Positions 1 to 64,000 of a stretch of DNA of 64,000 bases are shown one piece after another (the stretch's first letter is position 1; every line of letters starts with the position of its first letter). The DNA is taken from positions 1 to 64,000 of the forward strand of contig CAVPLU010000006.1 of the NCBI GenBank assembly GCA_963706285.1. Direction: 5' to 3'. Below the pieces are notes generated by a model, which was not told where the DNA came from, did not search any database, and was given only the letters and a program-made list of their open reading frames with translations. Source of the stretch: Candidatus Bathyarchaeota archaeon (GTDB taxonomy: Archaea > Thermoproteota > Bathyarchaeia > 40CM-2-53-6). The translations under genes were made by a program, and so were the position numbers.

Positions 1-141
1 CAAAACGGAAACCTTGGTCTAGTCCGCGACAGTCTTCCCCAACAATGCGTTCCGTGCAAGTGTGCGTGAACAAACTCAGACGATTCCGAAACTCTGAATC
101 GTCTCTCTCAGTTCCTTCTACTTGTGGCTGCGAAATTGTTA

Positions 142-1050
142 CTACTCGTTCTGGAGTCTCTTGCAGATTGCGGTCTCGATGATTCTATCGTCATTCAGAT
201 TCGTAACGCGGAGGTAGTGGTTGGCGACGTCGAGGACCGCTCCAAGTGGAGCCATTCCATTGAATTCAGAGCCAATGATTGACAGGTTGTGCCTTTGTGC
301 TTCTAGCTTGAGTAGCTCGTAGACTCGATACAGCGGAGTCTTCTCGTAGTCGTAGACGCTTATTCCGATTTGCACGACGCCAGATTTGGGGATCTCAGCG
401 GCCATGGCTCTGACACCGGCCAGACCGCCTTTCTTCTCGTGCAAGGCTCTTGCGATCTTTTTTCCGATAGTCACGTCGCGAGTCGATAGGTTCACGTTGA
501 ATCCTACCATTGGCTTGCGTGCGCCTGTGATGGTGGCGCCGGCCGTAGGGTGAACCTGTGCGTGACCGAAGTCAGGTTTCCGATCAGGCCTGTGAATGCG
601 TTCCTCAAGACCCTCGTACTCGCCATCTCTTATCCAATCGATATCTCGCCGCTCCAAAGACAACGCAGATTCCGCGTACAAGTAAACTGGCACATTACAG
701 GCAGCTGAGAACTTACTCCCAAAGTCTCTCGCCAGTTCCGAACAGGAGTCAATCGTGCTGTTGGCGATTGGAACAAACGGGACAACATCAACTGCACCAA
801 GTCTCGGGTGCTGTCCCTTGTGTTTCTTCATATCTATGAGTTCTACCGCTTTCACTGCACCAGACAATACTGCTTGGACGAGATCTCGCCCTTCCCCGGC
901 GACTGTCACAACCAGTCTGTTGTAGTAGTCATCATACGAGTGATCCAGCAATAGAACTCCTTTGACACTCGTAATTGCTTCAAGTATCTTCCCTACCGTC
1001 ACGGAATCAGAAGTGCTAAAGTTCGGCACACATTCGACGAGCTCACGCAT
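142..1050 (-). CDS. ftcD: Glutamate formiminotransferase
   Basis: N-terminal VECVPNFS and central HKGQHPRLGAVDVVPFVP motifs; 302 aa. Confidence 0.9.
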   Translation of the reverse strand: MRELVECVPNFSTSDSVTVGKILEAITSVKGVLLLDHSYDDYYNRLVVTVAGEGRDLVQAVLSGAVKAVELIDMKKHKGQHPRLGAVDVVPFVPIANSTIDSCSELARDFGSKFSAACNVPVYLYAESALSLERRDIDWIRDGEYEGLEERIHRPDRKPDFGHAQVHPTAGATITGARKPMVGFNVNLSTRDVTIGKKIARALHEKKGGLAGVRAMAAEIPKSGVVQIGISVYDYEKTPLYRVYELLKLEAQRHNLSIIGSEFNGMAPLGAVLDVANHYLRVTNLNDDRIIETAICKRLQNE

Positions 1051-1119
1051 CAGGCAACGCCAAGCGACTATTTCGGGCGTTTTCTCCTAAAAAGCCAAAG
1101 GAATAGCTGGGTCAACAGA

Positions 1120-1668
1120 CTAGTCGCGTACCCTAGGAAAGATGTTTGAGAGAAATCGTCTCCGATAGGGACGTATTCTGCTATTGAGTAGTTCCAAGAG
1201 AACATAGTAGTTCGTGTTGAACTCTTCCAAGTTATCATTCCTGAACTTGTACGTCGGGATATTGCTTGGAGGAGCTTCCCAGGACCTGTCCCACGCTTCG
1301 ACTGCTCCGAAGTGTCCTCTGGCACGTGTCCTCTCAAGAAGAGAATGTCTGCTAGCCACTACGACAATGAGTAAGCTGTCAACCCTGGGAACCTTCGTGT
1401 TCATCAGGAATGAGCGTGTCCGATTTGTCGGCGCGGTCGTGTCGATTATGGTATTGTATCGTCGTCTCAGTAGTTCATCCCGCATGATCGCCAGCATCGA
1501 ATACGGTAGTTCCTCGTCGCGCGAGGGTATCGGTTCATTGAACAACATAGCACGCAAGTCGTCGCCGCTAATTCTCGCGAAGTTGGACTTGTCTTGCACC
1601 AGTCTTCTGGCGAGAAGTGTCTTGCCTGAACTGGGATACCCTGTTAGTACTAGATTCCAAAGCGGCAA
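1120..1668 (-). CDS. P-loop kinase, AAA_33 / polynucleotide-kinase-like family
   Basis: Walker A GYPSSGKT at the N-terminus, SGDDLR and IIDTT motifs; 182 aa. Confidence 0.7.
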   Translation of the reverse strand: MPLWNLVLTGYPSSGKTLLARRLVQDKSNFARISGDDLRAMLFNEPIPSRDEELPYSMLAIMRDELLRRRYNTIIDTTAPTNRTRSFLMNTKVPRVDSLLIVVVASRHSLLERTRARGHFGAVEAWDRSWEAPPSNIPTYKFRNDNLEEFNTNYYVLLELLNSRIRPYRRRFLSNIFPRVRD

Positions 1669-2247
1669 TGCGAGACTCCAGCACGTTCCAGTTCTATATC
1701 GCCAGTTGGAAAAATCTCTTGCGCGAGACTGTCTCTTCAGCTGGTCCGCTCACCTTGCTCAGGGTCTGTCGTGATGAAGCAAGTGAGAGCGTTGTCGATC
1801 AGAAATACCAGTCCAGTGAATTCCTTCATTCTAAACTGACTATGGCGAGTGAGGCCTAGGGAAGGCATGAAAGCATTTGCTGTGTACCTGAAGCCCTCTA
1901 GGATATCGCCTCAGAGTTGTATCATGATAGGGACTGAATGCGGCCAGAACGATACTGGAGAAAGAGAGACTTCGTGGAAGGAGGCAATATCTGCAAACAC
2001 TAGATCGTCTAGGGAAGCACAAGTGGATCCTTTGAACATCAGCCATAGAGAGTTTGGGATTGCAGTCTCGCACTTGAGATTGCGTCGAGAATATTTTCTA
2101 GTCGAGCGGAGACTGACGGCGTTTTGTGGGAAGCGCTTTTCACAGGTCTTTTTGGTGTGCCGAAGGATAACTTTCACGGATCTCTCCATCCGCTTTCGCC
2201 TACCCAATCGTTTATTCAAAGCCTGATTGTGCTCAATTCGATTACAC

Positions 2248-3219
2248 TTGTCTGATACGTTAGAGAGCATTCAGGACTTGGATGGTGTAGGTCCAGTAAC
2301 CGCGAACAAACTCAAGGAAGCTGGCTTCGACTCTATTGAAGCAATAGCAGTCGCGCCTATCAGGGAACTTGTTGACAAGGCAGGGCTAGAATCCTCCGCG
2401 GCGATCAAGATTGTACGCGCCGCGCGTCAGACCATCCATGTAGACCTTCTAACAGCAAAACAGCTCTACGATAAACGTCAATCTCTGCTCCGCCTAAGCA
2501 CAGGTTCCGAGAACCTGAATAAGTTACTTGGTGGTGGTCTTGAAACTCAAGCCATGACCGAATTCATAGGAGAATTTGGCACTGGCAAGACTCAGTTGTG
2601 CATGACGTTCTGTATCACAGCTCAGCTTCCGACACAACAAGGCGGATTTGATGCCAAAGTCCTATTCCTAGATAGTGAGGGAACATTTGCTCCTCAACGC
2701 ATTCATCAGATTGCACAGGCGATGTCGCTTGACGCAGATAAGGTCCTTGAAGGAGTCTTCATCGCACGCACCTACAATAGTGATCATCAGATCCTCACAA
2801 CGGATCATGCCTTCAAGCTCTGCAAGGAAGAGAACATCAAACTAATCATAGTTGACTCGGTGCTTTCACACTTTAGGAGCGAATACATTGGTCGAGAGAA
2901 TCTTAGTGAACGTCAGCAGAGACTCAACGCACATTTGCATAAACTTGCGCGGATCGCTCAAACACTGAATTTGGCCGTCGTCTTGACTAACCAAGTCCAA
3001 GCGAATCCTCAAGCTTTCTTCGGAGATCCTACCAGGCCAGCAGGTGGAAATATTCTTGCTCATGCGTCGACCCATCGAGTTATGCTCAAGAAAGCCTCAA
3101 ACAATCTCCGTTGCGCCCGCATCATAGACTCGCCATGTCTTCCAGAATCGGAGACATATTTTGCAATAACTGAGAAAGGAATCGAGGACGCACAGCCCAA
3201 GGCTCGAAGAGGAGATTAA
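2248..3219 (+). CDS. radA: DNA repair and recombination protein RadA
   Basis: N-terminal HhH domain (DLDGVGPVTANKLKEAG), Walker A GEFGTGKT, Walker B LIIVDS, GGNILAHAST; start probably TTG 2248 (ORF open from 2227). Confidence 0.93.
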   Translation: MSDTLESIQDLDGVGPVTANKLKEAGFDSIEAIAVAPIRELVDKAGLESSAAIKIVRAARQTIHVDLLTAKQLYDKRQSLLRLSTGSENLNKLLGGGLETQAMTEFIGEFGTGKTQLCMTFCITAQLPTQQGGFDAKVLFLDSEGTFAPQRIHQIAQAMSLDADKVLEGVFIARTYNSDHQILTTDHAFKLCKEENIKLIIVDSVLSHFRSEYIGRENLSERQQRLNAHLHKLARIAQTLNLAVVLTNQVQANPQAFFGDPTRPAGGNILAHASTHRVMLKKASNNLRCARIIDSPCLPESETYFAITEKGIEDAQPKARRGD

Positions 3220-3236
3220 TCTATCCACCTTGAAAC

Positions 3237-4341
3237 TTGGAGATAGTTACTGTAGTGACACTCCGGATCGATGTCGCGAAAACATGGAAACTTGATGAAC
3301 TCGCACAACAATCACACTATGCCCACAAGGTCGATACGTGGGTATACTATTGCACATTATGCGACGAAGTCCTACTGGTTACACGAAGATTTGTCGGACC
3401 CAAGGGCGTGCAGGCTGCTTTTGATGAAGTTTGCCCAGATTGTGGGTTTGACCTAAAGGACATCATGAGCTGCGAACGCGTGTGGTTATCTCAGTGCCGG
3501 ATCCACCTACGTCAACACAAGTCATCCTAAAGCAGCGCTCCTTCTTGAGGAGCCGCTGCGAACTTTTGAGGGAATCAGGCCAAGAAGCGCTCATCTCCCT
3601 GCGGAGGAGCAGGTACTTACTACAGGAATCGAGAAATTGGACAGACTTGTTCAATTGGCGACGGGGCAGTTCGTCGTTTTTCGAGGTCTCTCTCCTCCAG
3701 CATCTTTGTCTGAGCTTCTCTGTGTCCGGGCTCAGCTTCACCATCCAGTTGGGTTGAATTCAGGCGCAATCTTCATTGACGGTGGAAATCGCTTCGACGT
3801 GTATGCGATATCGCACTACGCCATCAAGTACGGGATTGAACCTAAGTTCGCATTATCTCGTATACATATCAGTCGTGCATTCACGTATTTTCAGCTTGCA
3901 TCCTTGCTGACCGAGAAGTTGCCAAACGCTCTCAAACGTTGCAGCTCCAAATTTGCCGTAGTCTCAGGCATAACTGAGCTATTCCAGGATCCGGAGGTTA
4001 AGGACAAGCAAGAAGCCCATCGCGTCTTCCAACGAATATTGCATTCGTTGTCTGCATTAGTCGAGATCACAGGCTCTCTTGTGATCGCGACAAGTTTCAG
4101 CCAAAACATTAGGTCCTATGACACGGCGCTCATGCAAGCTGCACATGCAACCATTTTCACCGAAGAACATGGCGCATCCACACGATTCGCGATAGTACAC
4201 CACAAATCGCTGCCACCTCGAAAGACCTTGCATCGAGAAGGCCGTGCTGACCAATTCATTGAGGATTATATGGGGGACAAAGAATGGGGAGAACTATTCC
4301 ATCCTGGCGGATCATCATCGATCAAGAGCTTGCGAAACTGA
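3237..4341 (+). CDS. Zn-ribbon + inactivated RecA/RadA-like protein, PolB2-associated; one frameshift near 3490
   Basis: CTLC...CPDC ORF (3237-3530) joins a frame that is open from at least 3481 and reads VLTTGIEKLDRL...IFIDGGNRFDVY...LSRIHISRAFTYFQL; Walker A is degenerate (no GKT). Confidence 0.7.
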
Positions 4342-4537
4342 ACAAGTTCAAACAGGTTCTCAGAGCTGAGGATCAAATAATCTCCGAGGACCTCTTGAAT
4401 CAATGCAAACTCTATACCTCAGCCGCTGGAGCCCTCACTTCCTCGATTAAGTAATTTCCATTACTGGTCACGACACTCTTCATGCATCACAAAAAATCAC
4501 TGCCCATGAAAGACGAATGAAGGAAAAGCTGAAGTGA
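4284..4537 (+). pseudogene. Small helical PolB2 partner protein (arCOG07300-like, MGRTIPSWR...), with an in-frame TAA and a 1-nt deletion
   Basis: ATG 4284 reads MGRTIPSWRIIIDQELAKLNKFKQVLRAEDQIISEDLLNQCKLYTSAAGALTSSIK*FPLLVTTLFMHHKK; adding one A in the A6 run near 4491-4496 gives ITAHERRMKEKLK ending at TGA 4535-4537, which overlaps the polB2 GTG; absent from the ORF track. Confidence 0.75.
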
Positions 4538-6800
4538 AGACAACAGGTTGGCTCTTCGACCTCTACCCAAAACCAGGTCAAATGGTCCTGTGGCTAAAGA
4601 AGCGTGACGGCGAATGCATAAGACTCGTAGACGAATGGACGCCGAGAATTCACATCGCTGGCAAATTCACTGACCTACTTGCCTTAACCACGCGTCCCGA
4701 ATTCCAGGGTCGGTGCAATTTCGTTGAAAGATTCGAGAAGCCAAACGATTCATCACGCTCCAAGGTTCTTGAACTCAAGGCCTTCTCCGACCGCGAAGCT
4801 ACAGCATTGGCGCGAAAGATTCAGCAGCTAGCAGCGTACGGGAGCAAGTACAGGCCATATGATGTTGACATACCGTCTTCGCAGATGTACCTCTATCAGA
4901 AGAATCTCTTCCCGCTAGCTTATGTCGAAGTCGACAATCACGATGGTCACTTGTCCTGGAATCTTCTCGATTCATCAGATTCCGTAGACTATGAAGTTCC
5001 ACAACTTAGAATTGCTAAACTGGCCATCAGCACAAAAACGAATAGACGAATACCCACCATGAGTGACCCCATAGATACTATAACCGTCACTATGGAAGAT
5101 CAGGAGAGACGAATCGCCTCAGGATCGGAAACTGACAAGCTGCTAGCCCTCGTTGAAACGTTCAACGAATTCAACCCAGACATCGTACGCACAGACGACG
5201 GAGACTCCTTCATCTTCCCATATCTAACCCAACACGCCAGCGAGCATAACGCACTCCATAAGCTCGTACTTGGGCGGGATCATGTGCCACTGCAAGTCTT
5301 CGAGACCACAGGTCGAAACTACTTCAGCTACGGCCGAATATACTACCGTAGCACCGCGGCCCGCTTAATGGGTCGACTACACTTGGACAACAGCAATAGC
5401 TTCATCGACACTGACTGTGGCCTTGAAGGTCTCATAGAAATAGCCCGGACATGCATTATTTCGCTCCAACGCGCCTCACGTAGCACGATCGGCACAAGCA
5501 TGTCATCACTTCAGATATACCGCGCTATCAAACGAGAAATACTGATCCCTTGGAGCAAATCTCAACCTGAAGATTTCAAGGACGGAAATAGCCTTCTCCT
5601 AGCCGATCGAGGCGGATTCATCTATGAGCCGAAACTTGGAATCCATGACTGGGTTGGTGAGATTGACTTCTCCTCGCTTTACCCGATGATCATGTTGAAA
5701 AATAACCTGAGCGGCGAGACCGTGAACTGCGAATGCTGCCCCAACTCGCCCAATCGAGTTCCAGAAGTTGGCTTCCACATATGCGAACGTCGTCAGGGGA
5801 TCGTTCCCGCCTCGCTTGAAGTTCTACTCAAAAAACGAGCCGAATACAAGCGATGGAGGAATGAGGCGAACGACCCTCCAACACGAACTCGATACGATCA
5901 ACGCCAAGCTGCGCTCAAATGGATCCTAGTCTGCTCATAGGTGTTTGATGTGTGAATCGAAGCCGGGCATTCGGCTATCTCGGATTCAAGAACGCTCGGT
6001 TCGGCAAGATCGACGCGCATATCGCAACTTGCGCCTATGCACGAGAAGCTATCCAGAGAGCAAGCGCTATTGCTGAATCAAGAGGCTTTCAAGTTATCCA
6101 CGGCATAGTGGACTCGCTCTGGCTCAGAAAAGCCAACTCATCAGACAACGAATACCACGATCTGTGTCGCACAATCGAAACACAACTCGATCTACCAATA
6201 AGTTTCGAAGGAATCTACAAATGGATAGTTTTCCTCAATTCCAGAATCAATCCCTACATGCCTGTCTTGAACAGGTACTATGGCGTCCTCCGAGACGGAA
6301 CGATGAAGGTTCGTGGAATTGACCTTAGGCGACATGACACGGCAGGAATAGTCCGCGACTTCCAGCAAGAGGTTCTAAAGATCCTCTCAAGTGCATCCAA
6401 CTCGATGGAATTCAGCAAACTGATCCCCGTAGCTCTTGAGATAGCAAGAAAGTATGTGCGCTTGATCAGAACAGGTAAAGTCCCTGCGGAAAAGCTTGCA
6501 CTCGAACGGAGATTAAGCAAATCGCCAGAAGAATATACAAGTCTCAGTCATCAAGCAATTGCTGCTCAACAGCTGGGTAGAGAAGGAAGATACATTCACG
6601 CAGGCCAAAACATTCGTTACATAATAACTGGTGAAGCGGCCGCAATCAAAGGTAATCGCGCTGTGCATCGCGAATTGTTCGAGGAAGAAGTCAGTTATGA
6701 TGTAGAAGCATACGTAAAACTCATAATCATGGCATTCGTCAGTCTGTTCCTGCCGCTCGGGTATGATGCATCTAAAGTGAGAGAGATTCTACAAATCTGA
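4534..6800 (+). CDS. polB2: Family B DNA polymerase, PolB2 group; two exons (4534-5938, 5971-6800), 744 aa after splicing
   Basis: Motif A EIDFSSLYP, Cys cluster NCECC...C, motif B KWILVCS/FGYLGFKNARFG split by a 32-nt insert, PolB2-type motif C HGIVDS (first Asp of YGDTDS replaced). Confidence 0.88.
5939..5970 (+). other. Putative 32-nt archaeal bulge-helix-bulge/loop (BHB/BHL) intron in polB2 mRNA
   Basis: 4-bp central helix GCUC(5933-36)/GGGC(5965-68), 3-nt bulges AUA(5937-39) and AUU(5969-71), 9-bp intron stem, exon-exon stem; cutting after the 2nd nt of each bulge gives TGC TCA T|TC GGC TAT = CSFGY in frame. Confidence 0.8.
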
Positions 6801-6885
6801 ATCAATGCGCAGACCATCGACCGCATGCCTTTCTCCTTGTGAGCAATACCCAGTATCATTTGCGATGCGCTGAAAAATCACTGAG

Positions 6886-7344
6886 CTATGTGAATCCAAG
6901 TTCTCTCATCTTACTGAGAACGTCAGCAGCATGAGTCCTAGTGTTCACATGAGAGAAAACATGCCTCACGATTCCGTCAGGGCCTATGATGTAAGTCACC
7001 CTTCTTGCCATCCCAAAAGGGCCCAGAACTCCGTACGCCCGCACGATATTCTTCTTCACATCTGATACGAGAGTGAAATTGAGCTTGTATCTCGATGCGA
7101 ATCCTGCATGCGATTCTTCCGAATCCACACTGACTCCAAGTACCGTGATTCCCCGATCTCGCAGTGGGCTCATAGAATCCCTGAACGAACATGCTTCTGC
7201 AGTACATCCTGGCGTATTGTCTTTTGGATAAAAGTACAGGACGACGGGGCGTCCGCGGAATGAGGTTAACGTTACAATATTCCCACCCTGATCCTTAGCT
7301 TCAAAGTCAGGCGCAATTTCGCCCAATTTTGGACCATTCGTCAT
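6886..7344 (-). CDS. bcp: Peroxiredoxin, BCP/PrxQ family
   Basis: VLYFYPKDNTPGCTAEAC motif. Confidence 0.92.
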   Translation of the reverse strand: MTNGPKLGEIAPDFEAKDQGGNIVTLTSFRGRPVVLYFYPKDNTPGCTAEACSFRDSMSPLRDRGITVLGVSVDSEESHAGFASRYKLNFTLVSDVKKNIVRAYGVLGPFGMARRVTYIIGPDGIVRHVFSHVNTRTHAADVLSKMRELGFT

Positions 7345-7726
7345 ACTGCTTCACTTGGATAGACATCTACCACTGTGTGTGGCAACACACGGGCTATAAT
7401 TGTGACGATTGAGCAAGAAGGCGGTACGGGTGGCTCGATTTCAAATTCACAAATAATCAAGCTAATCGTCTTGCGTTTCACCAAGACGTGACATACAGGC
7501 GTATCTCTATACAACTGTGCCAATGTTCGCGAGCTGTGCTCTCGCTTAGGTGAATCGGGGGGGCGCTTCTCCAACAATCCTTGAGGTCGTTCATTCGTCA
7601 GGGTCCAGATCGGCTGTCAACTCGTGGGCTATTTCAAATGCTGGATATCCGCGAATCTCACAAGACAACTCATTTAAGAGAAACCCAGCTGAAGTACCAT
7701 TTGCATGGGTTGCGAGTGTTTGTTCT

Positions 7727-8920
7727 GTGACTGAGAACACGTTCTTGATTGGGGAGGCGCTCGTCGGCAAATCGCCGGAAGTAGCACATATTGACCTGAT
7801 CGTCGGTGACAAGAAAGGGCCGGTGGGACAAGCCTTCGTCAGTGGTCTTACCCATCTATCCGCGGGGCACACTCCGCTTCTCGCGGTGATACGGCCGAAT
7901 CTTCCGCCTAAACCTCACACGTTGATCGTACCGAAAGTGACTGTCAAGGGAATGGATGAGGCAGGTAGAATTTTCGGTCCAGCTCAAGCAGCAGTTGCCA
8001 AGGCCGTTGCAGACGCTGTTGAGGAAGGAATATTTCCGAAAGAGAAAATTGACGATTGGGTAATCATCTGCAGCGTCTTCATTCACCCTGATGCACGAGA
8101 CTACCGGAAGATCTATCACTACAATTATGGTGCGACGAAACTCGCTTTGAGGAGGGCGGTTACAAACTACCCAAGCCTAGAGAAGGTAATGTATGAAAAG
8201 GACAGGGCAATCCACCCGATTATGGGATTCAGAGTTCCTCGCCTGTGGAATCCGCCGTATCTTCAAATTGCACTTGACGTTACAGAAATTGAAAGGGCAA
8301 AAGACATCCTTCAACGCCTCCCGGCTAGCGACAGAATTGTAATTGAAGCAGGAACACCGCTCGTCAAGAAGTATGGAACCGGAATTGTACACGAGCTGCG
8401 ACCTTACGCCAAGGATTCATTCATCGTGGCTGACCTGAAGACGCTCGACGTTGGCCAAGTGGAGGTTGATGTCGCTTTCGAGGAGACTGCAGACGCAGTG
8501 GTCGCTTCAGGACTCGCATCGAAAGAGACGGTAGACAAGTTCGTCTATGAAGCAAAGAGGTTGGGCGTCTACTCATTCGTCGATATGATGGATGTCACAA
8601 ACCCTCTTCAGGTGCTCGGAAGCTACAAGGAACCTCCAGACGTCGTGATAATTCACAGAGGAATTGATGAGGAAAAAGGCGGAGGCACTAGGTGGAGCTT
8701 GGTCGGCGAGATCAAGAAGAGCTTCAAAGACCATAAGGTGCTAGTTGCTGTCGCTGGAGGGATTGAACCTAGCAACCTCAAGGACGCCTTGGACGCGCAC
8801 GCAGACATAGTAATCGTGGGGCGATACGTTACCCAATCGAGAGATGTCAACCGAGCTGCCAGGGACTTCTTGGACCAACTGGGCCACGACATAGATCTCT
8901 TCAGAGTACACATAGAATAG
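7727..8920 (+). CDS. fae-hps: Bifunctional formaldehyde-activating enzyme / 3-hexulose-6-phosphate synthase
   Basis: N-terminal IGEALVG..PEVAHIDL and FGPAQAAVAKAV (Fae); C-terminal LQIALD, IEAGTPL, ADLKTLDVG (Hps); start GTG 7727 after TATA-like TTTAAG at about 7673. Confidence 0.92.
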   Translation: MTENTFLIGEALVGKSPEVAHIDLIVGDKKGPVGQAFVSGLTHLSAGHTPLLAVIRPNLPPKPHTLIVPKVTVKGMDEAGRIFGPAQAAVAKAVADAVEEGIFPKEKIDDWVIICSVFIHPDARDYRKIYHYNYGATKLALRRAVTNYPSLEKVMYEKDRAIHPIMGFRVPRLWNPPYLQIALDVTEIERAKDILQRLPASDRIVIEAGTPLVKKYGTGIVHELRPYAKDSFIVADLKTLDVGQVEVDVAFEETADAVVASGLASKETVDKFVYEAKRLGVYSFVDMMDVTNPLQVLGSYKEPPDVVIIHRGIDEEKGGGTRWSLVGEIKKSFKDHKVLVAVAGGIEPSNLKDALDAHADIVIVGRYVTQSRDVNRAARDFLDQLGHDIDLFRVHIE

Positions 8921-9067
8921 CAAGAAACTATGCATGCAGCAAAGGTTCGCAATCTAGTCAGGCGGAGCCGCAACAACCAACGCACGTTGCATACAATAGT
9001 CAACTCTCCCCGCAAGCGATCAGGTCATATCGGAGTCTTAGCATCATAGCGGGATCGGGGCCGTAGA

Positions 9068-9400
9068 ATGAAGGTCCAGAAAATCGGTACAATAGTCGGC
9101 ATAATGCAAAGTGAGGATCCAGTGAAGGTCCGCGTTCAGGTGAAACTCGATGAGGAGACGCTTGAACAGCGAGTTAGACCATATCCTCAATCGGAGCAAG
9201 AGAGGATGAGCCAGCAGATGACGGAGAACATTGCAAAGCAGCTTCGCACTGCAATTCCCGGAGCGATGATAATGGGGCCCGGCTTTGGCGGCGTCTCAGG
9301 GGCCAATCTTGAAGAATGGCTCATTCCGGCTGATCAAGCTTCGAAATTATCCATCGGCAAGAGAGTCAGAGTCATCCTAGAGCTGTTGGAAGAAGACTAG
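9068..9400 (+). CDS. Hypothetical protein, possibly arcadin-1-like
   Basis: 110-aa ORF with ATG start; beta strands, central helix (PQSEQERMSQQM) and C-terminal KLSIGKRVRVILE; resemblance is by eye only. Confidence 0.55.
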   Translation: MKVQKIGTIVGIMQSEDPVKVRVQVKLDEETLEQRVRPYPQSEQERMSQQMTENIAKQLRTAIPGAMIMGPGFGGVSGANLEEWLIPADQASKLSIGKRVRVILELLEED

Positions 9401-9494
9401 ACAGTGTGGTAGAGCGGACTCTTCGTGGTCGTCAGCGCGTCCGCGGAAAGCTTTAACGTTCATTGCTTCAGGGACTTTGGTTTGGTAACGTAGC

Positions 9495-10349
9495 TTGACC
9501 GAAGAGAGAATCATCAAGATGCCTCCAGAATGGGGAGGGGTTGTGCCAACAGAAGCTTTCTTGGAACAGGGGCGAAAGATCATTGATGAAGCAACAAGGG
9601 CGCAAATCCCCCTCAGACTAATCGGGGGCGTTGCCATTCGTCTCCACAGCAGCGAGTACAGTGAATTCGCAAAGAGACTAGGTAGGCTTGGTCCCAAAGA
9701 ACAGGAATACACTGACCTAGACTTCATGTCATACCTGAAATCTCGAGACAATGTACGTAAGTTCTTCGAATCAGTCGGGTACCGAAAGAGGCGGACAACA
9801 CTATCTTCTGCATCGACGCAACGCCACATATACTTCCACCCGGACGGGTGGTTCTACGTCGACGTCTTCTTCGACAAGCTTCTGGCTGCGAACCATCCGC
9901 TTGATTTCAGAAAAAGGCTTGAACTAGACTCCCTCACAATCTCTCTTGCAGACTTACTGCTTGAGAAGCTGCAGATAGTATCATTCAGCGAGAAGGATCT
10001 CAAAGACACATTGCTACTTCTGCGAGCTCACTCGTTGGGAGAAGGGCAGACGCAAGAGAGTATTGATATGCGCTTTGTTGCTTCGCTCCTCGCGAAGGAC
10101 TGGGGGTTCTGGTACACTGCGACGACGAACCTGAAAGGCTTGAAGAAGACCATCTCGGAGATGGTCGAGTTGAACGAGACAGAAAAGAGCGACATAGCCT
10201 CAAAGATCTCCAAGCTTCTTGAGAGAATCGAGAACGAACCCAAGACCACTGGCTGGAAGATGCGGTCAACGATCGGCGCAAGAAAGAAATGGTATGAAAC
10301 GGTGGAGACTTCTCAAACGGTAGGGGAATTCGGCATCTGGAGACTCTGA
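9495..10349 (+). CDS. Uncharacterised nucleotidyltransferase-fold protein
   Basis: LIGGVAIRLH...TDLDF and VDVF motifs typical of the Pol-beta NTase superfamily. Confidence 0.7.
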   Translation: MTEERIIKMPPEWGGVVPTEAFLEQGRKIIDEATRAQIPLRLIGGVAIRLHSSEYSEFAKRLGRLGPKEQEYTDLDFMSYLKSRDNVRKFFESVGYRKRRTTLSSASTQRHIYFHPDGWFYVDVFFDKLLAANHPLDFRKRLELDSLTISLADLLLEKLQIVSFSEKDLKDTLLLLRAHSLGEGQTQESIDMRFVASLLAKDWGFWYTATTNLKGLKKTISEMVELNETEKSDIASKISKLLERIENEPKTTGWKMRSTIGARKKWYETVETSQTVGEFGIWRL

Positions 10350-10471
10350 CTAAGGGACGCAAGCCCGCATTAGTCAGCGACCTCCTTATCCACTAACAAA
10401 GAAAGACTGGTATGGACAGAAGGTTTCGAGACCATACGCTCAATATGACCTGAGCAACAGGCCTTGAGCTT

Positions 10472-11125
10472 CTATGAAGCCACTAGCTTCTTGAATAGCT
10501 CTACAGCATCAACGGCATTGTCGCTGTAGCCTTCCGCTCCTATTTCATGCGCCCATTCCGCGGTCACCGCAGCTCCGCCTACAGCAATTTTCACATTCTT
10601 CCGGATACCGGCCTTTTCGATTGCCTCGACCGTGTTCTTCTGTTCCGGAGTCGAGACAGTGAGCAATGCTGACATGGCAACTATCTGTCCGTTTGACTCT
10701 TTGGTCTTGTCCACAAAGTTGTCCGGAGATACATCCACCCCAAGGTCATTTACCTCGAAACCTGCCGCTTCCAGCATCACCGCAACGATGTTCTTTCCTA
10801 TGTCGTGGATATCTCCGCGGACAGTTCCAATGACCACGATTCCGGTACTCTTCCGCTGCAACTTGCGCTTGAGGATGATTGGTCTGAGCACCTCGACTCC
10901 TGCTTTCATCGCTTCTCCGGCCATCACAAGTTCCGTGAGGAAAGCTTCGCCCGCGGCGAATCTGTCCCCGATCGTGTGAACACCTTTCGCCAAACCATCA
11001 TCGATTGCCTCAATGGGATCGATTCCAAGTCGAACCGCCTCCTGAGCGGCGGCTCTAACCTTGTCTGCATCCAAATCAAGCACTGCTTTCCTTAGGTCCT
11101 CTATGACCTGAGACTTTGAACTCAT
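10472..11125 (-). CDS. Methyltransferase cognate corrinoid protein (MttC/MtbC-like)
   Basis: B12-binding GDIHDIGKNIV, DLGVDV, SALL, VGGA motifs plus N-terminal four-helix cap. Confidence 0.92.
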   Translation of the reverse strand: MSSKSQVIEDLRKAVLDLDADKVRAAAQEAVRLGIDPIEAIDDGLAKGVHTIGDRFAAGEAFLTELVMAGEAMKAGVEVLRPIILKRKLQRKSTGIVVIGTVRGDIHDIGKNIVAVMLEAAGFEVNDLGVDVSPDNFVDKTKESNGQIVAMSALLTVSTPEQKNTVEAIEKAGIRKNVKIAVGGAAVTAEWAHEIGAEGYSDNAVDAVELFKKLVAS

Positions 11126-11251
11126 CTCGAAAGTGCTCCTGTTTGAAGACGTGACACACTGCGGGCGTATCGATATTAGCCTTAACTCTTCTGGTTCCGG
11201 TTCTTTCAGTCACAGCTACCCTAAAAGAGTGAATGTATCTGCTGTCAGATT

Positions 11252-11872
11252 GTGGAGGTCCGATCAACGGATTTGTACGAGCAGTTGAAGATAGAGATCT
11301 GTCGTGTCATGCAGTTGGCCTCGTCTAAGGGTTGGTCGCCGGGCAGCAGCGCCAACATTAGCGTCCGAGTTCCAGAGACAAATCATGTATGCATAAAATC
11401 CACAGGCACGAGCATGGCATTTGCCAACCTCGACCCTAATTCGAGCGTTGTCGTGACTGACCTTGATGGAAATCTCGTGGATGGTGCTCAGAAACCTTCC
11501 ATTGAACTAAGATTTCATTTGGGCATATACAAGGCTAGGCCAGATGTTGGCGCCATCTTGCATGCGCACCCACCATATGCCACTTCATACGCCGTCGTAA
11601 ACCGAGAGCTCCCACTAATCTCAGGCCCTGGGCGCTTCATACTGAAGAAGGTGCCACTACTCGCATTTGCCCCTTCAGGTTCACATGAACTTGCCGAAAT
11701 GGTTACAGCGGCATTTTCCGATCGGGCTGTACTATCGGCACTGTTGAGCGGGCATGGTGTTGTTGCAGTTGGTGCTGACATGTACGAAGCTTTCAAGCAC
11801 CTTGATTGGACCGAGGACGCAGCCCAGATCGCGCTTCTCTCTAGTTTACTCAAAGACAAGCCTTCGAGATGA
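11252..11872 (+). CDS. Class II aldolase/adducin family protein (FucA/AraD-like)
   Basis: ANISVR, KPSIELRFH, ILHAHPPYA, LLSGHGVV metal-binding His motifs. Confidence 0.88.
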   Translation: MEVRSTDLYEQLKIEICRVMQLASSKGWSPGSSANISVRVPETNHVCIKSTGTSMAFANLDPNSSVVVTDLDGNLVDGAQKPSIELRFHLGIYKARPDVGAILHAHPPYATSYAVVNRELPLISGPGRFILKKVPLLAFAPSGSHELAEMVTAAFSDRAVLSALLSGHGVVAVGADMYEAFKHLDWTEDAAQIALLSSLLKDKPSR

Positions 11873-12302
11873 TGAGACATCCCTAACTGTGATGGTCGTT
11901 CGACGGGGTCTATGTGACGCAACCAGGATCCTTGATGGCAGCTATCCCCTAGGCTTCTTGCCGGTAGTCCCACGCAACTCACTTTGGGAAGCGCGTTTTC
12001 GTGACATGCCAGATCTTTCCCTAGTCCTTCGACTTCGAATGGCTCACGGGTTGATGCCCAAACCGCCTTCAGTCTGCTGATCGCTGCATCTAGATCCCGG
12101 GCCATCATCATTGATCCAGATAGATCATGCGTCGTCTTTTCTCCTGCCGATACTCAGGCAGAGTTGTGGCATGTTAGACTGGGTACGAGGACTATACGAC
12201 AAGAACTTCTGGATTCACGATGTGTGGCAGTCTCTCACCCTTAAGAGCATACATCAAAAAGAGAGTCTGAGGTATTGTCAGAGAAGCAGAAGAACGCCGA
12301 GC

Positions 12303-12962
12303 CTAAGGCATGTGGCACTTGAGAGAGGACATTATCGGTTCGAAGAACTTTCCCAATTGTTCGGATGTCTCAGGACGCGCGAAAGCATACACCACGTAAA
12401 ACCTTCCTGAGTCATCACATTGCAGATGCATGGAGTGCGAGTCCTGTGCCACTCGACGCGCACCGAACGGGAAGCCTCCACGTTCGACAACCATCCGTGC
12501 ATGAGTGTAAACAGCATCATGCCCCTGAATCCTCAAACTCTTAATCTCGGGGGTTCCCTCGAGTTTCGCACGCGTGCTCTTCACTGAGCGCTCGATACTG
12601 GCGGCCGCCTGAGCAGCTGCTGTGGCATATCGTCTTCTTGCCTCCTCAAGACTTCCCCATGAGAGGAAAACCTTGAAGCCTTCTTCGAGATGAAAGACAA
12701 CGTCGCCCTTCTCTCTTCGCGTCTTGGGATTGAGTTCAAGACGCGCATTGTTCGGGTACTTGGCTGAGAACCCATACATTGCCAGAAGCTCGTATTCCTG
12801 ATGCGCGGGGTGTCTCGCCTTTTCGTCCGCTCCTGCACCTTCCGTCACAATTAGCTCTTCATCACTCGTCCGCTTGTCGTCGTCCGAGTCTTTCGTGACT
12901 TGTGTTCGATTGGCGCCGAACAACTTCAGCAACTTGTCGATGAGATTGTCAGTGTCCTTCAT
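12303..12962 (-). CDS. Hypothetical protein (possible PsbP/Mog1-like fold)
   Basis: 219-aa ORF with ATG start and protein-like composition; FSAKYP, alternating beta strands and C-terminal helix. Confidence 0.6.
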   Translation of the reverse strand: MKDTDNLIDKLLKLFGANRTQVTKDSDDDKRTSDEELIVTEGAGADEKARHPAHQEYELLAMYGFSAKYPNNARLELNPKTRREKGDVVFHLEEGFKVFLSWGSLEEARRRYATAAAQAAASIERSVKSTRAKLEGTPEIKSLRIQGHDAVYTHARMVVERGGFPFGARRVAQDSHSMHLQCDDSGRFYVVYAFARPETSEQLGKFFEPIMSSLKCHMP

Positions 12963-13799
12963 GATTAGAGTCCGATGGCAAGGCAGCGAGGTTGGATATT
13001 ACCTCTCCGTAATCTACCGCTGTCTTCCTCACTTGTCGTTTCCAACGTAGATTGTGGCTGGCATGCTGGAGTCTCTAGATCGGTTGGGCCCCACATTCAT
13101 AGAGAAGTCAGAGTAGCCAGTTATGGCGGCTTGGTAGTTGCCAAGAGAGGGCTAACCAAGAGAATCGTTGAGCAGGCCAAACAGAGTTTGGCGAAATATG
13201 GACGGCTCGTCCCGCCTCTCGGTACAGTTCTTGCGAAGGCCCTTGGCTTGGGGTTACTCGATAACCCGCTTCCTGATCGCTTACTTACGGATGTTGCCAG
13301 AAGCCTGTTGTGTTCGACATTTTGCAGGCTCGTTCATCTCCCGCGAGCTACCACTTTCAAGGCCACAATAATGGCAATGACGTTTGGCGTGGCGCTGCTG
13401 TCGCTAGTGGTTCAAGCAGAAATCTTGCAGGTCTCCGCGAAGAGCATGAAGCTGTAGAGCTTAACGTATTCCTCTGAGGCGATCTTTCGGTAAGAACCGC
13501 CCTGTTCATTCTCAGAGACTACTCTACGGGACGGTGACGGTTAATCCGTCGAGTTCAAGCGTCTTGTCCAGTAGCTCCATGCCTACACGGTTCGCTTTGC
13601 CGTGATTTCGAGCCGCAAGATCGATAAGGGTCAAGTCACCCGACGGGGCGATGGGTTCGCGGTAGATTAGGTGTGCTTTCCGAAGGCTTGGAGCATGTCC
13701 TTGGATAGAGGTTCAACGCCAGCTCATTGGCAGTACATCCTCAGGATACAATCAGAGGTGACTAACACTTCTTATTACTATACACAAGTACTAGTATGA

Positions 13800-14454
13800 A
13801 TGCAAATGCAATCTAGTCGCAGGGCAAGCACTTTGCTCAACACCTCTCGTTGGCAATGTGTGAATGTGGTCTCAGCATATCTTGTGCCCAAACGTCTCTC
13901 TGAGAAAGAGCCTCCAAGGGAACAGATAGCGAGATTTGAAAAAGAGATTCTTGCTGCGCTCGGACGTTGCCCTGAGATAACTGATATGACACAGTTACTC
14001 AGAGACGATGAGAAACGTAAATGGATGCTACAAGTGACACCATTCTATCCAGTTGTCGGAGTTCTGCAGTTACCTATTCGCCTCCAGAAGATAGCAAAGA
14101 GATATGAAGATAGGGAGCCGAGAGGTATCATCGCGTTCGATGGCCCTGTTGCTGATAGCGCCCTTGTCTTCGGGAGAGAACGTGGCTGGATTTGCTGATG
14201 TACGAGACAAGATGATGGAAATCATTCATGGAACTGGTCTTGAGTTGAAGACTGTGCCTCCCAGCGTCCTCCACTATGGATTTCACATAGTGAATGGCAA
14301 TGTCTCGCGGAGCCACAAATCTCAGAGGCTGGAACACTCCTTGATTTTGCCTAGTGTGGCTACGATGAAAGATGCAATGCAGGTCACGTATCTGGTTCCA
14401 TCAGGAGCACTGCTATCGACTGATCTTCTACGATCTCGCAAGCGTCTCCAATGA
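13800..14454 (+). pseudogene. Disrupted hypothetical gene (two overlapping ORFs)
   Basis: ORFs 13800-14198 and 14104-14454 overlap in different frames with a plausible shift near 14170; no recognisable family. Confidence 0.35.
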
Positions 14455-14739
14455 ATGCAACGTCTTAATTGAAAGGATCAATGAAACGCACAGTCAGATT
14501 TCATGCAGATAATATTGAACCTGATCGAGAAAGGCTTTGCTGATGCTCAAGCGACGTTCTTTGAAGCCGAAGGATACGGACAAACGTCGGCACTCTGAAC
14601 TGGACAAGCTTTCAGACCGCAGCAGTCGTCGAGCAATCGCATGCGAAGTTCTTGACACAACTCGCTCAGACAGCATTTGGGCAAGCATTGATGAGACATA
14701 CGCGTACAGACAGAGCGATAGCGCGGCTGATGTGAGCGC

Positions 14740-14997
14740 ATGCGTGAATGCGTCGTCTGCGGCCGAATCTGCCTTGACGAGCAGGCGGGCCTCTGCGTCA
14801 AATGTAGTGTAGAAGTCAGTCTAGGTCGTGCGCTGTCAGAATTGTCTGCTCTGGATCGGCGAACGAGGCAAACCATGTCCTCGATGCAAACCGTAAGTCG
14901 GATATGTAGGGGCGCCCATCAAGAGCCACAATCTGTCAGTACGCGACAAGAATCAACATTGGTAAGAGAAGGGTTAAGAAAATGCTCTCTAAGGTGA
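14740..14997 (+). CDS. Small putative Zn-finger protein
   Basis: CVVC...CVKC pairs at the N-terminus of an 85-aa ATG ORF. Confidence 0.35.
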   Translation: MRECVVCGRICLDEQAGLCVKCSVEVSLGRALSELSALDRRTRQTMSSMQTVSRICRGAHQEPQSVSTRQESTLVREGLRKCSLR

Positions 14998-15039
14998 ATT
15001 ACATGACAGATCGGTTCGCTTGGATGGTCTAGGTGTTAC

Positions 15040-16356
15040 TTGTTGGACAAAGGCGTAGAGATCAGCAACCCGACGGGCAAGCTAGGTGTATTGCTTGTCG
15101 GTCTCGGAGCCGTCAGCACGACATTGATCGCTGGCGTCGAAGCTGTGAAGCTCGGAATTGCAAAACCAATCGGCAGCCTCACGCAGATGGGAACCATTCG
15201 TCTTGGAAAGCGAACTGAGAAGAGAACTCCTCTCATCAAGGAATTTGTGCCACTGACGAATCTAGAAGATCTTGTGTTTGGTGCATGGGACATTTTTCCG
15301 GACGACGCCTTTGTAGCTGCATCAAAGGCTGCCGTTCTAGATCAAACGCTGCTCAAGGCCCTGGAAGCGCCGCTTCGGAATATCAAGCCAATGAAAGGCG
15401 TCTTTGAACAGAAATGGGTGAAGCGACTATCAGGGACACACGTGAAGGTTGGCCGCAACAAGAAAGACCTCGCTGATCAGATTGCCGCGGACATCAGGGA
15501 GTTCAAGGCTAGAACAGGAGTCTCAAGGTTGGTTATGATCTGGTGTGCCTCCACGGAGGCGCACACCATTGTCAAGCCTGAACATCAAACCCTCGCGGCT
15601 TTTGAGAAAGCTTTGGAAGATAACTCGCCTGAGATTTCTCCTTCAATGATCTACGCCTATGCGTCTCTGTCAATAGGAGTCCCCTTTGCTAACGGAGCTC
15701 CGAATCTCTGTGTCGACATTCCAGCGCTCGTCGAACTTGCCAGGCGCAACGGCGTGCCCGTTGCTGGCAAAGATCTGAAGACCGGCCAGACGCTCATGAA
15801 GACAATACTCGCCCCGGGATTCAAGGCACGAATGCTTGGTGTGCGCGGCTGGTACTCAACTAACATTCTGGGCAATCGGGATGGTGAGGTGCTGGATGAT
15901 CCTGAAAGCTTCAGGACCAAGGAGGAGTCCAAGCTTGGAGTTCTGAAGTACATTCTTCAGCCTGAACTGTATCCTGACTTGTACGGAGACATCAGACACC
16001 AAGTCAGGATCGACTACTATCCTCCGCGAGGTGACAACAAGGAGGGATGGGACAACATTGACATCTTCGGTTGGCTCGGCTACCCGATGCAGATCAAGAT
16101 CAACTTCCTGTGTAGAGATTCAATTCTCGCTGCTCCGGTCGTGTTGGATGTAGCTTTGTTCATGGATCTTGCTCAGCGAAGCGGCATGAAAGGGATCCAA
16201 GAATGGTTGAGCTTCTACTTCAAGAGCCCAATGACTGCTACTGCTCTCTATCCAGAGCATGACTTGTTCATCCAATTGATGAAGCTGAAGAACACACTCC
16301 GATACCTCCGAGGCGAGGAATTGATCACGCACCTTGGGCTTGAGTACTACGACTGA
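15040..16356 (+). CDS. ino1: Myo-inositol-1-phosphate synthase
   Basis: GLGAVSTT, WCASTE, GKDLKTGQT, NILGNRDG, CRDSILAAP motifs. Confidence 0.93.
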   Translation: MLDKGVEISNPTGKLGVLLVGLGAVSTTLIAGVEAVKLGIAKPIGSLTQMGTIRLGKRTEKRTPLIKEFVPLTNLEDLVFGAWDIFPDDAFVAASKAAVLDQTLLKALEAPLRNIKPMKGVFEQKWVKRLSGTHVKVGRNKKDLADQIAADIREFKARTGVSRLVMIWCASTEAHTIVKPEHQTLAAFEKALEDNSPEISPSMIYAYASLSIGVPFANGAPNLCVDIPALVELARRNGVPVAGKDLKTGQTLMKTILAPGFKARMLGVRGWYSTNILGNRDGEVLDDPESFRTKEESKLGVLKYILQPELYPDLYGDIRHQVRIDYYPPRGDNKEGWDNIDIFGWLGYPMQIKINFLCRDSILAAPVVLDVALFMDLAQRSGMKGIQEWLSFYFKSPMTATALYPEHDLFIQLMKLKNTLRYLRGEELITHLGLEYYD

Positions 16357-16546
16357 CCAATCCAAATGCCATGGTTGAACCGCGCCGCATACTACAAAGG
16401 CAACAGGTCGATCCAGCATGGTTGTTGCACCGATGTATACCGGATGGAGTCCTGCTGCTCTGGATTGCATTGTATCAATAAATAGCTCAGCGGACGAGGC
16501 TGAGGAAACCGAATGATTTAGAATCTTCTCTATGACAAACTAAGCT

Positions 16547-16837
16547 GTGATTTCGATGGCTCTTGTAGTCTTAGGTGTGCTTGGCGGCGCAGCCGTCGGC
16601 GGGCTTGGCGGATGGGCTCTTGGCGGGTTTGCTGGTGCTGCACTAGGAGGTATAGCCGGCGCGGCTCTCGGCGGAGCGCTTGGCGCAGCTGCATCCTACC
16701 AGTGCTACTACTATCCGTACCGGCCTCTCTACTTCAACAGGTATTACTACCAGCCATCCTATCCAGTGGCGATGCCATACGTGTACCAACAATACCCAAT
16801 GCAATGGTTCCCAGCGCCCGCTTTCGGGTACTGGTAG
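16547..16837 (+). CDS. Small glycine-zipper protein with Tyr/Pro/Gln-rich tail
   Basis: Repeated GxxxG/LGG motifs over about 45 residues, then YQCYYYPYRPLYFNRYYYQPSYP. Confidence 0.65.
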   Translation: MISMALVVLGVLGGAAVGGLGGWALGGFAGAALGGIAGAALGGALGAAASYQCYYYPYRPLYFNRYYYQPSYPVAMPYVYQQYPMQWFPAPAFGYW

Positions 16838-16966
16838 CCGTGTCGTCCAAACTCGAGTGTTCAATGAGCAGGCGCCGCTAGGTAACCCACGATAGGGTCG
16901 CACCTGTCAAGCTGTGTGATCCTAGGCGCCACAATCAGCGGTATCAGTCGCTCTCAAGATTCAGTT

Positions 16967-17389
16967 TCATTTGATGTTGAATTGTGCATACTGTCCTTCG
17001 AATTCCGTCGGAAGTGCTCTAAGAATCTCAATCCACCGGAGGACGCCGTCGGAATACTTTAGGAGTTTCATGAAGCTGCCCTTGACCTTGAGCTTACGGG
17101 TCATTAGAGCGTTGTTAGCTCCAAGCTTTCCTGTTAGGATGTCGACCCAAATCCCATATGGCGCTGAAAGCCGGAAAGTTGCCTCTCTCTCAGTAGGATA
17201 GATTTCAACGATCTTTCCATCTTCTATCCTATAACAGAGAGTAAGGTTCTCAACAACGCCCTTGTCAGGCTCCGCTTCGAGCACAAGCGTGTAGATTTCG
17301 TTCTCACCCTTTGAAAGTTCGAGATACTTTGCGTCAGAATTGGTTCTCTTTACTGCTTCGTCCATATATTCTGGGGTACCCAGCTTCAA
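16967..17389 (-). CDS. SCP2 sterol/lipid-binding domain protein
   Basis: WVDILTGKLGANNALMTRKLKVKGSFMKLL signature. Confidence 0.8.
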   Translation of the reverse strand: MKLGTPEYMDEAVKRTNSDAKYLELSKGENEIYTLVLEAEPDKGVVENLTLCYRIEDGKIVEIYPTEREATFRLSAPYGIWVDILTGKLGANNALMTRKLKVKGSFMKLLKYSDGVLRWIEILRALPTEFEGQYAQFNIK

Positions 17390-17767
17390 GAAGCTACGCT
17401 CCGAGATGTATTTGATCTAACTATGATCTTAACAGCTTCGGTGCCAAGGTTCGTGAGATTTCAAGCTCCTGTCGACAGGTGCTTGGACGACGTGACGCCA
17501 AAACTCAAAGGAATGACATCAACGCTTCGGCAACAAAGCCAATCGCTGGGGGATGCTCCTAGTATCTGCAGCTATGCTCCCAGATTCAATTCAACCTTTC
17601 GAGACCTTTCTGAAAAGGGTAGGATTGAGCAGAACTCTGCGTCAACACTGGCATTTGACGAACAAGCAACAGGTCGGCCCTAAGATTCTCCGATACGGAG
17701 AGGAAACGCGAAATACGACAGAAGATGTTGCACAAGTACATAATAGACAAGTAGAGAGTGAGACTAG

Positions 17768-18451
17768 ATGCTTGTCATGAAGCCCATAGATAGGAAAGTA
17801 CTGCGGGACTTGAAACGGGAAGTCATCCAAACTGCGAAGACACTCTTTGATGAGGAGCTTGTCAAGCTGACGTTCGGTGTTGTCAGCGCACGGATCCCAG
17901 ACACAGATTATGTCTTGATAACTCCTAGCGGCTTTAGCAAGGCGAAACTGAACACGAAGGAGCTCATAGTGCTCGATCTAGAAGGAGGTCTTGTTGAAGG
18001 GCAGCTAAGACCCTCAGTTGAGTCGAAAACACACTGCTATTTACACAAGCTGAGGCCCGACGTTGGTGCGGTTATCCATACTCACTCTCCGGTTGCATCG
18101 GGATTCGCTTCTGCAAACGCAGAGATAACCTGCGTCTCCACAGAGCAGGCTTTCGTGCTGGGCGGAACCGTGCCTGTCGTCGAGCGCTACGTAATGCCTG
18201 GCTCACAGGACCAAAGTGATTTGGAGATCATTGAAGAGACGTTCAGGAGTTCAAGAGCTTTGCTTCTGAAGAACCATGGCGTTCTTGTCATAGGTGTAAA
18301 TCTCCAAGAAGCATTGAACAATGCGATAGTCGTCGAGGACGCAGCACAAATCGCATTGATTAGTAGACTACTAGGAAAATCGGAGAAACTCCCAGACATA
18401 GCGATCAAGAATCTCGTGGACTTCAGAGCGCAATACGGCCAACGGAAGTAG
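17768..18451 (+). CDS. Class II aldolase/adducin family protein
   Basis: GVVSAR, ITPSG, PSVE, VIHTHSP, LLKNHGVL. Confidence 0.9.
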   Translation: MLVMKPIDRKVLRDLKREVIQTAKTLFDEELVKLTFGVVSARIPDTDYVLITPSGFSKAKLNTKELIVLDLEGGLVEGQLRPSVESKTHCYLHKLRPDVGAVIHTHSPVASGFASANAEITCVSTEQAFVLGGTVPVVERYVMPGSQDQSDLEIIEETFRSSRALLLKNHGVLVIGVNLQEALNNAIVVEDAAQIALISRLLGKSEKLPDIAIKNLVDFRAQYGQRK

Positions 18452-18572
18452 CGCCTACGCTAGAAGCGTCGGGGGGCGTGATCCAAAGCGTGTAATAAGG
18501 TACGCATAACTTCTGCTTCCGCGGCATGGTTCGCATGGATAACTTGAATCATTCGTTGCGAGGCACAGCTAG

Positions 18573-19058
18573 ATGATTGTGCGCTTCGACAAGTTTAGCC
18601 AAGCTGCAATTGTGGTGAGAGATCTTAAGGCGTCTACGAAGCACTTCTGGGAAGAGCTTGGTGTAGGACCTTGGAAGATATGGAGATTCGATTCCAGCAA
18701 CCTGACCGACATGACTCTTCATGGAAACCCCGCTGAGTATTCATTCATAGTGGGAATGGCGTATGTCGGTGATGTCTCCATAGAACTTGTCCAGCCCTTA
18801 GAGGGAGAAAGCATCTTCAAGGAGTTTCTCAACAAAAAAGGTGAGGGGATACATCACCTCAAGTACTCCTCTCAAGAGGCCGAAAGAATAGTTGAGCAGT
18901 TCAAGAAGAGAGGAGGGAAGGTGTTGCAGAGCGCTAGAATCGGAGATGCCGCATTCCACTATCTTGATACGGAATCCAAGTTGGGATTCATTCTAGAGGT
19001 GGCAACTGGACGAGCGTTGCGAGACAGACCTCCAGACGAAGTCTATCCACTAAAGTAG
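18573..19058 (+). CDS. VOC / glyoxalase family protein (methylmalonyl-CoA epimerase-like)
   Basis: IVVRDL, IELVQPLEGESIF..FL...GEGIHHL, YLDT...GFILE. Confidence 0.85.
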   Translation: MIVRFDKFSQAAIVVRDLKASTKHFWEELGVGPWKIWRFDSSNLTDMTLHGNPAEYSFIVGMAYVGDVSIELVQPLEGESIFKEFLNKKGEGIHHLKYSSQEAERIVEQFKKRGGKVLQSARIGDAAFHYLDTESKLGFILEVATGRALRDRPPDEVYPLK

Positions 19059-19150
19059 TCAACCCAAATCGTCGAGCGTCGGTGTGAATATGTCACGAAC
19101 TCCGACACGGATTTCTCCAAAAGAAAAGGCGCCATAGCAGAATAGGCTGG

Positions 19151-19582
19151 CTAGTCAGAGGACAATTTGTTAAGGAGAGCTGCAACACCGGCTTCTGAGA
19201 CAGATGTATCCTGGTCGACTGTTCCAGAGCTGCAACCGACCGCGCCAACTACGGTATTCTTGAACGCGATCGGCACTCCTCCTCCCAATATGCAGATCCG
19301 GCCACCACACAGCGTGTTGGCTCCGTAGTCCGGTTGTCCGGGCTGCGCAAGTTTCGCCTCATCTGCTGTGCGACATCCCAGAATCGCGGATGTGTACGCT
19401 TTGTCTATTGCGACCTGTATACAACCCAGCACTGCGCCATCCATTCGCTCGAAAGTGAGCAGGTTGCCCGCCTCATCTGTCACAGCAATATCCATCGGAA
19501 CGCCGATTTCGAGGGCTTTCTTTCTGCATGCTTCCAGCGCGACATGAACGTCCTGCAAGGTCAGTTTCGGAACCTGAATCAA
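19151..19582 (-). CDS. GlcG/HbpS family heme-binding protein
   Basis: IAVTDEAGNLL.FERMDGA, KAYTS, GGGVPI...VGAVGCSSG...D. Confidence 0.88.
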   Translation of the reverse strand: MIQVPKLTLQDVHVALEACRKKALEIGVPMDIAVTDEAGNLLTFERMDGAVLGCIQVAIDKAYTSAILGCRTADEAKLAQPGQPDYGANTLCGGRICILGGGVPIAFKNTVVGAVGCSSGTVDQDTSVSEAGVAALLNKLSSD

Positions 19583-19670
19583 GTCAGATCACCAAAGCCG
19601 AAAGAAAGCGCAGATAGCTTAAGTATTCTCCCCACTGCGTAACCGCCAACGAACGCTGGAGTATCACTGA

Positions 19671-20435
19671 ATGCGATTGAAAGGCAAGGCAGTCATCGTG
19701 ACCGGTTCGGCTAGAGGCATCGGAAGAGCCGTTGCCCTTTCCCTGGCGAAGGAAGGCGCAAGCGTCGTCGTCGCTGATAAGGAACCCGGACACGAAACCG
19801 TGAGAATGATTCATGCTCTAGGGAAACCTGCGTTCTATGTTGCTGTTGACGTGAGAGATGCTCGATCTGTTGAAGAACTCGTATCGCGAGCCATACAGGA
19901 ATATGGTAAGATCGACGTACTGGTCAACAACGCCGGCGTCTTCATCCACGCCACGGTCGTCGACATGACTGAAGAGCAGTGGAACCTGACATTTGATGTC
20001 AACACGAAAGGAATTTTTCTGTCCTGCCAAGCCGTGGCAAGGGAGATGATAACCCGAAAGATTGCCGGCAAGATAATCAACGTCTCATCCAGCGCTGCAT
20101 TGACTGGCCACGTAGGATACTCAGCCTATTGCTCTTCCAAGCGAGCAGTCTTAGCATTCTCCGAGTGCCTAGCGAAGGAGCTTGGACCGTTTGGAATAAA
20201 CGTGAATGCGATATGCCCCGGAGACACAGAGACAGACATGCTAGAGGACGAGATCAGAAATATTGCGATACAGAAAGCTATCCCCGAGGATCAGGCACGA
20301 CAAGAGAAGCTGGCGAACATTCCCTTGGGCAGATTCGCCACGCCAGAAGATATTGCCAACATTGTCGTCTTTCTTGCGAGCGATGAGTCGAGACACGTAT
20401 CCGGGGAATTCATCAAGATCACCGGTGGAAAATAG
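19671..20435 (+). CDS. Short-chain dehydrogenase/reductase
   Basis: TGSARGIG, NNAG, YCSSK catalytic motif, VNAICPG. Confidence 0.93.
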   Translation: MRLKGKAVIVTGSARGIGRAVALSLAKEGASVVVADKEPGHETVRMIHALGKPAFYVAVDVRDARSVEELVSRAIQEYGKIDVLVNNAGVFIHATVVDMTEEQWNLTFDVNTKGIFLSCQAVAREMITRKIAGKIINVSSSAALTGHVGYSAYCSSKRAVLAFSECLAKELGPFGINVNAICPGDTETDMLEDEIRNIAIQKAIPEDQARQEKLANIPLGRFATPEDIANIVVFLASDESRHVSGEFIKITGGK

Positions 20436-20527
20436 AATCTCCTGCTGCGCATTCAAGTAGCACTCAATGAAAGCCGAGCCTAGTCAAGTGATAAGGGAGT
20501 ATTCATGCGTCTGGAGAGCTGATCTTC

Positions 20528-21169
20528 GTGGCGGGAACAACGCTTGAGATGGTTTCATTCGATGTGGATGGCACGATTCTGCGCGGAAGAATCCTGAACT
20601 ACCTGAAGATACCCAGGGAGTGTCACGACCAAATCGAAGCGTTACATGAATCTTACCACAAAGGAAAACTCGGGTACGAAGGCACTCTCCGAGCACAGTT
20701 CTCACTCTTAGCTGGAATGAAGGCTTCAGAGATAGTGCCGAGATTGACCGACCTGCGTCTGATCGGTGATCTGCGGGCAATTCTTGAGAAATTGAGTCTT
20801 AAAGGAGTGAGGGCCGTCATTTTGACGGATAATCCATCTTTCGCTGTCGATCCAATTAGAAGTCACGGGTTCAAAGACGTGATTGCAAGCGAGATCGAAA
20901 CGCAAGGTGGACTACTGACAAACAGGATGCGCCTTCTGACAAACAAACTGTATGCTTTGCGCGAGTACTGTGTGGAGTATGGAATCGACATCACGCGCTG
21001 TGCCCACATTGGAGACGGATTTAACGACATTGTAGCTTTCAAGGCAGTGGGGCTCTCAATTGCGTTCAACTCGCATGAAGAGGAGGCTTTGAGGGCCGCG
21101 ACCTATCGCGTGAACGGCAACTCAATGCTTGACGTCTATCGCGTCTTGGAAACGAATCTCGACAAGTAA
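20528..21169 (+). CDS. HAD-superfamily phosphatase (SerB-like)
   Basis: FDVDGT motif I, GDGFND motif IV. Confidence 0.85.
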   Translation: MAGTTLEMVSFDVDGTILRGRILNYLKIPRECHDQIEALHESYHKGKLGYEGTLRAQFSLLAGMKASEIVPRLTDLRLIGDLRAILEKLSLKGVRAVILTDNPSFAVDPIRSHGFKDVIASEIETQGGLLTNRMRLLTNKLYALREYCVEYGIDITRCAHIGDGFNDIVAFKAVGLSIAFNSHEEEALRAATYRVNGNSMLDVYRVLETNLDK

Positions 21170-21251
21170 CCCGATAATTCCGGTAGTCAGTGAATCTGCA
21201 GAGCAACACACGCTTATATCAGATACGGGCGTTTCGCTGTACGATGTGACC

Positions 21252-22427
21252 ATGACTCAAGAAAGCGAGCTTGTTAGGAAAGCAGCTGAACTGAGAAAGT
21301 CGATGCCGATCTCTGACGGTGGCCACATAATAACCGGTGCACAGAGCATCTTTGAAGCGCCTAGGGCTGGCGTTGCGCGGTTCGACCTCAACGAGAACCT
21401 GTTCGGCGCGTCTCCGAAGACCATCGAAGCAATCAAGAACTTCACAGAAGAGGTGGGCGTTCAATGGTACAACGCTTGGATGAGAAAGGAATGCGAAATA
21501 GCTATCGCGAAATACTCAGGCGTGAGGCCAAGCCAAGTCTTCGTGGGCAACGGATCGGCTGAGACGATGGTGCTAATCGCTCAGATCTTCCTCAAAGCCG
21601 GCGACGAGCTAGTGACAATGTATCCAACCTACAGAGTCCTTCCCAACTACGCTAAGGTCTATGGAGTCAATCTGGTAGAAGTCCTGCACGAGAGCAACTT
21701 CAGCGGAGACACAATGCCAAGAAGATTGGGAGAGAAGATCAGCGCGAGAACAAGAATGATCTACCTCTGCAATCCGTCCACATTTTCCGCTAAAGTCCAT
21801 AAGACGGAAATCGTCAAGCTGCTGGAGAATACTCGCAAGCCGCCTCATCCTCTCGTGATTGTCGATGAGGCATACTACGATTGTGCCACCTACCCATTCA
21901 CCAACGAGACAATGGCTGACAAGGTGAAGGACTACGATAACCTGATCGTGGTCAGGACTTTCTCGAAAGGATTCGCGCTGGCGGGATTGAGGATCGGGTA
22001 CGCACTCTGTTCTGAACGTATCGTTGAGCAGATGAACAAGATGTTCTCACCTCTCGGAGTCGGCTCTCTCGCGTACGTAGGAGCCATGGCAGCTCTAGAA
22101 GATCTTGGTTACTATGAAGACGTCAGAAAGAAGCTTGAGGAGAACAAGAAGTATCTAACTGAAGAACTGAGGAAGCTGGGCCTTGAAGTCTATCCATCAT
22201 ACGCGAACTTCATGCTCGCTAGGTTCCGGCCGGGAATCTTGAACGATTCAGGAGGCACGAAAGGCGTCTGGACCAGACTCGTGGAGAAAGGAATCTACCT
22301 GAGAAACAAGAGCGTAATGTATTCCGGAACTGACATTTGCCATGATATGATTCGCATCACGATTGGCAAGAGAGAAGACTGCGAGAGATTCATCAAAGAA
22401 CTGAGAGCAATAATGGCAACGCTGTGA
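21252..22427 (+). CDS. PLP-dependent aminotransferase, HisC-like
   Basis: DLNEN, GNGS, VDEAY, RTFSKGFALAGLRIGY, RITIG; start likely ATG 21252. Confidence 0.88.
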   Translation: MTQESELVRKAAELRKSMPISDGGHIITGAQSIFEAPRAGVARFDLNENLFGASPKTIEAIKNFTEEVGVQWYNAWMRKECEIAIAKYSGVRPSQVFVGNGSAETMVLIAQIFLKAGDELVTMYPTYRVLPNYAKVYGVNLVEVLHESNFSGDTMPRRLGEKISARTRMIYLCNPSTFSAKVHKTEIVKLLENTRKPPHPLVIVDEAYYDCATYPFTNETMADKVKDYDNLIVVRTFSKGFALAGLRIGYALCSERIVEQMNKMFSPLGVGSLAYVGAMAALEDLGYYEDVRKKLEENKKYLTEELRKLGLEVYPSYANFMLARFRPGILNDSGGTKGVWTRLVEKGIYLRNKSVMYSGTDICHDMIRITIGKREDCERFIKELRAIMATL

Positions 22428-22636
22428 GGATCCTGGCGATTGCTTCTCGCGAAGATCTGAGGGCTGTTTGCCCTCGTAGTACAGGTACGGTCCCCGCGGA
22501 TGTTCGGCAGCCCCATGCGTGCGTAGTGCAACAGTGGCGCGAGATCGTTCCGGTGCTTGTTGTATTGGTTCGGTTTTTGACCAATTACCAAGCCGTTAAA
22601 TACGAAACCGGGGGCAATTCTGCTCGAGGATTTCAC

Positions 22637-23452
22637 ATGCAATCCGAAACGAAAACGAGGAAAGGAATCGTCGGATACAAGACAATGCTGCTCGTCGCTG
22701 TTGCGGGGCTCATCGTTTCGATCGCCGCTTGGATCTACACGAATCCGCTGTCTCCAGACTCGATGCTAGGCATGCCAGGATGGCCGCCATCGCTAGGCAG
22801 ACATGCCTTGTTCTACGTGTGGGCATTCACTTTCTTCCTGCCCGTAATGTATGCAATGTATCTGTACTTCAACCAGCACAATGCTTGGCTGTGCCCAAGA
22901 GCTGAGATCTACGACTCTAAGAAGACCTACAAGGTTTGGACTACCCGAAGGGTTGTGGAGGCAGCTGTTGCTTCAGGTTTCTATCTAGCTGCGTCAATGA
23001 TCAAGCTACCAATGTTCCAGCAACTTGATCTCATGTTCTTGGCAGGAGGTTTCACCGCAGTGTTCTGGGGCGGTCCAGTGACATTCGTGATGTCATTTGT
23101 TGGCGGAGTCCTCCGCAGCGTTGTGGGCGGATTCGCCAATGCCTACGACCTAGTTGGAAACACTATAGTGGACGGATTCTACTGGATGATACTAGCTGTA
23201 TTCTGGCGCAAATTCGTTGAAGACGCGAAGCCTGCAAGGCATGTACTGGCAATCATCGCTGCCATCATAATGGTTCAGGTACTCTTCTTCGTTAACTGGT
23301 TCGTGATCGTCAGCGCAATTTCTTGGACATGGGAAACATACGTGCCATTCGTTGTGGTCGGCGCTCCCCTGTACGCAATAGTGATTTTGATTGGTCTACC
23401 ACTAGGGATCATTGCCGGAGACGCAGCTATTAGAGCAACCAAGAGACGATAG
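22637..23452 (+). CDS. Probable ECF transporter substrate-binding (S) component with N-terminal extension
   Basis: Multi-pass membrane protein directly upstream of ECF ATPase and T genes; start ATG 22637 after GAGG. Confidence 0.65.
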   Translation: MQSETKTRKGIVGYKTMLLVAVAGLIVSIAAWIYTNPLSPDSMLGMPGWPPSLGRHALFYVWAFTFFLPVMYAMYLYFNQHNAWLCPRAEIYDSKKTYKVWTTRRVVEAAVASGFYLAASMIKLPMFQQLDLMFLAGGFTAVFWGGPVTFVMSFVGGVLRSVVGGFANAYDLVGNTIVDGFYWMILAVFWRKFVEDAKPARHVLAIIAAIIMVQVLFFVNWFVIVSAISWTWETYVPFVVVGAPLYAIVILIGLPLGIIAGDAAIRATKRR

Positions 23453-23453
23453 A

Positions 23454-23488
23454 GGACTGCTAGGTCGCGACAGTCCCCCATTTTTTTT
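23454..23488 (+). terminator. Hairpin + oligo(T) terminator
   Basis: GGACTG(23454-59)/CAGTCC(23471-76) stem followed by T8 (23481-88) immediately after the stop codon. Confidence 0.6.
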
Positions 23489-23508
23489 CGTATTTTTCTT
23501 CTGTCAGA

Positions 23509-25287
23509 GTGAATGGCAATTTTCGTGAAACACGTGGACTTGGAGTCGGATGGTTATTGAGCGAAGTATTGTCGGTAGACATTGACAGGATACTCTATCG
23601 CAGATATGCCGGAGATGTTCAGGCTGTGAAGAATGTACACTTCACAGTAAAGAAAGGAGAGTATGTGGTGATCACAGGTGCAGTCGGTTCTGGCAAGAGC
23701 TCTCTTCTGTATAGTCTGAACGGGACGATACCAAAACTCATCCCCAACTCAGTCCTGGAAGGAGATGTTAGCGTTATGGGGCGCAGCATCAAAGACATTG
23801 AAGTGGCAGATGTTTCTCGCAGCATCGGTCTCGTCCTTGAGGATCCGGACACTCAAATCACACAGATGACCGTTGAAGATGACTTGGCGTTTGGACCATC
23901 GAATATGGGCTTGCCTCCAGAGAAGCTTAGGGAGAGGGTCGAGTTCGCCGTGAAAAACGTGAGACTGGAGGGACTGGAGAAGAGAAACCCGAGGAGCATG
24001 TCGGGCGGTCAGAAACAAGCGGTTGCAATTGGTGGTGTGCTAAGTTTCATGCCCGATATAGTCGCCTTGGATGAGCCCATTTCGATGCTGGACCCGATCG
24101 GCAAGATAGATGTTCTGTCTCGCCTCAGGAATCTTAACAGGCAGAGCGGAACGACCGTGATTGTGACGGATTCCGGGATGGAAGTCGAATCGTATGCCGA
24201 CTACGCTGACAGGGTCATGGTCATGAGCCAAGGCACAATCCTCAAGGCCGGAACACCCCACGAGATCTTGACCGATACTGAAGTAATGAAAAAGAGCAGT
24301 TTGAGGCTGCCGCAAGTTACGGAACTATGCATGAAGATGGGAGCGCGAGGACCTACTACCCCGGTCACTCTGGCGGAAGCAGAGAAATACGTCACCGACC
24401 GAATGCGAGGAAAGAGGTCGCCCAACAGGTTGGTGAAATCGGAAACCACATCGCAGGGCGAACCTCTGGTCGTAGTTAAGAATCTGAAGCACACGTATCC
24501 AGGCTTGGAGAAAGGAATTGAAGCTCTGAGAGGAGTGTCCTTCACGATTAACAAGGGAGAATTCGTTGCTTTAATTGGACAGAACGGATCTGGGAAATCA
24601 ACGCTGGCGCTACATCTAGTCGGCATACTCAAGCCCACGAACAAGGACGCAATCGTTGAGGTCGCAGGGTTGAATGCTGCAAAAGTCCGATCAAAGGAAT
24701 TGATCAAGCGCATCAATTATGTCTACCAGAACCCTGATGACCAAATCTTCTGCGAGAAAGTGCAGGAGGAGATTGCTTTTGGGCTTCAGGCTCAGAACCT
24801 TCCGAGCGAAGAAATCAAGAGAAGAACAACTGCAGTCATGAACATCTTCGGACTAGAGCCTCTGAAGGACGAGTACATCGTGCACCTTGACCGAGGTCGT
24901 AGAACTTACGTCTCAATAGCCGCGATAATGGCACTGGAACCCGCTATACTCATAATTGACGAGCCAACCACGGGCTTGGATGAGCAAGACAGTTTGGTGG
25001 TCATGAGAGAGCTTGAGAATCTTACAAGAGGAGGAAAGACTGTAATCGCAATAACTCATAACATGAATCTTGCGGCCGCCTATGCGAATCACGTAATCGT
25101 GATGCACGAAGGTGTTGTTCTTCTTGACGGCACCCCGCGAGAAGTGTTCGCTCAGTCCGAAACCCTGGCCAGAAGCTACATCGCACCACCCCAGATAACC
25201 CAGTTGGGCCAGAGGCTGAAGCAGTTGGGTTTCCCGCCTGATGTCTTGAGCGTCGACGAAATGGCCGGACTAATGGGGAGAGCGTGA
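23509..25287 (+). CDS. ECF transporter fused double ATPase (EcfA-A')
   Basis: Two Walker A motifs (GAVGSGKS, GQNGSGKST), SGGQKQ, DEP motifs, YVYQNPDDQIF. Confidence 0.9.
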   Translation: MNGNFRETRGLGVGWLLSEVLSVDIDRILYRRYAGDVQAVKNVHFTVKKGEYVVITGAVGSGKSSLLYSLNGTIPKLIPNSVLEGDVSVMGRSIKDIEVADVSRSIGLVLEDPDTQITQMTVEDDLAFGPSNMGLPPEKLRERVEFAVKNVRLEGLEKRNPRSMSGGQKQAVAIGGVLSFMPDIVALDEPISMLDPIGKIDVLSRLRNLNRQSGTTVIVTDSGMEVESYADYADRVMVMSQGTILKAGTPHEILTDTEVMKKSSLRLPQVTELCMKMGARGPTTPVTLAEAEKYVTDRMRGKRSPNRLVKSETTSQGEPLVVVKNLKHTYPGLEKGIEALRGVSFTINKGEFVALIGQNGSGKSTLALHLVGILKPTNKDAIVEVAGLNAAKVRSKELIKRINYVYQNPDDQIFCEKVQEEIAFGLQAQNLPSEEIKRRTTAVMNIFGLEPLKDEYIVHLDRGRRTYVSIAAIMALEPAILIIDEPTTGLDEQDSLVVMRELENLTRGGKTVIAITHNMNLAAAYANHVIVMHEGVVLLDGTPREVFAQSETLARSYIAPPQITQLGQRLKQLGFPPDVLSVDEMAGLMGRA

Positions 25288-25294
25288 AAGAGCC

Positions 25295-26139
25295 ATGGGA
25301 ATACTCGATCAGCCAATGCTGGAATACGTCTACAAGGATACTCTGATGCACAAGATGCATCCAATTCCGAAGGCGTTCATGCTCGTAGTGATCACCCTGC
25401 TGGCGCAATTCTATTTCGATCCAGTCTTCATTCTGCCAATCTTGATCTTCGTCGTCATTCTCGCTAAGCCAGTGTCCAAGATACCTAACACATGGTTGCT
25501 TCCAATGTACGTTTTTGGGACGATGTCCATTCTTGAAAGAAGTTACAACGCCCTTTTCATTTCCTCAGGGGGGTACTACAGAGTATATTCGAGTCAATTG
25601 ATGACTACGACCTTGATCTACCTGGCCAACATCCCTGTTCTTGGCGTGGCAAAAGTCACGTGGGGGGGCTTTTCTGGCTTCTCTCAATGGTTCTCAAATT
25701 CTTTGTCGGGCTCTTCGCTGTCGCCATCTTCTTGTACACTACAGACCCAAGCGACCTAATGCAGTACCTTGCCAGTAAGAAAGTCTCGAAGAACGTTCTG
25801 TTCATCGTATTTGCAGGATTCAACTTCTTCCCAATCCTTCTAAGGTACGCAAGAACAATCATGAATGCACAACAACTGCGCGGAGTCGGATTATCGAAGA
25901 ACCCCGTCAAAGCAGTCAACACTTTGGCCCAAGTGTTCCACCCGCTCGTCATACGGGTGACAGTATTGGCGGATATCCTCACCTTGTCCGCAAGCATTCG
26001 AGGATTTGGGTCAGGGCAATACTCCTACCTTCGGGAGATCAAGCTGAGCAATATTGACAAGCTGATCACTGTTTTCTCTATCGCGTTCTTCGTCATCATG
26101 GTTGCTGGTCTTGCGCTTCTGAACTGGGGAGCTCTATAG
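25295..26139 (+). CDS. ECF transporter transmembrane T component; frameshift in the G7 run near 25662-25668
   Basis: LMHKMHP N-terminus and the two Arg motifs AQQLRG / SASIRGF, in consecutive ORFs. Confidence 0.82.
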
Positions 26140-26165
26140 AACAAGCTCTGCTATTCAGGGGATAA

Positions 26166-27701
26166 TTGACCTCGAAAGGTCGCAGCGAGACCTCCCCGAA
26201 CGCTTGTGTCGTAGGCGTGGACATCGGCGCCAGCGGCTGCAAAGCAATCGTCTTCGGTAGCGATGGAAATGGAAATACACGAGGAAGCGCGCAACGAGAA
26301 TACTCTAGGAACACACCGAACCCAGGCTGGGTCGAGCTCGACGCAGAACAATGGTGGCTGACAGTAGCAGACACAATAAAGCTAGCAGTCAAAACATCAA
26401 ACATCACTCCGGAGCAGATCAAAAGTCTTGGCGTGTCGACAGAGACTGACGGCGTGGTACCCATCGGTGATTATGGGAAACCTCTTAGGCCGTACATTCA
26501 CTGGTCGGACGCACGATGCTATCCCCAGTATGATTGGATACTGAAAAACACGGACATAGAGAAGATCTATCGAATCACCGGGATTCCTCTTCACAAGAGC
26601 TGGTGGTCTCCGCCAGGGCTCAAAATGCTCTGGATCAAAGAGAACGAACCGAACGTCTATGCGAAGACCAAGAAATTCGTCCAAATAGGCAACTACGTGA
26701 GCTACAAGCTTACCGGCGAATACGTGAATGACTATTCGGTAGCCGCTCGCACGATGCTCTTCGACATACAGAAGCTGGACTGGTCGGACGACATGGCGGA
26801 ACTTCTTGACATTCCCCTATCCACCCAACCAACGATTCGCAAGTCGGCCGAGATTATCGGCGCGGTGACAGAGGACGCATCTGAACTAACGGGGCTCGCA
26901 CCTGGTACGAAGGTTGTCGCTGGGGGAGGAGACACGGAATGCAGTGGGTTAAGTGCAGGCCTTACGTCCGAAGGCAAGGCGCTGGTCTCTGTCGGCACAT
27001 CTCTTATGGTCCTCGTCGCTAGTGCGAAGCCACCTTTCCTTTCAGACAGAAAAGCAAGACAGCTCTCAGGAACGGGCGTGTTCAGCTCATGCCACGTAGT
27101 AGACGGATTGTGGTTGATTGAAGCTGGATCGATGGCAGGCGCAAGACTAACGTGGTTCAAGAATGAATTTGGCCATATCGAGGATCAAGGCGCAAGCAGC
27201 CTCGGAATAAGCGTCTATGATCTCCTTAGCGCAGAAGCCAAGAGTTCAGGGCCTAGTCTCAACTCGCCCGTTTTCGTGATATCGCATGACGCAATATTCA
27301 ATCTAACGACTGAACACAAGAGAGGAGACGTGATCCGAAGCATCTTTGAAGGAGTTGCGTTCGAAGCGCAACAGATCATTGAAGCGTCAGAGACAACTGG
27401 AACTCAAGTCAAGAGTATAATCATGGTCGGCGGAGGCAGCAAATCGGATGTCTGGAGACAGATAATCGCCGATGTGACGAACAGGCCAGTCAGCTCTCCG
27501 GATCAGTCAGAGACAGCCGCCTTCGGCGCCGGGATATTGGCCGGACTTGGAGCTCATGTGTTTGAGGACGTCGGAGGAGTAACTCAGACCGACGCATACT
27601 CAGATAACAAGCCGCATCCAAGCGCTCACGAAATCTACGAGACTCTCTACCGAAAGTTCAAGGCGCTGTACGAATCCTCGCGAACCCAGCCAGTGACTTA
27701 G
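26166..27701 (+). CDS. FGGY-family carbohydrate kinase (xylulokinase-like), copy 1
   Basis: GVDIGASGCKA, PGWVELD, WSDAR, GGGD, EGVAF, GGGSKS..W.QIIADV. Confidence 0.9.
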   Translation: MTSKGRSETSPNACVVGVDIGASGCKAIVFGSDGNGNTRGSAQREYSRNTPNPGWVELDAEQWWLTVADTIKLAVKTSNITPEQIKSLGVSTETDGVVPIGDYGKPLRPYIHWSDARCYPQYDWILKNTDIEKIYRITGIPLHKSWWSPPGLKMLWIKENEPNVYAKTKKFVQIGNYVSYKLTGEYVNDYSVAARTMLFDIQKLDWSDDMAELLDIPLSTQPTIRKSAEIIGAVTEDASELTGLAPGTKVVAGGGDTECSGLSAGLTSEGKALVSVGTSLMVLVASAKPPFLSDRKARQLSGTGVFSSCHVVDGLWLIEAGSMAGARLTWFKNEFGHIEDQGASSLGISVYDLLSAEAKSSGPSLNSPVFVISHDAIFNLTTEHKRGDVIRSIFEGVAFEAQQIIEASETTGTQVKSIIMVGGGSKSDVWRQIIADVTNRPVSSPDQSETAAFGAGILAGLGAHVFEDVGGVTQTDAYSDNKPHPSAHEIYETLYRKFKALYESSRTQPVT

Positions 27702-27863
27702 CGAACCAAACCCAAATCGAATGAGGCTCTGCTCACCCGCGTTAGTCTGCAGATTCGTCTTGCGCATCCGTGGAGACCATGGTCTGCAAGAGGAGACCAT
27801 CATCTAGATTCCGTTAATGAGGCTGCTTTTTCAGTGTATGTGTCAGTTGTCAAGGAAAGAGCA

Positions 27864-29272
27864 TCACCCAGTGTTGGACTCAGCTTCTTTCAAAAGCACT
27901 GAGATTTTCTGCTGCGCGTCTCTGCCGAGTTGTGCCACCGGCCGATGCTCAGCAAGAATTTTCCTTACCGTATGCTTTGCCTGTTCCCTAATGTCTTTGT
28001 GTCCGGAAGCCTCCCAAGCAGATCTGGTTTTCTTATCGAACAGTCTATGCTGGTAGAATTCCTTCAGATAGAATTTCCTGGTGTGGGGGCGTCCGAGGTA
28101 ATTACCTCCAGGGCCGACGCTTGCAATCTCGTTAAGTGCAAGCCTCTCTTCATCAAAGTCTATTCCTCTCAGCACCCTTTGGATCATACCATAGACTTCA
28201 TTGTCGATGACAAGTTGCTCCAAACTGAATGTGTTGATGGCTTCTGCAGATCCCGCCCCAGAATCCAATCTCGCTCCAGCCAAAGCGGGTAGCAAGCCCA
28301 CAAAGACTCTCTCAACTCCGGCTTGCTCGTCTATGGTTTTCGAGTCTGAGCGAAGCCCGAAGCCTTCGCCGGGAAGACCGTAGAATTGCGCTACCTGAAC
28401 GCACGCTGCGGATAGCAATCCGATTTCGACCACGCCGCTCAATGGAGTTGCATATCTCTGGTCAAGTGGTGACGATTTGTTGCCAATGATCACAGGCGTT
28501 CCGGGGTTAACGATTTGCATCAAAGTGATAGTTGCCAAGCATTCGGCGCTCTGCTGAACCAATGTGCCAGCGAGCGTAACAGGTGACGCGACGCCAACGA
28601 CGACTCCGGAGACAATTATGGCCGGGATGTTCTTTTCGGCACAGAAGATGGTCACGGGATCCCTCAAGGTCAGTGGACTTATCGGGCATACGAGTGAGCT
28701 GAAGATTGGAGACTGTGAGTCTGACTCCTCCTCAAATACTGTAGCTAAACGCTTCTGGAAATCTAAAGTCGTTCTGCTCAGAGGCGTGGTAACCACGTGC
28801 TTCTCACAGTTGTCCAAGGCCAGCTTGAACGAGTGAACATCCCTCACGTGCGGTGGCGTGTCCGAAGGAAAGATGTGGGTCGCGTTGATCGAGACGTTGT
28901 CAGATCCTGTATGAGCCTAGATGCATCAGCCGTGTCTTTCGATAATCCGTGTCTTGAGAGGCCGGTTTCAAGATCGATCACTTCGGTGAGCCCAGTCGAG
29001 GCACGAGTGTACATTCGGCCCGGTTTGAGCTTGACCGCATACTTCTTGTTTCTTGCTCCAAGCGTCACCTCGCGGGGCGCTTTCTTCACAGCCTCTTCGA
29101 CCAAAGAGGGAGGGAGCTTTACGGTCTGATTCTTCTCGTCAACCGTCGCCCCATGATCATGGAAAATCTGAAGTGTGCTCCTGTCAACGACTCTGACTCC
29201 CACTTTTTCGAGAATGCCGAGTGCTGACGAGTGCAATGTCTCCAACTGATCACGGCTCAATAGTTGCCACAT
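27864..29272 (-). CDS. Trimethylamine methyltransferase (MttB) superfamily, non-pyrrolysine; 1-nt deletion near 28900
   Basis: LHSSALGILEKVGV N-terminus, SPVTLAGTLVQ, DSKTIDEQAG, EQLVIDNE, VGPGGNYL; one added G joins the two ORFs (IQDLDNVSINATHIFPSD). Confidence 0.88.
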
Positions 29273-29521
29273 TGTGAATCGCGCGCACCTAGGATCATGC
29301 GATCATTAAAGACTTTGGAGCTTCACGACGACTCACCATCAACATCGCCATGGCTCGTTCGCTCCCTGAAGATCGCTGTCACCTTATGATCTGTCCGCAA
29401 TCAGACCGATGACCGATTTTCTCCAGCTTCGCGTGCAGAGTCCTCGTATTGCATAATTATCAGATCGTGCGGATTCTCAAGGACTAGGGAATGGGAGGAG
29501 AAGCTGATTTCAGGACTCCAC

Positions 29522-31016
29522 ATGAAGGACGCTGACGCAAGATGCCTTATCGGCGTGGACATCGGAGCGAGCAGCTGCAAAGCAATCGTCTTTGATTCCA
29601 ATCGGAACGTCATGGGCCGAGCGCAACAGGAGTATGCCAGAGATCACCCGCGCCCCGGATGGGTTGAGCTCGACGCAAACTCTTGGTGGAACGCGGTGGC
29701 AACCGTAATCAGGCGGTCCGTTGAGGATTCAAACGTTCCCGTCGAGCAAATCAGATGTGTCGGAATCTCTGCTGAGACTGATGGAATACTCGCCGTTGAC
29801 AGAAATGGTGCGCCTCTGAGACCATACATCCATTGGCTTGACACTAGATGCGTGAACGAGCACAGACAACTGCAACAGCGAGGCGACTTCGAGCACGTCT
29901 ACGAGATAACCGGAATACCTGTCCAAGGAGGTTATGATTTCCCAGCACTCAAGATGCAGTGGATAAAGAAGAACGAGCCGGACACATATGAAAAGACTTA
30001 CAAGTTCCTTTCCATCGGAACCTTCATGTTTCTCAAGCTGACCGGGAAATACATTGCTGACCGGTCAACGGCATCGCGAAGCCTTCTATATGATATGAGA
30101 AGGCATGAATGGTCAAGTGAGCTCGCCGATCTATTCGGAATCCCCGTTTCGAAGCAACCTGAAGTCGCACGTTCCGCCGAAGTCGTTGGGACTGTCACTC
30201 CTCAAGCGGCACAAGAGACAGGACTGAGAACGAACACGATCGTAGTTGCTGGAGGTGGAGACACCGAGTGCAGTGCGCTCGGTGCAGGCGCAGTAACGGA
30301 AGAACAGGCTCTCATCTCGATCGGCACCTCATTGATGGTTGCCGTTCCGATGAGGAAGCCATTAACGATTCCGATGAGTCCTGAGACTCGCCTCTTCGGG
30401 ACAGGCTCAGTCTGTACGAGCCACGTGGTTGACAACATGTGGATACTTGAAGTTGGAGCACCTGTTGGAGGAGCAATGCTTGCGTGGTTCGACCGTGAGC
30501 TAGGTCAAGCAGAACGCAAGCTTGCGGCAGAACTTGGCGTCCCCTCCTATGATATTCTCAGTCTTGAAGCCGAGAAGTCACGGCCCGGAGTAGAATCGCC
30601 GATATTCGCGGCCCCTGTCGGGGCAATTCTCAATCTCAGAAACGAACACAAGCGAAGTGACCTGATACGCAGCATCTTGGAAGGGGTCGCATTTGAAGCA
30701 AGAGAGGTCATCGAAGTTTTCGTAGAAGTTCGGCCTTGACATCAAGGAGCTGATTATGGTTGGAGGCGGGGCAAAATCCGTGACATGGCGTCAGATAATT
30801 TCAGATGTTACAAACAAGCACGTCAAGTCGCCGCACATGCAGGAAACAGGAACGCTAGGTGCGGCGACCCTTGCTGGCGTGGGAGCAGGCATCTTCAAAG
30901 ACTTCATTCTGCCCGAGATAGGAAGGTACGCGGAGAGCTCGCCAAGAAATGATGTCCAAGAAACATACTCTATCCTCTACGAGAAATACAAGAGGTTGTA
31001 CAAGGCACTCGAATAG
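29522..31016 (+). CDS. FGGY-family carbohydrate kinase, copy 2; frameshift near 30723
   Basis: Same motifs as copy 1; C-terminal MVGGGAKS..WRQIISDV lies in ORF 30756-31016. Confidence 0.87.
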
Positions 31017-31130
31017 GCCCCCACAAAACTGGCGAGCAGAGGATCCTCCAGTTCGTGCGGAGCTTTGCGTGCTCGCTGCGGTCCGTCGCACCGGTTCAGG
31101 TGACTGGACCGAGCCCCTAGGAGGGTCACT

Positions 31131-32141
31131 TCATTTCTTCGATGTTCCGCGATCTCCGGGGCAGTATGTGTCTGCAAGATAAGTCTGCTTTGTGTCTTTG
31201 ATGCGTTCACTGATGATCGAATCGATAGCTGCCATCGCTTTGGGGTCGAGAGACCATCCCGCAACCTCTCCAACTGTCTTCAGCTGTTCTGGTCGACGTG
31301 CACCCCATAGAGCGATCGCAAGGTTCGTCCTATCGAGTACCCATCGTACCGCCAGTTCAAGAACACGTTTTCCGTATTTTTTCTGAGCGAACTGGTCGAG
31401 AAGTTCCACCGTCTTTAGGTACTCTTGGTAGAGGGGTGGTTTGAACTTTGGATCCATCTTTCGATGATCGTCCCCCGGGAATTGGGTGTCTGGGCGCATT
31501 TTACCGCTCAGCAGGCCTCGGCAGAGGGAGCCATACATGAGCATCGTAATGCCGTGCTTTTCACAATAGGGAAGGATATCCTGTTCGATGACGCGCTCAA
31601 ACATATTGTATGGCGGCTGGAGCGTATGAAGCGGGGCCACGTTGCGAAAACGTTCCATCTGTTCCACGGAGTAGTTGCTCACTCCAATTGCCCTGATCTT
31701 GCCCATTTCGTAGAGTCTTTTCATCGCTTCCGCGGTTTCTTCTATTGGAACTAGGGGGTCTGGCCAATGCACTTGGCATATGTCGATGTAGTCTGTGCCT
31801 AATCGTTTCAGAGACTCGTCGATTCCTTTGAGGATTTGTTCTTTCGTCGAATTCCGATAGAACCATCCGTCTCGGTTCTCCAAGCCGACCTTTGTCGCAA
31901 TGATGATACTTTCTCTGTTCCCATGTTTCGCAATCGCTTCTCCCACGATCTCTTCCGCTAGACCAGCACCATATGCCGGTGCCGTGTCTACGAGGTTGAC
32001 ACCACGCTCAAATGCAGCAAGCACCGTCCGAATTGACTCTTGTTTGTCAGATCCGCCCCACATGGCGCCGCCTATGGCATACGTGCCTAGGCCTATTCGG
32101 GACGCCTTGATGCCGGTTCCTTTGATCGTAATCTGCTCCAT
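31131..32141 (-). CDS. Aldo/keto reductase
   Basis: IGLGT, DTAPAYG, ATK, SLKRLGTDYID...HWPD, IGVSN. Confidence 0.93.
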   Translation of the reverse strand: MEQITIKGTGIKASRIGLGTYAIGGAMWGGSDKQESIRTVLAAFERGVNLVDTAPAYGAGLAEEIVGEAIAKHGNRESIIIATKVGLENRDGWFYRNSTKEQILKGIDESLKRLGTDYIDICQVHWPDPLVPIEETAEAMKRLYEMGKIRAIGVSNYSVEQMERFRNVAPLHTLQPPYNMFERVIEQDILPYCEKHGITMLMYGSLCRGLLSGKMRPDTQFPGDDHRKMDPKFKPPLYQEYLKTVELLDQFAQKKYGKRVLELAVRWVLDRTNLAIALWGARRPEQLKTVGEVAGWSLDPKAMAAIDSIISERIKDTKQTYLADTYCPGDRGTSKK

Positions 32142-32373
32142 CCTAGACTCCTCCCTTGGCAGATCAGCGGCCTCAGACAGTAGATATTGTTGTCGATTAT
32201 CTGATGGCTAGCGGGCAGCGAAAGGCGTGACTACTCGTTCTAGGACTGGAAGATCTTAAGAAGGTGTGTTGCGTGTGGTCGGGCACGCGGGGTAGGATCG
32301 TACGAGAACGGTAAGATCTGTCAACGCAGAAGAGTACGCAAAGCATGGGCTCTCAAGAGACAAACTGCTGCCC

Positions 32374-33312
32374 ATGCTTCGCAAGATGATTGAGATCAGA
32401 AGATTCGAGGAGCGCGTGGAACGACTCTTCCTGCAAGAAGGACTCCTGATCGGCCCATCGCACCTCTACTTAGGTCAAGAAGCGGTTGCAGCTGGTGCCA
32501 TAAGCGCACTGAACGATGACGATTTGATCGTAAGCACATACAGAGGTCACGGTCACGCCATCGCAAGAGGAGTACCGATGAACCCGCTGATGGCCGAGCT
32601 GTTTGGAAAGGCAACTGGCACCTGCAAAGGTCTTGGAGGATCAATGCACGTCTCAATATTCCCCGAGAAGGGCATATTGTACGCGAGCGCGATCGTGGGC
32701 AGCGGAGTGCCAATCACAGCTGGAGTGGGGCTCGCACTCCAACAAGCAGGTAGACGTCAAGTGGCGATGACATTCTTCGGCGATGGCGCTACCAATACAG
32801 GCGCCTTTCATGAGGGAATGAATCTCGCAGCGGTCTGGAAACTTCCCGTGGTCTTTGTCTGTGAGAACAACCTCTACGCCATGTCAACCAGAGCAGACAA
32901 AGCGATAGCAGCTGAGAGCGTTGCTGATCGCGCCGAAGCATATAGGATGCGGGCGATGGCCGCAGACGGTAACGACGTGGTGGCCGTATTCTTGTCGGCC
33001 AAAGAAGCAATTGAGAACGCACGCAAGGGAGAAGGTCCAACTCTCCTTGAATGTATCACGTACAAACTGAAGGGTCATGGTGTCTACGACAAGGCTGAGT
33101 ATAGACCGAAAGAGGAAGTTGAGGAATGGCGGAGACGTGACCCGATCGACACCTTCGAAGCCAAGCTTCTCAAGACGAAACTTGCAGCTCAAGCAGACAT
33201 CGATCAGATCGAGAAGGAAGTCGCCACTTCAGTCGAGGAATCTGTTGCATTCGCAAAATCGAGCCCAGTATTGCCCTTCGAGGAGCTCTCGAACTTCGTC
33301 TATGCGAGGTGA
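32374..33312 (+). CDS. 2-oxoacid/acetoin dehydrogenase E1 alpha
   Basis: HLYLGQEA, YRGHGH, GGSMH, TPP motif GDGATN...ENNLYA. Confidence 0.92.
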   Translation: MLRKMIEIRRFEERVERLFLQEGLLIGPSHLYLGQEAVAAGAISALNDDDLIVSTYRGHGHAIARGVPMNPLMAELFGKATGTCKGLGGSMHVSIFPEKGILYASAIVGSGVPITAGVGLALQQAGRRQVAMTFFGDGATNTGAFHEGMNLAAVWKLPVVFVCENNLYAMSTRADKAIAAESVADRAEAYRMRAMAADGNDVVAVFLSAKEAIENARKGEGPTLLECITYKLKGHGVYDKAEYRPKEEVEEWRRRDPIDTFEAKLLKTKLAAQADIDQIEKEVATSVEESVAFAKSSPVLPFEELSNFVYAR

Positions 33313-33318
33313 CACGAA

Positions 33319-34293
33319 ATGCGCGAGTTGACTTATGCCGACGCTCTGCGAGAGGCCCTGCGCGAAGAAATGCTGAGGGATCCAAAGGTCGTCCTGATGG
33401 GTGAGGAAATAGGAGTATTCGAAGGAGTCTACAAAGTCACGCGTGGTCTGCTGAAGGAGTTCGGTCCTGAAAGAGTGAGGGACACTCCGATTTCTGAAGC
33501 TGCGATTGCAGGTGCTGCAGTAGGTGCTGCGTTAGCTGGCCTCAAGCCTGTAGCCGAGATCATGTACATGGACTTCGTAACAATCTGTCTTGATCAGATA
33601 GCAACAAACGCTGCAAAGATGCGGTTCATGAGTGGCGGGAAGCTGAAGGTTCCCTTTGTTCTCAGGACACAGTACAGCCTTGGTCGAATGCACGGTGCCC
33701 AGCATTCCCAATTCTACCCGTCAATATTCTTCCAGGTGCCGGGTCTGAAGGTCGTCTTGCCGTCGACACCGTACGATGCAAAAGGTCTTCTGAAGGCTTC
33801 GATCCGAGATGACAACCCAGTTGTCTTTGTGGAAAGTGGCGCACTTTACAGGACGAAGGGGCTAGTTCCAGAAGAGGAATACGTACTGCCTCTAGGCAAG
33901 TGTGATATCAAGAGAAACGGCGATGACCTCACAATAGTCGCGGTCTCAAGGGTTGTCGGTGAAGCTCTTGCCGCGGCTGCCAAGCTGGAAGAGCAAGGTA
34001 TCACGGCTGAGGTGATAGATCCGAGAACTATTCAACCGCTCGACTCGAATACAATAGTTGAGTCTGTCAAGAAGACTGGAAGACTGATTATTGCGTCGGA
34101 CGACGTGAAATCAGGCGGAATCGGCTCTGAGATCGCGGCAATTGTGGTTGAAGAAGCTTTCGACTCGTTAGACGCACCAATTCTGCGCGTGGCATCGGCG
34201 GACATGCCGATTCCATTCTCGCCGCCGCTCGAACAGGCGTACATGGCAAATGCGCAGAAGATCATGGAAGCAGCAAAGAGACTGATCGGGTGA
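33319..34293 (+). CDS. 2-oxoacid/acetoin dehydrogenase E1 beta
   Basis: FGPERVRDTPISE, AQHSQ, EVIDPRTIQPLD. Confidence 0.93.
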   Translation: MRELTYADALREALREEMLRDPKVVLMGEEIGVFEGVYKVTRGLLKEFGPERVRDTPISEAAIAGAAVGAALAGLKPVAEIMYMDFVTICLDQIATNAAKMRFMSGGKLKVPFVLRTQYSLGRMHGAQHSQFYPSIFFQVPGLKVVLPSTPYDAKGLLKASIRDDNPVVFVESGALYRTKGLVPEEEYVLPLGKCDIKRNGDDLTIVAVSRVVGEALAAAAKLEEQGITAEVIDPRTIQPLDSNTIVESVKKTGRLIIASDDVKSGGIGSEIAAIVVEEAFDSLDAPILRVASADMPIPFSPPLEQAYMANAQKIMEAAKRLIG

Positions 34294-35486
34294 AAGCGAT
34301 GTTCAGGGTGACAATGCCTCGTCTGGATCCCGGTATGCAGTCGGGCAAGATCGTAGAGTGGCTGAAGAAAGAAGGAGATCACGTCGAAAAGGACGTGCCT
34401 ATTGTTCAGATAGAAGGAGAGAAGACCACTTTTGAAGTGAACGCCCCGGGAGCAGGCATCGTCCGGAAACTACTGTTTGGGCCTGGTATGGATGTTCAGG
34501 TTGGACAGACTATCGCGCTTGTGGGCGAGCAAGACGAGCCGTTACCGACCGGCGCCGAAGCACCAGTGGCAAGCGAGCCTGTTGTAGTGCACGAACCGAC
34601 TGCGGCTCCTCCAATTTTACGAGTGACAGAGCCTTCAGCTTCACCGGTAGCGAGGAAGATGGCCAGAGAGGCGGGCATCGACATATCGAAGATCAGGGGC
34701 TCTGGACCTGGCGGTAGAATAGTTCGTGAAGATGTTCAGAAAGCAATCGAACAGATTAGCATACCGCCGGTAGCGGGCGCTGTCATGGTTCAAGAAACTA
34801 GGGCTGTCCCAGTTGCCAGGACGATCAAACTGTCGGGAAAACGGAAGGCTACGTCGGAGCGTCTTTCGTACGGTTTCCACACAACGGTTCCGGTTACGAT
34901 CACGATGGAGGCACGAATGGAGGCAGTTCTTGAGCAAAGGAGGAGCCTTCACGGCCGGACTGGTGAGGAGGTATCCATAACGGCTTACGTCGTCAAGGCT
35001 GCCGCGAGGGCTCTCGAGGATCACGAGATGATCAACTCGTCTCTTGAGGAAGACGAATTTCGAGTCTACGGTGACATCAACGTCGCTGTGGCAATCAACA
35101 CGCCCGACGGACTTGTGGCGCCAGTGATACCACAGACAAACAGGATGTCTGTACTTGAGGTTTCGCGGGACATTCGGGATCTGACAGAACGTGCCGTGCA
35201 GAACAGGCTCACCGTATGAGATCTCACCGGAGGCACATTTACGGTGTCGAATCTGGGCGGTTATGGTGTCGATCTCTTCGCGCCAGTCATCAATCCGCCG
35301 CAGTGTGCAATCATTGGTTTCGGCCGAACGTCCGAGAGACCCATAATTGTCGAGAAGCAAGTGCGAGTGGCGTCAATCACGACACTATCACTAGTCTTCG
35401 ATCACAGGATCGTTGATGGTGTACCTGCGGCGCAGTTTCTGCAACGAGTCAAAGAACTACTGGAGGACCCGAAGAAGCTTGATTGA
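34290..35486 (+). CDS. Dihydrolipoamide acyltransferase E2, with an in-frame TGA at 35217-35219
   Basis: Lipoyl domain (EGEKTT), E3-binding ASPVARKMARE...GSGPGGRI, GGTFTVSNLG and DHRIVDG in the same frame after the stop. Confidence 0.87.
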
Positions 35487-35503
35487 TCTCGGTCGCGCCG
35501 TCG

Positions 35504-36553
35504 CTATGGCGTGATCGCCACTTTGATCGCCGTGCCTTTCTGCATCAGACGTAGCGCTTCTTCGACCTCGGTGAGTCTCATTCTATGAGTGACGAGCTGG
35601 GCAACGTTAACCTGCGCTGTCGATATCAGCCTTAGGGCCTCACGCACATCTCTTGGCGTGTGATGGAACACTCCTCTCAACGTGAGTTCTCCGTAGTGCA
35701 TCAGGCCCGTGTCAATCGAAGCTTTGCTTCCCGCTGGACATCCACCAAACAGAACTGTTGTTCCGCCTTTCCTCGTGGCTTGCACGGCCAGCTCCCACGT
35801 CTCGGGTTTTCCAACCGCTTCAATGGTGACATCTGCTCCACGGTTCTCACTCAGCGCCTTCAATTTGGTGATTGAATTACTGGGAGCGACTAACTGGTCT
35901 GCTCCGAATTGAGCTGCCATCTGTAACCTCTCAGTGATCGCGTCTGTGACGACAACGGTCCTTGCCCCATGGATCTTCGCGAGCTGAATGTGCATCAGTC
36001 CGATCGGTCCAGCGCCAATAACGAAGACGAGATCGCCTGCTCGGATGCCGGATAGCTCGATTCCATGAACCACACACGCCAGCGGCTCCACAAAGGCAGC
36101 GGTCTCGAACGGTACATTTTCCGGTATTGCATGCGTGTTTTGCCTGACGATTCGTGCTGGTAACCGCACGTATTCGGCATACGCACCAGGAGAAGAGAAT
36201 CCAACAAGCACTTCATCTAGATGATCGCATAAGTTGGGTTTGCCGATCCGGCAGTAGTGGCATGACATGCATGGCGCTGAATTAGCCGCGACAACTCTCA
36301 TGCCCTTTTCAAATCCTTGGGCACCTTCGCCTACTCTTTCAACTGTGCCAGCGAATTCATGCCCAATAATAAGTGGAGGATTTGCGAGTCTGTGACCGCG
36401 AAGATACATCTTCAGATCCGTACCGCATGTGAGCGCCACATGATTACGAATGAGCAGCTCTCCCCTCGATATCTCTGGGATATCGACCTCTTCGACTCGC
36501 AGCACTCCGGGGGCATAGAAACGCGCGGCCAGCAACCAATGTTCACGTCCCAC
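35504..36553 (-). CDS. Zn-dependent alcohol/polyol dehydrogenase
   Basis: CGTD, GHE, CxxCxxC...C, GAGPIG. Confidence 0.92.
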   Translation of the reverse strand: MGREHWLLAARFYAPGVLRVEEVDIPEISRGELLIRNHVALTCGTDLKMYLRGHRLANPPLIIGHEFAGTVERVGEGAQGFEKGMRVVAANSAPCMSCHYCRIGKPNLCDHLDEVLVGFSSPGAYAEYVRLPARIVRQNTHAIPENVPFETAAFVEPLACVVHGIELSGIRAGDLVFVIGAGPIGLMHIQLAKIHGARTVVVTDAITERLQMAAQFGADQLVAPSNSITKLKALSENRGADVTIEAVGKPETWELAVQATRKGGTTVLFGGCPAGSKASIDTGLMHYGELTLRGVFHHTPRDVREALRLISTAQVNVAQLVTHRMRLTEVEEALRLMQKGTAIKVAITP

Positions 36554-36555
36554 GT

Positions 36556-37581
36556 CTACTCGTGAACCATGACCTTGAGAGATGACAGTGCATCATCTGC
36601 AGCTCGGAAGGCATTAACAACGTCGCCCAGACCAAAGCGGTGTGTTATCATGTTCGTCAATCGAATAGCCTTCTTGTCCATCATCTCCAAAGCCCTTTCG
36701 ATCTCTTTGTCTGTGGTTGAATAACTTGGCATCAGCTTGATCTCGCGTATGAACACGTTGCTTGCGTCGAATTCAAGCATGCTTCCTTGTGCAGGAATAC
36801 CGAAGAGGAGAATCTTGCCGCCTTTCCTTACTAGTGAAAACGCAGACTCTATTGCCTTCAGGTTTCCTGATGCGACTATTACATTGTCCGCTCCGATATC
36901 TCCGGTTGCGTCGAGAACGTGACTGCGCAAGTTTTTGTCGGATGCATTGAGTGTCTCGTCTGCTCCGAACTTCTTTGCCCATTCTAGTCTGGGCTTGATG
37001 ATGTCCATAACGATTATGGAGCGGGCACCGGACGCTCGAAGAAGCTGGATGTACGTTAGTCCTGCGGGTCCAGCTCCGATTATCAGAAAGCTGTCTCCCT
37101 CTGCAATACCTAGCCTGTCGAGTCCTCTTATGCAGCATCCTGTCGGTTCCGCGAAAGCAACTTCTTCGTAACTCATTTCGTGAGGTACTCTGAACACAGC
37201 TCCTTTGGTAACGTTCTCTTGGGGAACCCTGAAGTACTCCGCGAACCCGCAAGGGTCTATATTGCTTCTAGGAAACTCCTCACAGAGGGTCTGGTCGCCG
37301 TGAAGACAATAGTAGCAGGTCTGGCAAGGTACGTGATGGTGCACAACTATTCGATCGCCGCACGAGTAGTTCTCCACGCCCTCTCCCACCTCTTCGATTT
37401 CTCCAGCCACCTCGTGTCCTAAAATTGGGGGAGTCACCCTTACCCCACGGAGTTTCTCTAAGTCTGTTCCACATATACCGCACACTTTCATTTTGACGAG
37501 AAGCTCTCCGTGACCGATCCGTGGCCTCTCAACATTACGAAGCCCAAGCTTTCCCTGAGAATCAACGAAAGTAGCCTTCAA
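36556..37581 (-). CDS. Zn-dependent alcohol/polyol dehydrogenase
   Basis: CGICGTD, LGHE, CQTCYYC...C, GAGPAG. Confidence 0.92.
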   Translation of the reverse strand: MKATFVDSQGKLGLRNVERPRIGHGELLVKMKVCGICGTDLEKLRGVRVTPPILGHEVAGEIEEVGEGVENYSCGDRIVVHHHVPCQTCYYCLHGDQTLCEEFPRSNIDPCGFAEYFRVPQENVTKGAVFRVPHEMSYEEVAFAEPTGCCIRGLDRLGIAEGDSFLIIGAGPAGLTYIQLLRASGARSIIVMDIIKPRLEWAKKFGADETLNASDKNLRSHVLDATGDIGADNVIVASGNLKAIESAFSLVRKGGKILLFGIPAQGSMLEFDASNVFIREIKLMPSYSTTDKEIERALEMMDKKAIRLTNMITHRFGLGDVVNAFRAADDALSSLKVMVHE

Positions 37582-37936
37582 GATGCGGTCGAGTCTCTTC
37601 TCTGGCTTGTCTTATTGGATAAAGGAACCGCTTTCTCTCACATCTGCGAACCATAATGGCAAGCTTGAGGTTAGTTGTGAATACTTTCCTCAGGAACCCC
37701 TTCATGCACCGATAGAGAACTAAGTGGATGAAGTAGCACGTAGTCTCTTCACAATTTCGTTGAGACGGGTACAGAAGATGTCAAGGGCGAGATTGTACGC
37801 ATAGGTTGGTGCAGGGGAGATTCGTGCATCAGCCCAACACATGCTTTCCCCATATTTGGCGCAATTCTGATCTTTTCCAAGAGGTTCATGGACATCTGGT
37901 GTTAGACATCATGGGAGTTGGTGTTATTCATCGCCG

Positions 37937-38413
37937 CTACTCGATGATCACTAGTACTTGGCCCATCCCAACCGGCTCGCGTTCTCTAGCGTTGATCTGC
38001 TTGATCACGCCCGACTTGTTAGCACGGAGCTCGTTCTGCATCTTCATTGCTTCAAGAATGAGAACAACTTCGCCGGCTTCGACCCGATCGCCTTCCTTCT
38101 TCAACACTCTGACAACCACGCCTGGCATGATAGCTGTAATGGCATCCTCCTCAGCACGAGTCGAGATCGCGACTCCTTTGCGAGTTCCACTTGGCTTTTG
38201 TTCTGCCAGCCCTATGACCTCGAATGGGTGAGTGATACCGTCCACTGTAGCTGTGCCGCCGCTGAGCTCAACTTTATGGGCATTGCCTTGAACAATGACT
38301 GTGTTGTCTTTGATCGCGAAGGAGAATTCTTGTCCGTCAACCAGCAGCAGGTTGTCTCGGCGTTCAATTTCGTACGACACGGTATCTAGTACTAGTCTGA
38401 ACCTGTCTGCCAT
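37937..38413 (-). CDS. Biotin carboxyl carrier protein (1.3S-like)
   Basis: EAMKM biotinylation motif; start likely ATG 38413. Confidence 0.9.
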   Translation of the reverse strand: MADRFRLVLDTVSYEIERRDNLLLVDGQEFSFAIKDNTVIVQGNAHKVELSGGTATVDGITHPFEVIGLAEQKPSGTRKGVAISTRAEEDAITAIMPGVVVRVLKKEGDRVEAGEVVLILEAMKMQNELRANKSGVIKQINAREREPVGMGQVLVIIE

Positions 38414-38429
38414 CGTTGCCACCCGTTCG

Positions 38430-39928
38430 CTAGGCCGGGCCGTTGGCCATCTTCCATGGTGCAACTTGCCCAACGCGTCGTGTAGTCGCCCCGCTCTCGG
38501 TTTCGGAGTTTTCTTCAAGCAATAATGCTGCGACAGCTGCGGCTAGCTCCCTATCGCCAACTAATCCTCTAGCGCGTCGTTCCAATAACTGACGGCCGGC
38601 TTCCGGGAATAGTGCGTAGCAGAGGATGTCTTCTTCGGACTTTGCCAGGTCACCGACATCTTCTCTCGCCTTTTCCCATCCCGGCGGCAGCATATCGGCC
38701 GGCAAGTGATCGGCTGTTCATCCCCAATCGCCTTGCGTTGAAGCTCAGGATTGACCGGCGCCGGGGGCTTCCCATAGTACCCACGGATGTACTCCTTTAC
38801 TTCTTCAAGGATCATTTTGTAGCGTTCTCCCAACAGCACATTCAGTGTCGCCTGTGTTCCAACGATCTGGCTGGACGGCGTGACCAACGGCGGAAAGCCC
38901 AGATCCTCTCGAACTCGCGGCACCTCTTTCAGCACGTCATAGTAGCGATCCATTGCATCCTGTTGACGCAACTGGCTGATCAGATTAGAGAGCATACCGC
39001 CGGGCAATTGGAACTGCAACACGTTAACGTCAACACTGTTGGTGCCAGCCTCGAAGCTGGCATATTTCTTACGTATTTCGCCCACCTCGCGTGCAATCTC
39101 AGCCAAGGCAGCAATGTCCAAGCCTGTGTCGCGCTCAGTATCCTTTAGCGCAACCACAAGCGTCTCAGTAGGTGGTTGAGAGCTGGAAAGCGCCATTGAT
39201 GAGATGGACGTGTCCACAACATCCACACCGGCCTCCACAGCCTTCAGCAGTGTCGCTGTTCCCATGCCGCTTGTGCAATGTGTATGCAGCTGCACTGGGA
39301 GGCACACCTCTTTCTTCAGTACAGATACCAGTGCATAAGCCGCGTAAGGCGACAACAACCCGGCCATGTCTTTTATGCAGATAGAATCTGCACCCAGACG
39401 GGCCAGTTCATGCCCCATTCTCGCGAAAAGAGGGATGTCGTGTACCGGGCTGATTGTGTAGCAGATGGATGCCTGCACGTGTCCGCCTTCACGCTTCGCG
39501 ATCCTCATTGCAAATTGCATGTTACGAATATCATTTAGCGCGTCGAAGATCCTAAACACATCTATGCCATTGCGTTTCGCCGCCACGATGAAGTGCTCAA
39601 CAACGTCATCCGGGTAATGCTTGTAGCCCAACAAATTCTGACCACGCAAGAGCATCTGAAGGCGGGTGTTAGGCATCTCGCGTCTGAGTACGCGGAGGCG
39701 TTCCCACGGGTCTTCACCTAGAAATCGCATCGCGCTATCGAATGTGGCACCCCCCCACATTTCTACGGACCAGTAACCGATCTTGTCAAGTTTGGCAGCG
39801 ATCGGCAGCATGTCAGCAGTGCGCAAGCGCGTGGCGAGTAGCGATTGATGTGCATCACGCAGGACAGTTTCGCAGATCTTCACAGGATTCTTAGCGATTT
39901 CTGACACCCTCGGCTTCTTCACACGCAA
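38430..39928 (-). CDS. Pyruvate/oxaloacetate carboxyltransferase subunit (transcarboxylase 5S / PycB / OadA-like); frameshift near 38700
   Basis: RDAHQSLLATR, WGGATFD, IKDMAG, LHTHCT, PGGMLSN, PLVTPSSQ; the C-terminus continues in ORF 38430-38705. Confidence 0.88.
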
Positions 39929-39931
39929 GCA

Positions 39932-41482
39932 TCACAATGGAATATTGCCGTGTTTCTTGGGCGGGTTGTTATCCCTCTTGTTCTGCAACATGCGAAGGGC
40001 CTCGATCAAATGTGGCCGGGTCTCTCGCGGTTCGATCACGTCGTCCAAGTAGCCGTGTGCAGCAGCAACATATGGATTCGCGAATTTCTCACGATATATC
40101 TGTACGAGTTCAATGCGTTTTGCGACCGGGTCGTCGGCTTCAGCGATTTCTTTGCGGAAAATTATGTTAACTGCGCCATCTGGTCCCATTACTGCGATTT
40201 CGGAGCTGGGCCAAGCTACGTTGTAGTCGCCGCGTATGTGCTTGCTGCTCATGACATCGTACGCGCCGCCGTAGGCTTTCCTCGTGATTATTGTCAGTTT
40301 GGCCACAGTAGCCTCGCAATAAGCGTACAGTAGTTTCGCTCCGTGGACGATAATGGCGCCATGTTCTTGGTCAACGCCAGGCAGGAAGCCGGGCACATCT
40401 ACAAACGTTACGATCGGAATGTTGAATGCGTCGCAAAAGCGCACGAAACGTGCGCCCTTGATTGACGACTTAATGTCGAGCACGCCGGCCGAGACGGCGG
40501 GTTGATTTGCGACTATTCCTATGCTATGTCCACCCAAACGTCCAAAGCCAACTACGATATTTGGCGCAAAACTCCTGTGAATTTCGAAGAATTCTCCGTT
40601 GTCAACGATTATGCGAATGATTTCTTTCATGTCATACGGCTTGCTGGGATCATCTGGGACGATCGTGTCGAGTCGCTCATCCATCCGTTGTGGATCGTCG
40701 TTGGTCTCGACGTGCGGCGGGTCTTCCATGTTGTTCGAGGGCAGGTAGCTAATCAGTTGGCGGATGAGCGACAAAGCTTCCGTCTCGTTATCTGCCGCCA
40801 TATGGCATACGCCGCTTTTTGTACTGTGCGCCAGCGCTCCGCCCAGTTCCTCAAATGTTACTTTCTCACGCGTCACGGTTTCTACCACATCCGGCCCGGT
40901 GATGAACATATGGCTTGAGTCTTTTACCATGAAAATGAAATCCGTCAGCGCAGGGCTGTACACTGCACCACCTGCACACGGGCCCATGATGGCACTGATT
41001 TGCGGTATTAGACCAGATGCCAGAGTGTTACGCAAGAAGATCTCTGCGTAGCCTCCTAAGCTGACCACCCCCTCTTGGATTCGCGCTCCTCCAGAATCAT
41101 TCAGCCCGATTATCGGCGCACCATTCTTCATCGCAAGGTCCATCACCTTACAAATCTTCTCGGCATGAGCTTCTCCAAGACTGCCTCCGAAGACGGTAAA
41201 GTCTTGGCTGAATACGTATACACGTCGTCCATCAATCATGCCCCATCCCGTCACCACGCCATCAGACAGCACTTTTTTTTCATCTATTCCAAAGTCCGTG
41301 GCACGATGTACGACAAACATGTCCAGTTCGTGAAAAGATGCTTTGTCCAACAGTGTCTCGATGCGCTCGCGAGCAGTCATCTTGCCTTTGGAACGCTGCA
41401 CCTCTACCCGGTTGGCACCGCCGGCCTCTCGAGCCTGCTTTCTCAGTCGGTGCAATTGCTCAGTCTTGTGATTAGTCGGCAT
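39932..41482 (-). CDS. Acyl-CoA carboxyltransferase (transcarboxylase 12S / MmdA / PccB-like)
   Basis: [45 protein letters not shown]. Confidence 0.93.
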
Positions 41483-41783
41483 GCGGGTCCATATTCGCTG
41501 CACTCCTAATAAGAGGTGTTTCGTTGTGACGCTATCATTGAATCAAACCCATATCCATATCCGTAGCATACTGGGTGAGGATCAACGCAATGCGCTTGTG
41601 CAGATTCTATGGCGTCGAGTTTGTCGCGAAAGATCATCCAAGCAAGAGGAACAAATCTACAAGGAGATCTGGCTGAGCGCAAATCGGATAGAAAGCCGTG
41701 TTGTGTTAGTTCTCGAAGCCTCTCGCCTATTTCCAATATGGTCCACATTTCTTCTCAGTGTGACCCTGTCGAAAAAGATACGC

Positions 41784-42587
41784 CTATGTGCGACTTCTGA
41801 TTTTCCGGACCGAGACGTCCCCTGAAAGTAGCCTTCGAATTGTGCCGTCTTGGGATTGGATGACTAGAGCACCATCAGAGTCCAGGTCTACAACTTCCGC
41901 TCTGTAAGATATCTTCTCTTCCTTGACAATAATCGACATTTTCAACATGTCGGAAAGTCGTTTCCACTCCGCGATTACGTGTGAGGAATCGCAGGCAAGT
42001 ATTTTTGCATAAATCGCCGAGAAGTCATTGAGGATCTCTCGCATCAACCAGTCGACATTCACGTTCGACTTCAACTCATCTAAGATAGATGTTGCCTCAC
42101 TCGCCAGCTCGACTGTCATCGAGCCAACGGAGTTGTTTACATTAATCCCAAAACCTATGATCGCGTGGCATTTGCTGCCTTCTGTTGTTGTTTCGGCAAG
42201 TACTCCGGCAACCTTTCTTTCATTTATGGTTACGTCGTTGGGCCACTTCAGCATGGCTCGGATACGAAAAAGGCGTCGGATCGTTGTCGCGACAGCAACT
42301 CCGGCAGCTAGCGGCAGAAGTGAGATGGTTGACATCGTCACCTCTGGCCGAAGGACAAGAGAGAACCATAATCCCCCTACAGGAGAAAACCATGTTTTGT
42401 TTCCTCTTCCTCTTCCGTGCTTCTGCGTAGCTGCGAGGACTACCGTCCCCTCAGGGGTGCCTTGCTCAGCAAGCTTCTTTGCAGCATCATTTGTCGAGCT
42501 CACACTATGAAATCGAATGATGATTCCGCCTAGGTGCGGGTCATGTTTGACAGAACCATCTCTTCTTGTAGGCGACTGCTGCTTCAT
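41784..42587 (-). CDS. birA: Biotin-protein ligase
   Basis: SSTND, Q..GRGRG..W.SP, KWPND, KVAGVL. Confidence 0.92.
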   Translation of the reverse strand: MKQQSPTRRDGSVKHDPHLGGIIIRFHSVSSTNDAAKKLAEQGTPEGTVVLAATQKHGRGRGNKTWFSPVGGLWFSLVLRPEVTMSTISLLPLAAGVAVATTIRRLFRIRAMLKWPNDVTINERKVAGVLAETTTEGSKCHAIIGFGINVNNSVGSMTVELASEATSILDELKSNVNVDWLMREILNDFSAIYAKILACDSSHVIAEWKRLSDMLKMSIIVKEEKISYRAEVVDLDSDGALVIQSQDGTIRRLLSGDVSVRKIRSRT

Positions 42588-43145
42588 TCGCTTTCTCTTT
42601 CCGCCAGCTCGACAAGAAGAGACTCTTGGGACGGATTAATACTACCTACAGCAGTAGTCTCATCAATATCAGAGACGCGTCTCGCATACCGAATGATGGT
42701 GTTGGGAGACTGATTGACTTGGTGAATGATTTTTGATCCATAATGATCTCAAAAGATGCTGGAGTATTGTGGGACATATCAACATCGCTGGTCGCAGGTA
42801 CATATCTTGCGGGAAGATGAGTTCACGAGAGAATTCAAGAGTATTGTCTGAAGAACGCTCCCAGACTCATCAAAAATGAAATGCGCTCAGTTGTCGAAGA
42901 ACAAGGAGCTCGATTATGAGGCCACTCTTCATGTCACGACTCATGCGTTGTTCCTGTGGAGCGAAACCAAGCTGACAAAGCAGCCAAGAGGGTTGACGAT
43001 TGTCTTGACTGTGATAGGAGCGATGCAAATCTCTCTCAAGTTGCACCAGTTGGCGACTCGTCAGGGAGCCCTCACTGAAGGCTCGAAGTACCTCAATCCT
43101 CCAGTGATCTACATCCCTGCTTTTCTTCGAACCGGATTCTGTCCT

Positions 43146-44429
43146 CTATTCTTTCTTCAAGGCTGTTATCGGGCTCAGTGTTGATGCTCTCCAAGCAGGA
43201 TAGATGCCCGCCATGACGCTTAGAGCGCAGGCTAGAAGGAATACCTGGACAAGATCGGTAGGGCGAAAATAGGGAGTAATTGATATTGCGTTTGCCCCCA
43301 AAGGCAAGAGCCCGATCATGGCATATGCTCCAGCAATCCCGGCGGCCAATCCTAATAGTGCGCCTAGAAGCCCGATTGCGAATGATTCCGTGAGAAACAT
43401 GAAGAGAATAGTCTCACCAGTGTAGCCTATTGCTTTCAGTAGCCCAATTTCGCGTGTTCTCTCCATTACGGAAGTGTACAATGTTGTGATTATGCCGACA
43501 GCGCCGACGAACATGGAGACTGCGGCGACAGCGGTGAGAAATCCTAGGAAGGTGCCCATCACTTCATTTATGGTGCTTGCAATCGCTTTGGGTGATGTTA
43601 TGCCGATATTCTTTCCATAGAATTTTGTGATGTTTGTTTCGACATTATCGTTAATGTCGGGGCCTTTCGTGATCACGTAGATGACGTCGTAGATGCTATT
43701 CTTTTCGAAGAACGTATTGGCCGCTGAGAGAGAAATGAAGACTTCGCTGTCGATCTGCTGGCTTCCGAGCTCGTTGAGAACTCCCCTCACTAGGAAGGCT
43801 TTCCTTTTCGTGACTAGCTTCTCAACTCCTCCTTGATTTTCAATCTTTGAGAACTCAATAAACACTGACTGCCCTATGCTCGCAAATGGCTTGTCAAGAT
43901 TCGATGGGTGAGCAATACTGTGTCCCAGTACAATTCCGCCGGAGTCGGTAGATGAGACGAATGCTCCGGATTCAAAGCTAATCTTGGGAGTGACATATAC
44001 CATCTTGCTTTGATCCATCCCCAGAACTGCCACGGTTTTTGATTCGCTTCCTGATCTCAACGTTCCCCCACCGGTGAAAGATGGGATAACATAATCTACG
44101 CCCTGAATTCTTTCGAGGGTGCGTACGGTCTGTGATGTGAGTTTTGTTTGCATACCGGATTGTGCTTCGGGTCCGAAAGCACTGGCTGAAGGAGTAACTA
44201 TCAGGGCGTTAGCGCCGAGAGTGCCTAGCTGGTCGCTAATGTAGTTGTTCATCCCTCCACCCAGTCCGTTGATGGAGGTCATCAGTGCCACGCCTATGAT
44301 CACCATTAGCACTGTGAGGCCTGTTCTCATTCGTCGCTCTTTCAAGGCTCCAAACGAAAGCCCAACCAAATCCAGTACAGTCATCGTCTTTAGTTCCTCG
44401 TCTCTGTAGCTATGTTTTCGTGGCCCCAC
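43146..44429 (-). CDS. ABC transporter permease, MacB/FtsX family
   Basis: RTGLT N-terminal TM helix, large extracellular domain, SVMERTREIGLLKAIG, YPAWRAS. Confidence 0.9.
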   Translation of the reverse strand: MGPRKHSYRDEELKTMTVLDLVGLSFGALKERRMRTGLTVLMVIIGVALMTSINGLGGGMNNYISDQLGTLGANALIVTPSASAFGPEAQSGMQTKLTSQTVRTLERIQGVDYVIPSFTGGGTLRSGSESKTVAVLGMDQSKMVYVTPKISFESGAFVSSTDSGGIVLGHSIAHPSNLDKPFASIGQSVFIEFSKIENQGGVEKLVTKRKAFLVRGVLNELGSQQIDSEVFISLSAANTFFEKNSIYDVIYVITKGPDINDNVETNITKFYGKNIGITSPKAIASTINEVMGTFLGFLTAVAAVSMFVGAVGIITTLYTSVMERTREIGLLKAIGYTGETILFMFLTESFAIGLLGALLGLAAGIAGAYAMIGLLPLGANAISITPYFRPTDLVQVFLLACALSVMAGIYPAWRASTLSPITALKKE

Positions 44430-45130
44430 AAGCCGGTTCGTTCTTTCTCTATGACTCCATCTCTCAAATGGATGATTCTGCCGGTTCCTTCAGCCAACTC
44501 CAGGTTGTGCGTAACGATGACAATGGTCGCGCTTCTCTCATGATTCACGCGAAGCAAGAGATTCTCTATCTCTTGTCCCGTTTTGGAATCGAGATTGCCG
44601 GTGGGTTCATCTGCAAGAATGAATGCCGGGTCATTCATGAGTGCACGTGCTATCGCGACACGTTGTTGTTCCCCACCGCTGAGGGCATGTGGTTTGCGAT
44701 TCAATTTATCGCCCAAACCTACAAGATCCAACAGCTCGTGAACCCTCTTATTCCTCAGCTTCTTCGGCATGCCTGCTACTATGGCAGGCAACTCGACGTT
44801 CTTCGCCACCTTCGACCTTTCGATAAGGTTGTAGGATTGGAAGACAAAGCCAATCTTCTTGTTGCGAAACTTGGAAAGGGCTCTCTCTCCCAGCCGGGTT
44901 ATGTCCGCTCCATCAACCAGTATTTTTCCGCTTGTAGGGATATCGAGAGCACCTAGCATGTTTAGCAGGGTAGATTTGCCGCTGCCGGAAGGGCCAACGA
45001 TTGAAACCATCTCCCCGTGCTTAATCCTCAAGCTTACTCCGTTTAGCGCATGTACTGTAACGAGACCCATTCTGTAGGTCTTCTTGAGATCGTATGTTTC
45101 GATAGCAAATCCGTCGCCTTTGTCTGCCAT
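44390..45130 (-). CDS. ABC transporter ATP-binding protein, LolD/SalX family
   Basis: [33 protein letters not shown]. Confidence 0.93.
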
Positions 45131-45225
45131 GCAGATCCTCTTTGCTTCGGACGGGCCGCAAGATTTAGGTGTTTTCAGACCGAAAAGGAACCCCATGGAA
45201 CTCGTTGAGTAGGTTGATCCCAGAG

Positions 45226-46189
45226 ATGTCGCGTTCGATCGGATGGGTCAAGAAACCAGATCTGCATGTTCTCGCGTTACTGGTGTTTGTTTGCATTATT
45301 GCGATTTCGCCGGCGGCTACTCGCAGTTATGCACAGACATCATCAAATCTGTCCATCACATCCTCAACGAATCTGCTTGTAGCCTCTCAGAACTGCACCG
45401 TACTGCTGGAAATCGGGAACGTTGGTAACTTCCTTAAGGAGCTTGACGTCGCGCTTGCACTTCCTTCCCCACTGGTGCTATTTGGCGACAATCATTGGAG
45501 CAGATCAACGTTCGCTCACGGCGATATGATACGTGCAAACCTCACGATCTTCGCACCGGCTTTCGCCGCAGGAACAACGATTCAAGGCAGCATAGTAGCC
45601 GTGTACAAGGTCATTGGTGAGAGTAACCCGTCAACTGAGACGCACACAATTTCGTTTCTGATCCGAGGCTGGGTTGACCTCAAAGTCTACGAAGTGAGCG
45701 TTAGTCCAGACCCTGCCTTGCCCGGGAGTGAATTGACAATCTCGGGCAATATCTTGAATCGTGGCGTGATTCCAGCGATGTATGCGAACGTGACGATCGC
45801 AGCAGATCCGCCCCTAGTGGAGAATTCCATCAAACCTACTTATGTTGGGGAAGTTGATTCTAATGCTCCGGCTCCTTTCAGTGTGACTGCACTAGGTTGA
45901 TCCTAACGCAACTGCGGGCACTTATCGAGCCACGATTCTTCTATACTACCAAGACGATCTTCAACTAGACCACACTATCGTGACTGTAATCAGTTACGCC
46001 GTTGTTGCGAAGCTACCTCAGACTGAGACGACTAAGACCAGTATCGTCGAGCAGGCCCTCTCAAACCCTATCCAGTTGCTATCGAATCTACTGTCAAACC
46101 AAGTGGTGTTGCTTGGACTGGGAGTACTCGTTCTTGCGATCGTCGGTATCTACCTTCGCAGAAGAAGACAACACACGGCAGAAACCTGA
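45226..46189 (+). CDS. Secreted Ig-like / S-layer-domain (COG1361-like) protein with C-terminal TM anchor; frameshift near 45895
   Basis: Signal peptide, beta-rich domains (ILNRG, YVGEVDSN), TM helix followed by RRRR. Confidence 0.7.
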
Positions 46190-46779
46190 TCGGTTGTCAG
46201 CTTCCGAGTGCACAGACGTAGCGATTTTGGCTTACGTCCCCGCGTGAGCTCATTCAGCGGGGTCGCCTCCACCCACTAGATTCCTATTTTCAGGACCTTG
46301 CATCCTAGCCGGACCTCATCCCATTGTCCTCGTTGGTTCCTCTTCGAAGGTCCGTTCCATTGAGCTTCTCCTCTCCGCATATTTGATGAATATGCCCAAT
46401 GGCACTCATTCCAGGCGCTCGTTCGTGGAGCCCAAGGCTTTGTGAATATTGCAGTTGTAAGCTGGAAGACGTATGCCTTCCACGACGGCAATACTCCTTT
46501 GCTGATGGTGAAATGGTTTCCCTAAATCCGTTCAGACGCAAGAATGAATCCACGATTCAACCGATTCACAGTGACGCCAGTCGATGCACATGCAAGACGA
46601 TGCAATTGCCCCCATCCGGCAGGGCAACATCATTCAACCAAGAAAGATGCCTTGGGCTACGAACAGGTGTTTTGCGCCGACTGTAACGATATCTGTCTGA
46701 CTCACCCGATGTAGTCTCCAATAGCAATCGCAGAGACCCCTTAACTGATGATGCGATTCAGTCTTGGAGCGAAAACTCT

Positions 46780-47031
46780 TCATGAAAGCAGCTCGTCCAG
46801 CGTTTCCTCCAGCAGTGTATTGTCACCTTCTCTGAGCGTAGATTTGCTCTTCTTCTGCGCCGATTCGAGCTGATCGCGCAACTGTCTCTCGAATCTGTCA
46901 ACAATTGCAAGAATATCTGTGATGGGAACCCAATCAGAAGTTATGGGGTACAACCTGTCAACATAAGGGCTCTTAGCAAACTTCTGAATCTCACTTTTCA
47001 ATTCACTCAGTCTCATCCAAAACACGCCCAT
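46780..47031 (-). CDS. Hypothetical small helical protein
   Basis: 83-aa ATG ORF with coiled-coil-like composition. Confidence 0.5.
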   Translation of the reverse strand: MGVFWMRLSELKSEIQKFAKSPYVDRLYPITSDWVPITDILAIVDRFERQLRDQLESAQKKSKSTLREGDNTLLEETLDELLS

Positions 47032-47106
47032 ACCTACCTACAACAAGGGAACAATTTCTCCTACGTAGGCAATCTAACCATTCATGATTGCTGATGTCGA
47101 GGTTCT

Positions 47107-47449
47107 CTATGCAAATCTCCTGTAGATCTTCTCGGCCTTTGCGGCCATGATGAAGTCGTTAACACTTAGACCCCTTGATATCGTGAGTCGTCAGCATCAC
47201 TCTCACTCTCTTCCACCTCACGAGAATGTCCGGGTGGTGGTTCTCTTTCTCTGCTATTTTCCCCAGTGAGTAGGCGAACTTGAGTCCCGCCAAGTAGTTT
47301 TTGAACTTGAATTCTCTTAGAATGTTGTCCTCGGCAAGTGCCCAGCCATGTAGGTGCTGCAGATACTTCCGCGCGTCTTGCCTTTTCATGGGCATGGTCT
47401 TACTGCTGTAGGGAACGCATTTCCTCCGCGCCAGCGCGACCAGCTCCAT
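47107..47449 (-). CDS. phhB: Pterin-4-alpha-carbinolamine dehydratase; extra G near 47172
   Basis: AEKENHHPDI and LTTHDI motifs; removing one G gives GLSVNDFIMAAK...FA*. Confidence 0.88.
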
Positions 47450-47767
47450 CTCCCTAGCCAATCTCATTCACATCTCACCCTTTCTCTAGCACCATGAAGT
47501 AAGAGTTTTGCCAAAGTGGAAAACGTATTCGACAAGTCATGTCCCTGCAGTGATAGTTCTTGGAACGTCGTCTATGCGGGGGGATCTATTTGATGGTGAT
47601 TCTGACGGTCGCAACTGCCACGACGGCCAAACCGTTAGAGAACCCTCAGCTTCGAGAAGTTCAGAGAATCGAGCTGGAAATGGGTCATTGAGGCTATTTG
47701 AATCAGCGAGTGTAACCTTTTTCTAAGCTGACACTTACTTCAAGAAAGAGTGCGGTGTGCATCTGCT

Positions 47768-48256
47768 ATGTATGAGCCTCTCTTGAAGAAGACGCTAGAG
47801 GGCGCGATCAAAATCGAGGAAGAATCCTATGCTCTCTACATCAAAGCGCAAACCATGACTGAGTTGCCCTCATCGAAGGATTTGCTAAATGAACTTGCGG
47901 AGGCCGAGCTCAGCCACAAGGAAAAGCTTCTCACGATAACGCAGAAGTCAGCAAGCGTCTACTGGGCAGGTGTCTCAGAGCTTGGTGCAGAGACCGGTGA
48001 AATCGAGGATTTGAAGATAGTTGATTACTTGCCAGACACGACGCTTTCGGAGGATGCGGATTATCCGGCGATATTGATCTATGCTGGAAAGCGAGAGAAG
48101 ATGACGTATGAGCACTACCGATCCTTGGGCCGCGGGCCGTTCGCTCGGTATTTTCCACAGATTGGCGAGGTCTTCTCTAAGCTCGCTGAAGAGGAGCTGA
48201 TACACAAGAACAGAATTGAGCGAGAATACAGCGAGCGCGTCTTGAAGAAACACTGA
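47768..48256 (+). CDS. Ferritin-like / rubrerythrin family protein
   Basis: Two E...ExxH diiron motifs (AELSH, EELIH). Confidence 0.85.
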   Translation: MYEPLLKKTLEGAIKIEEESYALYIKAQTMTELPSSKDLLNELAEAELSHKEKLLTITQKSASVYWAGVSELGAETGEIEDLKIVDYLPDTTLSEDADYPAILIYAGKREKMTYEHYRSLGRGPFARYFPQIGEVFSKLAEEELIHKNRIEREYSERVLKKH

Positions 48257-48558
48257 GGCCAATTGCGAAAGAACTTCTTTTCAGCATTGACGAAGATGAT
48301 CGTAAGACAGCAGACTGCAGACTCCCTCTGCTACGCTAAATGGGAAGCTCCGGATTCTTGAGCTGATGCCAGCAGCTTAACGACCATCGCTTGGTCGCAG
48401 GGAATCATTTGGCCTAAACGACGGCTGTTTCATCTTTTTCCTTCGAAGCTGACCGGTCTAGCTATTACACTGAGCCTTCTCGTGATGGAGGCAGAAGCGG
48501 TTAATGCCCTGACGTGCCAAAAAGAACAGGTCCAAGCAGCGCCGGGGGAGCTTAACGG

Positions 48559-49677
48559 CTATGCTCCGAGCTCCTGTCTTGCTCGAATCGTGCGCATCAA
48601 ATCCCCTCTAGTCACAATCCCGAGCATTTGTGGTCCGTCGAACACTAGAAGTCTTCCCACATTCTGACGCGCCATCATATGCATGGCATCGAGAGCAGAT
48701 ACCATCGGCTTGACAGTCACCGCTTTCTCGCAGGGAATCATGGCTTCTTTGACAATGGTCGATGATCGTTTCTCCTTAGGGACTGCCCGTACACACTGCA
48801 TCGTGACTATGCCGAGCGCCTGCTTGCCTTCAACAACAGGGTAACCACCATGAGGATGAACAAGGAAGTACTCCGACACAAGTTGGTCGACCGTGATATT
48901 GGCGGGAACTGTCAACACATCTCGGGTCATAATATCCCTGACCGTGACTCCGGACAGGACCTCACCAACCAGTGTCTGCTGTAGACTGGTTTCGGCTCCG
49001 GATCTGATGAACCAGCCAAGGAAGATTATCCATATGCCATCGACGAAGTCTCCCATGATTATTGCTGCGAATCCTCCCAGCATCATGAGTAGGGAGATGC
49101 CCTCGCTGACTCGTGTTGCTGTCCTGGTGGCTGAGATGAGGTTCTTCGAGCGCTTCCAGATGGTTCCGCGGAAGACTCTTCCGCCATCTAGCGGAAAGGC
49201 AGGCAGCAGGTTGAAGATGCCCAAAATGACGTTTATCAGAGCGCCGTACCCTAGCGTCGCCGTCACCGCCACTGGCGCTTTCACGAGACTCAGGAGATAC
49301 CAAAGAGCGCCCAATACTCCTGCGATAAGAAAACTCATGAGGGGTCCCGCAGCGGCCATGCGGACCTCTAAGCCGGGATCCTGAGGCTCCTCCGTTATCT
49401 CTGAGACTCCGCCGAAGAAGAAGAGTGTGATTCTTCCTATCGGAAGACCATTCTTCTTTGCAATGTAGGAATGAGACAGTTCATGAATTAGAACTGAAGC
49501 GAAGAGAATAATCGCGGACACGATGCCGATTGCCCAGTATGTGAGCAATCCAAGCCCGGGATATTGGCTAGGCATGTAACCGGTGGCCAGTGACCAGGCA
49601 ATCAGAATAAAGACAAACCACAGCGTGTAGTGAATTCTTATCGGGATCCCCATGATTTTGCCAAGTCTAACCGACAA
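48559..49677 (-). CDS. Site-2 (M50) metalloprotease with CBS domains
   Basis: HELSH, NLLPAFPLDGG, C-terminal CBS pair. Confidence 0.93.
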   Translation of the reverse strand: MSVRLGKIMGIPIRIHYTLWFVFILIAWSLATGYMPSQYPGLGLLTYWAIGIVSAIILFASVLIHELSHSYIAKKNGLPIGRITLFFFGGVSEITEEPQDPGLEVRMAAAGPLMSFLIAGVLGALWYLLSLVKAPVAVTATLGYGALINVILGIFNLLPAFPLDGGRVFRGTIWKRSKNLISATRTATRVSEGISLLMMLGGFAAIIMGDFVDGIWIIFLGWFIRSGAETSLQQTLVGEVLSGVTVRDIMTRDVLTVPANITVDQLVSEYFLVHPHGGYPVVEGKQALGIVTMQCVRAVPKEKRSSTIVKEAMIPCEKAVTVKPMVSALDAMHMMARQNVGRLLVFDGPQMLGIVTRGDLMRTIRARQELGA

Positions 49678-50304
49678 CTCGAAGTCACTCCTTTCCAGTC
49701 GCTGCAGCCTTATTCCATTTTGGCGTGGCTACACCCACGCCGACACTTGCACGCATGTCAAGATATCCGGATCATTTCAAGTTTCTGTAGATTGGTGTTT
49801 TGGAAAGTCATCACAACGCGGCTTTACATGTTGAGAATTCTCCAGATTGATTTGATGCGTTCCCATCGCTCTCCGTGCCAAGACCATAGATTGCAGGTTC
49901 GGCTCAGAATACGGGCCATAGTCTTTCAAGGGTAAGAGTCTATTGAAGAACCACTTTTCCGCAAAACTCGGTCTTGCTCTCCTCGTTTCTCTCACTTGTT
50001 CCCTGACGACCGGGGCCTCCTGCAAGGATTAGTGAGTGTGCGTACAAAGAAGATGGCGAGCAATTAGAACGCACGACACAATCGAATACTCATAGAATCT
50101 TCAAAGAGAATCAGATGTATGAGACAGAGCCGGATCGATGCCGGTCAAATAGCTTAAATTTGTATCGCAGGCAGATCGAGACTGATCAGGTAGTTTCAAG
50201 AATGGCCTCTGTTACATACTTCGTAGTGGCGAACGCCAAGTTCGAAGTTCGCTCGATATCTCCTCCTCGCTTGTACACAACAAGTATCGGAGGTTCGTAG
50301 TCCA

Positions 50305-50988
50305 ATGAGTGCAACTAGCGAGAAGAACATTGACAGTGTGAAGAAAAGGAGAGATTTCCTGAAGTCAACCTTGGTCGCCGGAGCTGTGCTGACCGTCGCA
50401 GGTCTGGCAAGTGTCTTGAGGATCTTCTCATATATGACGCAACCCGGAACCGGTGCACCGGGAACGACTACTACGGAGCTTAGTTGGCCGAGGTTCAAGC
50501 TCTTGAATATTGGGACGCTGCAACTGCTGAAACCTGTGAGTTTCAACTACCCGTTGGTCAACACGCCGAACTATCTTGTGAAGCTGGGCGTGAAGGCTGA
50601 GAACGGCATCGGACCAGATGGCGACATAGTGGCTTTTAGTGCCATTTGTCAGCACCTAGGCTGCTACTACTCTTTCCAACCACCTGGTACGTCTCCATCA
50701 TGCAATACGACCTACAAGACTCCGGGGCCCGAAGGCTACTGCTGCTGTCATGGTACGGAGTACGATTTCACCCGCAATGCCGCAGTGGCGAGTGGACCTG
50801 CACCTAGGCCTGTTCCTCGAGCCATGCTTGAATTTGACAGCAAGACTGGCGACATTTATGTTGTTGGCATGGGCCCGCCGAGTATCTACGGGCATGGACC
50901 GGCAGGAACCACTGATCCAGCAGGGGTCCTAAGGTATGATCTTCAAGGCGGAGATGCGGTGACCGAAGCTACTCTGTTCTCGGGATGA
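50305..50988 (+). CDS. Tat-exported Rieske 2Fe-2S protein of a Rieske/cytochrome b complex
   Basis: KRRDFLK twin-arginine signal, CQHLGC and CCCHG boxes, GPAPRP. Confidence 0.9.
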   Translation: MSATSEKNIDSVKKRRDFLKSTLVAGAVLTVAGLASVLRIFSYMTQPGTGAPGTTTTELSWPRFKLLNIGTLQLLKPVSFNYPLVNTPNYLVKLGVKAENGIGPDGDIVAFSAICQHLGCYYSFQPPGTSPSCNTTYKTPGPEGYCCCHGTEYDFTRNAAVASGPAPRPVPRAMLEFDSKTGDIYVVGMGPPSIYGHGPAGTTDPAGVLRYDLQGGDAVTEATLFSG

Positions 50989-52415
50989 TTCCAATGAGCA
51001 AGAAATCCATGTACACCCGATTGATGGAATGGGTTGACCTACGAATAGGTCTGACCGAGACCTTGCTGAAGCCCGTACCCGAATTCAGCCTGAATCCATT
51101 CTACTGGCTTGGAGGGCTTATGATGATGATATTCATGGTCCAGGGACTCGCAGGCGTATTCATGCTGCTCTACTATGTGCCCTCGCCTGACCAAGCTTAC
51201 TCTTCCACCGTCTACGTTTTCAAGAACGTCCCGCTGGGTCAGCTGATAGAGACGCTGCACCTCTACGGCGCGTACTCCATGATACTTCTTGCATTCATGC
51301 ACCTCATGCGCAACTATTTCGCTAATGTCCACAAAAAGCCCAGAGAACTCATGTGGGTGACGGGCATGCTTCTGGGTTTTGTGGTGCTCGGGTTCGGACT
51401 AACTGGTTATCTTCTACCATGGACTGTCGTCTCGAAGTCAGCTACCGATGTTGCCATCGGGATGGTTGGCCTTCTGCCTGGTCCGCTTAGTACCCTTGCG
51501 AAGTTCCTGATGACCGGGTCAGGGAGCGATGCAGCGTTACTCACAAGGTTTGTTGTGGTCCACACGGTGATTCTCCCGGGCGCGTTTCTGTCTCTCTTCG
51601 GTGCCAAATTCTATATGTTCGAAACACATGGATCGGCATACGTACCCGCCTTCGTAAAAGGCCGCTTCGATGAAGTGGAGTGGTTTCCTAGAGTCTTCCT
51701 GTACGCGGCCATGATAAGCGGTGTACTCATTAGCGCCTTGCTGGCAGCGTCAGCATTGTTTCCGTTTTCTCTTCCTCCGGAATTCTCGCCAGCGGCTGCA
51801 GCATCATACGTTTCGCAGCCGGACTGGTATTTCCTATGGATGTATCAAGTACTCAAGTTTTCATTCTTCGAAGGGTCGGGAATATACCTTGGGCTAGGAG
51901 GCGTAACAGTCTTTTTCGTGCTTCTAGTTCTGCTGCCATTCTACGACCGAGGAACAGAGAGGAAATTGGGATCCAGACCATTGTTCACGACCATGGGAGT
52001 GCTGATAATTGCTGAGCTAATCACGCTTACGATCTGGGGATATCTTACTCCCGGCCAAGTGATTCCCGGCCTACAGGCAGTAGGCGTCGTGGGGGGAGTG
52101 GCCGCGATTGTGTTTGTGCTGTTATGGGTCGTATTTCGTAGACGAAGAGTAGCTCATGCAAGTTCGTCTGGGGTTGGTGTTCTTACAAAGGTTCTGATGG
52201 CGCCTTTCGCATGCATCCGGCTCACGGCCATTTTTGTGCTTCTCCTTTTTGCGGCATCGGCGACTCTTGCATCATTGGCCAACTGTCTGTTCGGCCAATG
52301 CTTGAGCCAAGTACCTCTAGTGTCAGAGGCTATTTTGTTTGCAGTTGCTGTATGCTCCATGACCTTGATGACGCGAAGTTACGTTGCAGCCTATGAGAGG
52401 AGGGTACGGGTATGA
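50985..52415 (+). CDS. Cytochrome b (fused b6 + subunit IV type) of a Rieske/cytochrome b complex
   Basis: Heme His pair LHLYG...FMHLMR, GYLLPW, VHTVILP, PDWYF (PEWY equivalent). Confidence 0.9.
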   Translation: MIPMSKKSMYTRLMEWVDLRIGLTETLLKPVPEFSLNPFYWLGGLMMMIFMVQGLAGVFMLLYYVPSPDQAYSSTVYVFKNVPLGQLIETLHLYGAYSMILLAFMHLMRNYFANVHKKPRELMWVTGMLLGFVVLGFGLTGYLLPWTVVSKSATDVAIGMVGLLPGPLSTLAKFLMTGSGSDAALLTRFVVVHTVILPGAFLSLFGAKFYMFETHGSAYVPAFVKGRFDEVEWFPRVFLYAAMISGVLISALLAASALFPFSLPPEFSPAAAASYVSQPDWYFLWMYQVLKFSFFEGSGIYLGLGGVTVFFVLLVLLPFYDRGTERKLGSRPLFTTMGVLIIAELITLTIWGYLTPGQVIPGLQAVGVVGGVAAIVFVLLWVVFRRRRVAHASSSGVGVLTKVLMAPFACIRLTAIFVLLLFAASATLASLANCLFGQCLSQVPLVSEAILFAVAVCSMTLMTRSYVAAYERRVRV

Positions 52416-52696
52416 CAGAGAGAGACTACGAGGGTGCCAGGAGCCTCGTCTCGGTACTTCTCTTATGTTTCGTCGCAGCAATCTCAGCGTACTTGTGGTT
52501 GGCTGATATGTTCAGCGGACAGAGAACTTTTGGAGTTCTTATGAGTGCAGTACTGTTGGGATTCTCGATGCTAATATACGTGTACAGGCAGCCGAGCTAT
52601 GGAGCGATCAGCAAACCACTGCTGATGCTTGGGTATCTTGCTTTGGCCATCCTTCTCTCGCTAAGTGTCGCCATAACGATGGGTTATGTCGCATGA
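52412..52696 (+). CDS. Small 3-TM membrane protein in the respiratory operon
   Basis: ATGA overlap with cytochrome b; hydrophobic. Confidence 0.65.
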   Translation: MTERDYEGARSLVSVLLLCFVAAISAYLWLADMFSGQRTFGVLMSAVLLGFSMLIYVYRQPSYGAISKPLLMLGYLALAILLSLSVAITMGYVA

Positions 52697-52727
52697 TGTA
52701 GACTTCTGTTTGTGGAAGGTGGATCTT

Positions 52728-53383
52728 GTGATAGAGCCAATTCCATCATCTGCCAGCCAGTGGTGGGCGCTATTCAATACCTATCTATACTTGGGATTCG
52801 CGATAGGCCTAGTGGTAGTCGGGTTCATGCTATATTTCGTGTTCAGGTACAGATCAACCGGAACGCCCGAAAACGAGAAGCCCATCGATCTCGTACCTTC
52901 AAGAAGAATGGCTAAAACAATTCTGATGATGTTCCTGATTACCTCTGGGATTCTAGATCGTTCTGGCAGTCGACAGCGCAGAGTTGACATTCAAGATCGA
53001 ACAGGTTCCTCCTGCCTCGGAATCTCTAGTCATCAAAGTTACTGCGTTCCAATTCAATTTCCGTTTCGAGTACCCCAATGGTGTGCAGACTGTTGGAGAG
53101 TGTAGAATTCCGGCTGGAAAAGCTGTGGTTTTCAATGTCACGAGTATCGATGTCTACCATAATTTCGGTCTTCCAGACTTCAAAATGAAGATTGATGCAA
53201 TCCCTGGAAGGTACAATACGCTCTGGATAGTCGCTCCTCCGTTGGATGGAGCAACCGAACGCCGGTACACCATCAGGTGCTATGAGATGTGCGGAATGGG
53301 TCACACGGAAATGGTGGCCACTTTGATTGCTATGGATCCTGCGAGCCTTCAGCCAGTGGCTCAATCAGACCCGAGGAAGCTAG
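52728..53383 (+). CDS. coxB: Heme-copper oxidase subunit II (CuA); frameshifts near 52955-52985 and 53346
   Basis: N-terminal TM helices, TSIDVYHNF, DAIPGRYN, CuA motif CYEMCGMGHTEM. Confidence 0.85.
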
Positions 53384-55720
53384 TGCGTTTGCAAGAGTTT
53401 TGGTTTCAAGAGGTGGCTTACAACAACCAATCACAAAGACATTGGAATACTCTACATAGTCACGTCTTTGTGTTTCCTAGTCTTGACAGGAACAATAGGG
53501 ATGCTCCTGAGGTCTCAGATGACCTTCATGGACGAAACCTTTCTCACGTCCAGCAAGTTACGAACAGGGTGTCACATTGCTTGGTTTGCTTGGAATCTTA
53601 TGGTTCGGCTCACCTATGGGTATTGGACTTGCCAATTACATTGTGCCGCTACAGATAGGCGCCAGAGACTTGGCATTTCCCCGCCTTAACGCATTGAGTT
53701 ACTGGCTATACCTTCTCAGCGGTTTGACACTCACGAGCAGTATCTTTCTACCGGGAGGAGCTCCGATTACGGGATGGACGATCTATGCACCGCTCAGCAC
53801 ACTTGAAGTACAATCCGCAACTCGGCATGACATTGGGCGCGTTGGCCGTGGCTATGCTGACAGCTTCTATCGTTCTTGTCGTCCGTCAATTTCATGACGA
53901 CCATACTGATGATGCGAAAAACCGGAATGACTTGGTCAAAGAGTCCCTATCTTCACGTGGAGCATTCTCTTCACTATCGCTATGATGTTGTTCGCATTTC
54001 CATCTTTTGCAGTAGGCTTGCTTCTGCTTGCTTCTGATAGGATACTGGGCACTGTGTACCTCGTGTCCAACGAAGGCGGCGCGATTCTGTGGGATCAACT
54101 CTTCTGGTTCTTCGGTCATCCGGAAGTTTACATCGTTGCCTTTCCCGCGCTCGGAGTTTTGGGAGAAGTGATCAGCGCGTTCTCAAGAAGACCGCTATTC
54201 GGAACGAAGGAGATCGTTGCCGCCTTAGGAGTGGTTTCGGTCATGAGCATGCTGGTTTGGGTTCATCACATGTTCACCACAGGTGTAAGCCTCGAAATTA
54301 GAATAGTGTTCTCTCTGACGACGCAGGCTATCTCTCTCCCCACCGAGATGGTGATTATTGGTCTGATACTCACTCTGCGTAAGGGATCAATACGATTGCA
54401 GACGCCCATGATTTTTGCGTTAGGCGCCATCTTTGTCTTTATTGTTGGCGGGATAACTGGTGTTTTCCAATCCTCGATACCTCTCGATTATGCTCTGAGG
54501 GGAACCTATTTCATCGTAGCTCATTTTCACTACGTCATGGTTGGTCTGCTTGTTTTCGGGTTATCTGCCGGCCTCCTCTACTGGTTCCCCAAGATTACAG
54601 GTAGAATGTACTATGAGAGACTTGGCAAGGTAAGCTTCTGGTTTTCTTTCTTCGGTTTCAATCTTCTCTACTTTCCCATGTTCTTCCTTCTGGACATGCC
54701 AAGAAGATCCTCGATGTTCTCTGAACCCACTTGGTGGCCATACAACTTTGCATCAACAATCGGGGCTTGGATATTCGGGCCATCTTTGCTCCTGTTGCTC
54801 GCAAATCTTGCAGTCAGCATGAAGAAAGGAGAATTTGTTTCGAGCAACCCATGGAAATCTCCGCAGCCTGAATGGCAAGAGAACGCCCAAAGATCCGAAG
54901 ATCTCTCCCAAATCTCCCGACGATGCCGTGCGACCCGCCTCAGAACGAACAAAGAAAGCCACTCCGACACGGACGATCGTGGCTTCACAATCGATCCCTT
55001 TGATTCTTTCAGTTGGCGTGGCGGTATTTCTGTTCGCACTGGCTTCATATCCCACCGTTCATGTTGCTGGGAATTGCCATAGTTGCGGTAGGCCTTGCTG
55101 TGTGGTTCTGGGATCACACGTACGATAGGTATGCTTCTCGTGAAGAAGTTGGTCTGGAAAAGTGGCCGCTCGTTTCTCTTTCCAAAGAAAAGGTCGGTGT
55201 ATGGGTGTTTCTGGCATCAGAAGCGGTCATCTTCGGGTCAATAATTGCTGCTTACCTGTACGTTAGGGCAGGAAGCGCATCTTGGCCCATCTCATACGAG
55301 ATTCATGGTGTTCCAATTGGTGCATTGAACACGATTATACTATTGACGAGCAGCTTTGCCATTATCATGGCTCGCGACTCAATCAAGATGAACAATCTCC
55401 GAGGACTGAAGATTTGGCTCTTCTGCACTTTCGGTTTGGGTTTCGTTTTTCTGCTGATAAAGGGATTTGAATGGCTGCAATTGATGGCCAAAGGTTTCAT
55501 CATATCGAGCGGACTGCCCGCTTCTACGTACTATGTCACAACCGGGGCCCACGCAATACATGTTGGCGTTGGGCTGGTCGCCGTTCTCTACCTGATGATT
55601 AAGGCTCAGAAGGGAAGATTTAGTGCACAACAACACGCGGCGGTTGAGAACATAGGTCTCTACTGGCACTTTGTCGACATAGTCTGGATGTTCCTCTTCC
55701 CGCTCTTCTACCTGATATAG
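53383..55720 (+). CDS. coxA: Heme-copper oxidase subunit I (A1 type) followed by, probably fused to, subunit III; several frameshifts
   Basis: [43 protein letters not shown] (subunit I); [22 protein letters not shown] (subunit III). Confidence 0.83.
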
Positions 55721-56007
55721 TGATAACGATGAAGTCAAGAGTCTTCTATGCAATCGTGTGGGCCGTTCTAGTTGGGGCCACAGTAATGGAGGTGTTCACG
55801 CGTTCATTGCCGATGGCTGTGTCACTGATCGTCCTCATCATAATCGCTATTGCCTGCACAAAGGCTGTGCTAATCGCATTGTACTATCAGGGCCTGCGTT
55901 ATGAGCCTGCGAGTCTAGCAGTCCTTCCGTTGGCCGCGTTCTTCATAGTCGCACTGTTAGCAATCACATCGCTTCTCATGGCCAGTATGAGCGGTATGGG
56001 CATGTAA
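55720..56007 (+). CDS. Heme-copper oxidase subunit IV-like protein
   Basis: 3 TM helices, KAVLIALYYQGLRYE signature, position in the operon. Confidence 0.75.
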   Translation: MITMKSRVFYAIVWAVLVGATVMEVFTRSLPMAVSLIVLIIIAIACTKAVLIALYYQGLRYEPASLAVLPLAAFFIVALLAITSLLMASMSGMGM

Positions 56008-56093
56008 GCACTCCATTTGTCTCATGATTCCTTGCTGAGGGACTATGGGATTCAGGTCGGCTCCAAACGTTGATCTTGGCTGGATGATGAGCC

Positions 56094-56972
56094 ATGGTGC
56101 CACTGGACAAATATCTCGAACTGACTAAGCCAAGAGTCACCTCTCTTAATGTCGCTGTAGGCATCACCTGCTTTGTCCTAGCAGAGCTTCCGAGGATCGA
56201 CTGGCCAACTCTGATCATATTCGGTACCGTAGCCTACCTGACTGTTGGGGGATGTGGAGCGTTGAACTGTTACTTTGACAGAGATTTGGACAAGCTCATG
56301 GATAGAACCTGTCGAAGAGCAATTCCATCTGGCGCGATAACTCCGGTCAACGCGCTACTGTACGGCCTCATTCTATTAACAGTTGGAATGTTTGGAGCGT
56401 ACTTCACTTTCAGTAAGCTAGCATTTGGCATGATTGTGATGGGGGCAGCTGTCTATCTCTTTGTCTATACTCACTGGTTGAAACGAAGAAGTCGATGGAA
56501 TGTCGTGATAGGAGGAGTTTCAGGGAGCTTCGCGGCGCTATCCGGGTGGGCCGCAACCGGCAACGTGTTCAGTTTGACGCCGATGTTGGTGGCTCTGTTG
56601 GATTTCTTGTGGACTCCAGGGCACTTGTGGGGGCTTGCCATCGCAAAGGTTAAGGAGTATCGCGATGCGTCTGTGCCAATGCTTCCTGTCGCACTCGGTG
56701 TAGAAATCGCTTCGCGATACGTCTTCCTGTTCAACGTGCTTACCTTCGCGTCCTCCTTGATGTTTCCCCTACTTGGATTGACAGGGCCAGTATACTCGGT
56801 GATCGCGGTCTTTGCCGGTGCTCTACTGCTGTTGAGGAGCTGGAAGCTGTTGAAGTCGCCGTCCGAAGGACAGGGTTCGAGACTGTTTCTATTGTCAGTT
56901 GCCTATCTGTCATGCATGATGATTGCTCTCATCGTCGATAGGCTGCTTTTCCTGAATGGATTTCCTTGGTGA
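56094..56972 (+). CDS. ctaB: Heme o synthase (protoheme IX farnesyltransferase)
   Basis: LTKPRV, NCYFDRDLDKLMDRT..RAIPSG, WTPGH, EYRDASVPMLPV. Confidence 0.93.
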   Translation: MVPLDKYLELTKPRVTSLNVAVGITCFVLAELPRIDWPTLIIFGTVAYLTVGGCGALNCYFDRDLDKLMDRTCRRAIPSGAITPVNALLYGLILLTVGMFGAYFTFSKLAFGMIVMGAAVYLFVYTHWLKRRSRWNVVIGGVSGSFAALSGWAATGNVFSLTPMLVALLDFLWTPGHLWGLAIAKVKEYRDASVPMLPVALGVEIASRYVFLFNVLTFASSLMFPLLGLTGPVYSVIAVFAGALLLLRSWKLLKSPSEGQGSRLFLLSVAYLSCMMIALIVDRLLFLNGFPW

Positions 56973-57205
56973 TTCAATTCTATCTCAGTCAAGTCGAGGA
57001 TCCTGTGGGTTCTTATTCCTGCAAAACTCGGCTGATAGAGTTCCATTCAGATGCCTGACCGACTGTCCTAGAAGCTCTGCGACTTCAATGGGAACTTGAT
57101 CGATCATGCGACGCGGCTAGCAAGAGTATTGGTAATTCACATCTGTGATTGCTTATACTTAATTAGGCCCGATTCGCGGTGTATGGATCGAGGAGAATTC
57201 TATCT

Positions 57206-57984
57206 TTGACGACGCCTGCCACGGAACAGCCTAGTAGAAGGAGAACTCTCAAGATCATAGTTGGTGGTGCTATCCTGGCAATCGCAGCTGTGGTAGCAGG
57301 CACTTGGAGAATCTTCACCGGGAGTCCCGAAACTGCTTCTACCACTACGACCACGAGTTCCGCGGCTGCTTCTACAACCTCGACAAATGAGTCCTGCAGC
57401 TTCTACAACTGTGACCATGAGTCCTACAGCTGCTTCTACCACCGGCCCACTTGCATGGCCTAGGCTAAAGGCGATAAATGCGAAATCGCTAGAGCCGCTG
57501 AAAGCGCTCTGCGTTCGACTATCCTTTGGTTGGCACCTCCGAACTTCCTAGTCAAGCTCGGCGTGAAGGCTGACAACGGCGTCGGGCCGGATGGCGATAT
57601 CGTTGCTTTCAGCGCCATATGCCAGCACCAAGGCTGCTGTTACGATTTCGCGCCGCCCACTTCCAGGACAAGTGCCATAACGACCGTAAACGCTCCGCCT
57701 GCGGGCAACTGCGGCTGCCACGGTTCAGTGCTTCGATTTCGTTCATAACGGCGCAGTGATAGGAGGCCCTGCTCCTTATCCCGTTCCGAGAGTGATGCTC
57801 GAGTACGACCAAGCCACAGGAGACATCTATGTAGTAGGCATGGGACCGCCCACGATATACGGACAAGGCCCTATCTGGGACCACAGATCCGGCTGAAGTT
57901 CTCAAGTACGATCTTCAGGGAGGCCAGATTGTCACTCAGATTACGCTTGACCCCGGCCTGATGCTAAGTCGGCCTCGTGCTTAG
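57206..57984 (+). CDS. Second Tat-exported Rieske protein, paralog of 50305-50988; multiple frameshifts
   Basis: SRRRTLK signal, VKLGVKADNGVGPDGDIVAFSAICQHQGC, CGCHG, YDLQGG. Confidence 0.72.
57322..57450 (+). repeat. Four imperfect 30-34 nt tandem repeats encoding a Ser/Thr/Ala/Pro linker
   Basis: Units start GAGT(C/T)C and share GCTTCTAC(A/C)AC. Confidence 0.7.
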
Positions 57985-58087
57985 AGTCTACGCATATGCT
58001 ACATGATGGTGAATCGTCGATGGTCCCATGTCTGGTGGCATCAAGTCCATCTGACTGCACATCCTTGGGGTGGAATTGCGGATTAGC

Positions 58088-58906
58088 CTACACGGTCCTC
58101 GGAGGTGCGTCGGGAATTCCTTCGCGACGCTTGAACTCGCTCGCTGCTGCCACCGGTGCTCCCTGTTTTGGTTTGGCGATTCCGAGCTTGTGTCTGAGCG
58201 AGTCTCTGCGGAGGAGCTGAATTCCAAGCGCTGGATCCACACCTCTGGGGCAGACGGCTGAGCACGCTCCTGCGAAATGGCATCTCCAGCACCCATGCGG
58301 TTCGTCCACGACTTCGAATCTAGACGAGGCACCCTCATCACGTGAATCTGCATTGTAATGGAACGCCTGAGCAAGCGCCTGCGGTCCAATGAACTTCTGG
58401 TCAGTTGGGATGACCGGGCACGCGGAATTGCATAGCCCGCACATGATGCAATAGGCAAACTGAAGATAGCTCTCCATTTGCTCGGGAGTCTGCACGTATT
58501 CTCTGGTTGGTTTCTCAAGCTCGTCATGGTCAGTTCGGATTATGAACGGCTTCACCTTTCTGTGCTTCACATAGAGTTCCGTTAGGTCTGGAACCAAGTC
58601 CCTGATGATCGGGTAGTTTGGCAGTGGCTCGAGCACTATCCGGTCGGTTCCTAGGTCTGCAAGTTGCGTCTGACATGCGAGCATCCAGCGTCCATTTATC
58701 TTCATACCGCATGATCCGCAGATTCCCATTCTGCAAGAGACCCTCCAGGTGACGGAGCCATCTAGCTCTTCCTTGATCGCGAAGAGAGCATCGTTGACTG
58801 TCATGCCCGGCTTTACACTCACTTCGTACTCGCTGAATTGCAACTGCTCTTGTTTATCAGGTCGGAATCTCTGTATCTTGATGTGTACTTTCTTTGGCGT
58901 GGTCAT
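58088..58906 (-). CDS. sdhB: Succinate dehydrogenase Fe-S subunit
   Basis: SCRMGICGSC, CIMCGLC...CP, CHFAGAC...CP. Confidence 0.93.
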   Translation of the reverse strand: MTTPKKVHIKIQRFRPDKQEQLQFSEYEVSVKPGMTVNDALFAIKEELDGSVTWRVSCRMGICGSCGMKINGRWMLACQTQLADLGTDRIVLEPLPNYPIIRDLVPDLTELYVKHRKVKPFIIRTDHDELEKPTREYVQTPEQMESYLQFAYCIMCGLCNSACPVIPTDQKFIGPQALAQAFHYNADSRDEGASSRFEVVDEPHGCWRCHFAGACSAVCPRGVDPALGIQLLRRDSLRHKLGIAKPKQGAPVAAASEFKRREGIPDAPPRTV

Positions 58907-58916
58907 TTCAAATCAT

Positions 58917-59277
58917 CTACAGGAACAGGGCAGCTATCGCAACGTATGCTCCGAATGCGAATAGACCAGCCCCCGCGAGGAAACAGATGATGGAAACCAA
59001 CCGCTCGTAGGTCTCTAGTTAGTGTGAGTTCATAGACAATCGATCTGATTCCGTACATGCCATGAAAGGTCGCGGCGCCGAGAAGTGCTGTGTATGTCAT
59101 GGTGTAGAAGATGTCTTTGGCTCGGGAACGAATGAATTCCCAGGAAAGGGCCAGCTCGTAGCCGGGCGCGCCAACTGGTCCAAGCAGAGTGGAGAAGTTG
59201 TGAAGGTGGATTGGAATCGCGATCACGAGCACGAGTGCCATCACAATGTGTAGAAACCAGAGCGTAGATTCTTTCAT
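58917..59277 (-). CDS. sdhD: Succinate dehydrogenase small membrane anchor; frameshift near 58995
   Basis: TM helices with His (IHLH, FHGMYGIR); position between sdhC and sdhB. Confidence 0.75.
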
Positions 59278-59281
59278 GTGA

Positions 59282-59785
59282 TCATCTCCCGGGGATCGCC
59301 AACGGGACATAGACTAGGTACTCAAGAGCCGCTCCGGCCAGCAGGATCCCGCCCACGATCATGAGTGACAGGATGAAGTATCGCTGCCTTCTTCCAAGAG
59401 ATTTCGGTTTGTAAGGATAGATGGGCCGCTGTGGCTCTCCAATTGAAAGGCCCACCTCGGCTAGGATCAGTCTAATCCCGTTTAACCCATGGAACGCAAC
59501 GACTGCTACGAGGAGCCATTCTCCGGCGTAGATCAACGGGTTCTCGATAGTAAGCAGAAATGCATTCCATGGAGCAGGTCCTTTGAGTCTGGTGGCGGTA
59601 GTGTAAACATGAATGAACAAGTATCCAACTAACGTGATGCCGCAGAGACGATGCATCGAATAGAAGTATCGCTCAAGATTTAGATGGCGAGAATCAAACC
59701 ATCCAAAGATTCCTCTGCGATTTCCGCGCGATTTCTGAGGCAGCTCCGATTTTGCGTGCGTCGGACTTCGTTCGTCTGTCATCAC
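59282..59785 (-). CDS. sdhC: Succinate dehydrogenase cytochrome b subunit
   Basis: MHRLCG, YLFIH, FHGLNGIR. Confidence 0.85.
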   Translation of the reverse strand: MMTDERSPTHAKSELPQKSRGNRRGIFGWFDSRHLNLERYFYSMHRLCGITLVGYLFIHVYTTATRLKGPAPWNAFLLTIENPLIYAGEWLLVAVVAFHGLNGIRLILAEVGLSIGEPQRPIYPYKPKSLGRRQRYFILSLMIVGGILLAGAALEYLVYVPLAIPGR

Positions 59786-59786
59786 T

Positions 59787-61502
59787 TCAATACCTCCTCT
59801 CTATGGGCTTCCAGATGGTCACGCGTACTGGAGAATAATCGAGTTTAGGCCCTTCCGAGGTACGGTAGGCGAGCGTGTGCTTCAGCCAGTTGAGATCATC
59901 TCGTGCCGGATAATCCAGCCTTGAGTGCGCGCCACGCGATTCCTGTCGAGCGATCCCGCCGACGAGCATGACCTCTGCAAGCTCAAGCATATTCTCAAGT
60001 TCTAGCGCAGAGAATAGGTCCGTATTGTAAGCTCGGCTTTCGTCCTCCATTTTGGCTCTTGCGAATCTTGATTTCATCTCCCTGATTTTCCCGAGCGCAT
60101 ACTGCATCTGTTCGAGCGTCCGAAAGATACCAAAGTTCACGTCCATAAGATCCCGCAGTTCCTGTCGAATGTCATAGATCTTCTCGCCCGTTTCGTGTTT
60201 TAGCAGGTTCCCATAGATTCGATCTTCAACTTGGTCAGTGGTATCTTTCGAGACAGGTCTACCCGGTTTTGTGTTTGTGGCAAATTCCGCGGCCTTCTGA
60301 CCGCAGATCTTTCCATAAACGAGACACTCTGCCAGTGAATTTGTTCCGAGGCGATTTGCGCCATGTATGCTCACACAAGATGCCTCGCCTGCAGCCCACA
60401 AGCCTTGAACGCGCGTCGCACCATACGAGTCGGTCTCAATTCCTCCCATCGTGTAATGCTGGACCGGGCGAACTGGAATAGGTTCATTGATTGGGTCGAT
60501 GCCGAGAAACTTCATGGAGAGCTCTCTTACAAAGGGGATCTTGCTGTTTATCGTGTCAGCGCCCAGATGCCGCAAGTCGAGCTTCACGCAAGGTATTCCT
60601 TCAGGGCCTTCGATTCCCCTGCCCTGCTGGATCTCCGTTGCGATCGCCCTGGAAATGATGTCGCGAGGAGCGAGTTCCATCATCTTAGGTGCATAATCTT
60701 CTAGAAACCTTCTGTTTTCACGGTTCAGGAGGTGACCTCCTTCACCACGGGAGGCTTCGGTGATCAAAATTCCAGACGGCATCAGACCTGTCGGGTGGAA
60801 CTGAATGAATTCCATGTCTTTCAGTGGAACACCCGCACGATATGCCAATGCATATCCATCCCCCGTGGAAGTGTGCGAATATGAAGTGAACTTGAATAGT
60901 CTGCCCACGCCGCCCGTCGCAACAATGCACGCCTTGGCTGAAATCGCGTGGACCCTTCCTGATGTCATCTCCAGTGCAGTGATCCCTGTGAATCTTCCAT
61001 TCTCCACTTCGATCGATGTCGCGAAGAATTCGTCGTAGCGCGTGATATTGTCGTACTTCAGGAGCGTATTGTGCATTGTTTGCATCAGGAAGAAGCCTGT
61101 CTTATCTGCCGCGTAGACAGCCCTGGGAAAACTGTGGCCGCCAAAGGGTCTTTGATCTATTCGGCCGTTGGCGTCTCGGTTCCAGGGAACGCCCCAATGT
61201 TCGACTCTGAATATCTCTTCAGGGAGGACACGTACGAACATGTCGACCGCGTCTTGGTCAGCAAGAAAATCGCTACCTTTCACTGTGTCCCAAGCGTGCA
61301 GTTCGTAGGTATCTCCTTCCTCCGGCCTGAGAACCGCAGCTGTTCCGCCCTCTGCTGCTACTGAGTGTGAGCGCATTGGGTGAACTTTCGATACAAGGGC
61401 CACGTCAATCTTGCCATTTGTTGCTCTGGATGCTTCGATTGCCGCTCGTTGGCCTGCAAGGCCAGCGCCGAGAATTAGTAGATCATGCGAAGTCTTTTCC
61501 AA
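59787..61502 (-). CDS. sdhA: Succinate dehydrogenase flavoprotein
   Basis: GAGLAG, RSHSVAAEGG, QFHPTG, HGANRLG, ESRGAH. Confidence 0.95.
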   Translation of the reverse strand: MEKTSHDLLILGAGLAGQRAAIEASRATNGKIDVALVSKVHPMRSHSVAAEGGTAAVLRPEEGDTYELHAWDTVKGSDFLADQDAVDMFVRVLPEEIFRVEHWGVPWNRDANGRIDQRPFGGHSFPRAVYAADKTGFFLMQTMHNTLLKYDNITRYDEFFATSIEVENGRFTGITALEMTSGRVHAISAKACIVATGGVGRLFKFTSYSHTSTGDGYALAYRAGVPLKDMEFIQFHPTGLMPSGILITEASRGEGGHLLNRENRRFLEDYAPKMMELAPRDIISRAIATEIQQGRGIEGPEGIPCVKLDLRHLGADTINSKIPFVRELSMKFLGIDPINEPIPVRPVQHYTMGGIETDSYGATRVQGLWAAGEASCVSIHGANRLGTNSLAECLVYGKICGQKAAEFATNTKPGRPVSKDTTDQVEDRIYGNLLKHETGEKIYDIRQELRDLMDVNFGIFRTLEQMQYALGKIREMKSRFARAKMEDESRAYNTDLFSALELENMLELAEVMLVGGIARQESRGAHSRLDYPARDDLNWLKHTLAYRTSEGPKLDYSPVRVTIWKPIERRY

Positions 61503-61538
61503 ACTGTGTCACCAAATTCAGTAGATCAACTTTAGGTC

Positions 61539-62729
61539 TCACGGTTGTTGGGTTCTCTTTCCTAGAGGAATATAGCGACATCCAATCGGCCCACAATACT
61601 TTCCGTGGTATTCGGCGGCGGGTCTATACAGCATGGGCTTGATCGGCGGTTCTGGAAACTTCTCTTCAACAATGTGGGCTGTCCACCCTGCGATTCTGGA
61701 TACAGCGAATACTGGTGTGTACAGCTCTGGGGCTATTCCCATCATGTAGTATACTGACGCACTGTAGAGATCGACATTCGGATTGATTTCCTCGCCTCTA
61801 CGCTTCTTGAACTCCCGCTTTGTGCTTTCCTCAATCTTCCTCGTCATGAGATACCACTTTGGTTCCCCTGTTCTTCGCGCGAGCCTTTCGGACATGTGCC
61901 GCAGTATGTCTGCTCTTGGATCCAAAGTTTTGTAGACCGCATGGCCCATTCCCATGATTCGTTGACCTGAGTCGAAACGAGCTTTGACCCACTCCTCAAC
62001 GTTGCTAGGGTCACCAATCTCTAGCAAGTTCTTCATTACCTGCGAGTTGGCGCCGCCATGAAGCTCACCCGATAATGATCCAATGGCGGCAACCACGGAC
62101 GCGTAAATGTGTGCCCTCGTCGACGCGACTACGCGGGCAGCGAATGTGGAGGCGTTGAATGAGTGTTCCGCGTGTATGATTAGGCAGATGTCAAAATCTC
62201 GCGCAGTTTCATCATCGGGGGTTGTCCCCGTGAGCATGTAGAGGAAGTTGGCTGCATGGGGCAGTTTCTTGTCGGGCGGTATCGGTGCTAGGTTTCTTCT
62301 TGCTCTATCCCACGCCGCAACGACAGTCGGCACCTTAGCGATTAGACGTGTTGCCTTCCTTTGGTTTGCTTCTTTCGATTCGTCTGATAGCTCTGGGTCG
62401 AAGGCTGCCAGCAGGGCGACTGTCGACTGCAGTACATCCATGGCTGCTGATGTCTTCGGGATCTTCTCGAGGTAATCATTGACGACCTGAGGTAGTTCTC
62501 TTTCGGACGCGAGCTTTGAACGAAACTCTTCCAAATGAGAAGAGTCAGGAAGGTCGCCGTTGAGGAGAAGATAGGTCACCTCTTCATACGTGGAGTATTC
62601 TGCAAGGTCGTGGATGTCGTAGCCTCTGTATGAGAGCTCTCCCATGGCTCCATCTATGAGACAAATGTTCGAGTCAGCCACCGGGATGCCGCGGAGGCCG
62701 ATGTCTTTGGTCGTTGGCTCCGTTGACAT
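61539..62729 (-). CDS. gltA: Citrate synthase (citrate/2-methylcitrate family)
   Basis: HAEHSFNASTF, LHGGAN, GMGHAVYK..DPR, NPNVD, SRIAGWTAH. Confidence 0.92.
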   Translation of the reverse strand: MSTEPTTKDIGLRGIPVADSNICLIDGAMGELSYRGYDIHDLAEYSTYEEVTYLLLNGDLPDSSHLEEFRSKLASERELPQVVNDYLEKIPKTSAAMDVLQSTVALLAAFDPELSDESKEANQRKATRLIAKVPTVVAAWDRARRNLAPIPPDKKLPHAANFLYMLTGTTPDDETARDFDICLIIHAEHSFNASTFAARVVASTRAHIYASVVAAIGSLSGELHGGANSQVMKNLLEIGDPSNVEEWVKARFDSGQRIMGMGHAVYKTLDPRADILRHMSERLARRTGEPKWYLMTRKIEESTKREFKKRRGEEINPNVDLYSASVYYMMGIAPELYTPVFAVSRIAGWTAHIVEEKFPEPPIKPMLYRPAAEYHGKYCGPIGCRYIPLGKRTQQP

Positions 62730-62746
62730 ATCTATTCCACCTCGGC

Positions 62747-63784
62747 CTATCTCTTCGCGTTAGGGTTCCCTATTTTTTCGAGGATTGCTTCGCACATTTC
62801 GCTTGATTTTGCTTTTCCGCCTAGATCGTAAGTTAACGTTTTGCCCTCTCTCAGGACCTCAAGAATTGCTCTCTCAAGCTCGTGCGCTGAATCTTTCTCA
62901 CCAACATACTCAAGAAGCATCTTGCCCGCAAATATTGTGGCAATTGGATTGACCTTGTCCTGTCCAGCGTATTTGGGGGCTGAACCATGAACTGGTTCAA
63001 ACATGGCGTAGTTGTCTCCCATGTTGGCGCCTGAAACCACGCCGAGTCCTCCGACAAGTTGTGCAGCCTCGTCGGACATTATGTCCCCGAAAAGGTTCGT
63101 TGTGACTATCACGTCGAAAGTCTCAGGTCGCTTTATGAGCTGTAAAGCCATGTTGTCTATGTAGTAGCTGTCGATCGCCACTTCTGGAAATTCTTTGCTT
63201 ACACTCAATATGGCCTGGTTGAATATTCCGTCCGTACGTCTTAGAATGTTTGCCTTGTGGACGTACGAGAGGCGCTTGCGTCTTTGATTGGCAAGTTTGA
63301 AGGCGAATCGTGCCACTCTCTCACTGGCTTTCCGGCTGATAACTCGCATCGCAACGGCGACGCCTTCGCCTACCTCGAACTCAATGTTGGAGTACAACCC
63401 TTCCGTATTTTCTCGCACAATCGTTAGGTCGATGTCCGGTTTCGCGGAAGGCACATTTGGGAGTGAAAGGCATGGTCTAACATTGGCATACAAATTGAAC
63501 AATTTTCTGATTGTGAGGGCAGCGCTGGGTGGTGCTCCCGGCTTCTCGGGTGTAGTCATCGGACCCTTGAGGCAAGCAACCGTTGTTTTGAGCATGTCAA
63601 TCGTTTGGGGTGGCACATTGGTTCCGTACTTTGCAATCGCGTCGACTCCCGCTTCGCCCCTGACAAGTTCGAGTTTGTAAGTTCCGGCCTTTTCTTGCAC
63701 AGCCCCTAGTGCTCTTACGGTTATGTCTACTACTTCCGGACCTATGCCGTCCCCGGGAAGAATTGCCACTCTGTGAGTTCTCAT
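62747..63784 (-). CDS. icd: Isocitrate dehydrogenase (isocitrate/isopropylmalate dehydrogenase family)
   Basis: GDGIGPEV, VRENTEGLY, HKANI, NLFGDIMSD, EPVHGSAPKY; located between aconitase and citrate synthase. Confidence 0.8.
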   Translation of the reverse strand: MRTHRVAILPGDGIGPEVVDITVRALGAVQEKAGTYKLELVRGEAGVDAIAKYGTNVPPQTIDMLKTTVACLKGPMTTPEKPGAPPSAALTIRKLFNLYANVRPCLSLPNVPSAKPDIDLTIVRENTEGLYSNIEFEVGEGVAVAMRVISRKASERVARFAFKLANQRRKRLSYVHKANILRRTDGIFNQAILSVSKEFPEVAIDSYYIDNMALQLIKRPETFDVIVTTNLFGDIMSDEAAQLVGGLGVVSGANMGDNYAMFEPVHGSAPKYAGQDKVNPIATIFAGKMLLEYVGEKDSAHELERAILEVLREGKTLTYDLGGKAKSSEMCEAILEKIGNPNAKR

Positions 63785-63805
63785 GAAGGTCTCGTCCATT
63801 GGACT

Positions 63806-64000
63806 CTACGATTTGGATTTTATGTAGTTTAGCAGTCCGCCGGCGACTAGAATATCTCTGAGTCTCTTAGTCAGAGTCAACTTGAATTCTACGGTATGGT
63901 TGTCTATCTGGGATCGCATGGTTAGGGCTTCGGACTGCAATGTTGGAGTCACGTTCTCGATTCTGATCTTGCTTCCGAGACTTACCTTCTCGTAGTCGTT
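63806..64000 (-). CDS. Aconitate hydratase, C-terminal fragment (gene runs off the window)
   Basis: Minus strand reads NDYEKVSLGSKIRIENV...RDILVAGGLLNYIKSKS*, the swivel-domain C-terminus. Confidence 0.75.
   Translation of the reverse strand, partial: NDYEKVSLGSKIRIENVTPTLQSEALTMRSQIDNHTVEFKLTLTKRLRDILVAGGLLNYIKSKS

What the first reader, a model, noticed from the sequence alone, without database searches (positions are those of the whole stretch)
5921..5987. Candidate bulge-helix-bulge mRNA intron inside motif B of polB2
SEEN: the polB2 frame stops at ...KWILVCS* and resumes FGYLGFKNARFG in another frame. The two halves are separated by exactly 32 extra nt (AGGTGTTTGATGTGTGAATCGAAGCCGGGCAT, 5939-5970). 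The RNA folds into a splicing-endonuclease substrate. Central 4-bp helix: G5933-C5968, C5934-G5967, U5935-G5966, C5936-G5965. A 3-nt bulge lies 3' of the helix on each strand (AUA 5937-39; AUU 5969-71, the latter next to a U5932/C5972 mismatch, i.e. a relaxed BHL form). Intron stem: GGU/GCC plus UUUGAU/AUCGAA, closing a GUGUGA loop. Exon-exon stem: UAGUC/GGCUA plus GGAUCC/GGAUUC. Cutting after the 2nd nucleotide of each bulge removes exactly the insert and gives TGC TCA TTC GGC TAT (CSFGY) and a 744-aa open frame. ESTABLISHED: archaeal EndA cuts BHB/BHL motifs at those positions and RtcB ligates the exons; the well-documented archaeal protein-coding intron is in crenarchaeal cbf5. INFERENCE: this is a spliced polymerase mRNA, which I do not know to have been described. 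The TAG straddles the 5' splice site, so unspliced mRNA yields a 468-aa product without motif C. Splicing could therefore act as an on/off switch for a damage-tolerance polymerase, analogous to HAC1/XBP1. A structured 32-nt insert is unlike the 1-nt indels seen elsewhere in this assembly.
Basis: partly seen in the sequence, partly recalled or inferred. Interest (0 to 1): 0.96.

Follow-up and report, generated by a model that had tools for sequence, protein, structure and literature searches.

The report
Spliced mini-intron in archaeal polymerase gene
A 32-base insert that breaks a DNA-damage-tolerance polymerase gene of an uncultured Bathyarchaeon looks like an intron cut out by the tRNA-splicing enzyme, which would make this the second archaeal protein-gene family, after cbf5, that appears to need RNA splicing.

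Summary
polB2 (4534-6800) is broken after ...KWILVCS by a 32-nt insert (5939-5970), and the fold is as described.

The insert is not an assembly error. DNA contigs from two other sequencing studies bridge it without gaps. Of 68 orthologous junctions I could read in the same order of Bathyarchaeia, 23 carry an insert of 20-32 nt at exactly this codon.

- **Structure.** The inserts fall into three unalignable sequence classes, yet all keep a 4-bp central helix (paired in 23/23 at each position), an AUA 5' bulge, an A-N-U 3' bulge and an adjoining intron hairpin with compensatory changes.
- **Cut sites.** Cutting after the second bulge nucleotide gives a Phe codon in 23/23, the residue found in all 33 scripted uninterrupted orthologs. 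No other cut register fits.
- **Selection.** The downstream half is under the same purifying selection as the upstream half. In 13/23 loci it has no start codon of its own.
- **Machinery.** The genome encodes a crenarchaeal-type EndA alpha, a second non-catalytic-looking EndA paralog and RtcB. It also carries a 20-nt insert at the classical cbf5 intron site.

No RNA data exist, so splicing is inferred, not shown. The on/off-switch idea is untested.

Verdict: a very probable relaxed BHB (BHL) pre-mRNA intron, a new member of a known but nearly unique kind.

The parts
3637..4341 (+). Upstream gene of the operon: Rad51/RadA-like protein (likely the inactive iRadA partner of PolB2)
   Evidence: Pfam PF08423 Rad51, E 3.1e-7. 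The abstract of PMC11791011 describes PolB2 acting with iRadA and the small protein PPB2. The iRadA assignment is inference from context.
4284..4454 (+). 56-aa ORF between the iRadA-like gene and polB2; possible PPB2-like small helical protein
   Evidence: ORF list. No Pfam hit. The assignment rests on gene order alone and is weak.
4534..5938 (+). polB2 exon 1: N-terminal domain, degenerate exonuclease domain, motif A, and the first half of motif B up to KWILVCS plus the first base of the Phe codon
   Evidence: ORF 4534..5940. Pfam PF00136 and PF03104. NCBIfam NF004418 profile positions 10-435 of 717.
5938..5940 (+). In-frame TAG straddling the 5' splice site; it ends translation of unspliced RNA after 468 aa
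   Evidence: TAG in 20 and TAA in 3 of the 23 intron-bearing orthologs.
5939..5970 (+). 32-nt intron (relaxed BHB / BHL type)
   Evidence: Extra relative to uninterrupted orthologs. Single copy in the genome. Present in independent DNA contigs. No Rfam family matches.
5933..5936 (+). 5' strand of the 4-bp central helix (GCUC); pairs with 5965-5968
   Evidence: Paired in 23/23 orthologs at all four positions. The third pair occurs as U-G, U-A and G-C.
5965..5968 (+). 3' strand of the central helix (GGGC)
5937..5939 (+). 5' three-nucleotide bulge AUA; predicted cut after U5938
   Evidence: AUA in 23/23. The geometry test passes only in this register.
5969..5971 (+). 3' bulge A-N-U (AUU here); predicted cut after U5970. 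It is followed by the U5932/C5972 mismatch, so the 3' site sits in a loop rather than a closed bulge.
   Evidence: A-N-U in 23/23. The closing position is paired in 0/23.
5940..5964 (+). Intron hairpin (GGU/GCC, bulged G5943, UUUGAU/AUCGAA, loop GUGUGA) stacked on the central helix
   Evidence: MFE fold. The first three pairs are paired in 23/23 with 2-4 pair types each. All 5 aligned stem pairs show changes on both sides.
5921..5931 (+). 5' exon strand of the exon-exon helices (GGAUCC and UAGUC)
   Evidence: MFE fold. No compensatory changes. Pairing is about as frequent in intron-less orthologs, so it is largely a by-product of coding.
5973..5987 (+). 3' exon strand of the exon-exon helices (GGCUA and GGAUUC)
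5971..6800 (+). polB2 exon 2: last two bases of the Phe codon, the rest of motif B (FGYLGFKNARFG), motif C (HGIVDS), thumb, and the stop codon
   Evidence: ORF to 6800. Pfam PF00136 profile 207-450 of 453. NF004418 profile 436-704, abutting exon 1. dN/dS 0.08-0.23 within the genus.

Best explanation
The 32 nt at 5939-5970 are an archaeal endonuclease-type intron in the pre-mRNA of a PolB2 (Dpo2-like, damage-tolerance) family-B DNA polymerase of a Bathyarchaeon.

Mechanism. The transcript folds so that exon bases 5933-5936 pair with intron bases 5965-5968, forming the 4-bp central helix. On the 5' side lies a 3-nt bulge (AUA) closed by the intron hairpin. On the 3' side lies A-U-U in a small internal loop next to a weak exon-exon helix. 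This is a relaxed bulge-helix-bulge, or bulge-helix-loop, motif. The heteromeric splicing endonuclease (EndA alpha plus a non-catalytic paralog) cuts after U5938 and U5970. RtcB then joins the exons, recreating UCA-UUC-GGC (Ser-Phe-Gly) and a 744-aa open frame with an intact motif B. Unspliced RNA would end at the TAG and give a 468-aa fragment without the rest of motif B or motif C.

What is shown: the insert, its conservation, the covariation, the exact cut register, selection on both halves, and the presence of the enzymes. What is inferred: cleavage and ligation in vivo.

I take splicing to be constitutive, as for cbf5, until shown otherwise. The intron is old within the family. It is present in all 7 genomes of the window's genus whose junction was read, it diverged into classes, and it was lost precisely several times.
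For: 1. Same site, many lineages. 23 of 68 readable orthologous junctions in the order carry 20, 21, 23, 24, 26, 31 or 32 nt at this codon. A further 38 are uninterrupted and read ...VC[SA]FGY....
2. Structure. All 23 keep the central helix (4 x 23/23 paired), AUA, A-N-U and the first three intron-stem pairs (23/23 each). On alignment A1, 91.8% of cells are paired against 21.8-43.6% when partners are slid. 33 cells change on both sides against 9.6 +/- 2.7 in shuffles (0 of 500 reach it). 5 of 5 intron-stem pairs and 1 of 4 central pairs change on both sides.
3. Register. The BHB geometry holds only at the homology-defined excision: 23/23 at shift 0 and 0/23 at each of 12 other shifts. Shuffled introns pass in 27-635 of 200,000.
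4. Product. The spliced codon is Phe in 23/23. In the 33 uninterrupted orthologs scored by script it is Phe in 33/33.
5. Selection. Both halves are open in all 23. Within the genus dN/dS is 0.08-0.23 for the downstream half and 0.10-0.27 for the upstream half, with dS up to above 1.
6. No independent start. 13 of 23 have no ATG/GTG/TTG between the last upstream stop and exon 2.
7. Profile continuity. NF004418 is matched at positions 10-435 by exon 1 and 436-704 by exon 2.
8. Machinery. There are two EndA-family genes. One has the Y/H/K region and hits 2cv8_A, 3p1z_B and 3ajv_B at E 4e-40 to 4e-36. The other lacks that Y and H by my reading of the printed sequences; the BLASTP alignment confirms only the Y-to-H change. 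RtcB is present.
9. Internal controls. This genome's tRNA-Pro(CGG) 16-nt intron fits the same cut geometry exactly. Its cbf5 gene has a 20-nt insert at the catalytic Asp codon, and 29 of 30 relatives' loci carry 17-23 nt there.
10. The DNA is real. Two independent contigs bridge the insert. Contigs of other organisms in run X14 begin to match the window at 5970, preceded by uninterrupted ...KWMLVTC coding sequence (table 7).
Against: - There is no RNA evidence. No listed sequencing run that holds the locus is RNA, and the one RNA run laid had no cover.
- The fold energy is unremarkable (z -1.40).
- The 3' site is not a canonical closed bulge. The closing position is paired in 0/23 and the next in 16/23. 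The exon helices show no compensatory change and pair about as often in intron-less genes.
- An alternative U5932-A5969 pair would make a 5-bp central helix.
- The substrate range of any Bathyarchaeial EndA has not been tested. The alpha-beta assignment rests on sequence only.
- rtcB is frameshifted in this assembly, most likely a 1-nt assembly error.
- The rule that EndA cuts after the second bulge nucleotide is recalled knowledge. Here it was checked only against tRNA introns of this genome.
Confidence: 0.85

Rival explanations
1. Translational bypassing (ribosome hopping, as in phage T4 gene 60 or the yeast-mitochondrial byp elements). The ribosome takes off at UCA before the UAG, skips the hairpin, lands near the 3' end of the insert and resumes. 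The RNA is not cut.
For: A stop codon directly follows the last sense codon in 23/23, and a hairpin starts right after it. The codon before the resume point is GCA in 21/23, which resembles the take-off UCA or GCA. The features of gene 60 are recalled, not tested here.
Against: Take-off and landing codons are identical in only 1 of 23. The residue read after landing would be Ile in 16, Val in 4 and Phe in 3, at a position that is Phe in 33/33 uninterrupted orthologs. Splicing gives Phe in 23/23. Bypassing does not explain conservation of a 4-bp exon-intron helix with exactly spaced 3-nt bulges, in the same register as this genome's tRNA intron. No archaeal case is known to me (recalled).
Confidence: 0.05
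2. A split gene. The two halves are translated separately and assemble into a two-subunit polymerase, and the insert is just an intergenic spacer.
For: In this window a GTG at 5952 could start the second ORF. Ten of 23 loci have some ATG, GTG or TTG upstream in the exon-2 frame. Split family-B polymerases exist in some methanogens (recalled).
Against: 13 of 23 loci have no possible start codon. The break lies inside motif B, one base into a codon, and spacer lengths of 20-32 nt leave no room for a ribosome-binding site plus start. A spacer would not need a conserved helix with the upstream coding sequence or compensatory changes. Sister lineages have the two halves fused seamlessly.
Confidence: 0.04
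3. A dead or dying gene, or an assembly artefact: an accidental insertion with no rescue. TAG read-through is a related idea for the in-frame inserts.
For: This assembly does contain 1-nt frameshift errors. ARAGORN in intron mode proposes a tRNA with anticodon CTA in this genome, but that prediction is unreliable.
Against: The insert is present in DNA contigs of two other studies and in 23 species-level genomes. Both halves stay open and under purifying selection at dS above 1. 16 of 23 inserts are not multiples of three, so read-through cannot rescue them. In this window read-through meets a TGA five codons later, at 5953-5955.
Confidence: 0.02

Closest known systems
Crenarchaeal cbf5 pre-mRNA intron (Watanabe 2002 and Yoshinari 2006, seen only as citations; Yokobori 2009, PMC2738675, passages read)
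   Same: [quoted passage not shown] It has a relaxed BHB cleavage motif and occurs in hosts with a hetero-oligomeric splicing endonuclease. It sits inside the codon of a functionally critical residue in a conserved catalytic motif. Its distribution is patchy, with gains and precise losses, and some lengths keep the frame while others shift it (passages). The same genome also carries a cbf5 insert at the classical site.
   Different: The host gene is different (PolB2, a non-essential damage-tolerance polymerase, rather than an essential pseudouridine synthase). The lineage is different (Bathyarchaeia). The site is motif B of a DNA polymerase. No RT-PCR or in vitro cleavage exists for it. cbf5 splicing was confirmed experimentally, according to the paper.
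Archaeal tRNA and rRNA BHB introns cut by EndA and ligated by RtcB
   Same: The cut geometry is identical to that of this genome's own tRNA-Pro(CGG) 16-nt intron: a 4-bp helix, 3-nt bulges and a cut after the second bulge base. Intron size is in the tRNA-intron range.
   Different: The substrate is an mRNA without tRNA body context. The 3' site is a loop, not a closed bulge, so it would need a broad-specificity (alpha-beta)2 or epsilon2 type enzyme (passages of PMC12397907 and PMC4033280).
HAC1/XBP1 unconventional cytoplasmic mRNA splicing (IRE1 plus tRNA ligase or RtcB)
   Same: Spliceosome-independent removal of a short intron from an mRNA, by an endonuclease acting on a structured motif plus a tRNA-type ligase. 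Removal changes the reading frame and the protein made.
   Different: IRE1 is unrelated to EndA and recognises twin stem-loops. That splicing is a regulated stress switch, and no regulation is shown here. This is an analogy only (recalled, plus a passage of PMC13149111).
Inteins in family-B polymerase motifs
   Same: An intervening element placed in the most conserved polymerase motifs and removed after transcription. Sister lineages carry a LAGLIDADG intein one codon upstream, at VC|C.
   Different: An intein is removed at the protein level, is about 500 aa long and encodes a homing endonuclease. The insert here is 20-32 nt, non-coding, and contains a stop codon.
Haloferax volcanii HVO_1309 mRNA, an EndA substrate (PMC7714728, passages read)
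   Same: An mRNA cleaved by the splicing endonuclease at a BHB motif.
   Different: I saw only the headings and statements that one additional mRNA is cleaved. No exon ligation restoring a reading frame was described in the passages I read.

Membership tests
Archaeal EndA-type (BHB/BHL) intron | 4-bp central helix between the two cleavage sites | tested here: met
   Paired in 23/23 orthologs at all 4 positions. The third pair occurs as U-G (11), U-A (9) and G-C (3). The MFE fold can add a fifth pair, U5932-A5969.
Archaeal EndA-type (BHB/BHL) intron | 3-nt bulge at the 5' splice site, closed by a helix (h') | tested here: met
   AUA in 23/23. The intron stem starts immediately after it, and its first three pairs are paired in 23/23 with covariation.
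Archaeal EndA-type (BHB/BHL) intron | 3-nt bulge at the 3' splice site, closed by a helix (strict hBHBh' form) | tested here: not met
   A-N-U is present in 23/23, but the closing position (5932/5972) is paired in 0/23 and the next in 16/23. The motif is therefore the relaxed bulge-helix-loop form, not the strict form.
Archaeal EndA-type (BHB/BHL) intron | Cuts after the second nucleotide of each bulge yield the functional mature sequence | tested here: met
   Phe codon in 23/23, equal to 33/33 uninterrupted orthologs. The geometry passes only at this register, with 0/23 at 12 other shifts. The cut rule is recalled and was checked on this genome's own tRNA-Pro intron.
Archaeal EndA-type (BHB/BHL) intron | Host encodes a splicing endonuclease able to cut relaxed motifs, and an RtcB ligase | tested here: met
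   Two PF01974 genes. One is closest to the tRNA-splicing endonuclease chains 2cv8_A, 3p1z_B and 3ajv_B, which I recall to be crenarchaeal catalytic subunits. The other, by my reading of the ORFs, lacks the Tyr and His; the BLASTP alignment confirms only the Tyr-to-His change. RtcB PF01139 is present, frameshifted in this assembly. The enzyme's actual specificity is not tested.
Archaeal EndA-type (BHB/BHL) intron | Intron actually excised and exons ligated in RNA | not testable with these tools
   No RNA run holds the locus. The RNA run X23 laid 0 records. The junction 18-mer found only distant intron-less homologs or unrelated DNA among metagenome contigs.
PolB2 (Dpo2-like) family-B polymerase | Polymerase motifs A and B kept; motif C with substitutions at the conserved Y and D; exonuclease domain diverged | tested here: met
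   From the ORF translations: motif A reads IDFSSLYP, motif B reads KWILVCS|FGY, motif C reads HGIVDS in place of the usual Y-G-D-T-D-S, and the ExoI position reads LAIST. The PolB2 description is from passages of PMC8764526. The canonical motifs are recalled. Best NCBIfam models are NF004418 and NF004416, both below their cut-offs.
PolB2 (Dpo2-like) family-B polymerase | Gene neighbourhood with an inactive RadA (iRadA) and the small protein PPB2 | tested here: inconclusive
   The upstream gene hits Pfam Rad51 (E 3.1e-7). A 56-aa ORF lies between it and polB2 but has no family hit. The context described in the abstract of PMC11791011 fits.
Translational bypass element (gene 60 / byp type) | Matching take-off and landing codons | tested here: not met
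   Identical in 1 of 23 loci.

The most novel reading that the evidence does not exclude
The same spot in motif B of PolB2 is interrupted in sister lineages by three different devices that act at three different levels:
- an EndA-type intron (RNA level, 23 loci);
- a LAGLIDADG intein one codon upstream (protein level, 4 loci);
- a conserved single extra base, UCC-UUU-C-GGC, that would need +1 ribosomal frameshifting (translation level; 3 species, both halves under purifying selection).

The boldest reading my data do not exclude is that this is not only a homing hotspot. Expression of a mutagenic polymerase may be deliberately gated, with intron removal acting as a regulated, damage-responsive switch. 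The unspliced message would yield a 468-aa fragment that could still bind partners such as iRadA.
Probability: 0.12. Interest if true: 0.9.

Novelty: new member of a known kind. Interest (0 to 1): 0.75.

Why it matters
**Rarity.** In the literature I could search, archaeal pre-mRNA splicing has one confirmed case, cbf5. [quoted passage not shown] The 2009 cbf5 paper says no other gene had been confirmed (PMC2738675). A second gene family would show that mRNA splicing by the tRNA machinery is not a one-off. This one has a phylogenetically conserved, covarying intron, and it lies in a different class of archaea.

**What it offers for study.** It provides a natural series of 20-32-nt substrates for working out what a relaxed-specificity EndA needs outside a tRNA body. 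It also provides a dated set of precise intron losses.

**Annotation.** 90 of the 120 best database relatives of exon 1 are filed as 447-497-aa proteins (my count), so many are probably truncated gene calls. The in-silico PolB2 study discarded 'truncated' sequences (passage). PolB2 surveys may therefore be blind to this clade.

**Possible regulation.** If splicing proved to be regulated, it would be a prokaryotic analogue of HAC1/XBP1 controlling a mutagenic polymerase.

Tried and rejected
**RNA evidence**
- The look-up of sequencing runs listed 24 runs, and none that holds the locus is RNA.
- I laid X1, X3, X14 and the RNA run X23. X23 laid 0 records, and X3 covered only 5911-5940 at the site. 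There is no RNA holder, so nothing can be said about expression.
- A scan of metagenome contigs with the 18-nt exon-exon junction gave 9 loci. Three are about 64%-identical intron-less homologs and six do not match the gene. None is a spliced copy of this gene.

**Genome-wide hunt for further mRNA introns in G000**
- A loose BHB plus ORF-fusion scan gave 498 hits, mostly adjacent genes.
- A strict filter left 5 unconvincing ones. It did not even retain the polB2 intron, whose stem has only 3 consecutive pairs.
- The one extra hit with AUA/A.. bulges is a 1-nt frameshift in a DNA-ligase gene.
- The scan also missed cbf5, whose upstream ORF is short and whose central helix has 3 bp. It is therefore no evidence that other introns are absent.

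**Other negative or weak results**
- Mobile repeat: the 32 nt have no second copy in the genome beyond 12-13-nt chance matches.
- Known RNA family: no Rfam match at E up to 1.
- Fold energy as evidence: z -1.40, not significant.
- Exon-helix wobble test: pairing at the free third-codon positions is only slightly higher in intron-bearing genes than in intron-less genes (17/23 against 15/33, and 20/23 against 25/33). I draw nothing from it.
- ARAGORN in intron mode forces introns into the anticodon loop. Its 26 predictions are not reliable positions. Of 4 tRNAs re-examined, the BHB geometry fitted exactly in Pro, at shifted positions in Ser and Phe, and not in Val.

**Distribution**
- Outside the window's order I found no interrupted ortholog. 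The samples were 401 genomes of the class, with 150 matches, and 401 of the phylum, with 52 matches.
- A few shorter open frames (for example G361, G249, G189, G619) were not examined. I therefore write 'not found in those searched'.

**Literature**
- Searches found no paper describing an intron in an archaeal DNA polymerase gene.
- Subscription journals and supplementary files are not covered. The supplementary tables of the PolB2 papers might list split PolB2 genes, and I could not see them.

**Dropped rows**
- L026 (contig end) and L056 were not parsed at the junction.
- L045 was left out of the tree because an upstream frameshift shortens its exon-1 frame.

Full report
**What is there**

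The window carries a family-B DNA polymerase gene in two frames. ORF 4534..5940 (468 aa) ends ...KWILVCS followed by TAG. ORF 5952..6800 continues ...AFGYLGFKNARFG. Pfam places the two pieces on consecutive parts of DNA_pol_B. The best NCBIfam model, NF004418, is matched at positions 10-435 by the first piece and 436-704 by the second, so nothing is missing or duplicated at the break.

It adds an optional fifth central pair, U5932-A5969. The energy is not unusual: z -1.40, and 15 of 200 shuffles fold as well. No Rfam family matches.

**The gene**

It is PolB2-like. Motif A is intact. Motif C reads HGIVDS, so the usual Tyr and first Asp are substituted. The ExoI position reads LAIST (translations; the canonical motifs are recalled). 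This fits the description of PolB2 in passages of PMC8764526.

The upstream gene hits Pfam Rad51, and a 56-aa ORF lies in between. This is the iRadA, PPB2, PolB2 arrangement described in the abstract of PMC11791011. Database names on relatives identify the organism as Bathyarchaeota/Bathyarchaeia.

**Is the insert real DNA?**

Yes. Contigs of two other public runs from different studies bridge 5939-5970 with no gap (X1 5810-6086, X14 5827-6007), and no joined form appeared. Contigs of other organisms in X14 start matching the window at 5970. They are preceded by uninterrupted ...KWMLVTC coding sequence, which marks the same boundary (table 7).

The assembly does contain 1-nt frameshift errors, in rtcB and in a ligase gene. 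A 32-nt structured insert is a different thing.

**Comparative evidence**

I fetched 70 orthologous loci from 61 relatives, then from the whole family (59 genomes) and the whole order (105 genomes). The junction could be read in 68 of them.

| State of the junction | Loci |
|---|---|
| Uninterrupted, reading ...VC[SA]FGYLG... | 38 |
| Insert at exactly this codon | 23 |
| Intein one codon upstream | 4 |
| One extra base | 3 |

The insert lengths are 32 nt (9 loci), 31 (1), 26 (1), 24 (6), 23 (1), 21 (1) and 20 (4). The inserts fall into three classes that cannot be aligned with each other:
- GGY...RCC, in the window's genus;
- GCCGY...RCGGC, in two other genera of the family;
- AUGYYC...GRRCAU, in a second family.

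All 23 keep GC[UG]C-AUA at the 5' side and G[GAC]G[CU]-A-N-U at the 3' side.

**Structure test**

Coordinates were anchored on the homology-defined excision. The four central pairs and the first three intron-stem pairs are each formed in 23/23 loci. There are three pair types at the third central pair and 2-4 types at the stem pairs.

On the MAFFT alignment A1, the count of structure pairs gave the following.

| Measure | Result |
|---|---|
| Cells paired | 91.8%, against 21.8-43.6% when 3' partners are slid by 1-3 columns |
| Cells changed on both sides | 33, against 9.6 +/- 2.7 in shuffles (0 of 500 reach it) |
| Intron-stem pairs with double changes | 5 of 5 |
| Central pairs with double changes | 1 of 4 |

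The two exon-exon helices never show a double change. They pair about as often in intron-less genes, so they are mainly a consequence of the coding sequence. The position that should close the 3' bulge is unpaired in 23/23. The motif is thus a relaxed bulge-helix-loop, not the strict hBHBh'.

**Register test**

I slid both cuts together by -6 to +6. The geometry (4 central plus 3 stem pairs) passes in 23/23 at shift 0 and in 0/23 at every other shift. Shuffling the intron letters passes in 27-635 of 200,000 trials for four representatives.

The codon created by cutting after the second nucleotide of each bulge is Phe in 23/23. The 33 uninterrupted orthologs scored by script also have Phe.

The cut rule is recalled knowledge, so I checked it inside this genome. 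The 16-nt intron of tRNA-Pro(CGG) at 37/38 fits the same geometry exactly. Two other tRNA introns fit at shifted ARAGORN positions, and one did not fit.

**Is the downstream half used?**

- In all 23 loci both halves are open.
- Within the window's genus, the downstream half has dN/dS 0.08-0.23 and the upstream half 0.10-0.27, at dS from 0.11 to above 1.
- In 13 of 23 loci there is no ATG, GTG or TTG between the last stop in the exon-2 frame and exon 2. A separately initiated subunit is therefore not a general explanation.
- 16 of 23 inserts are not multiples of three, and all begin with an in-frame TAG or TAA. Read-through cannot help.
- Ribosome hopping would need matched take-off and landing codons, which occur in 1 of 23. 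It would also put Ile or Val where Phe is otherwise invariant.

**Machinery and precedent in the same genome**

There are two EndA-family genes. One keeps the Tyr/His/Lys region and is closest to 2cv8_A, 3p1z_B and 3ajv_B. PDB labels these chains only as tRNA-splicing endonuclease; I recall them as crenarchaeal catalytic subunits. The other aligns to the first but has His where the first has Tyr, and by my reading of the printed sequence it lacks the catalytic His downstream, where the BLASTP alignment does not reach. This is the signature of the heteromeric type. According to passages of PMC12397907, PMC4033280 and PMC2738675, that type is the one that cuts relaxed motifs, including the cbf5 pre-mRNA. 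RtcB is present.

The cbf5 gene of this genome is itself interrupted by 20 nt between GGTL and DP. The junction is ambiguous over four positions. [quoted passage not shown] 29 of 30 relatives' loci carry 17-23 nt there, with varying hairpins. This lineage therefore already depends on mRNA splicing for an essential gene.

**History and spread**

I built a maximum-likelihood tree of exon-1 proteins: 65 rows, a quick search, with SH-aLRT support. On it:
- the intron is found in all 7 rows of the window's genus;
- it is found in three clades of the same family, two of which have intron-less lineages nested in or next to them;
- it is found in one clade of a second family.

At least 5 changes of state are needed. 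Gain and loss cannot be told apart without a root.

In samples of the class (401 genomes, 150 with an ortholog) and the phylum (401 genomes, 52 with an ortholog), no further interrupted ortholog was apparent. A few shorter frames were not inspected.

In the protein database, 90 of the 120 best relatives of exon 1 are filed as 447-497-aa proteins (my count). This suggests widespread truncated gene calls.

**What is not shown**

No RNA run holds the locus, and no spliced copy was found. Cleavage and ligation are therefore inferred. Nothing bears on the proposed on/off switch. My default is constitutive splicing, as for cbf5.

**Literature**

Six searches found no description of an intron in an archaeal polymerase gene. 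Passages in PMC7714728 (2020) and PMC2738675 (2009) state that cbf5 is the one mRNA case. Supplements and subscription journals were not visible.

**Verdict**

The core interpretation is supported with confidence about 0.85. The feature is a new member of a known but almost unique kind.

Noticed in passing
L015, L016, L039 (genomes G017, G024, G063), at the codon homologous to window 5935-5975: Three species-level genomes have no intron. Instead they carry one extra base at exactly the intron site (UCC-UUU-C-GGC in place of UCA-UUC-GGC). This puts the two halves in different frames. Both halves are open and under purifying selection (dN/dS 0.06-0.15 at dS 0.23-0.55 among these genomes and their two uninterrupted sisters). 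This looks like a maintained +1 frameshift site, with tRNA-Phe slipping from UUU to UUC before CGG, rather than an error.
   Followed up: partly
L019, L021, L028, L042 (G034, G010, G052, G061); L021:1-1500 minus strand: An intein with a LAGLIDADG homing endonuclease (Pfam Intein_splicing and LAGLIDADG_3) is inserted at KWILVC|C..., one codon upstream of the intron site. Motif B of this gene is therefore interrupted by an intron, an intein or a frameshift in different sister lineages.
   Followed up: partly
G000 contig C13, about 129,520-129,545 (L085/L086); relatives L087-L115: cbf5 is interrupted by 20 nt between GGTL and DPIVTG. This is compatible with the classical crenarchaeal cbf5 intron position inside the catalytic Asp codon. 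29 of 30 relatives' loci across the order carry 17-23 nt there, with different hairpins. Here the central helix looks like 3 bp (CCC/GGG) with 4-nt bulges.
   Followed up: partly
G000 contig C4, about 106,300-106,330 (L073/L074): rtcB is in two frames that overlap by about 23 nt (...PAMAC / ...AACNFAWVNRQ). This is a simple 1-nt frameshift, most likely an assembly error. It means the ligase gene is not intact as assembled.
   Followed up: partly
G000 contig C8, about 54,800-54,830: An ATP-dependent DNA ligase gene is frameshifted by one base in a G run (...GRRKERF / FGAMILGLYDGG). This is another probable assembly indel, and it came up as a false intron candidate.
   Followed up: yes
L045 (G080): This 20-nt-intron ortholog has a second frameshift about 23 codons upstream. 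Exon 1 therefore runs, out of frame through motif B and the intron, into exon 2 as one 772-aa open frame. It is probably an assembly indel, but it would mislead gene callers into a full-length protein with a scrambled motif B.
   Followed up: no
window 6886-7344, minus strand: A peroxiredoxin (AhpC/TSA, E 5e-41) lies convergent just downstream of polB2. It is ordinary.
   Followed up: yes
G000, 26 ARAGORN predictions: Nearly every tRNA gene predicted in intron mode carries an intron, several at apparently non-canonical positions. One prediction has anticodon CTA (contig C4, 369,685-369,814). ARAGORN's placements are unreliable, and a proper archaeal tRNA scan is needed.
   Followed up: partly
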